This document shows positions 1 to 64,000 of a DNA stretch of 64,000 nt, piece after piece. The notes beneath the pieces were generated by a model, which did no database searches, was not told the origin of the DNA, and was given only the letters and a program-made list of their open reading frames with translations. The translations under genes were made by a program, and so were the position numbers. Positions within the stretch are counted from its first letter, which is position 1, and every line of letters begins with the position of its first letter. This DNA comes from Eledone cirrhosa (taxonomy: Eukaryota), in NCBI GenBank assembly GCA_964016885.1, contig OZ024740.1, positions 117,366,001 to 117,430,000 on the forward strand, given 5' to 3'.

Positions 1-252
1 ATTCATCCACAGAATTTGGTGAAATCCATGGAAAAATCAATAGAGCCTTAACTCAGAATAAAATAGTTTAAAATACTCATCCTTCAATTTGGAAAAACTA
101 CAAATGCTCTGTATAGTCTTAAAGACTATTTCACGAAACTTTCAGTGGGGATGGTCACGGTTGGAATCGATCATCAGCAGACCTCAAAGACACGATAACC
201 AAAGTGCCACTGTTTATAATATGCCAAAAAGGGATATATATATATATATATA

Positions 253-457
253 TAGGAACGTGTCTGACACCACGGCAGAGCTCAAGCCGTTTCGACGGCT
301 ATTTCTGGACGATTTCAGTCTAGAAACATCCGTCGAAACGGCTTGAGCTCTGCCGTTGGGGTCAAACATTTTCCTATTACCCACTCTACTACCCTAAGTA
401 TTGAGTACACTGGTGCGTTATGGTCCATCTGGTTCCTTATCACACTTCCTTCGTTAT
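253..457 (-). repeat. TA-targeting fold-back element, family A
   Basis: Body acgaagg...ggcagagctcaagccgtttcgacggctatttctggac plus an inverted arm; (TA)n on both sides. Confidence 0.8.
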
Positions 458-460
458 ATA

Positions 461-578
<118 letters not shown>

Positions 579-596
579 AATACACTCGTATATATA

Positions 597-1302
597 TATG
601 AATAAAATTCGAACAGAAGCTAAGGTGTCCGTCATCAGTGATCTTCCAGCCGTCGTTGGTATATCTTCGCATTAAAGATCATATACCTCTGGCTGGTGCG
701 AGCAATAACTAAAAAAAGTTATTGGGACAGGTAGAATAGGGTGAAGCGAGCGAGACATGTAAAGAAACAGAGATATCTGTGAACTTAAGTTCGATCAAAT
801 CACGGCCGAAAGACATAGACGCGTCGAGCCATGTGAGATGTAAGCGAGAAAAGGAATTCGCACAGGTCAGACGGGAGGAAGTGAGTGAGGGGGAGTAGCA
901 GAGAGTGAGTGAGTGAAAGCGTGAGGAAGAGGCCAGCTGACAGAGAGTGACTGGCAGCTGGCCTCTTCCTCACACTTTCACTCACTCACTCTCTGCTACT
1001 CCCCTTTCTCACTTCCTCCCGTCTGGCTCGGATGCGTTTCTGTCTTCCGTCCGTGATTTGATCGAACTTAAGTTCACAGATATCACGGACTTGTTTCTCC
1101 TCTTCCTCTCCTTCTGTTGCATTACCATCTCTGTTTGTTTACATGTCTCGCTCCCTTCACCCTATTCTACCTGTCCTAATAACTTTTTTTTTAGTTATTG
1201 TTCGCACCAGCCAGAGGTATATGGTCTTTAATGCGAAGAAATACCAACTGGAAGATCACTGATGACGGACGCCTTATCTTCTGTTCGAATTTTATTCATA
1301 TG
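597..1302. repeat. ~700 bp imperfect palindrome, loop at 944-950
   Basis: 597-943 is the reverse complement of 951-1302, with substitutions and indels. Confidence 0.9.
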
Positions 1303-1387
1303 TATCCCATTTGCAACAACGCAGCACTCCATTTTTTTACTTTTGGCACAAGGCCAGCAATTACCCAGTGCATTACTGGTACTTTAG

Positions 1388-1443
<56 letters not shown>

Positions 1444-1915
1444 CATCAATGACTGAGACTCAAAGAGTAATAACAACAATAATAATATCATAATATCATA
1501 ATACTATTAATATTCCCTCTGTTTGTAAATAAACATCTTCATAGATACCAGGTATTAGATGAGAACGTCATTCTTTTGTTCCAACCGTAGCTCAGAGAGT
1601 TTTTCGGAGTGTTTTGCTCCTTATAAAGATTGTGTATTCTCCTTGTTGCTACCCACTGGAACTGCTGAGAATACATCAGCTGGTTAGCCTTATTTGCATA
1701 CCGAGCAATTTTATGGCCAGCTTTGACGAAAATAAAAAAAACTAAAGTTGTTTTCGCTCTTAACATGGTGGATATATAAATGTATTCATGCGTGAATAAT
1801 AACAGTATTATAAAATTAGGTAGTAACATTTGCTTACACCATATTTAACTAAATAGAATTAGTCCATTAGTTGGGATTTAAAAAAACCCTCTAAAGGGGT
1901 AAAAAAAGTGAGTAT

Positions 1916-1986
1916 TGACGTACATGGGATGCGAATCCTCATCTTTGGTTTGCCGGACCAGTGTGTTACCATTACACCAACACGTC
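1916..1986 (-). pseudogene. tRNA-like sequence (second copy 2191-2261) inside a ~275 bp tandem unit
   Basis: Minus strand: GACGTGT/GTACGTC acceptor, GTGT/ACAC D-stem, CTGGT-CCGGCAA-ACCAA anticodon arm, GATTCGCATC T-loop. Imperfect, so likely SINE-like rather than a functional tRNA. Confidence 0.55.
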
Positions 1987-2429
1987 ACCCATTTAATTAG
2001 AAGCTAAATGACCATAGCAGGTATATGTATATATATAAATAGGGAGAAACAAAGCAGGCTTTGTTTAGAAACGGCTAGCGAATTTGAAAATTAGGTAGTA
2101 ACATGTGCTTACGCCGTATTTGACTAAATAGAATTAGTCTGTTTGTTGGGATTTAAAAAAACCCTCTGAATGGAAAAAAAAGATGAGTATTGACGTACAT
2201 AGGACACGATACCACATGTTTAGTTTGTCGGACCAATGTGTTACCATTACACCAACACGCCACCCATGCTTTCTTTCATTCAATTAGAAGCTATATGACA
2301 CATATATACATATTTGTACCTGCTATTTAGTCAAATACGGCGTAAGCATATCTTACTACCTAATTTTCAAATTCGCTAGCCGTTTCTAAACAAAGCTTGC
2401 TTTGTGTCTCCATATTTATAATAGTATTA

Positions 2430-2603
2430 TAATTGTTTCTACTTTTAGCACAAGGCCAGCAAATACCCAGTGTATTACTGGTACTTTATATTATCGACCC
2501 TGTAAGGATGAAAGGCAAAGTTAACTTCGGCGGGATTTGAACTCATACCATCAAGGGCCCTAACTCTTTGCTGCAAAGCATGGCGTCCGACCCTCTACCG
2601 ATA
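2430..2603 (-). mobile_element. SINE, same family as 37927-38626
   Basis: Reverse complement of box B, core and tail. Confidence 0.8.
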
Positions 2604-3101
2604 TCATAATATAATTAATATTCGGTTTGTCCTTGAAGTATTAAGACGGCTTTTCAAACAATTTTCTACTACCCAAATTCATTCACAAAGCCTGGGTAGA
2701 TATAGGGCTACGGTATATACCACTGGCCACATGACGCCAAACAGTAGGTACGATTTCAGAGAACTTAATGACTGTGTGCGTTTGTGTGTTTGTGTGTGTG
2801 CGTGGGCACGTTTGTGTTCATCGTTTGCCGATGTATATCAGCGGGAAAACTGAAAAACTAGTGTATTCCAAATGAAGTTGCGGTATTTTTCTGTACCGTG
2901 TTGCAGACACACCCCTGTCGCAAACAGCGTCAGAATTGCAGTGATACTCTCGGTGGAAACCTCTAACAAACGACCATATTGTTCACTTATTCCGACATAA
3001 AATTAAAAAAAGAATTCTTTCTCAGGATACCAAGATTCTAACAGATGGCAAACAGTACCGAATTCTAAAATATGGAAAGAAGAAAATGAATCTAAAATAT
3101 C

Positions 3102-3172
<71 letters not shown>

Positions 3173-3435
3173 TTGTGTGTGTGTGTATTTGTGTGTATAT
3201 ATATACACACATGCGCACTCACACTTGTGTGCGAGTGCGCACGTATGTAGCATACACACACACATCTATATTTACAAACACACACACACAAAATTATTGT
3301 CGACTGAGGGACTAACCACGTTCGAATTGTGTCAGCAGTCGAGATGATAAGTCAATAGGGCCACGGGGCAGAGACAGAGGGTAACTACACACACACAACA
3401 CATAAGAGAGTGAGAGAAGAGAGAGAGAGAGGTGG

Positions 3436-3469
<34 letters not shown>

Positions 3470-3473
3470 TTGT

Positions 3474-3552
<79 letters not shown>

Positions 3553-4144
3553 AAACAAAAAGAACGACCAAGCAAGAGGATGCATTAACATAAAGTTGTA
3601 TTAGTTGCCCGCTTTACAGAATGAGAGTGAGTTACACAGGCAATGCAATAGGTATTTGCCCTTCATCGGGGAAAACACTGTTCTGAGTGTAGACAGAATA
3701 TAAAAGGAAAATGGCAAAGAAAATAAAGATAAAATATATTTTTTAATAAAATTTGAAAGAAAATTAAAAGGAGAGGAGGAGGATGGGGAGTAGTGATAAG
3801 AGAGAGGGCATTGGTCCGGCGTGTGAGTGGAGGGGTTGAGATGTAGGGTGCTAACATGTATTTGGTTGTTGTGTAGGTGAGGTATATACAATGCGTGTGT
3901 GCATGTGTGGGTGGTAAATGTGTTATTGATGGATGTGTGTATGTGAGTGTGAATGTGAATAAACATGCTTCTGCGTGCGCTCATTAATACGCACACAAAA
4001 ACACACTTGTATATGTGTACACACACATACACATGTATCCTTGTGTACGCACTTGTGCATGTGTGTGCACTTGTGCATGTGTGTGCACGTGTATGGCAAG
4101 GATATTGTGGTTATTGGTGCGTATTTTGAAGCTGCATGTATTGA

Positions 4145-4204
<60 letters not shown>

Positions 4205-5059
4205 TGTGTGTATACAGTTGTAGTAGGGTGGGTTTTCGTATTTATTACGGCCCGAGATGGGTTTTCGTATTCAAGTTTGTAACTCCGAAGTGTATAATGG
4301 CCGTGTGTAGAGTGGTAGAGAAAGGAATTGTGGATGAATGGTAGCAGACAGGCAGTGTGCGGGTGGGGGTGGCAGCGGTTTAAGGGGAGACTAGGTGTGT
4401 TATGGTCAGCTGTCAAATAGACTATAGGGGATGAGGGTTGAAGGAGTGTGTAGTGGGTGAAGGAGTTGAAGGATTAATATGCTGGGTGTGGGATCAGAAT
4501 CGCTGCTAAGGCGAATGGCATGGATGGTGTGGTGGTGCTAGGTAGTGGCGAAGGTGATTATGTCGTATGTCCTTCATCCATATATATATATATGCTGGAC
4601 TGCCGATCGCTATATTTGATTTGCAAAGCTGTCTAAACGTATTGTTATTACTCTGGGGTATTATTCTCTATCGAGTGCTAAGCCACATTCCGAATTTGCT
4701 TTCGTTAGCTTAGCCGCAGCTTAAAGCTTCGTTAATGCTGTACTAGAATGTGTATATATATATATACAGTGGCGGACTGGCCAGATTGCCAGGTTGCCCA
4801 ATGGCAAGTGGGCCCCAGGGGGTCCACGGTAGCATTGCAAGAGCCCACAGTAGCATTGCATGGCCCACGGTAGTATTTTAGGGACTAATGCTTTGCGTTC
4901 AAAAAATACCTGAAATCTAAGAGAAAGAATAAAAAAAAAAATAATAATAAATAGAACAATTAAGCAAAGCAGTAGTCAACCAATTCCCTTATTTCATTCA
5001 ATCATATCTTGCTCTTAAAAGCAGCTTATACATGATAAAATGACAAGTGAGTCAATCAT

Positions 5060-5410
5060 ATTGATGGCCTCCCCACAGCCCCGGCGGACAGAATGGAGAA
5101 GACGCTTCCCCGGAGGACGGCAAGGGAGACGCGCTAGAAGAGCCATTCCAACTTGCGAGGCTCACACCTGCGGCTGGCCAGCTCAGTGCCTATGGTGGTG
5201 AGTAGGGAGGTAGCCCTAGGGCCGAGGACACCAGAAGTCTCCACTGCCAAGGTAACGACTGCAAACCTGTCGGAGAGCAACCGGTATTTGGAGAGTTTGG
5301 CCTCTTCAGCCCGACGTGCAGGAGAACCTGGGTTAGTCGCAGACTGCACCGGGTTGTGGCTGGAGAAAGTGTCCGTGCAAGTGGCATCCCAGACGAGGGG
5401 TTTGCCACCG
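5060..5410 (-). mobile_element. CRE-like non-LTR retrotransposon C-terminal restriction-like endonuclease fragment
   Basis: GKPLVWDATCTDT...AEEAKLSKY...AVETSGVLGP...EWLF.RVSLAVLRG. Confidence 0.75.
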
Positions 5411-5630
5411 CGGATGCAAATAGCTGGAATCAGTGGTTGTACATTCTACTAAATCTAAAGCTTAGTGTATTCATGCATGGATGCAAACATAAGTATATAG
5501 ACACAGACACACAAGCATATATGTATATATATATATTTATATACTTACACATGAACTACTGACCAAATAATATTTGGTATTAATGGGTTAAAGACTTCTG
5601 TCAAATCAATTAGTGGTGAAGGTGGTGTAT

Positions 5631-5705
<75 letters not shown>

Positions 5706-5711
5706 CACACG

Positions 5712-5754
<43 letters not shown>

Positions 5755-5758
<4 letters not shown>

Positions 5759-6059
5759 ATACTTTCGGAGGGCCATGTTGCCAATAAGAAACACAGGCAC
5801 CAGTTGCTTTCACTCCAATTTATTATAAATTAAATTTATAAATTTAAGAATTTATAAATTTCCGGTTGGTTGGTTGGTTCCACAACCAACCATATATTGT
5901 CAAAGTTCTTTCGTCACACATTCTGTGACCTCTTCAGTGACTGGGGATTCTTTTCTTTGTTTTCGTGCCTCTCCTTTGTTCTGTCCTACGCCATCTTGTT
6001 TTTGTGTGTGTTGTGTGCTTAGTTTGCGCATGTGTTACATCCGGGTGTATTCAGAAACG

Positions 6060-6062
<3 letters not shown>
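5755..6062 (-). mobile_element. Solo PLE pseudo-LTR fragment between (TA)n arrays
   Basis: Starts with ttgttatactttcggagggccat, resembling the PLE terminus at 50110 (tgttatatttggggagggtcat); contains the hammerhead above. Confidence 0.65.
5899..5941 (-). ncRNA. Minimal type I hammerhead ribozyme in a solo pLTR
   Basis: Minus strand: gtca-CTGAAGA-g-gtcaca(gaatg)tgtgac-GAAA-gaac-TT-tgac. Confidence 0.72.
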
Positions 6063-6107
<45 letters not shown>

Positions 6108-6499
6108 TGAGTGAGTGTGAAAGTCTCTGGATTTCGCAAAATACATAATATTTTTATTGGAGAAGTTAAGATATGTTCCCGCAAAAATTTGATTGCACTG
6201 TTTTGTTTCCACTTATGTATTTTTCGAAAATGTTATTTATTCATTGTAAAAATTAAATGATAGCATTCTATATGGAGGTGCGCCCCTTTCATCACCTAAC
6301 AACGAATATTTTTAGACCCAGTCCGCCATAATTTTAATATGGAAATGGCTTCTACGGGATTCGAACTGTTTCATTCGAAGGAAATCATTGAGTACCTTAC
6401 TTACTGTGGTTACCCCTGATTGAATCCGGCATACACACACACACACATGCACACACACATAAACACACGCTCTCACACACATATATATATGTGTGTGTG

Positions 6500-6533
<34 letters not shown>

Positions 6534-6661
6534 TGTGTATGCGCGCGCGTGTGTGTGTGTATGCCGGATTCAATCAAGGGTAACCACAGTAAGTAAGGTA
6601 CTCAATGATTTCCTTCGAATTAAACAGTTCTAATCCTGTAGAAGTCATTTCTATATTAAAG

Positions 6662-6729
<68 letters not shown>

Positions 6730-6795
6730 TGGCGGACTGGGTCTAAAAATATTGGTTGCTAGGTGATGAAAGGGGCCCACCTACATATAGAATAT

Positions 6796-6829
<34 letters not shown>

Positions 6830-6970
6830 TATATAACCAATAAAGATCTTTATATGCGACCACGCTTTGTTTTCAATATATACACTTCACCCTATCATAG
6901 TGTTCTGATTTTGGTACTCGCCTCAGTAAACCACGAATCTACTGAATCACCTAATATTACACACACGCAT

Positions 6971-7003
<33 letters not shown>

Positions 7004-7309
7004 CTATAGAGTAAAGCATGTCCAGAGAATTATTTGATAATATATATACATCATCTCTACTCCCAATCAGCATAATTAACCACACAAAAAATCAATTAGA
7101 CCAGGCTATAAGAATAAAAGGCACCTATGAAGAAACAGTAAATAAATACGCCACAGCAGCGTCTTCGCGGCCAACCGCTATAGAATGTTTACCCAACATT
7201 TCAACAGCACGTGGAAATTAATTAAATATACGGTCAACCATACATAATTAGGTAAAAATTAAAGTTAGAAATGCTTATATACATACCAGTTTCAAATCAC
7301 TAAATCCCA

Positions 7310-7395
<86 letters not shown>

Positions 7396-8037
7396 GTGTT
7401 CCACTTACAAGTTATTTCCCAATGAGGCGCTTGCCCACGTTGTATGCAATGTATTCTAACCCAGTTACACACGGTTTACAAGCGAATTATCTAATCGCGC
7501 AGCCATGCCTGCATCCTGCATGTAAACGAAGAAAGAAAACTAAGAATTAAGGATATTTTTAGAGCAGAATAGATTTCCTGCTTGAATCTATTAAACATTT
7601 CCTGAAGACATGAGTTTTCTCTGCTTTTATGATAGTAAAAGATAAAACATTCATGTAAAAGTCTTTCGCAATGGATTTGACCCGAATTTCAGCCTTGACA
7701 ATCTTGACATTTTTTTATGTTTTTCAGCTGAAAATTTTAAGATTAAATTACACGCACATACCCACACCCACACATGCGCACCCACACACGCACTCACCCC
7801 CACAAATATATATAGAAGGTGTCCCCAAAAATGTATACACACTTCAACAGCATTCTAAAAGATTCTATAATATGATTTGTGGCTCTTGCCGGGAAAAAGT
7901 GAGTGAATTGACTAAATTCGGCCTTTTTTGCCATTTCAAAGATCGTTTACTTTTTTCTCTTCTCGACGTAAGAGAGAGAAGGAGAGAGAGAGAGAGAGAG
8001 AGAGGGGGTGTAATGTCATGAGGACATTACACATTTT

Positions 8038-8200
8038 GTGTGGTTAAGTTCACTTTGCAACAAGTTGGTTCTGGGTCCAGTCCTGTTTCGTGATGATTTT
8101 GCCACTCGCCTTCTACTGTAACCTTAGATTGACTATAGCCTTATACTAAAGCCTTCTGAGTGGAATTTCGTTGACGAAAGCTATAGAAATCTGTCGTACA
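8038..8200 (+). mobile_element. Second, older tRNA-derived SINE family (diverged copies near 2640-2745, 14040-14170, 24930-25080)
   Basis: gtgtggttaag head...cttctactgtaacc...aaagccttctgagtggaattt. Confidence 0.5.
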
Positions 8201-8296
8201 TATACAAACACTTCATACACATGCACACACATACACAAACATACACACACGTACACGCATATGTTTGTGTGTGTTTCCATCCAGGTCAGTGTTTAC

Positions 8297-8420
8297 ATTT
8301 ATATCATGTCTGAGCTTGTGTCCCGTAATTTATATCATGTCTGAGCTTGTGTCCCGTAATTTATATCATGTCTGAGCTTGTGTCCCGTAAATTATATCAT
8401 GTCTGAGCTTGTGTCCCGTA
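8297..8420. repeat. Minisatellite, 31 bp x 4
   Basis: atttatatcatgtctgagcttgtgtcccgta repeated four times. Confidence 0.95.
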
Positions 8421-8680
8421 AATTAGCGATTCAACAAAAAATAGCAGAATCAATAAATTAAGAACTGGAATCGATATAATTGACTAAATCAAGGCGGTGT
8501 CACGGCATGACCGCCATCTAGAATAATAAAAGAACGTAGCTAATATCAGTAAAATGTGATCAGGAAAAATGTACTAACCCCTCCTTGATGAAACGGTAAT
8601 AAGTGGTGAAACTAGTCAGGTTTGTTCATCGTTTTCACGCACACACACACAGACCCCCCCCCCCACACACATATATATTT

Positions 8681-8882
8681 AATATAGAAATGGTTTCTAC
8701 AGGACTAGAACTGTTTCATTCGGGAGAAATCATCAGGAAGCCTGATGATTCTCTCGAATGAAACAGTTCTAGTCCTGTAGAAGCCATTTGTATATCAAAT
8801 ATTTATACTCTGCTATATATTGAGTACCTTACTTACTGTGGTTGCCCCCGATTGAACCCGGGATAAACTTCTCCCCCCCCCC

Positions 8883-8914
<32 letters not shown>

Positions 8915-9008
8915 CTATCTATCTATCTCTCTCTAGAGAGAGAGAGAGAGGGAGAGAGAGAAGTTTATCCTGGGTTCAATCGGGGGCAACCACAGTAAGT
9001 AAGGTACT

Positions 9009-9012
<4 letters not shown>
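8681..9012. repeat. TA-targeting element family B as a double hairpin (other copies at 6333-6432, 6558-6662, 22270-22396)
   Basis: gaatgaaacagttctagtcctgtagaag...ttgagtaccttacttactgtggtt...aacccgg repeated in both orientations. Confidence 0.75.
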
Positions 9013-9044
<32 letters not shown>

Positions 9045-10192
9045 CTGGCATATATAAGATGATACTGCTACCATACACACAAAGATCCTAGACTGCACTC
9101 ACACGAAGAACGTTCTAGTGATTGACAGTGATTAACAAGATTCAAGATAGCAGAAAAGCGCGTATTTCTTCTATCACTATTACAACAACCTATACTCAAT
9201 GAACCAGCTAACAACACAGCATTACATAGATGCATTAGATCCACCCATCACTTCGCCTACCTTCATTCTTACAGTGTTACATCTCCAACGCCGCTCACAG
9301 AACACTTCTAACATAACTGCTTTCATCGAATGCATCAACAACCAGAACTTTTTTGCAACTACATCAATATCACCCTGCAAAGGTCCCATCGCCCATAATT
9401 TTCTTCAAAAATATGGTTCGATATATATGCATATATGTGTGTGTGTTAGGTAAGTGCGTAACTACAGTTATCGGCAGTTCGCCGTTCTAAGTACTCGATG
9501 CTGTTACAATGGTCAAACTCGTTTATATAAATTTATGTATATGGTGCAACATTGACTTAGATTTTGCTTACTCTCTCTCCCTCATTCACTCACTCTCTCT
9601 CTCTCCCTCTCTCTCTCTCTATATATATATATATATGTGTGTGTGTGTTTGTGTGTGTGTGTATGTGTGTGTATTTCTGTATGTGTGTTTTGGGGTGTAT
9701 GTATGTGAGCGTGTGCGCTTTCTATATAATTTTGCAGTGGGGAAAAAATAATAAATAGAACATGCCTAGAATTGTCTGGTTATTAGTTTGTTTTGACACC
9801 ATTCGTACAATGATATCAGTTTTAATTACCAAGATATTAACACAAGCGACTTCCTTGTGTGACAAGCAGATTTTTACTAGGGCAGAGAATCATTTAAAGA
9901 ATGTTGCTTTTTCTTGCTCAGCCATTTTGGGTGTGTCGACTTGATTCCATTAATAGAAACGCGTCAAAAATGGAGAACTGTGAGACGTAGTAAATCCTGA
10001 ATACCCCCCCCCCCCCGCCATACACAAACATTCACATACACTCACACTGCCATATACACGCACACGCACACACCCACACACACACGCATATATATATAAA
10101 TATAAATATATAAATATATATATGTGTATAACAAACACATATATATTTACATATATTTATATATATATATATTTGTGTGTGTATAATGCATG

Positions 10193-10227
<35 letters not shown>

Positions 10228-11130
10228 TTGGGTGTGTGTGTGTGTGTATGGCAGGAATAATAAAATTATATAATATAAAATATGAAGTTTTCAAGACACA
10301 TGTAAAATAAGAAGAGTCAGAAGTAGAAGAAAAATATCACCAGAAACATACGAAGGAAGAACAGGACAATATATAATACAAAATATGATGGTGGTGATGG
10401 AAGAAAGGGGAGAACATAGGGTAAGCTGACGGTGATGTGGCTGGTAATGATGATGATGATGATGATGATGTTGACGATGTGGATGATGTCGATAATGATG
10501 ATGATGACAATGAGGATGATGATGATGATGATGATGGTGGTGGTAGTGGTGACAATAAAGATGATGATGATGATGATGATGATGATGGTGATGATGATGG
10601 GGTGGGGGTGGGGGTGAGGGTGACAATGATGATGATGATGGTGGTGATGATGATGACGATGATGGTGGTGGTGGTGGTGAGGTTGATGATGATGAAAGAA
10701 ATGAAGTTTAAAGAATAAGTAGATGACGATGGTGGTTATGACAACGATGATGGTGGAAGATGAAGGAAAAAAGACAGAGACGATGATTCAAATGAAGAGA
10801 AGTAAACGTAGAAGAAGAAGAAGAAGAAGAAGAAGAAGAAGAAGAAGAAGAAGAAGAAGAAGAAGAAGAAGAAGAAGGTTATGATGGTGGTGTTGATAAA
10901 AAAAAACTGAGAGAACCGAAGACTTATAAATGCTACCATAATGAATGTACAAAAAACAGTTGCTGTATATTTACTGCTTTTATTTTTTTTATTGAATTCC
11001 CGTTTCTAATAGATAGAAATCTTTAAGTAAGAAGCAGAGTAGTGAATGTATGCTTTCAATGCTTTCAGTTATTAACCACTTATGTATGAATGTATCTATG
11101 TATTTATACATGTATGCGTATAGGCAAATT

Positions 11131-11270
<140 letters not shown>

Positions 11271-11303
11271 CATCGTTTACCGTCCATGATCCACGCTAAC
11301 ATG

Positions 11304-11349
<46 letters not shown>

Positions 11350-14300
11350 TATATATCATCATGATCATCATCATCGTTTAACGTCCATTTTCCAGGCTAA
11401 CACACACACATGTATATGTGTGTGTGTGTGTGTGTACCCATGTTAGCCTGGAAAATGGACGTTAAACGATGATGATGATTATGTGTGTGCATTTACCCTC
11501 TTGTTATGTCCCGTGGCCCTATTGACTTATCGGACAATAGTTATTTTGTAAAATGGCATCTAATATTTTCTCCCCTTCACCTATTTCTTCTTTGTTACAC
11601 ATCGTTTGATTCAACTATTACACATTTGTTTATTTATTTTGTCATTACTATGTAATTTCAGTTGTTTTGGTTTCTTTTCTTTGTCATTCCCGTCTGTGTT
11701 TTCTCGTCGTGATTCTCGTCCTTCAAAACACCCCAGAACAACGTTTAACTGTCTTGTTTAACATTGTGACCCAGAATGTTCCAGGAGTTATGTCACTAGA
11801 GTTCTGTCACTGTGTAAGACAATTTTATTAGCTGATGACTACAAATTTGTTTTCCCTATTGATGTGACAATCTTTCTATTTTCTATTTACCAATCTTGTC
11901 CCATAAAAGTTGGAAAGAAACGTATGCGGGGAACCGATCCAAACAACTTTCGTATATCAGTTGAGCACGTTTAACAATTACGCCAACTGATGCCTACCAA
12001 CCTTTTAGATTGAAGTGTGACGCTAGAAATGTAAACAAGATTTAATTGATTTACGAAATATTGGGACATTTGAAATTTAAAAAGATAGTTAAAACTTGAT
12101 TAAATAGGGTAAAATACTCCTGAAATATTTTCTAAAATTATACAAAGTAGTAGTTGTGCAAAATTTGTAAAGATTTTCATCGTGATTTTTCATACCGAAT
12201 ATGCTTATCCTCGATATATGCAGTAACTGTTCTGTTACTATTGAAAGTCCATCTGAGGATTGTTTGCAAAGTCTTTGTTAAAAAATGAAGTGCATTTTGA
12301 TGTGAGAAAACTACATATAGATAATATCTAAATTATAAAAGGAAACCTGTGATATTTTTTTCCACATGAGAATGTTTGTTTAGAAGTAGAGAAGGAAGGA
12401 AGAGATTGGGAGACATAACTGAGCAATGATGTTCACTGGAGATAGTGGAAAGTGGGTCGGAGAAAACTCTGTTGTCATGCGGCGATAAAAAACAAATAAT
12501 CCAAAATATGAGGAATAGAAGGAATGACTTTATTGCTAGAGGACTTGTCTTAGGTTTTTGAATAAGGTACAGACGAAGACTTTATTGACATTAAAGACGG
12601 CATATTTTTTTTTTTAATTGTCGATTACCTTGAGGGAGTAATACCACTATTTTGTGACAGATAAAAGCGAGTTTCGATTGACATAGGTCTATTAAAACTA
12701 TCATTCATTCCCATAGACATCGTGCATGATTCTATTCAAACATCGAAGAAGGAAAAAGTCTCAATTCGTTTGCAAAGCAAGATACAACCACTTCAAAATA
12801 ACGTGGCGCGGCGTTGGTTTCGTTTCGCAGGTCACATGTGCGCTTGCTAGGTGAGGTCGGCTCAACAACACATGGCACTGAACATTCTAGGGGGGCCTCA
12901 GACACGCACGAACAAGTTGCATATGTGTAAAGAGAACTACGGCAGATAATCCATGCTGGTGGAACATTAATGCCTTGTTTGAACATTATAATTGTTATTT
13001 TTTTCGGTTTTTGTTTTAACTTGTAAGAAAATTCTAAGCCAACTGCTGTTGTTAAATACTTTGTTTACGTTAGTTTACATTACAGCAGCTAATATATAGC
13101 TGGTGAAAAAGTGAGAGGAGTCAGCTGCATTTCAATGGTAACCAGATGTTAACGTTTTGAGAAAGAGAAAATATTCATTCTCAATGACCACATCAAAGTC
13201 CAGTTTTCTTTGAGAGCTTCAAGTCTTTGGTTCATCAATTGGAAGGAATAGTTTGGATTAGTTGAACATGAAATTAAGAGTTTACATATTCCCACATTCA
13301 AAAGTATTCGCTATTATTAGACGAAACAGTAAGTTTATTCTTCTTCTCGCATCTTAGTGCGTTTTATTGACAGCCATATTCAAAAATATATTGGTGAGAC
13401 CAGTGAAAATTATAGAATATGCTTTCAATTAGCAACGCCATCGCATTTATCGATGCAGCAAACAATACTGGACTTAATATAGAACCCTGTGAGATATGTT
13501 TCCTTAATCTCACCTATGATGGAATTGAGTAATGCTTAAACCATTTCAGTGACTATAATAAACAAAAAATATCTTCAATGATAATAAAACGTGTTTGCTA
13601 TTTGTAGATTTGAAATACTCCTACTGAGAGTTTTTATCAACTAATTACAAAAGAAATCGTTGTTGGTCGACGTTATCCAGCTCCTAAGCTGATAAGTGAT
13701 ATCCAGTCGTTTTTGTAATATATTTATGCAGAGTGATCAACGGAGGTGTTATTTTATCGGCCATATTCGCAACAGTTATATTTTCTCAGAACTAATATGT
13801 GATGTAATCCCTTCACCCAATCAGCCATGCATTTCCTATATAAGTTCAGACTGAGCTTCAGTCACATCAACCTCACCAGTGTGGAATCGTCTGCAAATGT
13901 CATACGCATTACATACCTTATCTGACTATCTTGTTAAACAAAAACACAGATAAACGAATAAGTACAAATTTCTTTGAAATTTCATTCCCATCCGTGGTCA
14001 TTGAAATCCAAGCCCTTTCTTAGCAAACCAGCGCGGATATATGCGGCTCTGTGATTAAAAAATCGTTTCGCAAACATACTGTTCGCTTCAGTTTTATTGT
14101 ATGGCATACTATAGCCTCCCGTTAACAATTGACTTGTGAGTAAAATTTAACTGTGCAGAAACTCGTCTCCTTCCCTCTCACTCTCTTTCCATCCCTCCCT
14201 CCCATTTCTGGACACACACACAAGTTGTTAGCGCCAGGTGAGACCTGATCGAAGGTATCCAACTATAGATGTATCTTCACTTTTTATATTATATCAGAGA

Positions 14301-14942
14301 TTATATTGTCCAGTGTATTCTTTTCAGTAACTGGACAACGACATTGCTGAGCCATCGCTTTGGGATAATTTAGTTGACTACCTTGACCCTAGTACTTAAT
14401 TATTTTAAAATCTAGAACTGAATTTAATCGATTTCTTTTTGTTGAACTGCTAAGTAAACGCAAATACGGACACACACATACGTATGTGTGTGTCCGTACT
14501 TGCGTTTACTTAGCAGTTCAGGTGAGACCTTCGATCAGGTCTCACCTGGCGCTAACAACTTCACATTGACAAATACATACAATTCATCCGAAACAAACTT
14601 CTAGCTGGGACTGGCAACAATTAAACTACTCTATGAAGCAATCTCTTTGCAATAAAACAAAACAAAACAAAAAACAAAAAAAAAAAAAAACACTCCAAAT
14701 AAAGACAGTATATGAAAACGCATATTTAGCAAACAGTTGTACTCTCTTTGGTAGAACATAATCCATTGGAGGGAACGTTTATATATTTGTGTGAACTGTT
14801 AGAAACAGCAACCGAATTATTTTCAAACTAGAGTGAAATTATATAGAGATCTAGATATACTGTATGAAAACAAACCGGGGAAATCGCACTTAGGATGTCT
14901 TTAATCATATGTCTAGTCAGAAAAGGTCGAAATAAGTGGCTA

Positions 14943-15008
14943 AAGAAGAAGAAGAAGAAGAAGAAGAAGAAGAAGAAGAAGAAGAAGAAGAAGAAGAAGA
15001 ACAACAAG

Positions 15009-15048
<40 letters not shown>

Positions 15049-15070
15049 GCAACAACAACAACAACAACAA

Positions 15071-15101
<31 letters not shown>
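14943..15101. repeat. Compound trinucleotide microsatellite (GAA)n(CAA)n(CAG)n
   Basis: Directly visible; similar tracts at 10445-10880 and 20510-20690. Confidence 0.95.
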
Positions 15102-15102
<1 letters not shown>

Positions 15103-15464
15103 TGAGCTAGGACACGGAAGTATTTCCGCCTAATTAATTTCGATGAATTGTTTTTCTTTTTAATCTTATATATACAAAGGTTTCTGAAAGAAACTCTAGG
15201 CCACATTTGGTTGGAGTGGTATAACGGATTAAATATCGCTTTCTTTCGCCAATTTGGGAAAGGGAATGGCTGATGCAGTGGGTATCGCTGGCTGTTTCTT
15301 GTGGCAATATTTACGGCACCTTGTCAGCGGAGCGCTGCTGTTGTATACTGCTCAACCAATGGTGTCATGTTTTCCACTTCCCTATTTTTCTTTACCCTTT
15401 TTCCTTCTAATTCATTTTCATCTCTGGTGTCCTTGAACCTCACACTTCTGATTTTATGTCGTCA

Positions 15465-15592
15465 AATTGGAAAGACGGTGGCCTGTTTGAATAGGGAATC
15501 TTGTGAGGTGGAGTGGCTGTTGCAGCGGGTGTCTCTGGCCATTCTCCTTGGTAGTAGTGCCTTTGCTATTTTGTCCGCGGGGTGCGACTGAG
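15465..15592 (+). mobile_element. CRE-like RLE 3' fragment
   Basis: EVEWLLQRVSLAILLGSSAFAILSAG, homologous to 5060-5160. Confidence 0.6.
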
Positions 15593-16124
15593 GCACCGCT
15601 CAGGCCGGAGTTGTGTGCCTGCTCTCCTCTCTTCTCCTTGCCTTTCGTTGCCCGATTCTTTTTTTTTGTGTTTCTTCTTTTCATTTCCTTGTTTTCGTTT
15701 TTTTTTTTGTGTTCCCTTTAAAAGTCTTTTTGTTTTTGTATAAACCGCTTTGTGCTTACCTTTACGTCTCGAAAATAAAACGAAAAAAATATTTTGAATT
15801 AGATAAAACAGAATGCGTAGAGTACACCACTCAGGATATCCATATTCTTTGGTTCCTTTCATTCATTCATACTTTTCTCCCCCTTCGCCCAAACCTCTTT
15901 CCAAAACATGCTGGCAGGTATCAGAGTTATGACCTGACACGACCTATAGTGACCTGATTGAAATGTATTTTTTTTGGCCAGCTGCTGAACATCTGTATCC
16001 TTAGAAAGAAATAAAATAAACCTCATCAAAGCAAATAATGTTATTTACTTTTTTACTCTTTATTTTCTTTTACTTTCTAAATGCTGTTGCTATATAGAAT
16101 GAATATGTATATGTACACACGCAA

Positions 16125-16202
<78 letters not shown>

Positions 16203-16399
16203 ACGCACACACACACACACACACACGAACACATTTTTTTCTTCTTAATTTGAAATAAATATATTTATTTATTGGCGTTTACCCGAATTTGTTTGTTTTG
16301 GGGTTTTTTTTTCTTGGGTATATATTGAGTTGTAACATAAATTCCCGCCGTTGTTATAATTTGTTTGTTTTCACTCTACGGCGGGAAGTTATGTTACAA

Positions 16400-16600
16400 C
16401 CTAATACATAACTTTTGGTTATGCCGTGGAGAGCGCCAAGCGACACACGCTGTCCTAGCCACTCTATCTCAGGTGGCCCTTTCCCCGGGCGAGATGTACT
16501 CTTCCCAATTTTCGGAGGTATACAGTAGTTTGGAAACCGTGGACACCGCGGCAATGCCTTTGCCATTTTGTCAGCCGGGCGCATCCTAGACGCCCGTCTG
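16400..16600 (-). mobile_element. CRE-like RLE 3' fragment
   Basis: EIEWLGQRVSLGALHG. Confidence 0.55.
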
Positions 16601-16759
16601 TCTCTCCATCTCCCCTTTTCCTTACATTCGATATTTAATTTTTTTCTTTCTTTCTTTTTTGTTTTTTTTAAATATGCAACCATTGATTTAAATATGCAAC
16701 CATTGATTTAAATATGCAACCATTTATTTTTAGCTTGTTATTAAAGAAATAATTTATCT

Positions 16760-18600
16760 CTTCGTAAAAACAAGGTCACTGTCTCCACTGTTGATCCTCT
16801 CATTGCTGAAAATGGCATTCTCCATGAAAATGGTAAAACCATGGGTGAGAAAAAATACTGTTCTGTTTTCAATAATTCTGATATGGGTGCTCTGGGCTGT
16901 ATCAGTGATGTTGATCACCAACACACTATATCTGACATAACGTTTGCCGCCCCTGCTGTCTTAGCGGCAATAAAGGGAATTAAACACAACTCAGCAGTAG
17001 GCCTCGATAGCTTCTCTCCTAATGTTCTGAAGGTGTGTCGACACCAACTTGCATCTCCTCTAGCTAATCTGTGGAGGAATTCACTGGACGCTGGCTATAT
17101 ACCCGAAACCTTTCTGTCCCAGTTTTCAAAAGGGGAAACAGGTGCGAATTACCGTCCGATCCCACTCACCTGTCATATCATTAATGTATTTGCGAATGTT
17201 GTGAGACCACGGATATCTCACATTCTTGAAAGCAAAAATCTGCTGAACGCCAACTAACATGGAAAGGACTGCCTAACGCAGCTCCTGCATCACTTTGCTG
17301 ATATTTTAAAAGCAGTGAGAGAGGGCTCCAACACTGGTGTCATATACTTTGATTTCAGCAAGCCCTTTGACAAGGTTGACCACAACATGCTACTGAAAAT
17401 CAATCCAACATTGGTGTCTCTGGATAGTTACTGCAATGGATCAAGAGTTTCTTGGCAAACAGAGCCGAACATGTTGGTATCCCACAAAGCACTAAGTTAG
17501 GCCCACTTCGCTTCATTATTTATGGGGCCGATAAAATAAAGTACCAGTAATGTACTGGGTAATTGCTGGCCTTGTGCCTAAAGTAGAAACAATTATTTAT
17601 ATCAATGACATTATCGACATCATCAAGCACAGCAGCATACGAATCTTTGCAGATGATTCCAAGCTCCAGAAGGTCATCAATGAAGTGGCAGACCAGACAT
17701 GCCTTCAGTCAGATCTACTTGCTGTTATTCATTGGTGGAACCCCACCCCCAAACAATGCTACTGAACGAGGGTAAATTTGAACTAATCCACTTTTGTAAT
17801 GAGGGTGCACTAAAGTTATCATATTCTCTTCCTTCAGTTGAAACCCTCGTGGCATCCAACAACATCATAGACCTGGGAGTAATTGTTGAAAACATTAGCT
17901 TGGCTACTCATTTAAACAAAAAAGTTGGCATGGTCCACAAGATATGTTCCTGGATTCTCAGAGTAATCCAGTCATGAGATATCCTCACCATTATCATTCT
18001 TTTCTCTATATTAACTCGACACCACATTGATACTGTTGTTCATTGTGGTCTCCCCACATGAAACAATGTATTATGAAAATTGAAGTAACCTAAATCACAA
18101 AAAAGATTGACGGCGTGACAGGCCTTGACTATTGGAGTTGACTAGAAAATCCCAAACTGTACTCACTCCAACACCGCCGTGAGCGCTACATTATCTGGAC
18201 GATGTGGAAAATATTCCATCAATATTGCCCAAATGATGTTGGCATCATCTTTAAAATACACCCAAGGCTTGGGCCCTGTGCTATCTGCCCGCGACAAAAA
18301 TCAAGCTTGCATCTCATAACATTCCGGCACAATTATTTCACCTCAACTGGTTCAGCTCTCTTTAACATTACACATAAAAACAGAAACAGATCCCATAAAA
18401 TTCAAAAGGTCAAAAGGTCTTTGGACAAATTCCTCCAAGAAATTCCGGTTAAACCTACTACACCAAGATATGCCCCACTCCCCATAACAATTCTCTACTT
18501 GAGTGGGCCATGATGTCCAAATAATGATTTGAAAGACTTTGCCAGGTGGTGATATTAAGTTAAACATGACCTGGGCCAATATTGGCCGACTCCTATCAAA
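16760..18600 (+). mobile_element. Decayed CR1/L2-type LINE (RT and C-terminus)
   Basis: NYRPIPLT, YFDFSKPFDKVDH, IFADDSKL, DLGVIV, YCCSLWSP, LYSLQHRRERY; stops and frameshifts; SINE fragment inserted at ~17522-17596. Confidence 0.85.
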
Positions 18601-18934
18601 GTTATGAAAGTTACTGTATTTCATATTTGAATATATGTAATTTATTATGATTTCGATTTTCCCCCGGCTGTTTATTTCTTACCAGAGTTATTAGTTTTGA
18701 AAATAAATTTTCTCATTACTAATGTTGTAATTTTAACTATTTAACATTTCTTGGCTTATTGCTTTAGAATCTATATTATTCAGAGAGAAACATAAAAGTT
18801 GAGGCGGGATACAACACGCGCAGGAAATAGAGGTTATGAAGTTTATGTTTTCTTTCCTCTATAAAGTATCAAGAGCGAAAGTTTCAAATATCTGCAACTG
18901 AGAATAAAAATTATTTGTAATTGATTTCTAAAAT

Positions 18935-19113
18935 AATTGTTTCTACATTAGGCACAAGTCCAGCAATTACTCAGTGCATTACTGGTACTTTATTTTATCG
19001 ACCCCGTAAGGATGAAAGGCAAAGTCAACCTCGGCGGGATTTGAACTCAGATAGTAAAGGGACGTAACTATGCTGGAAAGCATGGCGTTCGACCCTCTAC
19101 CGATACTGCCAAT
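18935..19113 (-). mobile_element. SINE, same family
   Basis: Full-length reverse-complement copy. Confidence 0.85.
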
Positions 19114-20528
19114 CCTAAAATAATGATGGTGGGAAAATAACGAGGACGCTGTTGATGATTGTAGTATTTCTTTGCCTATACTAGTTTCAAGGTGAATGAC
19201 ATCTCAATTCTTCATTGTTGAATTCGATGATTTTAGCCAAGGGATTTGGGAGCAGATCATTAAAAACAAGAATTCTTTAAAATAGCTTCAACTATTTCTA
19301 TTTCGAAAATAATAAGAAGCAGCATTCTATAAAAACGAGAAAAACAGTTGAGGGAGAGAAGGAACGAGTGAGAGAAAATGGGAGAGAAAGGAAGAGATAG
19401 AGAGAACAAAAGAAGTGCCAGAGAGATCGAGTGAGTGAAAGTGGGGGGAGAAGAAAAAATAAAATATGCTGGTTGGTGGTCACCATTCTGCCACACCTAA
19501 ATATACAATTCTATTCATTTCCGGCTCTGCTACTGACTTGACCATTTAATAGAAATTCATTTATTTATCTATTTATTTATTTACTAATTTGTTTGCTACT
19601 CTAGGTTGTTGTTAATTCAGGTCAACATTGATCGAACTGCCTTTACACATAAAATATAAAACTTAGTAATTCGTAAACAGAGGTCGAAAAACAATTCACC
19701 AAACTAAAATAATGTATATTTTTATTTGTTATAATTTTTTTGTTAAAAGATAATTTTAACATATACATGATCCCGATTTTGATATAGTTGGGTCATTTTA
19801 GCGTTGGGTTTCGTGAAAACGTTAAATCATCTGGTGTCAGGCTGTATAGATATATTTGGATGTGCAGATTTAATTTGTTCTGCATTCAAAACCAGCAATG
19901 TCAACTTTGTTTTTAACCTCTCAGGGTTGAAAAATAAAGCACTAGTCTAGTATTCGAACCTATTTAACGTGCATTTCAAACATCTTAGATAGGAACGAAT
20001 TACAATCTGTTAAGACAACATGAATTTCATGTCTTTTTAAGTCACTAAGAGGGAAAGCAGTTCTATACATTAATAAAAACAAAACCTTAAGTCGCTGGCA
20101 CTAGCCACACAAATATTAATTACAAGTCTTGTTTCGTACTTATTTAATACAAGTGCCTGTAATTATAATATCTTTATTTGCCACAACGTTTTACCCGTAT
20201 GGGTAATTGGCTTTATGCCTATATATAAAAAAATAAATGATAAAAATTTTCAGAGATGAAGTGCAGATAAGAGAAACTCAATGAAGAAACAATGCCCGTA
20301 TAGAAATTCAAATAACTATTAAAAACATATGAAGATATGTAGGCTATTGCACGCACTTAGTCTTTTATTTATTCTATATTTAGACAAAATCACAATAACA
20401 AATGCTGTACTGTCGTTGTTTTAATTAAATAACTCAGATTTTATCTGACTATATTGATAATTAAATCAAGCTACAATATTATAATTATTTATTATTATTA
20501 ATATTATTGGTAGTAGTAGTAGTAGTAA

Positions 20529-20565
<37 letters not shown>

Positions 20566-20587
20566 GGTGGTGGTGGTAGTTGTGGTC

Positions 20588-20653
<66 letters not shown>

Positions 20654-20976
20654 ATAGTTGTGGTAGTAGAAGTAGCAGTAGTAGTAGTATCATGATCATC
20701 AACAGCATCATATTCTTCATCACCAACATTACCATTATTAACTGACAGCTCTTTGTTCACATTCTTCAAATGAGTTGACGATTTGAAGAATCGAAAACAA
20801 ATGCTACCAGTTAAGCGAACTTAATGAAGCATCGCATTCTCTAAAACGTGCTTACAGATGTCTATAGTTAAAGCAGGCTTATAAAAACCCACATGCCATA
20901 GTAAGTGATGTATATATATATATATATGATAAAAGTAAGATTGCTGGTATTATTTCAACGTATATATGTATATATA

Positions 20977-21169
20977 TAACGAAGGAGTCGTGGTAAGGAA
21001 CCAGATAAACCATAACGCACCAGAGTACTCAATACTTAGGGTAGTAGAGTGGGTAATAGGAGAAAGTATGACCCCGACGGCAGAGCTCAAGCCGTTTCGA
21101 CGGCTATTTCTGGACTAATGTCTTTAGTCCAGAAATAGCCGTCGTAACGGCTTGAGCTCTGCTTTCTCC

Positions 21170-21170
<1 letters not shown>
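20977..21170 (+). repeat. TA-targeting fold-back element, family A
   Basis: Same body; hairpin centre ~21120. Confidence 0.8.
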
Positions 21171-21205
<35 letters not shown>

Positions 21206-21502
21206 TATAAAGTTTTACATATACATAAAGTTATAGATATATATGTTGCAACCGGTCACTTTTAATTGGAAGAAGAAACGGTATATATTTTATCTAATAA
21301 TTCTAAAGACATGATTTATGATATATATATATATATATATATATATCACGATAAATTAACGGAGCCATAGGCCCTCGCCATTCCCTGTAAATAATGTGCT
21401 CAAAGAAGAAGTCCTGAGCTCTTTAAAATACAATATGTTGAAAACGTAACACACCAGAGAGATATATACAGTGCGCTATCAATAAAACGGAAATATATAT
21501 AT

Positions 21503-21705
21503 ATAACGAAGGAATTGTGGTAAGGAACCAGATGGACCAATACTTAGGGTAGTAGAGTGGGTAATAGGAACAAGCATGACTCCGACGGCAGAGCTCAAGC
21601 CGTTTCGACGGCTATTTCTGGACTAAAGACTAGAAATAGCCGTCGAAACGGCTTGAGCTCTGCCGTCGAAACGGCTTGAGCTCTGCCGTCGGAGTCATGC
21701 TTGTT

Positions 21706-21710
<5 letters not shown>
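21503..21710 (+). repeat. TA-targeting fold-back element, family A
   Basis: Same body; hairpin centre ~21626; internal duplication in the return arm. Confidence 0.8.
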
Positions 21711-21770
<60 letters not shown>

Positions 21771-21772
<2 letters not shown>

Positions 21773-21960
21773 TGTATATTATATAGTGACGAAACATAAG
21801 TCAATTGCATGAACTCATAATCCTTTATTTACTGCTATATATATTTTGATGATATCCATTGAATGGCTATGACCTCATCAGGCAGTTAGTCAGTTCTTAG
21901 ATATGCCAGCTCTGTGTTTATGGTGTTGATGGTATCAGAGCCTTGGGACATATATACTGT
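21771..21960 (-). mobile_element. Solo pLTR fragment related to the 57-61 kb PLE, with a mutated hammerhead (21831-21886)
   Basis: Minus strand: actgc-CTGATGA-ggtcatagcca..tggatatcatc-AAAA-tatatata-gcagt-aaataaa. GAAA core changed to AAAA; TA arrays on both sides. Confidence 0.7.
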
Positions 21961-22394
21961 ATATATATATATATATATATATCCCTTTCTTTAAACCATT
22001 GAACGCCCACCCATCCTGTAGACACCTGCCTTACAGGCATTGTTAGTCTAAGTGATAAACTAGGATTGGTATTCCAAATTTGATTTTTGTTTACAGTATT
22101 CTTTCTGCCTTTGTTAATACTATAGCTTTAAAGAATTAGCTTTTAATGAACTCCCTTTTCTTTAAATCATTCAACCAATGACCTCTACCCATCCCAATCA
22201 CCACCCTCTCCTACCACCAGAAAAGAAAATATATAAATACCACTACTTATCTGGACAGCCAACTCCCTGCTGATTTCTCACGAATGAAACAGTTCTAGTC
22301 CTGTAGAAGCTCTTCTATATTAAAACGTTTATACTCTGCTATGTATTGAGTACCTTATTTACTGTGGTTACCTCCGATTCAACCCGGAATAACT

Positions 22395-22459
<65 letters not shown>

Positions 22460-22463
<4 letters not shown>

Positions 22464-22702
22464 CGAAGGAGGTGTGGTAAGGAACCAGATGGACCATAAC
22501 GCATCAGAGTACTCAATACTTAGGATAGTAGAATGGGTAAAGGAAAATGTTTAACCCTGATGGCAGAGCTCAAACCGTTTCGACGGCTATTTCTGGACTA
22601 ATCCAGAAATAGCAATCGAAACGGCTTGAGCTCCGGCGTCGGGGTCTTGAATATTTTCCTATTACCCACTATACTGGTTCCTTACCACCCTTCCTTCGTT
22701 AT
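22460..22702 (+). repeat. TA-targeting fold-back element, family A
   Basis: Same body; return arm reaches the terminal cttcgtt. Confidence 0.8.
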
Positions 22703-23109
22703 ATATATATATATATATATATATGCATATGTGTGTGCGTTGGATGTGGATAGGTGTGGGTGGTGTACTGCCTCTTCGCTTCCCCCTTTTTTTGTTTTCT
22801 GTTTACTGTCTCCACTTAAAAAAAAATATATATATGTATATATATATATACATATATATACACACACACACACACATATATATATATATGTGTGTGTGTG
22901 TGTGTTGTGCGTAACTCTGGGTAGCAATACAGGAAGTAACTATGTCGACGACATCAGCCTTCTCTCGATATCGGTCGGGCATTGCAATGTCAGCTGACTA
23001 ACATGAAGAACTTTCTCTACAAAACGTCGAAATTCAATGTGGACAAGGAACTGGAGTCAACTCTGGCAACCTATATACCAACTCAATAAGGATGACATCA
23101 AATTCAATT

Positions 23110-23815
23110 CTACCTAAATGAGGATCAAGTCTTCTTTAGACCAACGCCGTCACTCCTGCCATGGGTCTGTCTCGCCGCCATGCAGCAGCGTGTGGCTTAC
23201 TTTGGTGCCTTCTTCAGCAACCGGTACCATACTTGATAATGAGTGCGCCCTCATTGGGTTGGCTTTACGCTATTTCCTCCACATGTGCGCGTCACACAAA
23301 TGCCGTTGTGAGAGCCAACATCTTGGAGCTTGGACTATATTCGTTCTCTTTTAACCACACAGCAGGTTGCTTACCTCGACACCCCGCTGTGAACATCATC
23401 TTCAGGAGCCTTGACGTGGCCGGTTTCTTATCATGGAATGACAGTAAGTGTCCAGATGGTTAATCTTTTTTCCCTATTCGAGGTGAGTAAATCACGAACC
23501 TGTAACGACATATACAGCGACGCGTTCTCCACTTTGAACTTTATCGTTTCGGCTGCAAATACAGGCACTGCCACCCGTAACATAGTGGGATGGATGGTAA
23601 TGAAATAGAACCCACTACCTTTTCATGCCGAGAGCCCTCAAGACCTCCAGTGTTTCCGGTTCGCGGCCTGACGATTTCCTCTACCAAACCGAAAGGAGTG
23701 CATCCCACTCGAAAAATGAGTCCTGTGAGGGAGAATGAATTGTGCAGCGGGTGCCCCTTGCTTTTCTCCGCTGCTATGGTTTCATAATCTTGTCCACGGG
23801 GCGCAGCTGCGATAT
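23110..23815 (+). mobile_element. Decayed CRE-like non-LTR fragment (CCHC + RLE region)
   Basis: WLTLVPSSATGTILDNE...ALR...HKCRC, PRH.AVNII.RSL, PDG; frameshifted. Confidence 0.6.
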
Positions 23816-25413
23816 CACCCAGCTTTGGGAATAAAGTTCATCCTCTCCCTTTCTCCATCCTTTGTTTAATTATTTAGTTCTTCTACCCCTTCGCCTCCTT
23901 TCGTTGATGTGGTAAATAACTTTAGTTCAATTACTATTATAGACAACATTACTTCTCAGATTTCATCGGGCATATAACAGAAAATGGAAGACAGGCGCAT
24001 AGCAAATAGAAGAGACTACATAACTGTTGTTCTAATATACGCACAATATTTGATATACACAAGAGAATAAACTTAATTATTTATAAGCTGATTTTTATGT
24101 AATATTTTTTCCATGTCTGCCGAGGGAAAAGAAGCCTTAAGTATGAATTGCTTCAAAGAAGTATTTTGTTTATATTCTGAATATTGTTTCTATTGTTGTT
24201 CCTAAGCGGTAGTGTTGAAGATTTTTTTGGGAGGCTGGTATTGTGCTGGATTAAAATTCTTACAGAGGTTTTAGTTCAGGATTCTCTTCGGAGTTGATTT
24301 ATCTAATTCATCTTTCCGGGAGAATGAAATAATTCTTCTGAAGAATTCTTTACGAGTGAAAACATTTTTTTTTCACTTATATTTTTCTTTCATTGTAATT
24401 CGTGTAAATATTGGTGTTATACTATGGAAGATTCATTTTATTCTAATACTTAAAATGTTGTTTAGTTCAGCCATTGCTATATTATAAGGTCAAATCTCGC
24501 TGGAGTGGATCCTTCTCGTAGTGTATGCAATATGTATCAGTAACATTGCCTCTTTAAAACAAATTGACATTGTAATTTGCGTAAGAAATATTTTATTTCT
24601 CGGGTTTCAGGTTAAATAAGCAAAACGCGAACGATTCTTTTGAATTGTATTTATTTTTCTTTGCATTTTTCTTATTCTTCCTTTTCTCGATATTTGTTTA
24701 TTCTCTCGCTCTCTCTCTCTCTTTCTCTCTCTCCCTCTTTCTCTCTCTCTCACCCTCTCTCTCTCTTTCTCTCTCCATCCTTCTCTGTTGCATTTTCAAA
24801 ACTTAAGGAGCAAGCATGTTTTCACGTAGACCTTAGATGCAGTTAGGCTTTGGGGCCATATGGTTTTGTTGAAATGTAACCTTATATTGCAGCAAATTGA
24901 AAGCTTTCTTGAGAACAGGCAAGCTTGTTTAGATGAAACGTTTGCGTCACTAGCAAGTGGTTCCGAGTTCTAATGCCCAGTACGTCATCAAGCGTAATTA
25001 TTTGTTATTTTAGTCTTGTGTCAACCCAAGTCATGTGAAGGAAATTAAATAGATGGGATTGTGTGAAAGCCCATCCGATTGCACATGTTCTTGAGTAGTA
25101 AACCTAATACGTCATTTGCTTTAGCAACACAACTCGGCTCTTGTGTATCTTCAGTGGAGTTCACTTTGTTTCAAGAAGTCGGATCTGGTCTCCTATCTGA
25201 GGAGAAATTAATACATTGATGAACTGCTTCCTACGACAACAATGTTCGATGGCCCTTTAGATATCAGAAACGCTGTCCATATATAAACAATACATAGAAA
25301 TATAGAAAGGTTCTAACATTATAACAGTACACAGTTTACGAATGTCACACACACACACACACACACACGCACACACACACACACACACACACGCACACAC
25401 ACGCACACACGCG

Positions 25414-25525
<112 letters not shown>

Positions 25526-26714
25526 AACTTTATTTTATCATGAGTTAAGGCTCTATTGATTTTTCCCTGGATTTCACTAAATTCTGTTGGATGAATCTAT
25601 ATCCTGATTCTTTTTGAATTGTGTTTGAATTATTTTTCCCACATCTTACGTTATCTATTTTCCCATTTTGACGCTATAGTCACTTATATATTATAAAATA
25701 GTGTGTGCTTCTTGCTCATAATAATTTCTATACTTTTCATTTATATATATATATATTTATAAAATTATAAAAATTATAAAAATGTCTGTCTGTCTGATTC
25801 ATATAATTTCATTAATATATCTGTGTATGTCAACCACGTAAATATATATATTAAGCATTTCCTTAGACTCTGTTTGCTATTTGATATTAACGTTGTTATA
25901 TCATATCATTTTTATGTAATCGTATTATAGATTTTAATATATGTCTGTTATTTGAGGTACTGTTCTGTTATATTTTGTAATATTTTGTGATATTTTGGTA
26001 ATATTTATGCCAATGTAAAATGACTTGACCTCCGTGTATTTGTTACAATGGTATAGATATTTTAACACAATTTTTTCAACACAATTTAGTTCTATATATT
26101 TTTTCTTATCCTGTGTAAAACTTTATACTATTTATTAACCTTGAATTATATGTATGATGTAATTTTGTATATCTTTTGATGCCAATATATTATAATATTA
26201 TTATTATAATGTTATTATAATGTTTTTATATTGTTTATGCACACTGACAGGGAATTATATATTATATTTTGTTTTTATTTTCATCTTTATTCTTATTTTT
26301 ATCTTTATTATATTTTACTGTAAACAATATATATATATATATATTTAAATACTTAATAAGTGTTAGTTTGTGTTTGTACTAATGTGTATATGTATAGATA
26401 TATATATATATACATATATTAAGGTTTTTATTATCACCATCCATTATATTTATTATATTCTATATCGTACTGTAATTCTCGCATTATATTACCATTTGTG
26501 TTTCAAGTTTTTGCATTATACAATATTTGCAATGTGGGTTCAACATGTTACTCACTTCCTTGCTATTTGGTCTATATCTATGTTTGTAACTGCTCACTCT
26601 TAATCTTAGCTAACTTTTCCTTGATATCTTTCCCAAGCTTTAATAGATGTATACTCCATATTCTTCTGAGTTTTTGGCTTGTATTGGCCGATAGTGCTTC
26701 TTGTAGCTTTACTT

Positions 26715-26752
26715 GCCCTGATGAGTCCTTAATAGGACGAAACATTGTTGGC
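26715..26752 (+). ncRNA. Minimal type I hammerhead ribozyme (PLE pLTR type)
   Basis: gcc-CTGATGA-gtcc(ttaata)ggac-GAAA-cattg-TT-ggc, followed by AATAAA at 26754-26759. Confidence 0.75.
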
Positions 26753-26901
26753 TAATAAAGACTTTTGATGTATTGAAGGCTTCTTTGGTTTATTTTTTAT
26801 AATTCTTCGGCTTTGTTTAATTACATTGAGCTATATCTTATACTGTCATTTCTATAATATGAAGAGGGTGTTTAACTCCAACACACTCTAGTATTTTAAT
26901 T

Positions 26902-26977
<76 letters not shown>

Positions 26978-29468
26978 GGACAAAACACTCAAACAATTAA
27001 GTATTTGCTTTGTCCTGTCCTTCATTTCAATTTTACATTTACTGACGCTACATAGTAATTTTCGTCTCTGATTATTTGACTCACCCTTTTTAACTGTGAC
27101 AACTACCATTCTAGCAACTGGAACGGTGGCAACGCACATCACCAGTCATCTTTATATTTTGATACATTATCATGTACTTTCATGTGTATTGAGTCCTCTA
27201 CTAAATTGCTTTATGCCCCAAAATATTTACGTTATTTACAAATAAAATAATTGCAATATATATATATGAGGGTGGAGGTAGTGTGTCCGCGTTCTTGTTA
27301 GCTGAAGGAAGTAAATTTAGTTTCCAGGGTAAAATTTCATTTCAATTATTTAAACGGCCTTTTTTCTCGTGCTTTTTTATTTTTATTTATTTCATTTCTT
27401 TTCTTTTCTGTACAAACTAAAATGTCACAAATAAATAGGAGCGAGATTGACAGAAGAGGAAAAATAAGCCGAAAAGAGAAGTGAAACGGTGTCAGGATTC
27501 AGAATAGTTATTGGTTTGTTCTTTCTCTATATAAAATTCACGACAAATGAAACCTAGAAGAGAAAGCAAATAACAAATATACTTTTTTAAATGCAATTAA
27601 GATTCCATTAAAAGTGAATGATGGAGAGATATAAAAAACAATATAACAATATATACAGTAATAGGGTATAACACGACCTAACGAAGTTAATTTAGACGAA
27701 GGGTGGAGGGCTGGGAGGATAGAAAGGAAGGAGAGAAATCTTAGGATGAAAGAAAAAGTCTTATAATGAAAGAGTAAGCAAGCTATTCCATGCCTTCTTA
27801 GTTTGCGCATATTAGTTTGTTATATGTAAGCATGGGATTTTATGTATTGAGAATATATAACTCTAACCTATTCCATAACACACTCTTTCATTCTCTCTTT
27901 ATCTGTTTTTTTTTCTTACTGTACGTTTTTATTTGAGTAGGTCTATAATTATTAGCGTTCCAGTTATGACCATCCAGCCCTTTTCAATTATAATATACAT
28001 TGAACTGCATTAGCCAATGTGTCTTTTTACTTTTAAAACTTAATATGATTTGAAGGAATTTTGGTTTATATTTCTAATAAATCGAGTAATCACGAAGTTA
28101 CTCCTTCGTTGCCTTCATCTCAGCCTACGTTCATAGCTTTGAGAAAATATAGTCATTCATACGTACTGCCTACACTTTAGAAAATTATGTACATTGTAAC
28201 GTCGCCCTTTCGGGAAATTGACGAAGAAATGACTAGTAGATGTAATCATTGTTTGCAACAAAACTACGATAATTTTGTTCGCCGCTGCTCGAGTTGTGTA
28301 CTTATCTGCTGATATCTTTTTACACCAACTTTATGGAACTCTATGCTGTAGAATTAGAGCAATTGATCCGAGGATAATTCTGTACTGCACTAAACATGTC
28401 TTCTTAGTACAAGTTTTGCTGTATTCATCATTTGCCTCAACTCAAAGATATATGAGATAGAATAGAAAGAGAGTAGGCATGAATCCAGCATGGTAGCCAA
28501 TAGAGTAAATAAAAAGAAAATCTATTAAAAAACCTGGCATATGGAAGTATATGTATATGTTTAAAACGTATACAGTAGGGTAACTATACCTCACGGTGTC
28601 GACAGCATATGTTGATATGGAACAGATTGCACAGATTCTAATTTTCGTTTTAATTCTCGAGAGTTCAATGAACTCCTTTCACCGTGCTTCGGGGAAGAAA
28701 GATTTCATAGCCATGTGGAAAAGGCGTCTAAGTGAACGTAATGTGAGTTAATTTGCATGTTGGTGTTGGTTTATTAGGAATTTGTTAAGAGTTGTGAAAC
28801 TAATCTTAATATCTAAATTAGTGCACCTTTTGTGGTTTACAACGCATTCTTTTTAAATGAATATAAACAATTTTTCTTTTTGGCATGAAGAAACCTCAGT
28901 TAAACGGTCACTGCTTTAAACTGTTTCTAACTGTGCAATTGAAATATAAGACCTTTTGACAATTTCTTTAGAGGAGGAAAGAAAACGTTCATGACTGATG
29001 CAGTGTTCCCAGCGTAGAAATGAACCACGATTCTTTGCTTGTTGTAGAAGGAAACACTGCCAAAATATATGAAGTTATCTTGAAAACAGTGTCTTGATCG
29101 GAATACTTGCAACAGAGTGAACTTCAACAAAGCAAACCAAGGGTCAGACAATTGTTTTAAACCAGATGGCGGATTACGTTTATGAACAGAAAAAAATGTA
29201 CCGTCCAAAATATTGAAAAAAAGTAATGATGGTGATGATGGTAAAATTAATAACATATTTTTAAAACTTTGCTTAAATGACAAGAATACAAAACATTTTA
29301 AGATAGAATAATATTGATAAATATGTCGGACTGTATATACATGAACACAAAATGTGGAATGTTAACAACAGTGCCTAAAGCACGTAAATTTATATACACA
29401 GGTACACATGCAATGCATAATATTAATACATTCTCATATAAATGCACGCGTACATAGACACACAACAC

Positions 29469-29519
<51 letters not shown>

Positions 29520-29853
29520 CCTTTTTTTTCTATAAAAGCCCATTCATGTATGCAACAATGTGTTAAAAAAGGGGTTATAAAGGCATATTGGAATACACAT
29601 ACGTGGTTATAAAAATATGAGAAATGGGGACAAGGATGGCATCTATGTATCTTATAGATAGTAATTGTCTGTAGGTATCTGTCTTGTATTCAGAAATTAT
29701 ACAGCGAACGACAACAAACAAATATATATTATTGTTCCTCACCACACCGGACAGGTAATTTTCATAATTATCTTGATGTATAAAAATCTGGCAATTTCCT
29801 TTTGCAATCGTCTGTCCTCCATTCGACAGAGAAAGAGAGTGAGCATAGAAAAG

Positions 29854-29902
<49 letters not shown>

Positions 29903-29925
29903 TATATATATATATATATACATAT

Positions 29926-30032
<107 letters not shown>

Positions 30033-30966
30033 TACGAGTGGACAAAATCGAAGAAGCAGGATAAAGGGAGATACGCATCAAGAGAGCCGAAGAGAAGTAG
30101 ATATATTAACATATGAAACCCACAAACATGCATTTAACCACAAATGAGAGGGATTAAGAAATATCGTCAGCGTTAAAATGAGAGACGAAAGTTGAACTGA
30201 GATTAAAAAAAAAAAAGAAAAAAGGAAAATTGGTAACAAATAGTGATTGGGAGTCAGCTTCGTTTGTAACACTATATTTGGAAGTGAGTGTATGTATTTG
30301 TGTTTACATTTCCACATAGGTACATTCACACACACAGACACACATGCGCACCCATATTGTACATCCCCTGTTGTTCCCTCGTTATATCCTAAAAGAAAGC
30401 ACTCTGATTTAAGAATTAATTCTTTGTTTCATTGAGAGAGCGAAGACAACCGCAATTAATTGGCTTTGTGTAGCATAACACCAGTTAATTTCGTAAACAC
30501 TATTATAATTATTTCACTCCTGGTTTACTTATTTATATAGGAATATAGGTGAGCGCTTCAATAGTCGGTATAAATATTTCATTTATTCTCAAATTGAAAA
30601 TGCTATACTAACCTCCTCTTTTTATCATGTGATGCTGCTCGTACACAAACTGTAAAATACTACTACAATGTGAGTGATATCCGATCTTTTGAGAGTTTTG
30701 GACAACCACGCTGATGACGATGCACCGTTTCTTACGTAAATCCCTGTTTAACAGACAGTAGAGGCCTTAGAAACAACGTTGACCCGGTAATTAGTAATTA
30801 ATTCTTTTGGCTTTGTTCATCTCCTGTTGTTCCCCAGCTAAATTATATAAAAGAAAGCACTGATTCAAGAATTCGTTTCTAGTTTTATTGAGAAATCGGA
30901 GTCAACCGTAATTAATTTGACTAATCAATGCAAAATCGGTTAATTTCACAAGTACTGTTATTATTT

Positions 30967-31137
30967 AGGGCGGTGGATTGGCAGTATCGGTAGAGAGTCG
31001 GACGCCATGCTTTACGGTCTGAGTTCAAATCCCGCCGAGGTTCACTTTGCCTTTCATCCTTACGGGGTCGATAAAATAAAGTACCAGTAATGTACTGGGT
31101 AATTGCTGGCCTTGTGCCTAAAGTAGAAACAATTATT
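30967..31137 (+). mobile_element. SINE, same family
   Basis: gggcggtggattggcagtatcgg...gtagaaacaattatt. Confidence 0.85.
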
Positions 31138-31329
31138 ATAGAAAGAAAAGTGCCTGAAAATGGAAAAAAATTCATAGATTAAAAACAAGCAAAGAAAAAT
31201 TGTAATACTGGCTGATTGCAACACTGAACCAAATCCTTCCCGCTAAGCATTACCAAAACCATGTAATGAAGCAGAACATATTAAGTAACTGCGGAATATA
31301 GTGTGGATAGTGATGGAACAACTCATCGT

Positions 31330-31910
31330 TTCTGGCTATCCAGCTTTAGACAAAAATAGAATACATGTAAAGGCATGATAAAGATGGGGCTTTCATACAC
31401 AATACGTTAAGCCATTTGTATCAAATACCGGCATCAAAGAGATTGTATTAACATACACAAGGAAAATTTCACAGAGAATGACAAACTGACTATACTCTGG
31501 GATATGCTAATCCACACAGACAGAGTGAACAAGGGTAGTTGGTGGAATATTTTTGTGAAGAACGACTGGGAAAGGCAGTGTTCCTTAATCGAAGTATAAA
31601 CCTCAACAGATAGTTATGCATCTCCAAAAAGAAAAGAATACTTATCCAAATACCTGGAAAGAGAGAAAACCAGAATCTGGAGACTGAAATAGAAACAATC
31701 CCTAAAATAATAAGTGCATTGGGAATTCTTAAAAAAAGGTAAAGATAAATACATAACCCAGACTTCACTACTTTCAATACAACAGCAAAGACTTAACCGA
31801 AAGAAAATACTGCACATACCCAAGGCGCCGCAGAGAGTTACGCCCGGTAGTGCAGTGAAATAACGCTACGAAAATAAGACTATACGTTGACTGAAAAATA
31901 ATAATAACAA
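31330..31910 (+). mobile_element. Decayed R4/Dong-like non-LTR 3' region with (AAT)n-like tail
   Basis: ILWDMLIHTD, RIW...TIP.IISALG, TAHI-like remnants followed by aataataataac. Confidence 0.5.
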
Positions 31911-32399
31911 AAATTATAATCAAAATATTAATGCTATAAAACTGCGAATGAAAATTATGAAGATTGACATGCTACAAGGAAAAAGTAAACGAAAAGAATG
32001 AATAACAAAACACAGCAAAATAAAATTACTACAAAAATACTTTTCAGCAAAAGCCGAACTAGAACAATACCATCAAAAATATGATTAGAAGAGAATATGA
32101 AAAGGATTCACAAATAGAGAATTCTTATCATAGACATTTCAAATATGATAATAGTCACCTGAAGATGTCAATCGTTAGATAAATAAAAAATCCTTAGATC
32201 TTCCTATATGCTAAATGTCCACACTTGTTATTTTGATAAGAAAATAGCATCAATGATCGCAACACATCCATCAGTAAATTTGACCCAATAAAATTAGTGT
32301 AAACAGGTGTGGACATCAATTATCACCTGGATAAAGTATTTAACCTAAGTAGCTGCTACATTTGCCACAAAGCACCACCACCAACAACAATAACAACAA

Positions 32400-32630
32400 T
32401 AATAATAATGGTTTCAGATTCAGGCACAAGGCCAGCAATTTTGGAGAAGGGGAAAGTCGATTAAATCGTCCCAAGTGCATTACTGGTACTATATTTTATC
32501 GACTCCGTAAGGATGAAAGGCAAAGCTAACCTCGGCAGGATTTGAACTCAGATCATAAAGGGGTGTAACCCTACGCCATAAAGAATGTTGTCCGACGCAC
32601 TGCCGATACTGCTAATCCATCACCCTCAAT
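32400..32630 (-). mobile_element. SINE, same family, longer 3' variant
   Basis: Core present, with the extra segment also seen at 38490-38535. Confidence 0.75.
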
Positions 32631-32649
32631 AACAATAACAACAAGTCGA

Positions 32650-33085
32650 GGTCAAAGCACAGGGGTCCGTCGGTAGTAGATGGTGGATGTGATGTATGCG
32701 TGTGCAACCTCTGCCCAACTTTTCAGAGACAGCTTGCTATCGGCCTATTTCTAGGTGTGAGTGGCCAACCTAGTTGCTTCCTCGTCTAAGTTTTTGTTCA
32801 TTTGCAGGTCCTGACTAAACCAGACATCGAGCAATTTAACCGGTTCATCCGTCCAACGCTCTTTGTTAGTGTTAGAGGGCATGGACCTGCCTATCTAGGT
32901 GACAAGCCACCGAGCTTCCGACGTTTCTTGGTTAATTTTAGCTCTTGTTATCGCTTGGTATTCCCAGAGAGCGATGCCGATCAACACATTTTCTACTCGA
33001 CACTACTACAGTGACGTCAGCATATGCTGACACGGATTTCTCACACCCCAGGTAGAGCGGGATGCCTCTCAACGCCTCTAATTTG
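32650..33085 (-). mobile_element. Decayed Tx1/L1-like LINE RT fragment
   Basis: LEALRGIP...VSAYAD(D)VTVVVS, AKIN, RWTDEPVKLLDVWF. Confidence 0.6.
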
Positions 33086-35066
33086 TGTTGTATTGAAACT
33101 GATACAACACCTGAATTTGTTAACACTAAGAACAACCATCTAAAACTCCAGGACTAAGAAAACAATAGATTTTCAGATATTTTGCTTACAGTATATGTAT
33201 CCTCACCAGCAGAAAATAATAATTAACTGGAAAAATAAAATAAACTTGCACAATGGCAGAAGTGATCCTACAAAAATGTAGATGTTTTTAAAGGCCTATT
33301 ACGGATCAATAATTCCATTACTGCATGATGGTTCTGAGCATGACATGAGTATGAGACAATTTTTGACAGTATTTGCTATATATGGATTCCTGAAATATTA
33401 ATAACGAATATGATAATATGACTAACAAACATGTATATAATAAATGCCACGAATCTGCAGATATAGACGAAATAGAAATTTATAACACGAAACCCTTTCA
33501 CTAGCAAAAAAGCTCATACTGGTATAGTCGATACTACAAACCTTGAATACTACTGATCTTAGAAAATGCTTACAATGACTAACAAGATGTCTCTAGTTGA
33601 TCCAGAAGCATAGAACTATAAATAATGATTAGAGTGTTATCAGTCTCAGCATACTTACCGAGGTTTGCTCAAAAGGTAGTCTTTATAAAATACTAACCAC
33701 TTACGATTCGTTTGGGGATATGATTTTTAAAAAATCAAAAGAATATTTGCAAATATGTAACTGGTCTTCTACGAGTTTGCATTTCATAAGAGGATACCTG
33801 TGTATTTTTCTTGATAGTGGCATCGGACCTTTTTTTTAAAAGAAACATGAAATAAAGAGCCTTGCTTAAGGAGACAGCGTGCAGTCCCAGACCAGATATC
33901 GAACCCATGGTTCCCTTGCCCTAAGTACTGGGGCACTTTCACATATTAGGGTAGCAATCTTGATTAGAGAAAATCGAAAATAACATAAACGTTAATAGTT
34001 GAAGTAGAAATATAACAGAATATTTCTACTCCAACAATCTAACGTGGCTCTATATGAACAAGAAGCGAATTATTAACAAGTGAAAGAATGAAATTTATAA
34101 CATCGGAATAGTAAAGAATTATTATTCCAGTATATAGTATTGGCTGCCAACCTAGGTAGAAACAACATTAAACAATTAAACCGAATACAAAGCACAATTA
34201 TAAAGAGAGTAATTAGATATAAAAGAAAATATGATCTTCCATCTTAAATCTTAAAACGGAGGAATTCTATAATTAGTTGTACAAAAGAGATGTGACGAGA
34301 AGATGAGGAAGCAAAGAAATTGTTGATAGCTACCCAAGTGCAAGTACTTAATACAAATTGTTGGGAGGAGGTGTCTATTATCTATTTGAGAGACCTCTAC
34401 CAATGTCGACTTTACGAGAGGACATAAACTATTACCACTAGAAATATTTGCTTAGATGGGCTACAAATTCGGTCATGACTAAGTGCAGTCCAATCTCTAT
34501 TAGAATCTATGTTGAAAGAATGCTGATAATAAGTCTTTGTAAATTGTATCAAGATATAAGCGAAAGTGCTTAGAAAAACAAACAAACAAGCAAATAATAT
34601 TATAGTATTTCAACATTCAATTACATTACTTTTAAGGAAAATTTGAAGCAAACAATGGTTGTTTTATAATTGATGTTTATGCACCTAACATATTGACAAT
34701 TTTTAATTTGTGAAGCAAATGACAAGGAAGGACTTAGGTAGAGTATAAACGAATGGAGAGAGAGTGTATAAGTGAGGTACCAGTAATATATAGAGCATCA
34801 GGTATTCATATTACGAATCTTTCATTCTATTTTGAATATTTGCAAAAAAGGTAGACATTATAAATCTAAAACTGAAATTGGTGGATTGGCAGAATCGTTT
34901 GAGCGTCGGACAAATCCTTTTGCGACATTTATTCATAGCTCTGTACGTTCTGATGACAAATCTCGCTGACATCAACAATGCCATTCCTCATTTCAAGTAC
35001 GATAAATAAAGTAGCAATAAAATACTGGCCTTGTACCAAAATTAGAAACCATTATCAATACAATAT

Positions 35067-35201
<135 letters not shown>

Positions 35202-35289
35202 TATATTGTATTGATAATGGTTTCTAATTTTGGTACAAGGCCAGTATTTGATTGCTATATATGACCTGACATATATATATATATATATG

Positions 35290-35570
35290 TCAGGTCACCA
35301 GTTGGTGCTACTGGTAACATGTATCCCAGTACAACCTGTCCCATGGTCGGGTCGTTGGCGACTAAACTGGCAACCCCACCAAGGTTTCTTGGTGAGGAGG
35401 GTGACTTTGGACATCCTGCAGGACTAAAAACAAAACCTGTTAAAGGGCAAAGGAGTTCTTAAGAGTCAATGGCCATCCAAAGTCACCGGGAGAGATGACC
35501 CCTTAGCCTTTGTCAAGGCAGAATTCTAGGAGAAGGAAAACTCTGATATAACACCTGCAACTCTGATGGT
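35290..35570 (+). mobile_element. Probable RTE LINE 5' UTR fragment
   Basis: ctaggagaaggaaaactctga motif, recalled as typical of RTE 5' UTRs; starts at a TA array. Confidence 0.4.
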
Positions 35571-35894
35571 ATCCAATGATGTTGACTTGTTCTTCTTTTT
35601 GGTAAATATCATCTTGGTTAAGAGAGTGGGACTGGCTTTGTGCAGTGCCTTTGCTCACTATAAAAGCTTCACGGCACAGGCATTGCTTTATATCTGGAGA
35701 TCTCTCTGCACATGTCGTCACTTGATACCATGGGCCCAGCACTATGTGTCAATAATTGTCACAAGTGTAGTGTTTGTACCAGAGTTTTCAAGTCGCTGGC
35801 TAGACTAAAAAGTCACACTCGTTCAACGCATCGGTAGGGGTTCTCCTGCATGGATATAAAGTAGTGGCCGTACTCGAAAACGAGTTGGCAGCCA

Positions 35895-35946
<52 letters not shown>

Positions 35947-35975
35947 TAGAATAGTACCCGTTAAAAATGACGAGG

Positions 35976-36400
35976 TCTTCTTCTTCTTCTTCTTCTTCTT
36001 CTTCTTCTTCTTCTTCTTCTTCTTCTTCTTCTTCTTCTTCTTCTTCTTCTTCTTCTTCTTCTTCTTCTTCTTCTTCTTCTTCTTCTTCTTCTTCTTCTTC
36101 TTCTTCTTCTTCTTCTTCTTCTTGATCTGGCTGGATCCCCAAGTTAGACCAGCTGAGCTCATGGATGGTATCTGACACCCTTGTTCGGGATCTACTTCTG
36201 GCTTTCCCGTCGGTTGCTTTTGCCTCTAAAATCTGTCCAACGAGTCTTTCCTGAGATAGTCTAACTAAATGTCCGTAGCATCGGAGCTTTGATTTCTCAA
36301 TTCTGAGAGGTAGTGACTCTACCTGGAGGAACCCCATTTCGGTCACTTATATTCGAGATCGTATTCTTTTGGTTATTACCCAAGATTCATGACAATAGGT
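35976..36400 (-). mobile_element. RTE-type LINE 3' end with long (GAA)n tail
   Basis: LRIEKSKLRCYGHLVRL...GKARSRSRTR followed by (GAA)n at 35976-36123. Confidence 0.75.
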
Positions 36401-36520
36401 AAGGGTTGGCATGAATACCAAGATACTTGAACTTTCCCACCTGCTTCAGTGGAACTCCTAAATAAATTGAATCCTGATCTGTTGAACAGATTTTCACCAT
36501 CATAACTTCAACTTCGTAAA

Positions 36521-36574
<54 letters not shown>

Positions 36575-37926
36575 AAATGTAATCTGAGTTTTTCGAATAT
36601 TAATAATAATATTCAATTGCTTTGCACTGATGCAGTTCTGTTTGGATGCCAATACAAGAGCGAGAATGAGGGGCTCATTCTACTGACATGGCTTATAAAA
36701 GAGGCTGTTTGCATCATTGCAAACGAATCGAATATTATTATTAATATTAGAAAAACTCAGATTACATTTATTGTATTCGTCCATGTAGAGCGATAACTAG
36801 TTGTTAGTTATATAAGAACAGAGTTTGTTCTAACTGCCCAGAGTATATGAGAACAAACTAAATATTTAGGAAGATTAATATCACAATCGAAACCGGTAAT
36901 ATGTAATAAAACTTAAATTCACTTATTTTTAACAAATATAAATTTATTTATTCTGTCAGATGAAAGAAAAACAAATCTTTAAATATACTTCTGTGCTTTT
37001 GTTCTCTTATTTTTTACTTATAATCTTCGATTTGTAAGGAATTATACCTCTTTTTGCAACTATATATACATAAATGTGTGTATGTGTGTGTGGGGGGTGG
37101 GGGTGGGGGGTGTATTAAAAAAATCAAAATTGGGAGGGAGACTGACTGAGAGGGACAGAAGAGAGAGCGAAATTTGGGGTGCCTTCTGGTAATGTTAAAA
37201 TCCTAATATACTCAATGTGAGATAAGGGAAGGGGAGAAAAAGGAAGGTAAATAAAAGGAAAGGAAATAAAAGAAAAGAAAAAGGAAGTAACAGAATAATG
37301 AGAGGGAAAAGGAGCAAGAAAAGGGGAGACATTAGGGGAAAGAAGGGGATTGTAAAAAAGGGATGAGTGACTTCTAGAAGTTAAGGAGATAATAACAACA
37401 GCAGGTGTTACAGTATATACAAATAAAGATTCAGCGAGAATCGCATTTCGGCGGGCAGGAAAACCGAAGCGAAATGCAAAAATCAGAAATGATACTGGCA
37501 AAGTGCTCAATAGTTAAAAACCAGAGCTAAACAATGTGTTAAGAAGTCATACAAAACTGAAAAGGTGGTCAAGAAGGCATTAACCACCCAAGCCAAAAAC
37601 CAAATCAAGCTAAACAGGTCAAAACAAAATAAATGATAAAATATAAATAGTATATATATATTATACAGAATTGAATAAAAGATATATAAAAATATATATA
37701 TAAATAAGGAATTTCCTGAATGCTAGAATATCAGAGATTCAACATTGGTAAAAGGCTATATAATTAAAAACAAAATTTATTTTCGCTCTAGCACGGTGGA
37801 TACCTAAATGTATTCTTGAGAGAATAATATTTTGTATCACTGGAACAAAAGGATGACACCAGTCAACTAGAAAACACACCTGGGATTATGAGGCTGTTTG
37901 CTTACAAACGAACCGAATATTATTAT

Positions 37927-38626
37927 TGTGGATTGGCAGTATCGGTAGAGGGTCGGACGCCATGCTTTCCAGCATAGTTACGTCCCTTTACAATCTGAGT
38001 TCAAATCTCGCCGAGGTTGACTTTGCCTTTCATCCTTACGGGGTCGACAAAATAAAGTACCAGTAATGAACTGGGTAGTTGCTGGCCTTGTACCAAAAGT
38101 AGAAACAATTATTATTATGATATTATTGGTGGATTAGCAGTATTCGTAGAGGATTGGACGCCATGCTTTGCAACATAGAGTTACGGTCCTTTACGGTCTG
38201 AGTTCAAATCACGCCGGGGTTAACTTTGCCTTTCATCCTTACGGGGTCGATAAAAATAAGCACCAGTAATGCACTGAGATAATTGCTGGCCTTGTACCTC
38301 AAATAGAAACAATTATTATTATTATTATTATTATTATTCACTCAAGGGCGGTGGATTGGCAGTAGCGGTAGAGGGTCGGACGCCATACTTTGCAGCATAG
38401 AGTTACGGCTCTTTATGATCTGAGTTCAAATCCGGCCGAGGTTAACTTTGCCTTTCATCATTATGGGGTCGATAAAATAAAGTACGAGTCACGCACTGGG
38501 GTCGATATAATCGACTTTCCCCTCCCCCCAAATTACTGGCCTTGTGCCTATATAAGAAACCATTATTATTATCAGTAATGTACTGGGTAATTGCTGGCCT
38601 TGTGCCTAAAATAGAAACAATTATTA
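37927..38626 (+). mobile_element. Tandem cluster of 3 full and 1 partial tRNA-derived SINEs (Meta-domain-like core)
   Basis: Box A-like tggcagtatcggtag, box B gagttcaaatc, core ctttgcctttcatccttacggggtcgataaa, (ATT)n tails. Confidence 0.85.
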
Positions 38627-38974
38627 TTCACTTACGAATAAATAATTATATATATAACCTTCTTCGCTTCCAAGGGAGGTAAATCCTTAATTTGAGAGGT
38701 GACGTGTTGCGACTCGTTCTCTGCCTTCAGCCTTGTCGTTTCGGCCACAAATCAGGGCTACGTTTGCCGCAGTGAAGAGGAAATAGACCTGACCGAGCGC
38801 TTTCACTTTGTACCACTTTCTTTCAATTCCTGTGGTGTATTTTGTATCCACCGCATTCCTTTTCCTACTGATTATTAAATACGGATGATGTCTCACTAAG
38901 CATTTCATACGCACCACACACAAACACAGACACAGACACACAGACACACATACACACATTAAACCCAGCTTACA

Positions 38975-39062
<88 letters not shown>

Positions 39063-39065
<3 letters not shown>

Positions 39066-39230
39066 CGAAGGAAGTGTGGTAAGGAACCAGATGGACCATA
39101 ACGCACCAGAGAACTCAATACTTAGGGTAATAGAGTGGGTAATAGGAAAATGTTTGACCCTGACGGCAGACCTCAAGCCGTTTCGACGGCTATTTCTGGA
39201 CTCTTTTAGTCCAGGGGTCAAACATTTTCA
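39063..39230 (+). repeat. TA-targeting fold-back element, family A
   Basis: Same body; short, deleted return arm. Confidence 0.8.
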
Positions 39231-39429
39231 TATATATATATATATCAGCACGTGATTGACGGCTGAGAGAAAAGAGTACTGAATAGCAAAGTAAAGTTTT
39301 AATATTAATTTTATTAAGGTTAAACAGTGAGACTTGTTACTCTGGAGTTTCACCTGTGATAAACAGGTGAAACTCCAGAGTAACTAGACTCATTATTTAG
39401 CTTTAATAAAAAGGTGATCTCCGATATAC

Positions 39430-39808
39430 TCTTGATAGGTTTTCTGCGCCGAGTGCTGCATGGAATGAGAATTAGTGCTGCGAAGACTGAGACGCTCGTT
39501 CTCTCAAGAACGCCTGCACAGTGCTCTTTAGATGTCCACGGAGAACACTGCTCCGATACTAGAGATATGTGGTTAGAATGTCTCTGGAAAGAATCACTAG
39601 ACATATTTTAAGGGCAAAACTAACTGGCAAGAAACCCAATGGTAGACCCCGAGAAAAATGGGTGGATAACATCCATGAGCATGTGGATCCAGCCGGATCA
39701 ATTGGAAACAATTGTTTTGAGGTGACTCGCTGGAAAACATGGTTTAGGACTCTGTCTCCGCGACTCTGCTAAGAATATGGGGGTGAAGATGAAGAAAAAG
39801 AAGAGAAG
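39430..39808 (+). mobile_element. RTE-type LINE fragment with 3' end
   Basis: GMRISAAKTE..., GKKPNGRPREKWVDNI, then a GAA-rich tail. Confidence 0.65.
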
Positions 39809-40227
39809 TCTTTACAAATGTCAACAACCGCCAAGTCCTCACTCCACCTTGATACTCTACGTGTGCTTATACCATTTAGATAACCAATTTTATATTCGTT
39901 TGAATTACATGTTTGTATGTCTGTGCAGCGTACGTAAATGGTTAATTGTCTTTTGTACTGATTACATGTCTTCTGAACGACGCCTTCCTAATTTGGATGA
40001 ACCCTTGTGGCAGGAGTCTAAGCTATGATTTCCCGATTGTTTACCTACCGAAAAACCGTTAGTTTAGAAAAGTCCGCTGAAGTTCGGGATATTTTGTTGA
40101 TATGTGTGTCGCATTTATTCGTCCATTTTCGTATTGACCTGGTTGTTCATGTTTTATCCTTTTTCTACTTGTTTCATTACACTTAATTTATCTAACGAGA
40201 CATAGTAATCTCTCATTTCTTTGATTA

Positions 40228-40318
<91 letters not shown>

Positions 40319-41045
40319 AATTTTGCATAATATATGTATATAGACATACACACATACACATATTTGGAGGCATACACAGATGGGGAGAGTGAGGGTGTGA
40401 GGAGATGGCAAGGAGAGATTGGGAGCTTGAGACTGAAGCAGAAAGAAAGTGAAAGCCAAAGAGAGAACTGGTTGAATTAATGAGTGAGAGAGGGCAAGAC
40501 ATTATGGAGAAGTGTTCAGGCGGATGTCAAGAAACAACAACTACAACATATAGACACACTGTCTCGTCACCATAAATCTCAGTGTGTGTGCATAGAACCT
40601 CTTCAGATATTTAGGGAAAGCTATTGAGTCAGGTTCAACAACAATTTGGTCCCACCACTTGTACATATGTGCAAAAATATATTACTTTTAGAAGTAATAC
40701 AAAGTTAACGACGACAACAACGACGGTGATAATGACGATAATGATGATGTCGATAGTGATGATGATTCTTAAGTACATCCGGATTCCCTACCAATAATTT
40801 CCAATCTCAATCATTCCATCTACCATCTGATAAGAATAATTCTTATGTGGAGGAGAGATAGAGGTTATTTTGCCTTCTTCCTCTTCCTCTTATCATTTTT
40901 CTCTCCTTTCCTTCTGTTCATTCCTTCATGACGTCAGAATAACTATCTATGTAGGCATACATACATATACACAAAAATACAATCATACAAACATACATAC
41001 ATATACATATAAATACAATCATTCAAACATACATAATTATGTACA

Positions 41046-41167
<122 letters not shown>

Positions 41168-41208
41168 CGATATTAAATAAATGGAAACTATATTTATAAA
41201 ACCATATT

Positions 41209-41274
41209 TATTTCATTATATATATTTCAGGGATATCATATTAACAATATGTTATGCCTTCTTCAGACAAAATA
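41209..41274 (-). ncRNA. Minimal type I hammerhead ribozyme in the 3' pLTR
   Basis: Minus strand: tattttgt-CTGAAGA-agg..catatt(gtt)aatatg..cct-GAAA-tatata-TA-atgaaata. Stem I has 8 bp including 2 GU; overlapping AATAAA. Confidence 0.75.
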
Positions 41275-42571
41275 CAATATAGACAGTTTTATGAATAAAT
41301 AGATTTGACATACCTTTCAACATCGACTTGCATTTGAAAAGTTGATTTGGCAGTGAAAATTGTAAACAGAAAGAAAGAAAGAAAGAAGGAAAGAAAGAAA
41401 GAAAACGAAGAAAAAGAAGAAATCCATGCAACTAAATAGAGAGATGGAAAGATAGATAAAGAGAAGAACTTCATGTAAAGAAACAGAGAGAGATATATAT
41501 AGAGAGGAAATAGATAAAGATAGATATATATAGAGAAAAGTAGGTAGTTGAACATCCGTTGAATGACGTATCAATGATACATTTATTTATTTATTTATTT
41601 ATTTAGCTCTAGTATTAATGTAAGGGAGATATATGTGGTTAGGAGAGAAACCAGCCGTTATATATAGAGAAAAAAATGAAAAGTAACCAGACATAGGCGA
41701 GGCAGAATTTAAAAACCCTATGTTTCAATGTAGAAATATTAGTTCGTATAAAAACAGGCACTATAATGTAAATATCAGTATTCATGAATGAGACACGTAT
41801 CTATAATGTGTGAAAAGTAATGATCTTATGTCTAGTTTTAAAAATTCATATGTTTATATCATAACTACAAACATCGATGTGAATTTACGTGATCAGCTCT
41901 GCAAACTCCTATTTCACACGGAGAACATTCTCATTGTGCTATAAAAATTTAAGTATACATATATGTGTATATATACACATATATATAGAGTCTATATTAA
42001 TTTTAACAATACTATTCTTGTCTTTACTCTCCATGATTATCTATCAAGCAGAAATAGAGAACAGATTTCAATATATTAATAAAAATATCAGAAACAAAAA
42101 CAAAAAATAATAATAAATAAATAAAACAGAAAACTAAAAAATATTAAATATTAAAAATAAAAATATTAAAAATATTAAAAAAATATTAAAATAATAAAAA
42201 TAAAAACATAGTATGCCACGCAAATCGACCACAAAGATCAACCCTTCAAAGTTAATTGACAATATATTGCCAAGTTCATTATAAGCATCAGAGTCGAAAA
42301 CAGATAAAACCAAAAATTATTTACCAAATCCTGTCTAGCAGAAATCATTTCAAAAGTTTAGGATACCCATTTGGTCTACATATGTTCTTATATTTAATAT
42401 AGAAGTTTATCTAGTGTAACATTTATTCGATATATTTGGAGCATCAACTTTTAGGGTAGTTTAATTTTTCATGAAGAATGTTTAAAATAAAAATAAAAAG
42501 AAGAATAAAAAGAAGAAATCGAAAGATTTATCGGCTAGTTTCATAAATAATTACAAATCAAACTAAATATA

Positions 42572-43490
42572 CTACATTTTAAATTTAAATTTATATTTAA
42601 AAGTTGAGTTCAATCTATGTTTGCAGCAACTGAATAAATTTGTCCGTAGATTAAGGGAATTTTTAGATTTTAGTATAAAGAATATCTCCTCCGCGCAGAG
42701 GTCACATGTCTCAGAGGATGAATTAAAAGGAATCCCTCTTGAGACTATATTCCAAGCCGTCGAATATCTAACGTTATCATGCCTAAGTTGCCAGAGTACG
42801 CCTGATAGTGCTGTTGAAGATTTTTTGCTTGGATCTATGAAAGAATTCCGTCGATGTGGAACCAACGTAGTTAAAAGAATTAAAGTCCGTTTTAACATTA
42901 CAGTTGTATATTATATTTTTAACTAAGCAGTTGTTATTTAACGGACATTTAGATCTATCTCTACAGTTACATTTGTTAACTTGTATATTATTTATGCTAT
43001 TATCGCTAGGTTTTAAGTTCCTATTATTTATTCTATTAATATTTTGTGCTAAATTTTTGGTGGATGAGTAGGTTAATTTTATAGTATGTCTATTGAAAAT
43101 TGAGTGATACCTATGTGTTCTAGGGAAGCGATTATCAAGAGCTTTAAAAAATAGTTGAGCGATGTGGGTTTTAATGTTTAGTGAAAAAGGGGGAGCAAAC
43201 CATATTATGTTCCTAGTTCTATTTCTTTTTTGGCTTTTGGAATTATTATAATGCTTTCTATTATAGTTGTTAAGTTTGTGGCCGTAATTAAAATAGTTGT
43301 TATTTTGTTTAGTTTGTCTATCATTATCTATGTACATAATTTTATCACTATATCCTGCTCTAGCTAACGCTTCATTGTAGTACTGGGCTTTTTCGTCGAA
43401 AATCTTTCTATTAGACGAGATTCTAGAGATACGTTTTTGAACAGAGTTTACTATAGTATTTTTAACAGATATGGGGTGGTTAGAGTTAAA
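42572..43490 (-). pseudogene. PLE RT-thumb/linker/GIY-YIG remnant
   Basis: NSNHP...KRISRISSN...YYNEALARAGY, IIWFAPPFS, IFNRHTIKLTYS, CNCRDRSKCPL, NIIY...YVGST, STALS, CDLC..E, LNLRTNLFSCCKH; one frameshift. Confidence 0.9.
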
Positions 43491-43904
43491 GCTTTCTTTC
43501 CTTCTTTCTTTCTTTCTTTCTGTTTACAATTTTCACTGCCAAATCAACTTTTCAAATGCAAGTCGATGTTGAAAGGTATGTCAAATCTATTTATTCATAA
43601 AACTGTCTATATTTATATATATATATGAAGAAGGCATAACATATTGTTAATATGATATCCCTGAAATATATATAATGAAATAAATATGGTTTTATAAATA
43701 TAGTTTCCATTTATTTAATATCGTAAATATACTCCAAATACTTGTTGAGTGCTTTTATATCAGTTATAAATATTTACTCGTTGTAACCCAACAATTTAAA
43801 TATAACTTTCCATATATATATATATATATATATTCACACAACCCACCCCCATATAATATATATATATACATACATACATATACACATGCATATATTCATA
43901 CATA

Positions 43905-43962
<58 letters not shown>

Positions 43963-44089
43963 GCACACAATCCCGTTGAGGGTGAAAGCAACGATTCTTT
44001 GCTTAAACTTTAATCTGTTATATATATATATATGCATGTGTGCATGCATATCTTGTCGTATGGTATATGCACAATGGTTAGAGGGACAG

Positions 44090-45800
44090 ATGTAAATTGG
44101 TGAGCCAGACTAAGGCATCATTTGCAGTATTATGGATTGCCTATAGGCCGTCGGAAAAATGTCTGAGGGGGCAATAACGTACAACATACAGTACTGTCTT
44201 GTCAGGGACCCCACAGTCACATGGTGTGCTGTCTTTCAGTATCCATCGTAGAGATGATAGGTTGTCCTGGTATGTGTTCTGCGGATCTGGTTATGGCACA
44301 CCCATTGCTTTCTTGGAAGGTCAAAGCCGGCTGGTTTAGATGTGGGATCCTGAGAGAGGTCTTGGTTGGCAAATTTGGACTCTTCCTTCAGATCAATGTA
44401 ATTGTCTTGAAGTGTCTTCATTGATTCCTAGAAAGGTTTGCATTATTGCAGGCGCATGTTGCGAAGGTTTTTGGGGTCTTCGTCGATGGGAAGTTCCGGC
44501 TTGGACTTAGTGAGAAATGCTGTCTTGCGGATCATATCCTGACAATGCATGTGAGAAGGAGCTATTTGAGAAAGGGAAGGCAGCCACTGAGTAGGTGCAG
44601 ATTTTAGTGTGCCAGATATTGTCGAATTGAAGATGGTGTAAACTTGTTAAGTCTGGCATCTCCCTGCCCAGACCAGTGAACAGTTCTCTGCAAACTGAGT
44701 ATACAAGTGATAAGCACGCAGTTCGGAGCGTGTGAGCATCTGACACCCAGATTTTCCTTGATAACTTGCGGATGGTATTAATCCTGGTCCTGAACTTTCC
44801 GGCGACCCTCTTTAGACGCTCTCAGTTACACTAAGATAATTGAGGTGTGGTTCCTTCTTGACATGTCTACCACAGAAGGAGTGTGAGACGGAACTCACAG
44901 TGGTCTTGATTGCGTTGGGCCAAAGGTACCAGTTGGTGTAGTAGTCCCCCATCTTCTTCAGGTCTTCTATGAGTGTAACGTTGAGTTTGTCAAAGGCAGT
45001 AGATTGGGTAGCAAAATCAAGGTCATCTGCCTTTGTCCTGATAAAGGTAGTAAAGGCGAGGACTTGGTCAGTGTAACTTCTTTGTGGTCTGAAGCCTGCT
45101 TTCTCCTTAGGCAGGGATGGTTCTACTAAAGAGCCAAGCCTAACCAAGAGGCACCGTTCAAATAGCTTGTTAGTGGTACATAGGAGAGATATTAGTCAAT
45201 AGCTTACAGGATCGCCTGCAGGTTTCCCGGGTTTCAGAATGGCGATGACCTTGGCTTCTCCGCAGATCTTCGGGATAACTCCTATTGAATTGATGACTGT
45301 GAAGAGAGAAGGCAGCCAGTCTCGGGCTTATAAAACGAGGTTCCTAAGGAATTCAGGATATATTCCCTCTATTCCCGCAGCCTTGCCTTCTTTGGTAGAT
45401 GAAAGGCCAGTATCTATCTTAATTATGGTGTAAGGTATAGCAAGTGGGGTACACTTCTGTGAATATGGGTAGGCTGTCGAGAGATTCTCATGGATTTCTC
45501 GACGGAGCTCCTTGGCTGAAGGTACCTAGGAGTTGAGAGGTAGGCATGACACAACTGCATTAGCAATTACTTTTGGTGGCGGATGCTTAAAGGGAGATGC
45601 TGCACCAAGTCGCTTAAGGAGATTCATTGTTTTCCCACTAGAGTGAGTGAAATCCAACATTCCCACCGTTTCCTGCCAGCGTATCCGTCTAGTTGAGTCA
45701 AGAGAGTCTAAGAGTTCGGTAGCAATATATGGATCCCCTGCGGCTTCTTAACTCTTATGAAGTTCTTCTGATTCTGGGAGCCAACAGGACGTGTAAAATT
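44090..45800 (-). mobile_element. Decayed I-group LINE (Ingi/Vingi-like) RT region
   Basis: KPGKPAGDP.SY..ISLL, EKAGFRPQRSYTDQV, ADDL, HLNYL.VT, LRTACLSLVYS, GFDLPRKQW; clade assignment is from motif memory. Confidence 0.7.
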
Positions 45801-47928
45801 CATGAAGCTTCACGGTATGTGTTTCTTGGCATCGTCCTTTGGTGAGTAGCAGAAGTTTGGCCTGTAATCCTTCTTCCAGCGATTAGAATGGAACGTGCCA
45901 TGTTGTTTAACATCATGGAGAAGATAGCGGTCACAGGCTGAAGCCCAACTTCGTTGTCTGTGGCACAGGCCCATGAAGAGTATATATGTATGTGTGTGTG
46001 TATGCATGCAGAGGTGAATTCTAATAAACCAAAACTTGTGCATAGTTGTTCCTTACATGCACACAAAATCATCATGTAAAATAAATTGAGCGGTTCATTT
46101 TCAGTTTCTTCGATATTTTTTTGTTGAGTTTCGCTAGCAAGTACACCCTGTTTTTCTTTCTCCCTCAGAAGACAATTTCAGATTATTATTCTTTGTTTTT
46201 ACAGCCAAACCATAGCATGTTGATCCAAATCCTTGCCATTAGCCAATTGGAGCTGTTTCTTACGTTCTAATTATGTAAGTTAAGAATCAACCAGCCAATC
46301 CGGTTTCCGTAGACTTACTGTCAACAATACCTCCTTGAGAGTCTCAATGTATATGTTGTTTCTTCGTAACAGTCTTTCTTGGTTGTTTCTCTTGCTTGTT
46401 AATTTGAATAACTCAAATATCTGATTATATTTCAGCACACGAAAAAGATATGATATAAATAGGTTTCCCTTAGTGTTCACTGCAATTAATAAAATACTAC
46501 TTTATTGAAATTCTGACCTTATACTTTATAAATATGATAAACATAATGTAATTAGATCCTTTCCGTTTTAGATGGTAAAGTTGTATCACCTGGTACCAAT
46601 CTAATTCTAGATATTAAAAATAATCATTTAGCTATTATCAATGGTTCAACATAGTTTTGAAGAAAATCAATTTCATTTAAGATTCCATTGAAAAGCTCTC
46701 CTTGAAAGGATAAATTCTGCAAAACCTTCTAGGAATCTTATACAAACTGATATCAGGCACTCTTCTGAAGTGAAATTTATGTGCAATTTCTATAAGTACG
46801 CGTACCTGTTCTTGAAACCCACCAAATACATATTTTTACATCCTCGATCGTTTGGGTCTTGATTATCATAATTCTTTTTATTGTGTCATCGTACTAGGCA
46901 AACATTTGAATTTTGATGTGCTTCTATGCGGAATTGTGAATCTACATGAGCATCAATAAAATATATTTTAAAATTAAAGCAATAATGCCTACACGTTAAA
47001 AATGACGCACCAGCCAGACTGGTTTCAATTATGTGTTGTCATTTTATTGGGGACGGAATAACCTCTTTAACAATTGCAAAGAATTATCACCAGGATCCCA
47101 AAAGCTTTCAGCACTCTCGTGGCCGAAGCGCGTCGTCTATTGATCAATCAATTGATTCGGGCGGACCGCAAGATTAGACCAAACTGCTTAGTTTTGCGAC
47201 CCTCGCACTCGAGATCCCGATGGCAGGAAACCCGACGGTGGGGATGGGATCCTGCCTTTCCCTAACTTCCAGGCTCAAGGGCAATATCACTTCCTATTAC
47301 GACCCTAGCCTGCAAGCCTCTCGGACCGTTCGTGTCGGCCGAATTAGCACACGCAGATCACTTCCGACTGTTCGACGAAGAAACTGTTTATAGAAAATCC
47401 GCTACTACTGATGTTTAAATAAAATCAAGGTGATCGATTTACATATATCTGACGAATTCTTGGTACCAAATACTATATATGAATTATTTGTACGTTAACA
47501 GTGTTTTGTTTCAAAGCAATTCTATACTCTAGAATAAACCTATAGAATGTTAGCTGACACTGAATCTGATAAGCAGATATAAACCCACTGCCGCTTTATA
47601 CAATATCGTTGTGAACAACAAAAAGGGGATCAGACTAATTGGTTTCAATTTTGTTGGGATTTCACCAATGGCTGATTACTGGCTTTAACTGCGTACAATG
47701 ACATTGGTTATAGATCCACTATTTCTAAAAGATTAAGCAAATCGGATAGTCCAATCTACATATCTTAACACATTCGTGGCAGCTATTTCCATTTATAAAT
47801 CAATGGTGCGTGAAAAACAATGTTTAGTTTTAATACCATAATGTACTTTTGAACATATCTTTAGAATTTTAGCCCACAGTGTATGTAATAGATGTTTTTG
47901 GCAGCTAGTTTGATATAAATGCATATGT

Positions 47929-48033
<105 letters not shown>

Positions 48034-48299
48034 TATTCTTATATATGTTTTCTTCCATCTTTAATGATTTATTTACATATTTGTACGTGTGATGAATGTC
48101 GCAAAAGCATGTTTTATTTCAAGTCTTTCTCATAATTTCGTGACACCTCTCTTTCTGTCTGTATTTTTCTTACTGTCTGTCTATTTGTGTCTCTTTCTCT
48201 CTGTGTCTCGATTTCCATCTGCCTCTCTCTCTCCTTATCTCGTTCTCTGTTTGTTTCTGTAACTGTTTGTCAGTCTCTCACTGCCTCCTAAACACAAGC

Positions 48300-48700
48300 A
48301 TAATCTCACTCTCTCTATGCTTGTCGCTATCTCTCTCTCTCTTACACATCCTCTCTCTATGCCTGTCGTTCTCTCTCTCTCTCTTTCACTCACTGTCTAT
48401 ACCTGTCGGTCTCTCTCTCTTACACACACTCTCTGTGTGCCTGTCTGTCTCTCTCTTACACTCTCTCTCTCTCTGTCTGTCTGTCTCTCTCTTACACACT
48501 CTCTCTCTATATCTCTCTGTCTCTCTCTTACACTCTCTATCTATATCTGTTTGTGTCTCTTACACACTCTCTCTCTCTTACACTCCTTCTCTGTGCCTGT
48601 CTCTCTCTCTCTTACACTCCTTCTCTGTGCCTGTCTCTCTCTCTGTGCCTGTCTGTCTCTCTCTTACACTCCTTCTCTGTGCCTGTCTCTCTCTCTACCT
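48300..48700. repeat. CT-rich degenerate minisatellite
   Basis: Recurrent ctctctcttacactccttctctgtgcctgt units. Confidence 0.8.
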
Positions 48701-49045
48701 TTTTTCCCTTCGCTTCATTCACCCGTTCATTCTATCATCTATTTATTTATTCTTTGTTTGTTTATTGGTGACAGGAACCAATTTTCTGGTTCTTGCTTTT
48801 AAGACGTTTGGGATTCACTTGAAATATTCTTAATTGGGACAAGGATGTGAGTGGGAAGAACATTGTCTTGCTCTCTGCGTGTGTGTCTGTGCGTATGTAC
48901 TTGTCTATGTGTGTTTGTGCGTGGGTGAATATGCGTGTGTGCGTTCGTGTGTATGCATTTGCCAATTTCCATATGCATATGTCTATATGTATTACTTTGT
49001 ATGTTTATATGGATGTGTATATAAGTCTGTCTACATTTGTTTTTT

Positions 49046-49094
<49 letters not shown>

Positions 49095-49141
49095 GCGCGT
49101 AATCCCAAAAAACAAATTTATATATATATATATATATATGA

Positions 49142-49186
<45 letters not shown>

Positions 49187-49229
49187 GCGCGTAATCCCAA
49201 AAAACAAATTTATATATATATATATATGA

Positions 49230-49289
<60 letters not shown>

Positions 49290-49418
49290 TTATATATATA
49301 TATAAGTTATATATATATATATAAGTTATATATATATATAAGTTATATATATATATAAGTTATATATATATATATAAGTTATATATATATATATAAGTTA
49401 TATATATATATATATAAG

Positions 49419-49451
<33 letters not shown>

Positions 49452-49454
<3 letters not shown>

Positions 49455-49656
49455 CGAAGGAAATGTGGTAAGGAACCAGGTGGACCATAACGCACCAAAG
49501 TACTCAATACTTAGGTTAGTAGAGTGGGTAATAGGAACGAGTAGGACCCCGACGGCTGAGCTCAAGTCGTTTCCACGGCTAATTCTGGACTCCAGAATTC
49601 TGAGTCCAGAATTAGCCGTCGAAACGGCTTGAGCTCAGCCGTCGGGTTCCTGCTCG

Positions 49657-49660
<4 letters not shown>
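49452..49660 (+). repeat. TA-targeting fold-back element, family A
   Basis: Same body with variant ctgag/aatt in both arms. Confidence 0.8.
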
Positions 49661-49702
<42 letters not shown>

Positions 49703-50109
49703 ACCAGTAATGTACTGGGTAATTGCTGGCCTTGTGTGTGCCTAAAGTAGAAACAATTATTAATAATTATCAATTAATGCTATCGGGCAATACCTGTGCG
49801 TGAAGATCAGTTTTAAAGTGAGGAAAGACTGTGCACTGAGCCAATCCCACTCTCTGAGCGACAGTAGCTATAACCCTAAAAGAAGAAAAGATCAACATCA
49901 TCGGTAACTAGTGAGCCGCAGGTTTTATCTCGGAGTTATCCCAGCTTCCTGAGTTGCCTTCTCCTACATACATATAAATACTGACAGAAAGCGAGGTGTG
50001 TTGAAATAAAGAATTGAACACTCTAACCATTAGGCCACGTGTCTTCATAGACATACCCACAGATATATATATATAAAACCTATCAAAGTTATATATATAT
50101 ATATATATA

Positions 50110-51802
50110 TTGTTATATTTGGGGAGGGTCATATTTGCGTAATATTGCCAGAATTAATAACAGAACACACTCACTGTTTGGTTGGTTTTCGCTTCTCGCT
50201 GTCTTTTATATCTGCGATCTAACTTACTCGGTCCTCAATGTTGCCATTGACTGACCGACGGTCAAAAATAATACAGATACAATATAGACACAAACACATA
50301 TATATAGTTTACATAATTTACATAAATCTTTCGTTGCACATCTGCAACATCGTCAGTGGTGTTATATTCTTTGTTCCTCCTGTTGTGTTGTATGTCTACG
50401 CCATTTTTTTTATTCAGTCTGTCTATATATTTATTTATTTATTTGCTTGTTTGTCTATCTTATTTTATTTTGTCTTCTTTGCGCATGCGTTTGCGTGTGT
50501 GTATAGTGCTATGTGTGCTGTGTGACTAGTGTGTATAGTGTTGTGTCTGCTGGGTGACTCGTGTGTGTTTATGTGCTTGTTGTTATTGTGCTTGTGTATG
50601 TATTTATTTATCTTATTTTATTTTATTTTATTTACTTATTTATACTTCTCTTAGGTCAGTGTTGTTTGTTTGGGTGTTGTTGTTGTTCCACTCATTCTTT
50701 CTGTTTAGCTTTGGTCTTCTAATTTCTATTTCACTGGCCTCTCTGATTTGCCTATCTGCTGGGTCATTCCTATGTTTAGATATTATTCTAATTTCTATGT
50801 TGTCTATGTTACCGTCATGTTGTTGTCTAGCATGTTCGTATAGTACTGATCCGTTTTTTCGTCCTTTTAGTTCCCCCCAGTGTTGGTCTATCCTTTCACC
50901 TATGCTACGAGCTGTCTCACCTATGTATGTTGTTGTCATGTTTCTGCAGGTACCCTCTGTACATCTTATGCTATAGACTACGTTTCTAGTTTTACAGTTT
51001 ATCCGGGGGTTCACCTTACATATGATACATTTCCTATTGGTACAGTGGGTTTTCTTAAAAGGGTAGGTTTTGCTGATCAGGGATTTTATGGTGGTTCCTG
51101 GCTTTTCTACCACCTTTATTTTTAAGTGGGTCTTTCTCAGGGCCTTTCTACACTGGTTAGCTAATTTCCCTCCAGGGGTGGCGTCCACAAACATGACACT
51201 CTGATATCTCTGGTTGTCGTACCATGATGTGGCCTTCCCTATCTTATGTCTAGCCCTATCTAAGCTATTCCATGATTTGCTCCTGTATAGCGGGCAAATT
51301 CCTTTCATGTCCAGTTCTATGAGGGTCTTATACTTTTCCATGGCTCCTTCGTATACTCTGACTCTGTCTCTTTGGTTGTAGCCAGAGAACTGCATGCGGT
51401 TGATGAAGTGTTGGATGTGTCTTTCCATTTCTCTTGGGTCGCACATGCTGGACACATTCTTCATCACTCGTACCAAATCTGCGATCAGAATATTAAACTT
51501 AGCACTACTGGACATTGCTGAGTTTTTGAGTATCAGGTATTTGGAGGCCATGGGTTTAGCATAGTGTGAGTGGAGAATTTGGGCTCTCTCGTCTATAGTG
51601 TTAATCCAGAGTTCTGTGTCTAATACAGGTAGTCTATTGTTAGGGTGTTTGGAAGGGAAGTCGATAGTTACAGTTATACTCTGGTGTATGGAATTAGCTA
51701 TCTGCTGGATGCTTTCCATCGTGCTACGTTCTAAATCAAACTTGTTAGTGCTCTCTAGTGGGGGTGTTCTTATAACTATATTGGCTCAATGGCTAAAAAG
51801 AA

Positions 51803-51808
<6 letters not shown>
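50110..51808 (-). mobile_element. Penelope-like retroelement (Neptune/Nematis-type), 5'-truncated, between (TA)n arrays
   Basis: ORF 50640-51719 plus a 3' region ending at a terminus motif shared with 5755 and 53470; degenerate hammerhead at ~50320-50360. Confidence 0.85.
50640..51719 (-). pseudogene. PLE RT C-terminus/thumb + Cys-rich linker + GIY-YIG endonuclease (359 aa open frame, N-terminally truncated)
   Basis: LPVLDTELW, HYAKP, SGY, PLYRSKSW, CTNRKCIIC, NVVYSIRC...YIGETARSIGERIDQH, RQIREA...LNRKNEW. Confidence 0.9.
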
Positions 51809-51859
<51 letters not shown>

Positions 51860-51860
51860 A

Positions 51861-52422
51861 ATGTAATAAAATGGGGAGAAAAATACTGCTGGTAGCACAT
51901 GGATAACATGCAATAAAATAAGTCCCTCATCAGTGATTTGCCGACGATCATAGATATTTCATTGCATTAAAAATCATATACCTCACGTCGGTGCAATAAT
52001 AACAAAATTAAGTTATTAGGACAATTAAAACGCGTAAAGCGAGTGAGACAAGAAAACAACAAAGAGTAGAGCTAACCGTAGAAGGAAGGAGACAAGCTTC
52101 ATAGTTATTCTGTTAGCATAAGCTAGGTGAATATATGAGCGCTTAGAAAACAGACCTTTCACGAACGAATGCAATGTGAGAAAAGAGAGAAATTGCTTTC
52201 TTCGCGAACGGGGTGAAGTGAGGAGAGGAGAAACAGTGAGTGAGTGAGTGTAAGTGTGAGGAAGAGTTAACTGACATGACAGAGGGGGCGAAAGAAAGTA
52301 GGAGAAACAGAGAGAATGGGGGAGCAGTAAGAGAGAGAGAGAAAAACATAATCGCAGTTTGGGTAAATATATGTAATAAAATGGGGAGAAAAATACTGCT
52401 GGTAGCACATGGATAACATGTA

Positions 52423-52427
<5 letters not shown>
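51861..52427. repeat. 510 bp unit with ~57 bp direct terminal repeat, between TA arrays
   Basis: atgtaataaaatggggag...ggataacatg at 51861-51910 and 52371-52420; interior resembles 630-760. Confidence 0.8.
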
Positions 52428-52458
<31 letters not shown>

Positions 52459-52478
52459 AATACCATAACTGGACTTCA

Positions 52479-52697
<219 letters not shown>

Positions 52698-53065
52698 AAC
52701 TTCACTTTGGTAACTTTGATAGGTTTTATATATATATATATATATATGTGAGTGTATGTCTATGAAGACACGTGGCCTAGTGGTTAGGGTCTTGATCTAA
52801 TAATCATGAGTTCGTGGGTTCAATTCTTTATTTCAACACACCTCGCTTTCTGTCAGTATTTATATGTATGTAGGAGAAGACAACTCAGGAAGCTGGGATA
52901 ACTCCTAGATAAAACCTGCGGCTCACTAGTTACCGATGATGTTGATCTTTTCTTCTTTTAGGGTTATAGCTACTGTCGCTCAGAGAGTGGGATTGGCTCA
53001 ATGCACAGTCTTTCCTCACATTAAAACTGATCTTCACGCACAGGTATTGCACGATAGCATTAATT

Positions 53066-53378
53066 GAGTTCAAATCCCGCCGAGGTTGACTTTGCCTTTC
53101 ATCCTTACGGGGTCGATAAAATAAAGTACCAGTAATGCACTGGGTAATTGCTGGCCTTGTGCCTAAAGTAGAAACAATTAATTGATAATTATTAATAATT
53201 GTTTCTACTTTAGGCACAAGGCCAACAATTACCCAGTACATTACTGGTACTTTATTTTATCGACCCCGTAAGGATGAAAGGCAAAGTTAACCGCGACAGG
53301 ATTTGAACTCAGATCGTAAAGGGACGTAACTCTATGCTAGAAAGCATGGCGTCCAACCCTCTGCCGATACTGCCAATC
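53066..53378. mobile_element. Two SINE copies tail-to-tail (53066-53178 +, 53195-53378 -)
   Basis: Core and tails read in opposite orientations. Confidence 0.8.
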
Positions 53379-53435
53379 AAATGTTATATCGTTTAATGGC
53401 CATACTCGATAACGAGGGGGCAACTATCATGTATG

Positions 53436-53469
<34 letters not shown>

Positions 53470-53474
<5 letters not shown>

Positions 53475-53580
53475 ATACTTGGGGAGGGTCATATTGTAAT
53501 AAATATTGCCATAAATAATAATAGAATACATTCACTGTTTGGTTGGTTTTCGTTTCTGTATCTTTTATATCTCCATAGTT
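53470..53580 (-). mobile_element. PLE terminal fragment related to 50110-50220
   Basis: tgttatacttggggagggtcatatt...tcactgtttggttggttttcg nearly matches 50110-50210; abuts (TA)n. Confidence 0.6.
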
Positions 53581-54280
53581 AATTAATTTGGCAATCACGT
53601 TTATGGTAGATATGGATGCAATTCCCCTCAAGCACTCGGCGTTATGTTACTTCTTCAAAATAAGGATGAAGAAGTATAAATAGAATGAGGAAAATGCGAA
53701 GTTGTCGATGTTAGTGTCCTTTATTAATCAGGTTGTGATACGTATTTCAATGACGATTTGGTTACTTGATTACTTAACCAATATCGTTATTTCAAAAGAC
53801 ACCAAAATTGAGTAAAATTTCTGAAGCAATCATGGGTGCAAGGAGTGGACTAAAAAAATATGTTTTAGCTGGCGTCCGACAGCTTTACTCTTCGAGACTG
53901 GAACTAGCTGTCGAAACAGCATGAGCTCATCCATCGGCTCCCGACTTTCTCTAATATAGTTACACTCTACTATCCCAAGTATCGAGTACTAGTGTGTATG
54001 ATTATATATTTAACCGTTTGTCTATATATACCTGTGGATGTGTCATGTGTGTGTCATGTGTGTATATGGAAATGTGTGTATGTCTACGTCTAAGTGTATT
54101 TTTTGTGTATGTGTGTATATAAGTATGTACGCATTTATGTTTTTGCATGCACGTGTATGTGTATATGTGTATCCGTGTGTCTGTATCTATATATGTTGGC
54201 TTGTCTGTATATCTCTCTATGAGTGTGTATGTGTCTGATAATGTTTGTATTTGTTTATTTACGTTTTTGTATTGGCATGT

Positions 54281-54311
<31 letters not shown>

Positions 54312-54414
54312 CTTGTGTGTTTGAGTGTGTGTTTGTGGGTGTGTGCGTGTGCATGTGTGCTTAAATATATTTATGTATGCTCGAATGGATTTGGGTGTAT
54401 GAGAATGAGAACGA

Positions 54415-54500
<86 letters not shown>

Positions 54501-56430
54501 TATATATTTGGGTTGTGATTAGCCCCAAACTTTGTCTTTACGCAGGTTTACTCGATAGCATGTCTATTTGTGAGTATATATGTACTTGTGTCTGCGCATT
54601 GTTGCTTGCACATGTACTTCAAGGTGTGTGTGTGTGTATCTATGTGTGTGTATGTATGTGTGTGTGTACCTGTGTGTGATATGCGTCATCATGAGAGTTT
54701 ACTCATTTAGTAATTTACTTTACATGTATTTGCATGTGTTTGTATTATTGTGCAAACGGCAAATTGGCAGACTCGTTAGAACGTCGGGTAGCAAGCTTTG
54801 CCGTATTCGTTCCGGTTTTCTTCTCTTTCAGTTCAAATCCCGCCGAAGTCAACTTTGCCTTTCTTCCGTTCAAATTCGATCAAATAGTACCAGTCTAATA
54901 CTGAGGTCAACTCTTCATCTATATCTCTATATCACTACCTTTCTCTCATTTTCTTTCCTTCCATGGAAGAAATCTGCTGTATTTAGAACTGGAGATAAAT
55001 CAGCGTGTTTAAAATAAATGCCTTAGAAAAGCCGTATGTCAATACGACGCCCCTACAAGTTCTCCAGGTGTTACGGGTCTAAAGGAGGAGGGAAGGAAGA
55101 AAGGTAAGTATAATTGTGCATGTGGACATTCTTGCTCATGTGAGTGATTCTGTGATTATGTGAGTGCGCGCCCGAGTGTGTGTGTGTTTGTTTGTGTGTG
55201 TGCGTGTGTCTAAACTTGAGTGGGTTTGCATAGAAGCGAGCGGGAGTGTGTATGAATGTAAGTGCGTATATGTGCACGCAGAATTGAGCATGTGTTTAAT
55301 TATATTTTCATTTCTGCGTTTGTCTATATGAATATATATGTATGTGTGAGTATTTTAACGCTCAAAGGGTGAATATCTACCGCTGAATATGTGTATATGT
55401 GTACTGTGCACGTGTACTGTTATATGTGTATGTGTAGACGTATGCGTGTGTTAGCGCGTATGTGTATGTGTATGTGTGGGGTGGGGGACCTGGGTTTGTA
55501 TGTGTGTTTTTACACCTGCATAGATTTTCGTCTGTGATTTTTGCGAGAAGATAATTTTTTATATTGTGGAAGATTGTATGTATACGGGCACACTTGCATT
55601 TGCTTATGTTTATACGTATGTTGGATTTTACCGATAAGTCAGCGGGGTGGGGAGACATACCACTAATGACCCTATATTTTTTCCTCAGTCTCCTTGATGG
55701 AAGAGAGGTAGGGTGAATAAGCTCGAATATTGCAACAATGTAGGCTCAACTAATAGCCCCCACGAAAAGCGCACTAGAGTTATCCTGGGAGAGGGATTAA
55801 GTTAACCATCGAAGAACTCAGAACACAAAGTGCTGGAAGAAATATCTCAAGCCATTGCATTCGACATTTAGCATTTCCACGATCTGCCCTCCTTGACAAG
55901 GGCTTTACTTTATTGACCTCGAAAGGGAGGTGGGAAACATTAAAGTTGGAGGGAACGTGAGTGTTTAAAATGGGTGATTGTGCGTAGATATGTGACATAC
56001 ACCTGCACTTATTTACTCGTACTTTTTTGAGTAAATATAACCGTTTAAGTTAGATATAGTATACACACACTAGAGGAAGTGAATGTGGGTAGGCGTTAGC
56101 GTAACAGTAATTAACGAGGCGAAAGATAAATATTAAAATAATGTTAATTTTCTAAATTTTGCATACATTTCTAAATTAATTGAATTGTCAATAGTTATAA
56201 GATTGCTAAAACATAGTTGGGGATATCACTGCGCGCTAGCCTGAGCAAATGTACTATACTATAGAACATCGGGTTGACCAATACATCATGAAAGATATTT
56301 ACTTAATGGAGTTTATGCAGAAGTAAGAAATAAGTGTATGACGGATACTCCCGTGAAGATTCATCTGATTAGTGACCAGTTAATCATTAGCATTCTCAAG
56401 GAACTTCTGAAGTTGAATCAACTAACCCAT

Positions 56431-56601
<171 letters not shown>

Positions 56602-57064
56602 AACCAGTAAGACCCCGACAGCTGAGCTCAAGCCGTTTCGACGGCTAACTCCACCAGTTGCAGAGTGCGCATCAACATAAGATATTTTTCATATGAGATA
56701 TTTTTCTCCACAAAGTTCGATCACCTATATATATGTATATATAAATATAGGTTCGAGTGAAATCAGGTGGGTATTGGCTGTTTATTCTAGCAACTATATT
56801 ACTCGCCAAACATCCAGCCTTTACCACCCAACTGTCACCGTTATACCACCTGATAATTCTCCCTCCCGAGAATTTTACACTGGTAGCGGTCAGTTCAAGA
56901 ATTCGTTCTTTTATTGAGGGGTCTCTTGAAAAGCCGATAGTCTCACGGCCACGATGCACTTTAGTTGCACTCTAACTGCATACTAGTCGGCGAAACTCTA
57001 CAGTTGGGACTTTGAAGAAAAGATTACCTATAATTTGACTATTTTCTTTTCACATCCATGATTG

Positions 57065-57128
<64 letters not shown>

Positions 57129-57270
57129 AGTTTATGTTGGTTGTATACCAACACCTCAGTATGCAGGCTGGAGCACTCGACGAAGTGCGCAGGTTGGTTT
57201 GGTTACTCCGGAGTAGTGTAAAATAAAGTTAAATAAAAAGTCAAATGATTAAAATTTAGCTTCGTTTATT

Positions 57271-57325
57271 ACTGCTATATATATTTCAGTGACAGCCATC
57301 TTTGGCTGTGACCTCTTCAGGCAGT
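57271..57325 (-). ncRNA. Minimal type I hammerhead ribozyme in the inverted pLTR copy
   Basis: Exact reverse complement of 61030-61084. Confidence 0.85.
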
Positions 57326-57867
57326 TTGAATTAGTGTGGTATAGACAAGTACATATGTTGTTGAGGTGTATAATATTGTCAATACTCTGATATTTCCAGT
57401 TCCTGGTTGGGTTGTTATTTCACTGTGGAACTGGAATCATATGAATTCAAACAAACGAATTTCAGTGTCAAAGGTCCTCTTCTCCTCTCATTGGTCAGTT
57501 ATTAGAACATTCATCATTCTAAGTGTTGTTATTGTTGGAGTTAGCTTAAAAAATTGATAAAATGGTAGAAGGGACAAGCTGTTAAAGGAACAAATAACAA
57601 AAAAGTGTCAAACTTCCCATTGGTCAGTTCTGAGAGCATTCCTCAGTCAGAAGTCTATAGAATTCTTTCTGGGGTGAGGCTCCCTGTAGTGTTTTTGTTT
57701 GCGATTGTTAAATACATTTGACCTCTACCATTATTTTGGTAGTGTTGTTGGTGTTGTGGTCAGCTTATATCTTGCTGCTGCTAACAATTTAGAAGTATCC
57801 AGTGTGTGTTTTTTTCTTTTTTTCTTTTTTTCAAAAGAATACTGGATTCTTTTTTTTTTTTTTAAAA

Positions 57868-59833
57868 AGAATACTGGATAGGATTTTGCCCAAGCTTCGG
57901 AAGAAAACTAAATTACAGCAATGGTCATGCACGGGAGAAGTAATAGAATGGTTTAAAATACTGCATGAGAAAAGTAGGACCAGCTTTATACAACTGGACA
58001 TCGCAAGCTACTACTCCTCAATCTCACCCATAGTACTTAATAAGGCCCTATTTTTAGCGATGTCCAATACGGACCTAACCCGAGAGGAGGTGAGCATCAT
58101 CCACGCCGCAAGAAAGACCTTAATCCGCTTCGATGGAGACCTTTGGACCAGGAGTGATTGGCCAAATAACTTTGACATCACGATGGGCTCCAGCGACTCA
58201 GCGCAGGTAACGGACCTGGTTGGGCTCTACCTGCTGAACCAGATAAAAGATGAAATCCCCTGCCTGGTCGGCGGATTATATCGTGACGATGCTCTATTCA
58301 TAGTATATGACCACAGCACCAATATGTTGGAGGGTATGAGGAGGCGTATTCGCCATTTCTTTAAGAACCAGGGGCTCAGCATAGAAATAGACCCAAATAG
58401 GAAGGTAGTTAACTTCCTAGACACCACCCTAAACCTGAACACCGAGCAATACTACCCCTACCCTTCGTATATGTTAACGCCAAATCAAACCACCCTAGAT
58501 CCATAACCAAGGCAGTGGTGAAGAGTGTCTCGGACAGGATCTCCAGCCTGTCCGCAAGTAAGGAAATATTCAATAACCACGCGGAATATTACAACGCAGC
58601 TCTAAAGAAGGCGGCACATGGCCAAAATATAACATATAGTCCGAAAATCCGGGATGGGGATAGCCCAACAGACACCACAACCGCGTTGCCCGGGGGGGGG
58701 GGGCGGAGGGCGAACCCTAACAATACAGGCAGAGCAGAATCAAATAGGCACCACGTGCCCGACACCACCACACGGGCGGTGGGGACTAGTGCGCTTGACC
58801 ACGAGATGGAGCACAATATGAGTAGCAGTCTCAGGCGTGACGCTAACCACCCCAGGACAGACGACCCCAACCGCAGGACACGTAGGGGGGGGGGGGCGAC
58901 CACCCCATGATGGATCTCCCGGGGTGGACAACGACCACCCCACAAATTCGGACTGCGAAGATAACAAAAAGCATAGAGCCCAAAGGGGAAGCAACAGTGC
59001 GGAAACCACCAGCAACCCAAAAATCACGTGGTACAACCCACCCTACTCAGCGGCCCTAAAGAAAAGCTTGGCCCGATTATTCGTTGGAGCACTTGACAAA
59101 TGCTTCCTGAGGGACCACATATTCCACAGGATCTTCAACAGACACACTGTGAAGCTCTCGTATTCCACCACGAGAAATTTGGCCCAACACATAGCATCAA
59201 CAGAAGTAGGCTTAAAAACCACACACAACCAGAAGATGGCAATACAAACACTCAGCAGAACCATGTGAAAGGAGGGAAGGGGGGACCCAGAGCCCACCCA
59301 AGAAACCCAAACAGACCCGATGACCCCCCACCGAGCCTGGGGGAAGACCAGCATGTAACACATAACGGGAACCCTAATCTAGGCACGCAGAGGCCGACCA
59401 CCCTCTGCAACTGCAGAAACCCCGAAACATGCCCCCTTGGTAATGAATGCCTCAAGAAGAACCTAGTATTATCGGTTGTAGGGTTAAAACCCCCAACTCC
59501 GAACACCTCTACATAGGAGCCACATCAACGAGCTTTAAAGACCGCTGGTACAACCATCGCCATTCATTCAAGAAGGAGGCCAAAAGGAAAAGCACAGCTC
59601 TCTCCGACCTGATCTGGAAGCTTAAGCTGGACAGGACCCCATACTCTCTGGCCTGGTACATAATCAGGAAAGTACCACCCGATAAAGGCGGATCTTGCAT
59701 ATGCAAACTATGTCTGAACGAGACCCTCGAGATACTAAGAGGTGGAAGCGGCCTGATAAACCTCAGAACCGACTTCTTCGGGACATGCAGACACTTTAGA
59801 GCCGGGACCTTTCTCAAGTTATATGGACAGTAG
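57868..59833 (+). pseudogene. PLE reverse transcriptase + GIY-YIG endonuclease, about 4 frameshifts
   Basis: Motifs FIQLDIASYYSSI, MGSSDSAQVTDLVGLYLL, GLYRDD, VNFLDTTLNL, YVNAKSNHP, ITWYNPPYS, IFNRHTVKLSYS, CNCRNPETCPL, YIGATSTSFKDRWYNH, CKLC across ORFs 57802-58506, 58515-58910, 58837-59268, 59100-59516 and 59447-59833. Confidence 0.92.
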
Positions 59834-61029
59834 CAACACAAGAAGATGTGAACTCCCCTCAAGCTATAGGGACTTCTACAGAACATGAACACACCTCTCG
59901 GCCAGACCTCCCTCAAGCTATATGAGCAGTAACAACACCCTAGGTTGTGAACTCCCCTCAAGCAGTAGGGAACAACCCAGACTGAGCAGACACCATGATA
60001 GCCCAGAGATAGAATCGGACACAGCCATTATAATTTGGCCAACATCTATATAACACAAACAGTTTTTAATTTACTAGATTTCTGATTTTCAAGTTCCAAT
60101 TTTAAATCTTGATTTCTCTTTATTAATTTGTTATTTGTTTTCTGCCCTCTTCACTGTCTCACCTTATATTTATTTTTAAGTTAAGATTGATTATAACACA
60201 AACACATTTAGTTTGATTATCTTATCTTAACATCTTGTCCTCATACCAATCTATCCAACATATTTCTGACCTTGAGATTGGTTATAGCACACACACACTT
60301 TATCCTACATTATTTTTCACTTCTCCATATTCATTTTCATTACTTTTTCACCAATTTTTCATTTATTCTTTATTCTTTATTCTCTATTTATTTATTTATT
60401 TTCAAATTATACAAATTATATTAATTATTTTATATTATTTATTTATTTTCTGTTTTCTTCATTTATTGCCTTATATTTCTTCATATACATGGAAGAACCC
60501 CCCCCACCACTATGAAAGATGGTGGCAGGAGGGATGAAGAAAAAACACACACTGGATACTTCTAAATTGTTAGCAACAGCAATATATAAGCTGACCACAA
60601 CACCAACAACACTACCAAAATAATGGTAGAGGTCAAATGTACTTAACAATAGCAAACAAAAACACTACAGGGAGCCTCACCCCAGAAAGAATTCTATAGA
60701 CTTCTGACTGAGGAATGCTCTCAGAACTGACCAATGGGAAGTTTGACACTTTTTTTGTTATTTGTTCCTTTAACACCTTGTCCCTTCTACCATTTTATCA
60801 ATTTTTTAAGCTAACTCCAACAATAACAACACTTAGAATGAGGAATGTTCTAATAACTGACCAATGAGAGGAGAAGAGGACCTTTGACACTGAAATTCGT
60901 TTGTTTGAATTCATATGATTCCAGTTCCACAGTGAAATAACAACCCAACCAGGAACTGGGCATATCAGAGTATTGACAATATTATACACCTCAACAACAT
61001 ATGTACTTGTCTATACCATACTAATTCAA

Positions 61030-61084
61030 ACTGCCTGAAGAGGTCACAGCCAAAGATGGCTGTCACTGAAATATATATAGCAGT
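61030..61084 (+). ncRNA. Minimal type I hammerhead ribozyme in the 3' pLTR
   Basis: actgc-CTGAAGA-ggtcacagcca(aaga)tggctgtcact-GAAA-tatata-TA-gcagt. Stem I actgc/gcagt; AATAAA at 61085-61090. Confidence 0.85.
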
Positions 61085-61134
61085 AATAAACGAAGCTAAA
61101 TTTTAATCATTTGACTTTTTATTTAACTTTATAT

Positions 61135-61227
<93 letters not shown>

Positions 61228-61667
61228 GGTAAATAGAAATAACCACACAATCGGTACAGTATATGAAAGGAATATATTAAGTTAACGCTTGAAACATTAT
61301 ATTAGTCGCGCGTCTTATAAAAACTGCAAGTTTTATACGCATTTTAGGTCAGGGCAGTTATTCTCCATTAACACAGCTTGTATATGCGTCCTGCAGTGCC
61401 TAAATATCAATTTTGAATATCGGAAATGCTCGCTACTTCCGGCGCTCCTAAGCTATAAATAGGTATATATAAAAGTATAAACCCGGCCGCAAAACCTAGC
61501 ATTTTCGCTTTGTGTGTGGCAAGCCTTGAGAAGTCTTCCCACTAGCAAGACGAAAACACTAGGCACCAGGGTCGGGTCTATACCATCCTTTATACCCAAT
61601 CTGCTCCTTCCAACGCATAGAGTACTAACCTGAATTGTGACCTCCCCGGTTGCAACACCGCAGGCTT

Positions 61668-61870
<203 letters not shown>

Positions 61871-62087
61871 GCAAATATATATATATATTAGAAATTATGG
61901 AAAAAGATGAGTGTTGCCGTACATGTACGGCAACACTCATCTTTTTCCATTTCTCCGAGGGTTATAAATCCCACTATCACGCTAGAAATTTTTTTAGTCT
62001 AAAATACGGTGAAAGTTTATAATTTCTAATTTCAAACTCGCGCACCGTTTCAAAAACATACTTACATGTTTACGTTTATAATTTGCT

Positions 62088-62162
<75 letters not shown>

Positions 62163-62386
62163 CATTCATTTGATTTATTGATTTTTTGATTTTTTTTCTG
62201 GATGTCCCGAATCTTCCAGATCGCAATCTTTCGGTCGTACGGTTGATTATAGACTTGTTCTATGTGTGACGGTATTTTAACGATAGTTATAGTTCTGATT
62301 TATCTGAATTATTGAGCCCTCTGCCGCTCATATCGAATTTTGTTTATCGTGAACTCGTGCGCCGATTTTTCGATACTCGATTATTC

Positions 62387-62457
<71 letters not shown>

Positions 62458-63540
62458 TAATGGAAAAATTTGAACAGGGACAAAACAGAGAGGCAGTACA
62501 ACGAATGTTTATTAATTTCACGCTCTATTTCCCACCACAAAAGCTGAAGCACACACACGCACACATACACCACACTCCCCCCACATACACACAGGCACAT
62601 GTGTGTATCTTTTTATACAAACACTCTTACACGTACATACTCACACTCTCTAAAACCATATCCCCAAAATAGAATTTCTATTACAACCTTACTGTTGCCA
62701 ATCCTATAGAATTTGTCTCTAGCTTACAATTCCCCCCTCCCCCTTCTCCACTCCCATCTGAACTCTTGACCAGTCCACTAACACAATTGAGATACACACA
62801 TATTTACAAAATATTTCCTTTGTCCCTAAAAACAATTTTGTTCTATGTGAAGAAACAACTATCACCACTGCTGCTGCTACTATCACCTCTTTCTATATAC
62901 ACAAGAGTTCATTTTACAGTCTCCTTCTCAACAAGGAAGATGAAAAAACTTACCTCAACACTTAATTTTAAATCTTTAATTTTTAGTTTTTAATCCTTAT
63001 TAATTCTTTTTAATTGTAATACTCAACATTTGATCAGATGAATTTTAATAATAAATCGAAATCGGTAATACTTTATATACATTATAAAACTCTTTTTTTT
63101 AAAAGAATTGTCCCTCTCATTTTTTCAATAATGTCACAAGAAAAAGAAAAACAGACCCTTAATATATATTTTCAGTGTTATTTCCAATTTCACCTTCTCT
63201 CTATAACCACTGTTTTGTATAGAACCTTACTTCCCTTTTCTAACATTTATATTCGTACAACGAACTAACAAACCCACACGCCCAAAGTGTAACTTCGAAG
63301 AGCAAAGTAAAGTCGATCGACAGAGGATTGTAAAATCCGAAGGTTCAGGAATGTAAGAAAATAAGATGAGATACGTCAGCCCGGAACTCCTCAATATTTC
63401 TACCAATCTACCACCGAATGAAGTATTTATAAAAAGGAAGGTGAGTGCTGAGAAAACTGCCCCTCCCCACAACACACTCATGCACAAACACACATACGTT
63501 CACTCACAGATATATACATATACATATATATACGAAAATG

Positions 63541-63629
<89 letters not shown>

Positions 63630-63634
63630 CTGTA

Positions 63635-63668
<34 letters not shown>

Positions 63669-63850
63669 CTGTATATATATATATACATATATGTAAGAAA
63701 ATATGTAAATATCTATGTATATATTTATATGTATATGTATGTATGTATATATATATATATATATATATATGTATGAATATATATATATATATATATATAT
63801 GCATACACACATATATATACATATATATATTTGTGATATATCTATGTAAG

Positions 63851-63925
<75 letters not shown>

Positions 63926-64000
63926 CATTTACATATACATGTGTCTATCTCTCTATTGCTGTGGATGAGATTGTGTGTGTATGTGTGTATTACCAAGTAC

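Follow-up and report, generated by a model that had tools for sequence, protein, structure and literature searches.

A Hydra-clade Penelope-like element of Eledone cirrhosa whose inverted insertions pair one tailed with one untailed end

Penelope-like elements (PLEs) of the Hydra clade have been described as inserting into (TA)n and carrying hammerheads; their protein has RWK, DKT, and CxCx5C motifs as well as CxxC and CxH around a conserved E and N, and the CCHH motif has been lost (PMC8557442). Inverted pLTRs with two hammerheads are already known for this clade from Penelope-13_HM, which has an inverted 5′ copy and a hammerhead on both strands; how tandem and inverted PLE structures originate and what the hammerhead does were named as open in the same study (Craig et al. 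2021, PMC8557442). A tail on just one of the pLTRs has been mentioned earlier in qualitative terms (PMC3846280), and circles made by the hammerhead have been suggested in general terms (PMC6765202). For the Poseidon element of the anole, it has been demonstrated that the protein nicks and extends both strands, that two internal start sites bound the tail, and that RNA 3′ of the start sites is needed; a dimer was predicted, and hammerhead cleavage was dispensable in vitro (PMC11167929). Our literature search, which covered mostly open-access papers, found nothing on the end pairing, the hairpin, or the stutter described below; subscription papers and supplements may bear on novelty.

The window copy and its family

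When analyzing a 64,000-nt stretch of E. cirrhosa DNA, referred to here as the window, we characterized an insertion of a young Hydra-clade Penelope-like retrotransposon, of which this copy is broken. The original prediction had described inverted pLTRs of about 600 bp, with some ten substitutions counted by eye, around a remnant of a reverse transcriptase (RT) and a GIY-YIG endonuclease. This description was borne out: the arms (57219-57814 versus 60540-61136) are 98.2% identical over 597 nt, with one gap and 10 mismatches, one of which falls in the TA flank, and the remnants between them are frameshifted and 5′-truncated, with about ten indels. It did not include the 97-nt tail of the left arm, which is absent from the right arm. 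The copy starts at position 798 of the 4139-nt unit, which leaves 797 nt missing from its 5′ end, and its head-to-head junction is partly palindromic. It is a dead copy, unable to make protein (Table 1). The locus is ordinary for its clade, and it is the sister copies of the family that carry the significance.

Table 1. Parts of the family A insertion in the window
Feature	Position	Strand	Remark
Left (TA)n flank, target microsatellite	57066..57125	.	From the sequence
Tailed (T) end: 97-nt tail corresponding to the start of the 5′ leader	57126..57222	-	Matches unit positions 1-97 of full-length copies
Start-site hairpin 1 (ACUC...UC GAGU GC), 4 nt past the untailed end point	57173..57214	-	Weak match to model R1, E 0.14
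pLTR arm in inverted orientation, unit positions 3546-4139	57223..57814	-	
Minimal type I hammerhead motif, left arm	57271..57325	-	
Head-to-head junction insert, 50 nt	57815..57864	.	T runs, and the initial ~15 nt of the main arm in duplicate
Remnant of RT core and thumb, starting at aa 213 of the 892-aa protein	57865..58674	+	YRDD kept; frameshift near 58462
Two family-specific low-complexity inserts and a conserved WYNPP block	58675..59405	+	Several indels
CxCx5C linker, CNCRNPETC	59406..59432	+	
GIY-YIG endonuclease remnant: CxxC-E, N, CxH, without CCHH	59468..59833	+	Stop at 59831-59833
3′ UTR, 1.3 kb; untailed (P) end at 61132	59834..61132	+	60540-61132 is duplicated in the left arm
Minimal type I hammerhead motif, predicted cut after A61079	61030..61084	+	Followed by AATAAA at 61085
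Right (TA)n(TG)n flank	61133..61222	.	

A pLTR search of the 3.0-Gb genome returned 814 candidates, among which the 40 scored were all 99 to 100% identical, and a 26-nt leader pattern had 59 exact matches. Our sample of the family of the window element (family A) comprises 94 genomic regions and the window, with 97 insertions in total; since the regions were picked by pLTR or leader similarity, the sample is biased toward full-length copies. The nearest named proteins come from Argonauta hians and Octopus bimaculoides, pointing to a probable octopod host. One unit measures 4139 nt, and an intact 892-amino-acid open reading frame (ORF) is present in one copy (L044). The sequence of the intact copy P0030 reads RWK at 37, ADKT at 119, C850xxC853, E856, N869, and C878xH880, with no CCHH; the RWK/DKT region is missing from the window copy owing to its 5′ truncation.

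Family A has the features of endonuclease-bearing (EN+) PLEs, namely, a single ORF with a TERT-like RT plus a GIY-YIG domain at the C terminus, direct or inverted pLTRs with an optional tail, and a type I hammerhead motif in the pLTR. It also has those of the Hydra clade: RWK, a DKG changed to DKT, no conserved GxKF/Y, CxCx5C, CxxC/CxH, no CCHH, and (TA)n at the flanks of its copies. The unit is longer than the size of generally under 3 kb given for the clade, which is a tendency in the paper and not a defining trait. Family A has neither the DKG and CCHH of Neptune, Nematis, and Penelope/Poseidon nor the N-terminal endonuclease and lack of a canonical hammerhead seen in Naiad/Chlamys. The assignment to the Hydra type had first been made from CxCx5C and a CxxC placed after the endonuclease; the assignment is supported, but the position of the CxxC (59702-59713) is within the endonuclease and ahead of the conserved E. 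Pfam gave a GIY-YIG match just under the cut-off (E 6e-4), and the RT was not recognized by Pfam or PDB sequence searches. The predicted structure of the 892-amino-acid protein (mean pLDDT 79, with disordered inserts at 480-616 and 696-746) had TERT (3du5) as its best PDB match in a fold search (E 3e-9). By eye, the protein is colinear with Hydra-1_Obim and other references. On the level of sequence, these comparisons support family A as a new member of a known clade.

The hammerhead motif is the same in both arms, with its core C at 61035 on the plus strand and at 57320 on the minus strand, and consists of a 5-bp stem I, CUGAAGA, an 11-bp stem II with one mismatch, GAAA, and a stem III of 2 bp whose loop is palindromic. 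A type I descriptor scan of the 64 kb confirmed the two identical motifs claimed earlier and gave one further match (41266, minus strand), which belongs to a second family (family B). The predicted fold has a z score of -3.25, with 0 of 200 shuffles equally stable, while Rfam returned no hammerhead match in 55000-64000. The core and stem I are intact in 141 of 161 segments, and an older relative (L068) has one compensatory change in stem II. At 21821-21887 of the window (minus strand) lies an older relative of the family A hammerhead that shares about 80% identity and shows a compensatory change in stem II, and many more minimal hammerhead families were seen in the flanks of the retrieved genomic loci. 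Both ribozymes had been called intact, which holds for the motif; cleavage itself is a prediction and would probably need a dimer or protein help. For other PLE hammerhead motifs with a short palindromic stem III, dimeric or assisted cleavage has been reported (PMC4209133; PMC11167929). The second hammerhead is a by-product of insertion, because the inverted architecture is known in the clade and is the commonest state in family A (50 of 97 insertions).

Paired ends and twin hairpins

Family A copies end at two fixed 3′ points about 100 nt apart: P, the untailed end of the unit, and T, about 100 nt into the leader, which is the tailed end, with a tail of about 90 to 100 nt. All 50 two-ended insertions combine one P with one T (29 P..T and 21 T..P; no T..T or P..P), and five further insertions with very short inverted ends fit this pairing. 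Another 22 insertions are single-ended (12 P and 10 T), and for 20 of the 97 the two ends could not both be typed. Were tails as frequent as among the single-ended insertions (10/22), the chance of 50 P+T pairs in 50 would be about 6e-16. Family B shows P+T in 22/22 two-ended cases among 29 insertions. In a short palindromic non-coding family, 18 of 20 pairs are clearly P+T, one is a P with a deleted T, and one, at 22460-22701 of the window, is T+T, tailed on both sides.

The two arms of an insertion diverge by 1.6%, versus about 4% between insertions (n = 32, both arms at least 150 nt; p 8e-7), and they agree at diagnostic columns, for example, in 32/32. Such sharing of alleles reflects either one template or later gene conversion between the arms. 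The longer arm carries T in 30 and P in 20 of the 50 insertions. In 8 of the 50, the window copy included, the longer arm has neither a tail at its end nor a full tail within it, which means that the tailed arm cannot have been copied from it. Junctions overlap by 1 to 14 nt in 33 of 50 insertions, as read from BLAST ends. At several ends (L104, L025, L030, and L123), the first bases are duplicated or stretched, with restart-like repeats and A runs of 13 to 15 nt, possibly as marks of abortive RT starts. A miniature derivative (L102:2454-3234), built from 216-nt repeats that each comprise unit positions 4100-4139 and 1-176, has both hairpins, no hammerhead, and still one P and one T end.

Family B is represented in the window by an insertion at 41169-43812 (minus strand), a second Hydra-type element that is 5′-truncated, with the hammerhead at 41266, an untailed right end, and an inverted tailed arm. 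Its RT is 48% identical to that of family A, and the family is abundant and shorter than family A, with many open frames of about 745 amino acids.

In both families, a hairpin of the form RCUC-[stem-loop]-UY-GAGY-RC begins 4 to 5 nt after P and again after T. We looked at this pattern in a metagenomic set, in which 59 of 78 Hydra-type loci had leader sequence. The strict pattern matched 51 times in 16.0 kb of leaders, versus once in antisense and 9 times in 111 kb of ORF; a relaxed pattern gave 66 matches in 13.8 kb of leaders, with a spacing of 55 to 83 nt, versus 0 in antisense and 11 in 105.6 kb of ORF. In hairpins selected by sequence only, inner pair 1 is kept in 63/63, pair 2 in 42/60, and pair 3 in 28/38 (0/2000 shuffles each); pair 4 is not significant. 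The first pair is C-G in 43 and U-A in 20 of the 63, and this switch partly follows hairpin 1 versus hairpin 2, which makes it in part a matter of two classes and not of many independent changes. A TA ends 4 nt upstream of the hairpin in 33/65. By the sequence pattern, leaders of at least 200 nt (n = 45) have two hairpins in 20 cases, one in 14, and none in 11. Nine metagenomic second copies leave the leader 0 to 8 nt before a hairpin, a count that sets aside single mismatches, contig ends, and run-throughs and comes from a probe detecting only copies that reach 18 nt before the hairpin. Rfam gave no credible match over the leader, with the hairpin unmatched. Genome-wide, the pattern matched 9,632 times, versus 169 for the reversed control, and the hairpin can be used to recognize Hydra-type leaders as well as short non-coding elements with a possible dependence on them.

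Short palindromic non-coding elements flanked by (TA)n occur in the window at 200-520, 20900-21220, 21500-21710, 22460-22701, 49380-49700, and 56600-56660; they carry the start-site hairpin, mostly with one tailed and one untailed arm, and are possibly mobilized by Hydra-type proteins. Other short repeat families (L267-L291) have the hairpin about 100 nt before (TA)n, and the 230 nt upstream contain no hammerhead; some of them come back at intervals of about 590 to 620 nt, and one copy (L275) has (TC)15 after the tail. At 53065-53311 of the window, there are 116-nt inverted arms, 95% complementary and 15 nt apart, of a repeat also present at 54827.

A (TC) run of 2 to 31 units follows 25 of 70 family A tails, where the template reads UCU, and is found at 1 of 82 P-motif matches. 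That (CT)n was part of the target beforehand is disfavored: it is absent from the opposite flank in the 16/16 shown, and of 1,422 background array borders just one has the order (AT)(CT)(AT). The runs follow 25/50 tails that start with TC versus 26/100 in the background (p 0.006), and the ends that bear them lie in slightly more diverged insertions (p 0.049); family B tails have a run in 0/26. Both RT stutter at insertion and later slippage are possible origins.

Proposed mechanism and alternatives

In the mechanism that we propose, a single element RNA would be reverse-transcribed from both strands of a cut (TA)n target, with each hairpin serving one strand. Each hairpin may place an RT, probably as part of a dimer, where a UA or AU can pair with the TA of the primer, and short homology or templated fill-in would then join the two cDNAs head to head. 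We consider such paired priming at two hairpins on one RNA, with head-to-head joining of the cDNAs, probable.

The template may often be longer than one unit, most simply a circle made by the hammerhead, an idea that we regard as plausible while stopping a little short of calling it probable. If hairpin 2 is needed 3′ of T, as we infer, a complete leader preceded by a whole unit is required to make long tailed strands, and 29 of 48 right-hand tailed strands run 3.7 to 6.9 kb. No whole unit lies upstream in any of 71 leader copies, none of which has more than 2.6 kb of element there, although tandem source loci may be collapsed in the assembly or absent from the sequenced individual. Because long tailed strands occur without a visible tandem source, a circular template is suggested. 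The hammerhead cut as the template's 5′ end is a different matter and is unsupported, there being no sharp edge of 5′ ends at the cut: 37 of the 71 runs start more than 10 nt upstream (L109 having been reassigned to this group), 9 within -10 to +15, and 25 later; a separate base-level extension halts at internal indels and overcounts ends.

Paired priming could also use uncleaved read-through RNA from tandem sources, in which case the hammerhead would be dispensable or a passenger. The crossing of the cut site by 37 of the 71 leader-containing runs, the tandem present in a metagenomic locus (L193), and the lack of effect of hammerhead mutants on insertion of the anole PLE in vitro (PMC11167929) all fit this version. 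However, there is no full tandem among the 71 leader copies, and across arms the hammerhead region varies by 0.9% versus 2.8% in the upstream UTR, with the last 48 nt being equally conserved. We see it as possible but somewhat doubtful.

According to an earlier proposal, a single priming event is followed by fold-back self-priming on antisense cDNA or RNA, and resolution by the endonuclease leaves the tail on one side (Arkhipova 2013, PMC3846280; Craig 2021, PMC8557442). This would account for the shared arm alleles, and the junction in the window is partly palindromic. Nevertheless, 20 of 50 insertions have the untailed arm as the longer of the two, and in 8 of these that arm offers no full tail to copy, and the end points follow RNA hairpins with covariation, which makes fold-back unlikely.

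The original prediction had transcripts from either strand ending in a ribozyme and a poly(A) signal, and a read-through forming a double-stranded RNA stem of about 600 bp; taken further, the locus would be a functional unit that makes polyadenylated, ribozyme-ended transcripts on both strands and a regulatory double-stranded RNA. The motifs are indeed present on both strands, AATAAA follows each hammerhead (61085, plus strand; 57270, minus strand), and PLE small RNAs have been reported in rotifers (PMC3846280). The transcript ends, however, found no support: AATAAA lies 6 nt beyond the predicted cut, on the piece that cleavage would remove, and family A copies end in (TA)n with no poly(A). 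The arms drift apart by 1.5 to 1.9%, as other copies do, and an RNA stem of about 600 bp, deduced from the arms, would form only if the locus were read through. We judge this reading highly improbable. An assembly artifact, or two independent insertions into one microsatellite, is scarcely credible: both flanks are microsatellites and the junction is known from the assembly alone, but 50 insertions with differing junctions and arm lengths show strict P+T pairing and allele sharing within the insertion.

Paired priming can be extended to a fuller scheme, in which the twin hairpins would set the RT starts, a dimer would use one hammerhead-circularized RNA with one strand per hairpin, and stutter at the tail start would seed (CT)n in a telomerase-like manner. 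As a whole this is speculative, and we doubt it more than we believe it; if true, it would account at once for the tails, for pLTRs in either orientation (inverted or direct), and for what the ribozyme does. The pairing rule, the twin hairpins, and the naturally intact ORFs give exact and cheap predictions for an in vitro assay of an open mechanism.

Comparison with known systems

LINE-1 twin priming resembles the proposed scheme in that a single RNA is primed by both target strands, with the products joined by short homology; its second primer anneals internally by chance, and the 5′ part is inverted. In family A, by contrast, both starts are fixed, and it is the 3′ end that is duplicated.

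With the Hydra-clade PLEs Penelope-13_HM, Hydra-1_Obim, and Hydra-2_Amil (PMC8557442), family A has in common RWK, DKT, CxCx5C, CxxC/CxH, the lack of CCHH, the hammerhead, and (TA)n. The start-site hairpin is visible by eye in the Hydra-2_Amil consensus, whereas Hydra-1_Obim is a different family of 2.5 kb with another hammerhead. The family A unit of 4.1 kb and 892 amino acids exceeds the <3 kb of the clade by two disordered inserts and a 1.3-kb 3′ UTR, and its tail of about 100 nt is longer than the 30 to 40 nt given for PLEs (PMC8557442). The available text of Craig et al. 2021 (PMC8557442) makes no mention of hairpins or strict end pairing.

Poseidon of Anolis carolinensis (Frangieh et al. 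2024, PMC11167929) shares the two start sites that bound the tail, the extension of both strands, the need for 3′ RNA, and the predicted dimer. It belongs to another clade, however; no difference in start site between strands was seen, and in the accessible part of that paper pairing and homologous hairpins are unreported. The Penelope elements of Adineta vaga (Arkhipova et al. 2013, PMC3846280) share inverted pLTRs, a tail on one of them, and long RT-EN inserts, but their tail is 31 bp and called optional, and self-priming is given as the explanation, with no counts in the portion of the paper available to us. Non-LTR retrozymes (PMC7761336; bioRxiv 10.64898/2026.07.22.740005) share type I hammerheads, a link to PLE pLTRs, and proposed circular intermediates; they are non-coding tandem repeats (PMC7761336), whereas family A encodes its own RT-endonuclease.
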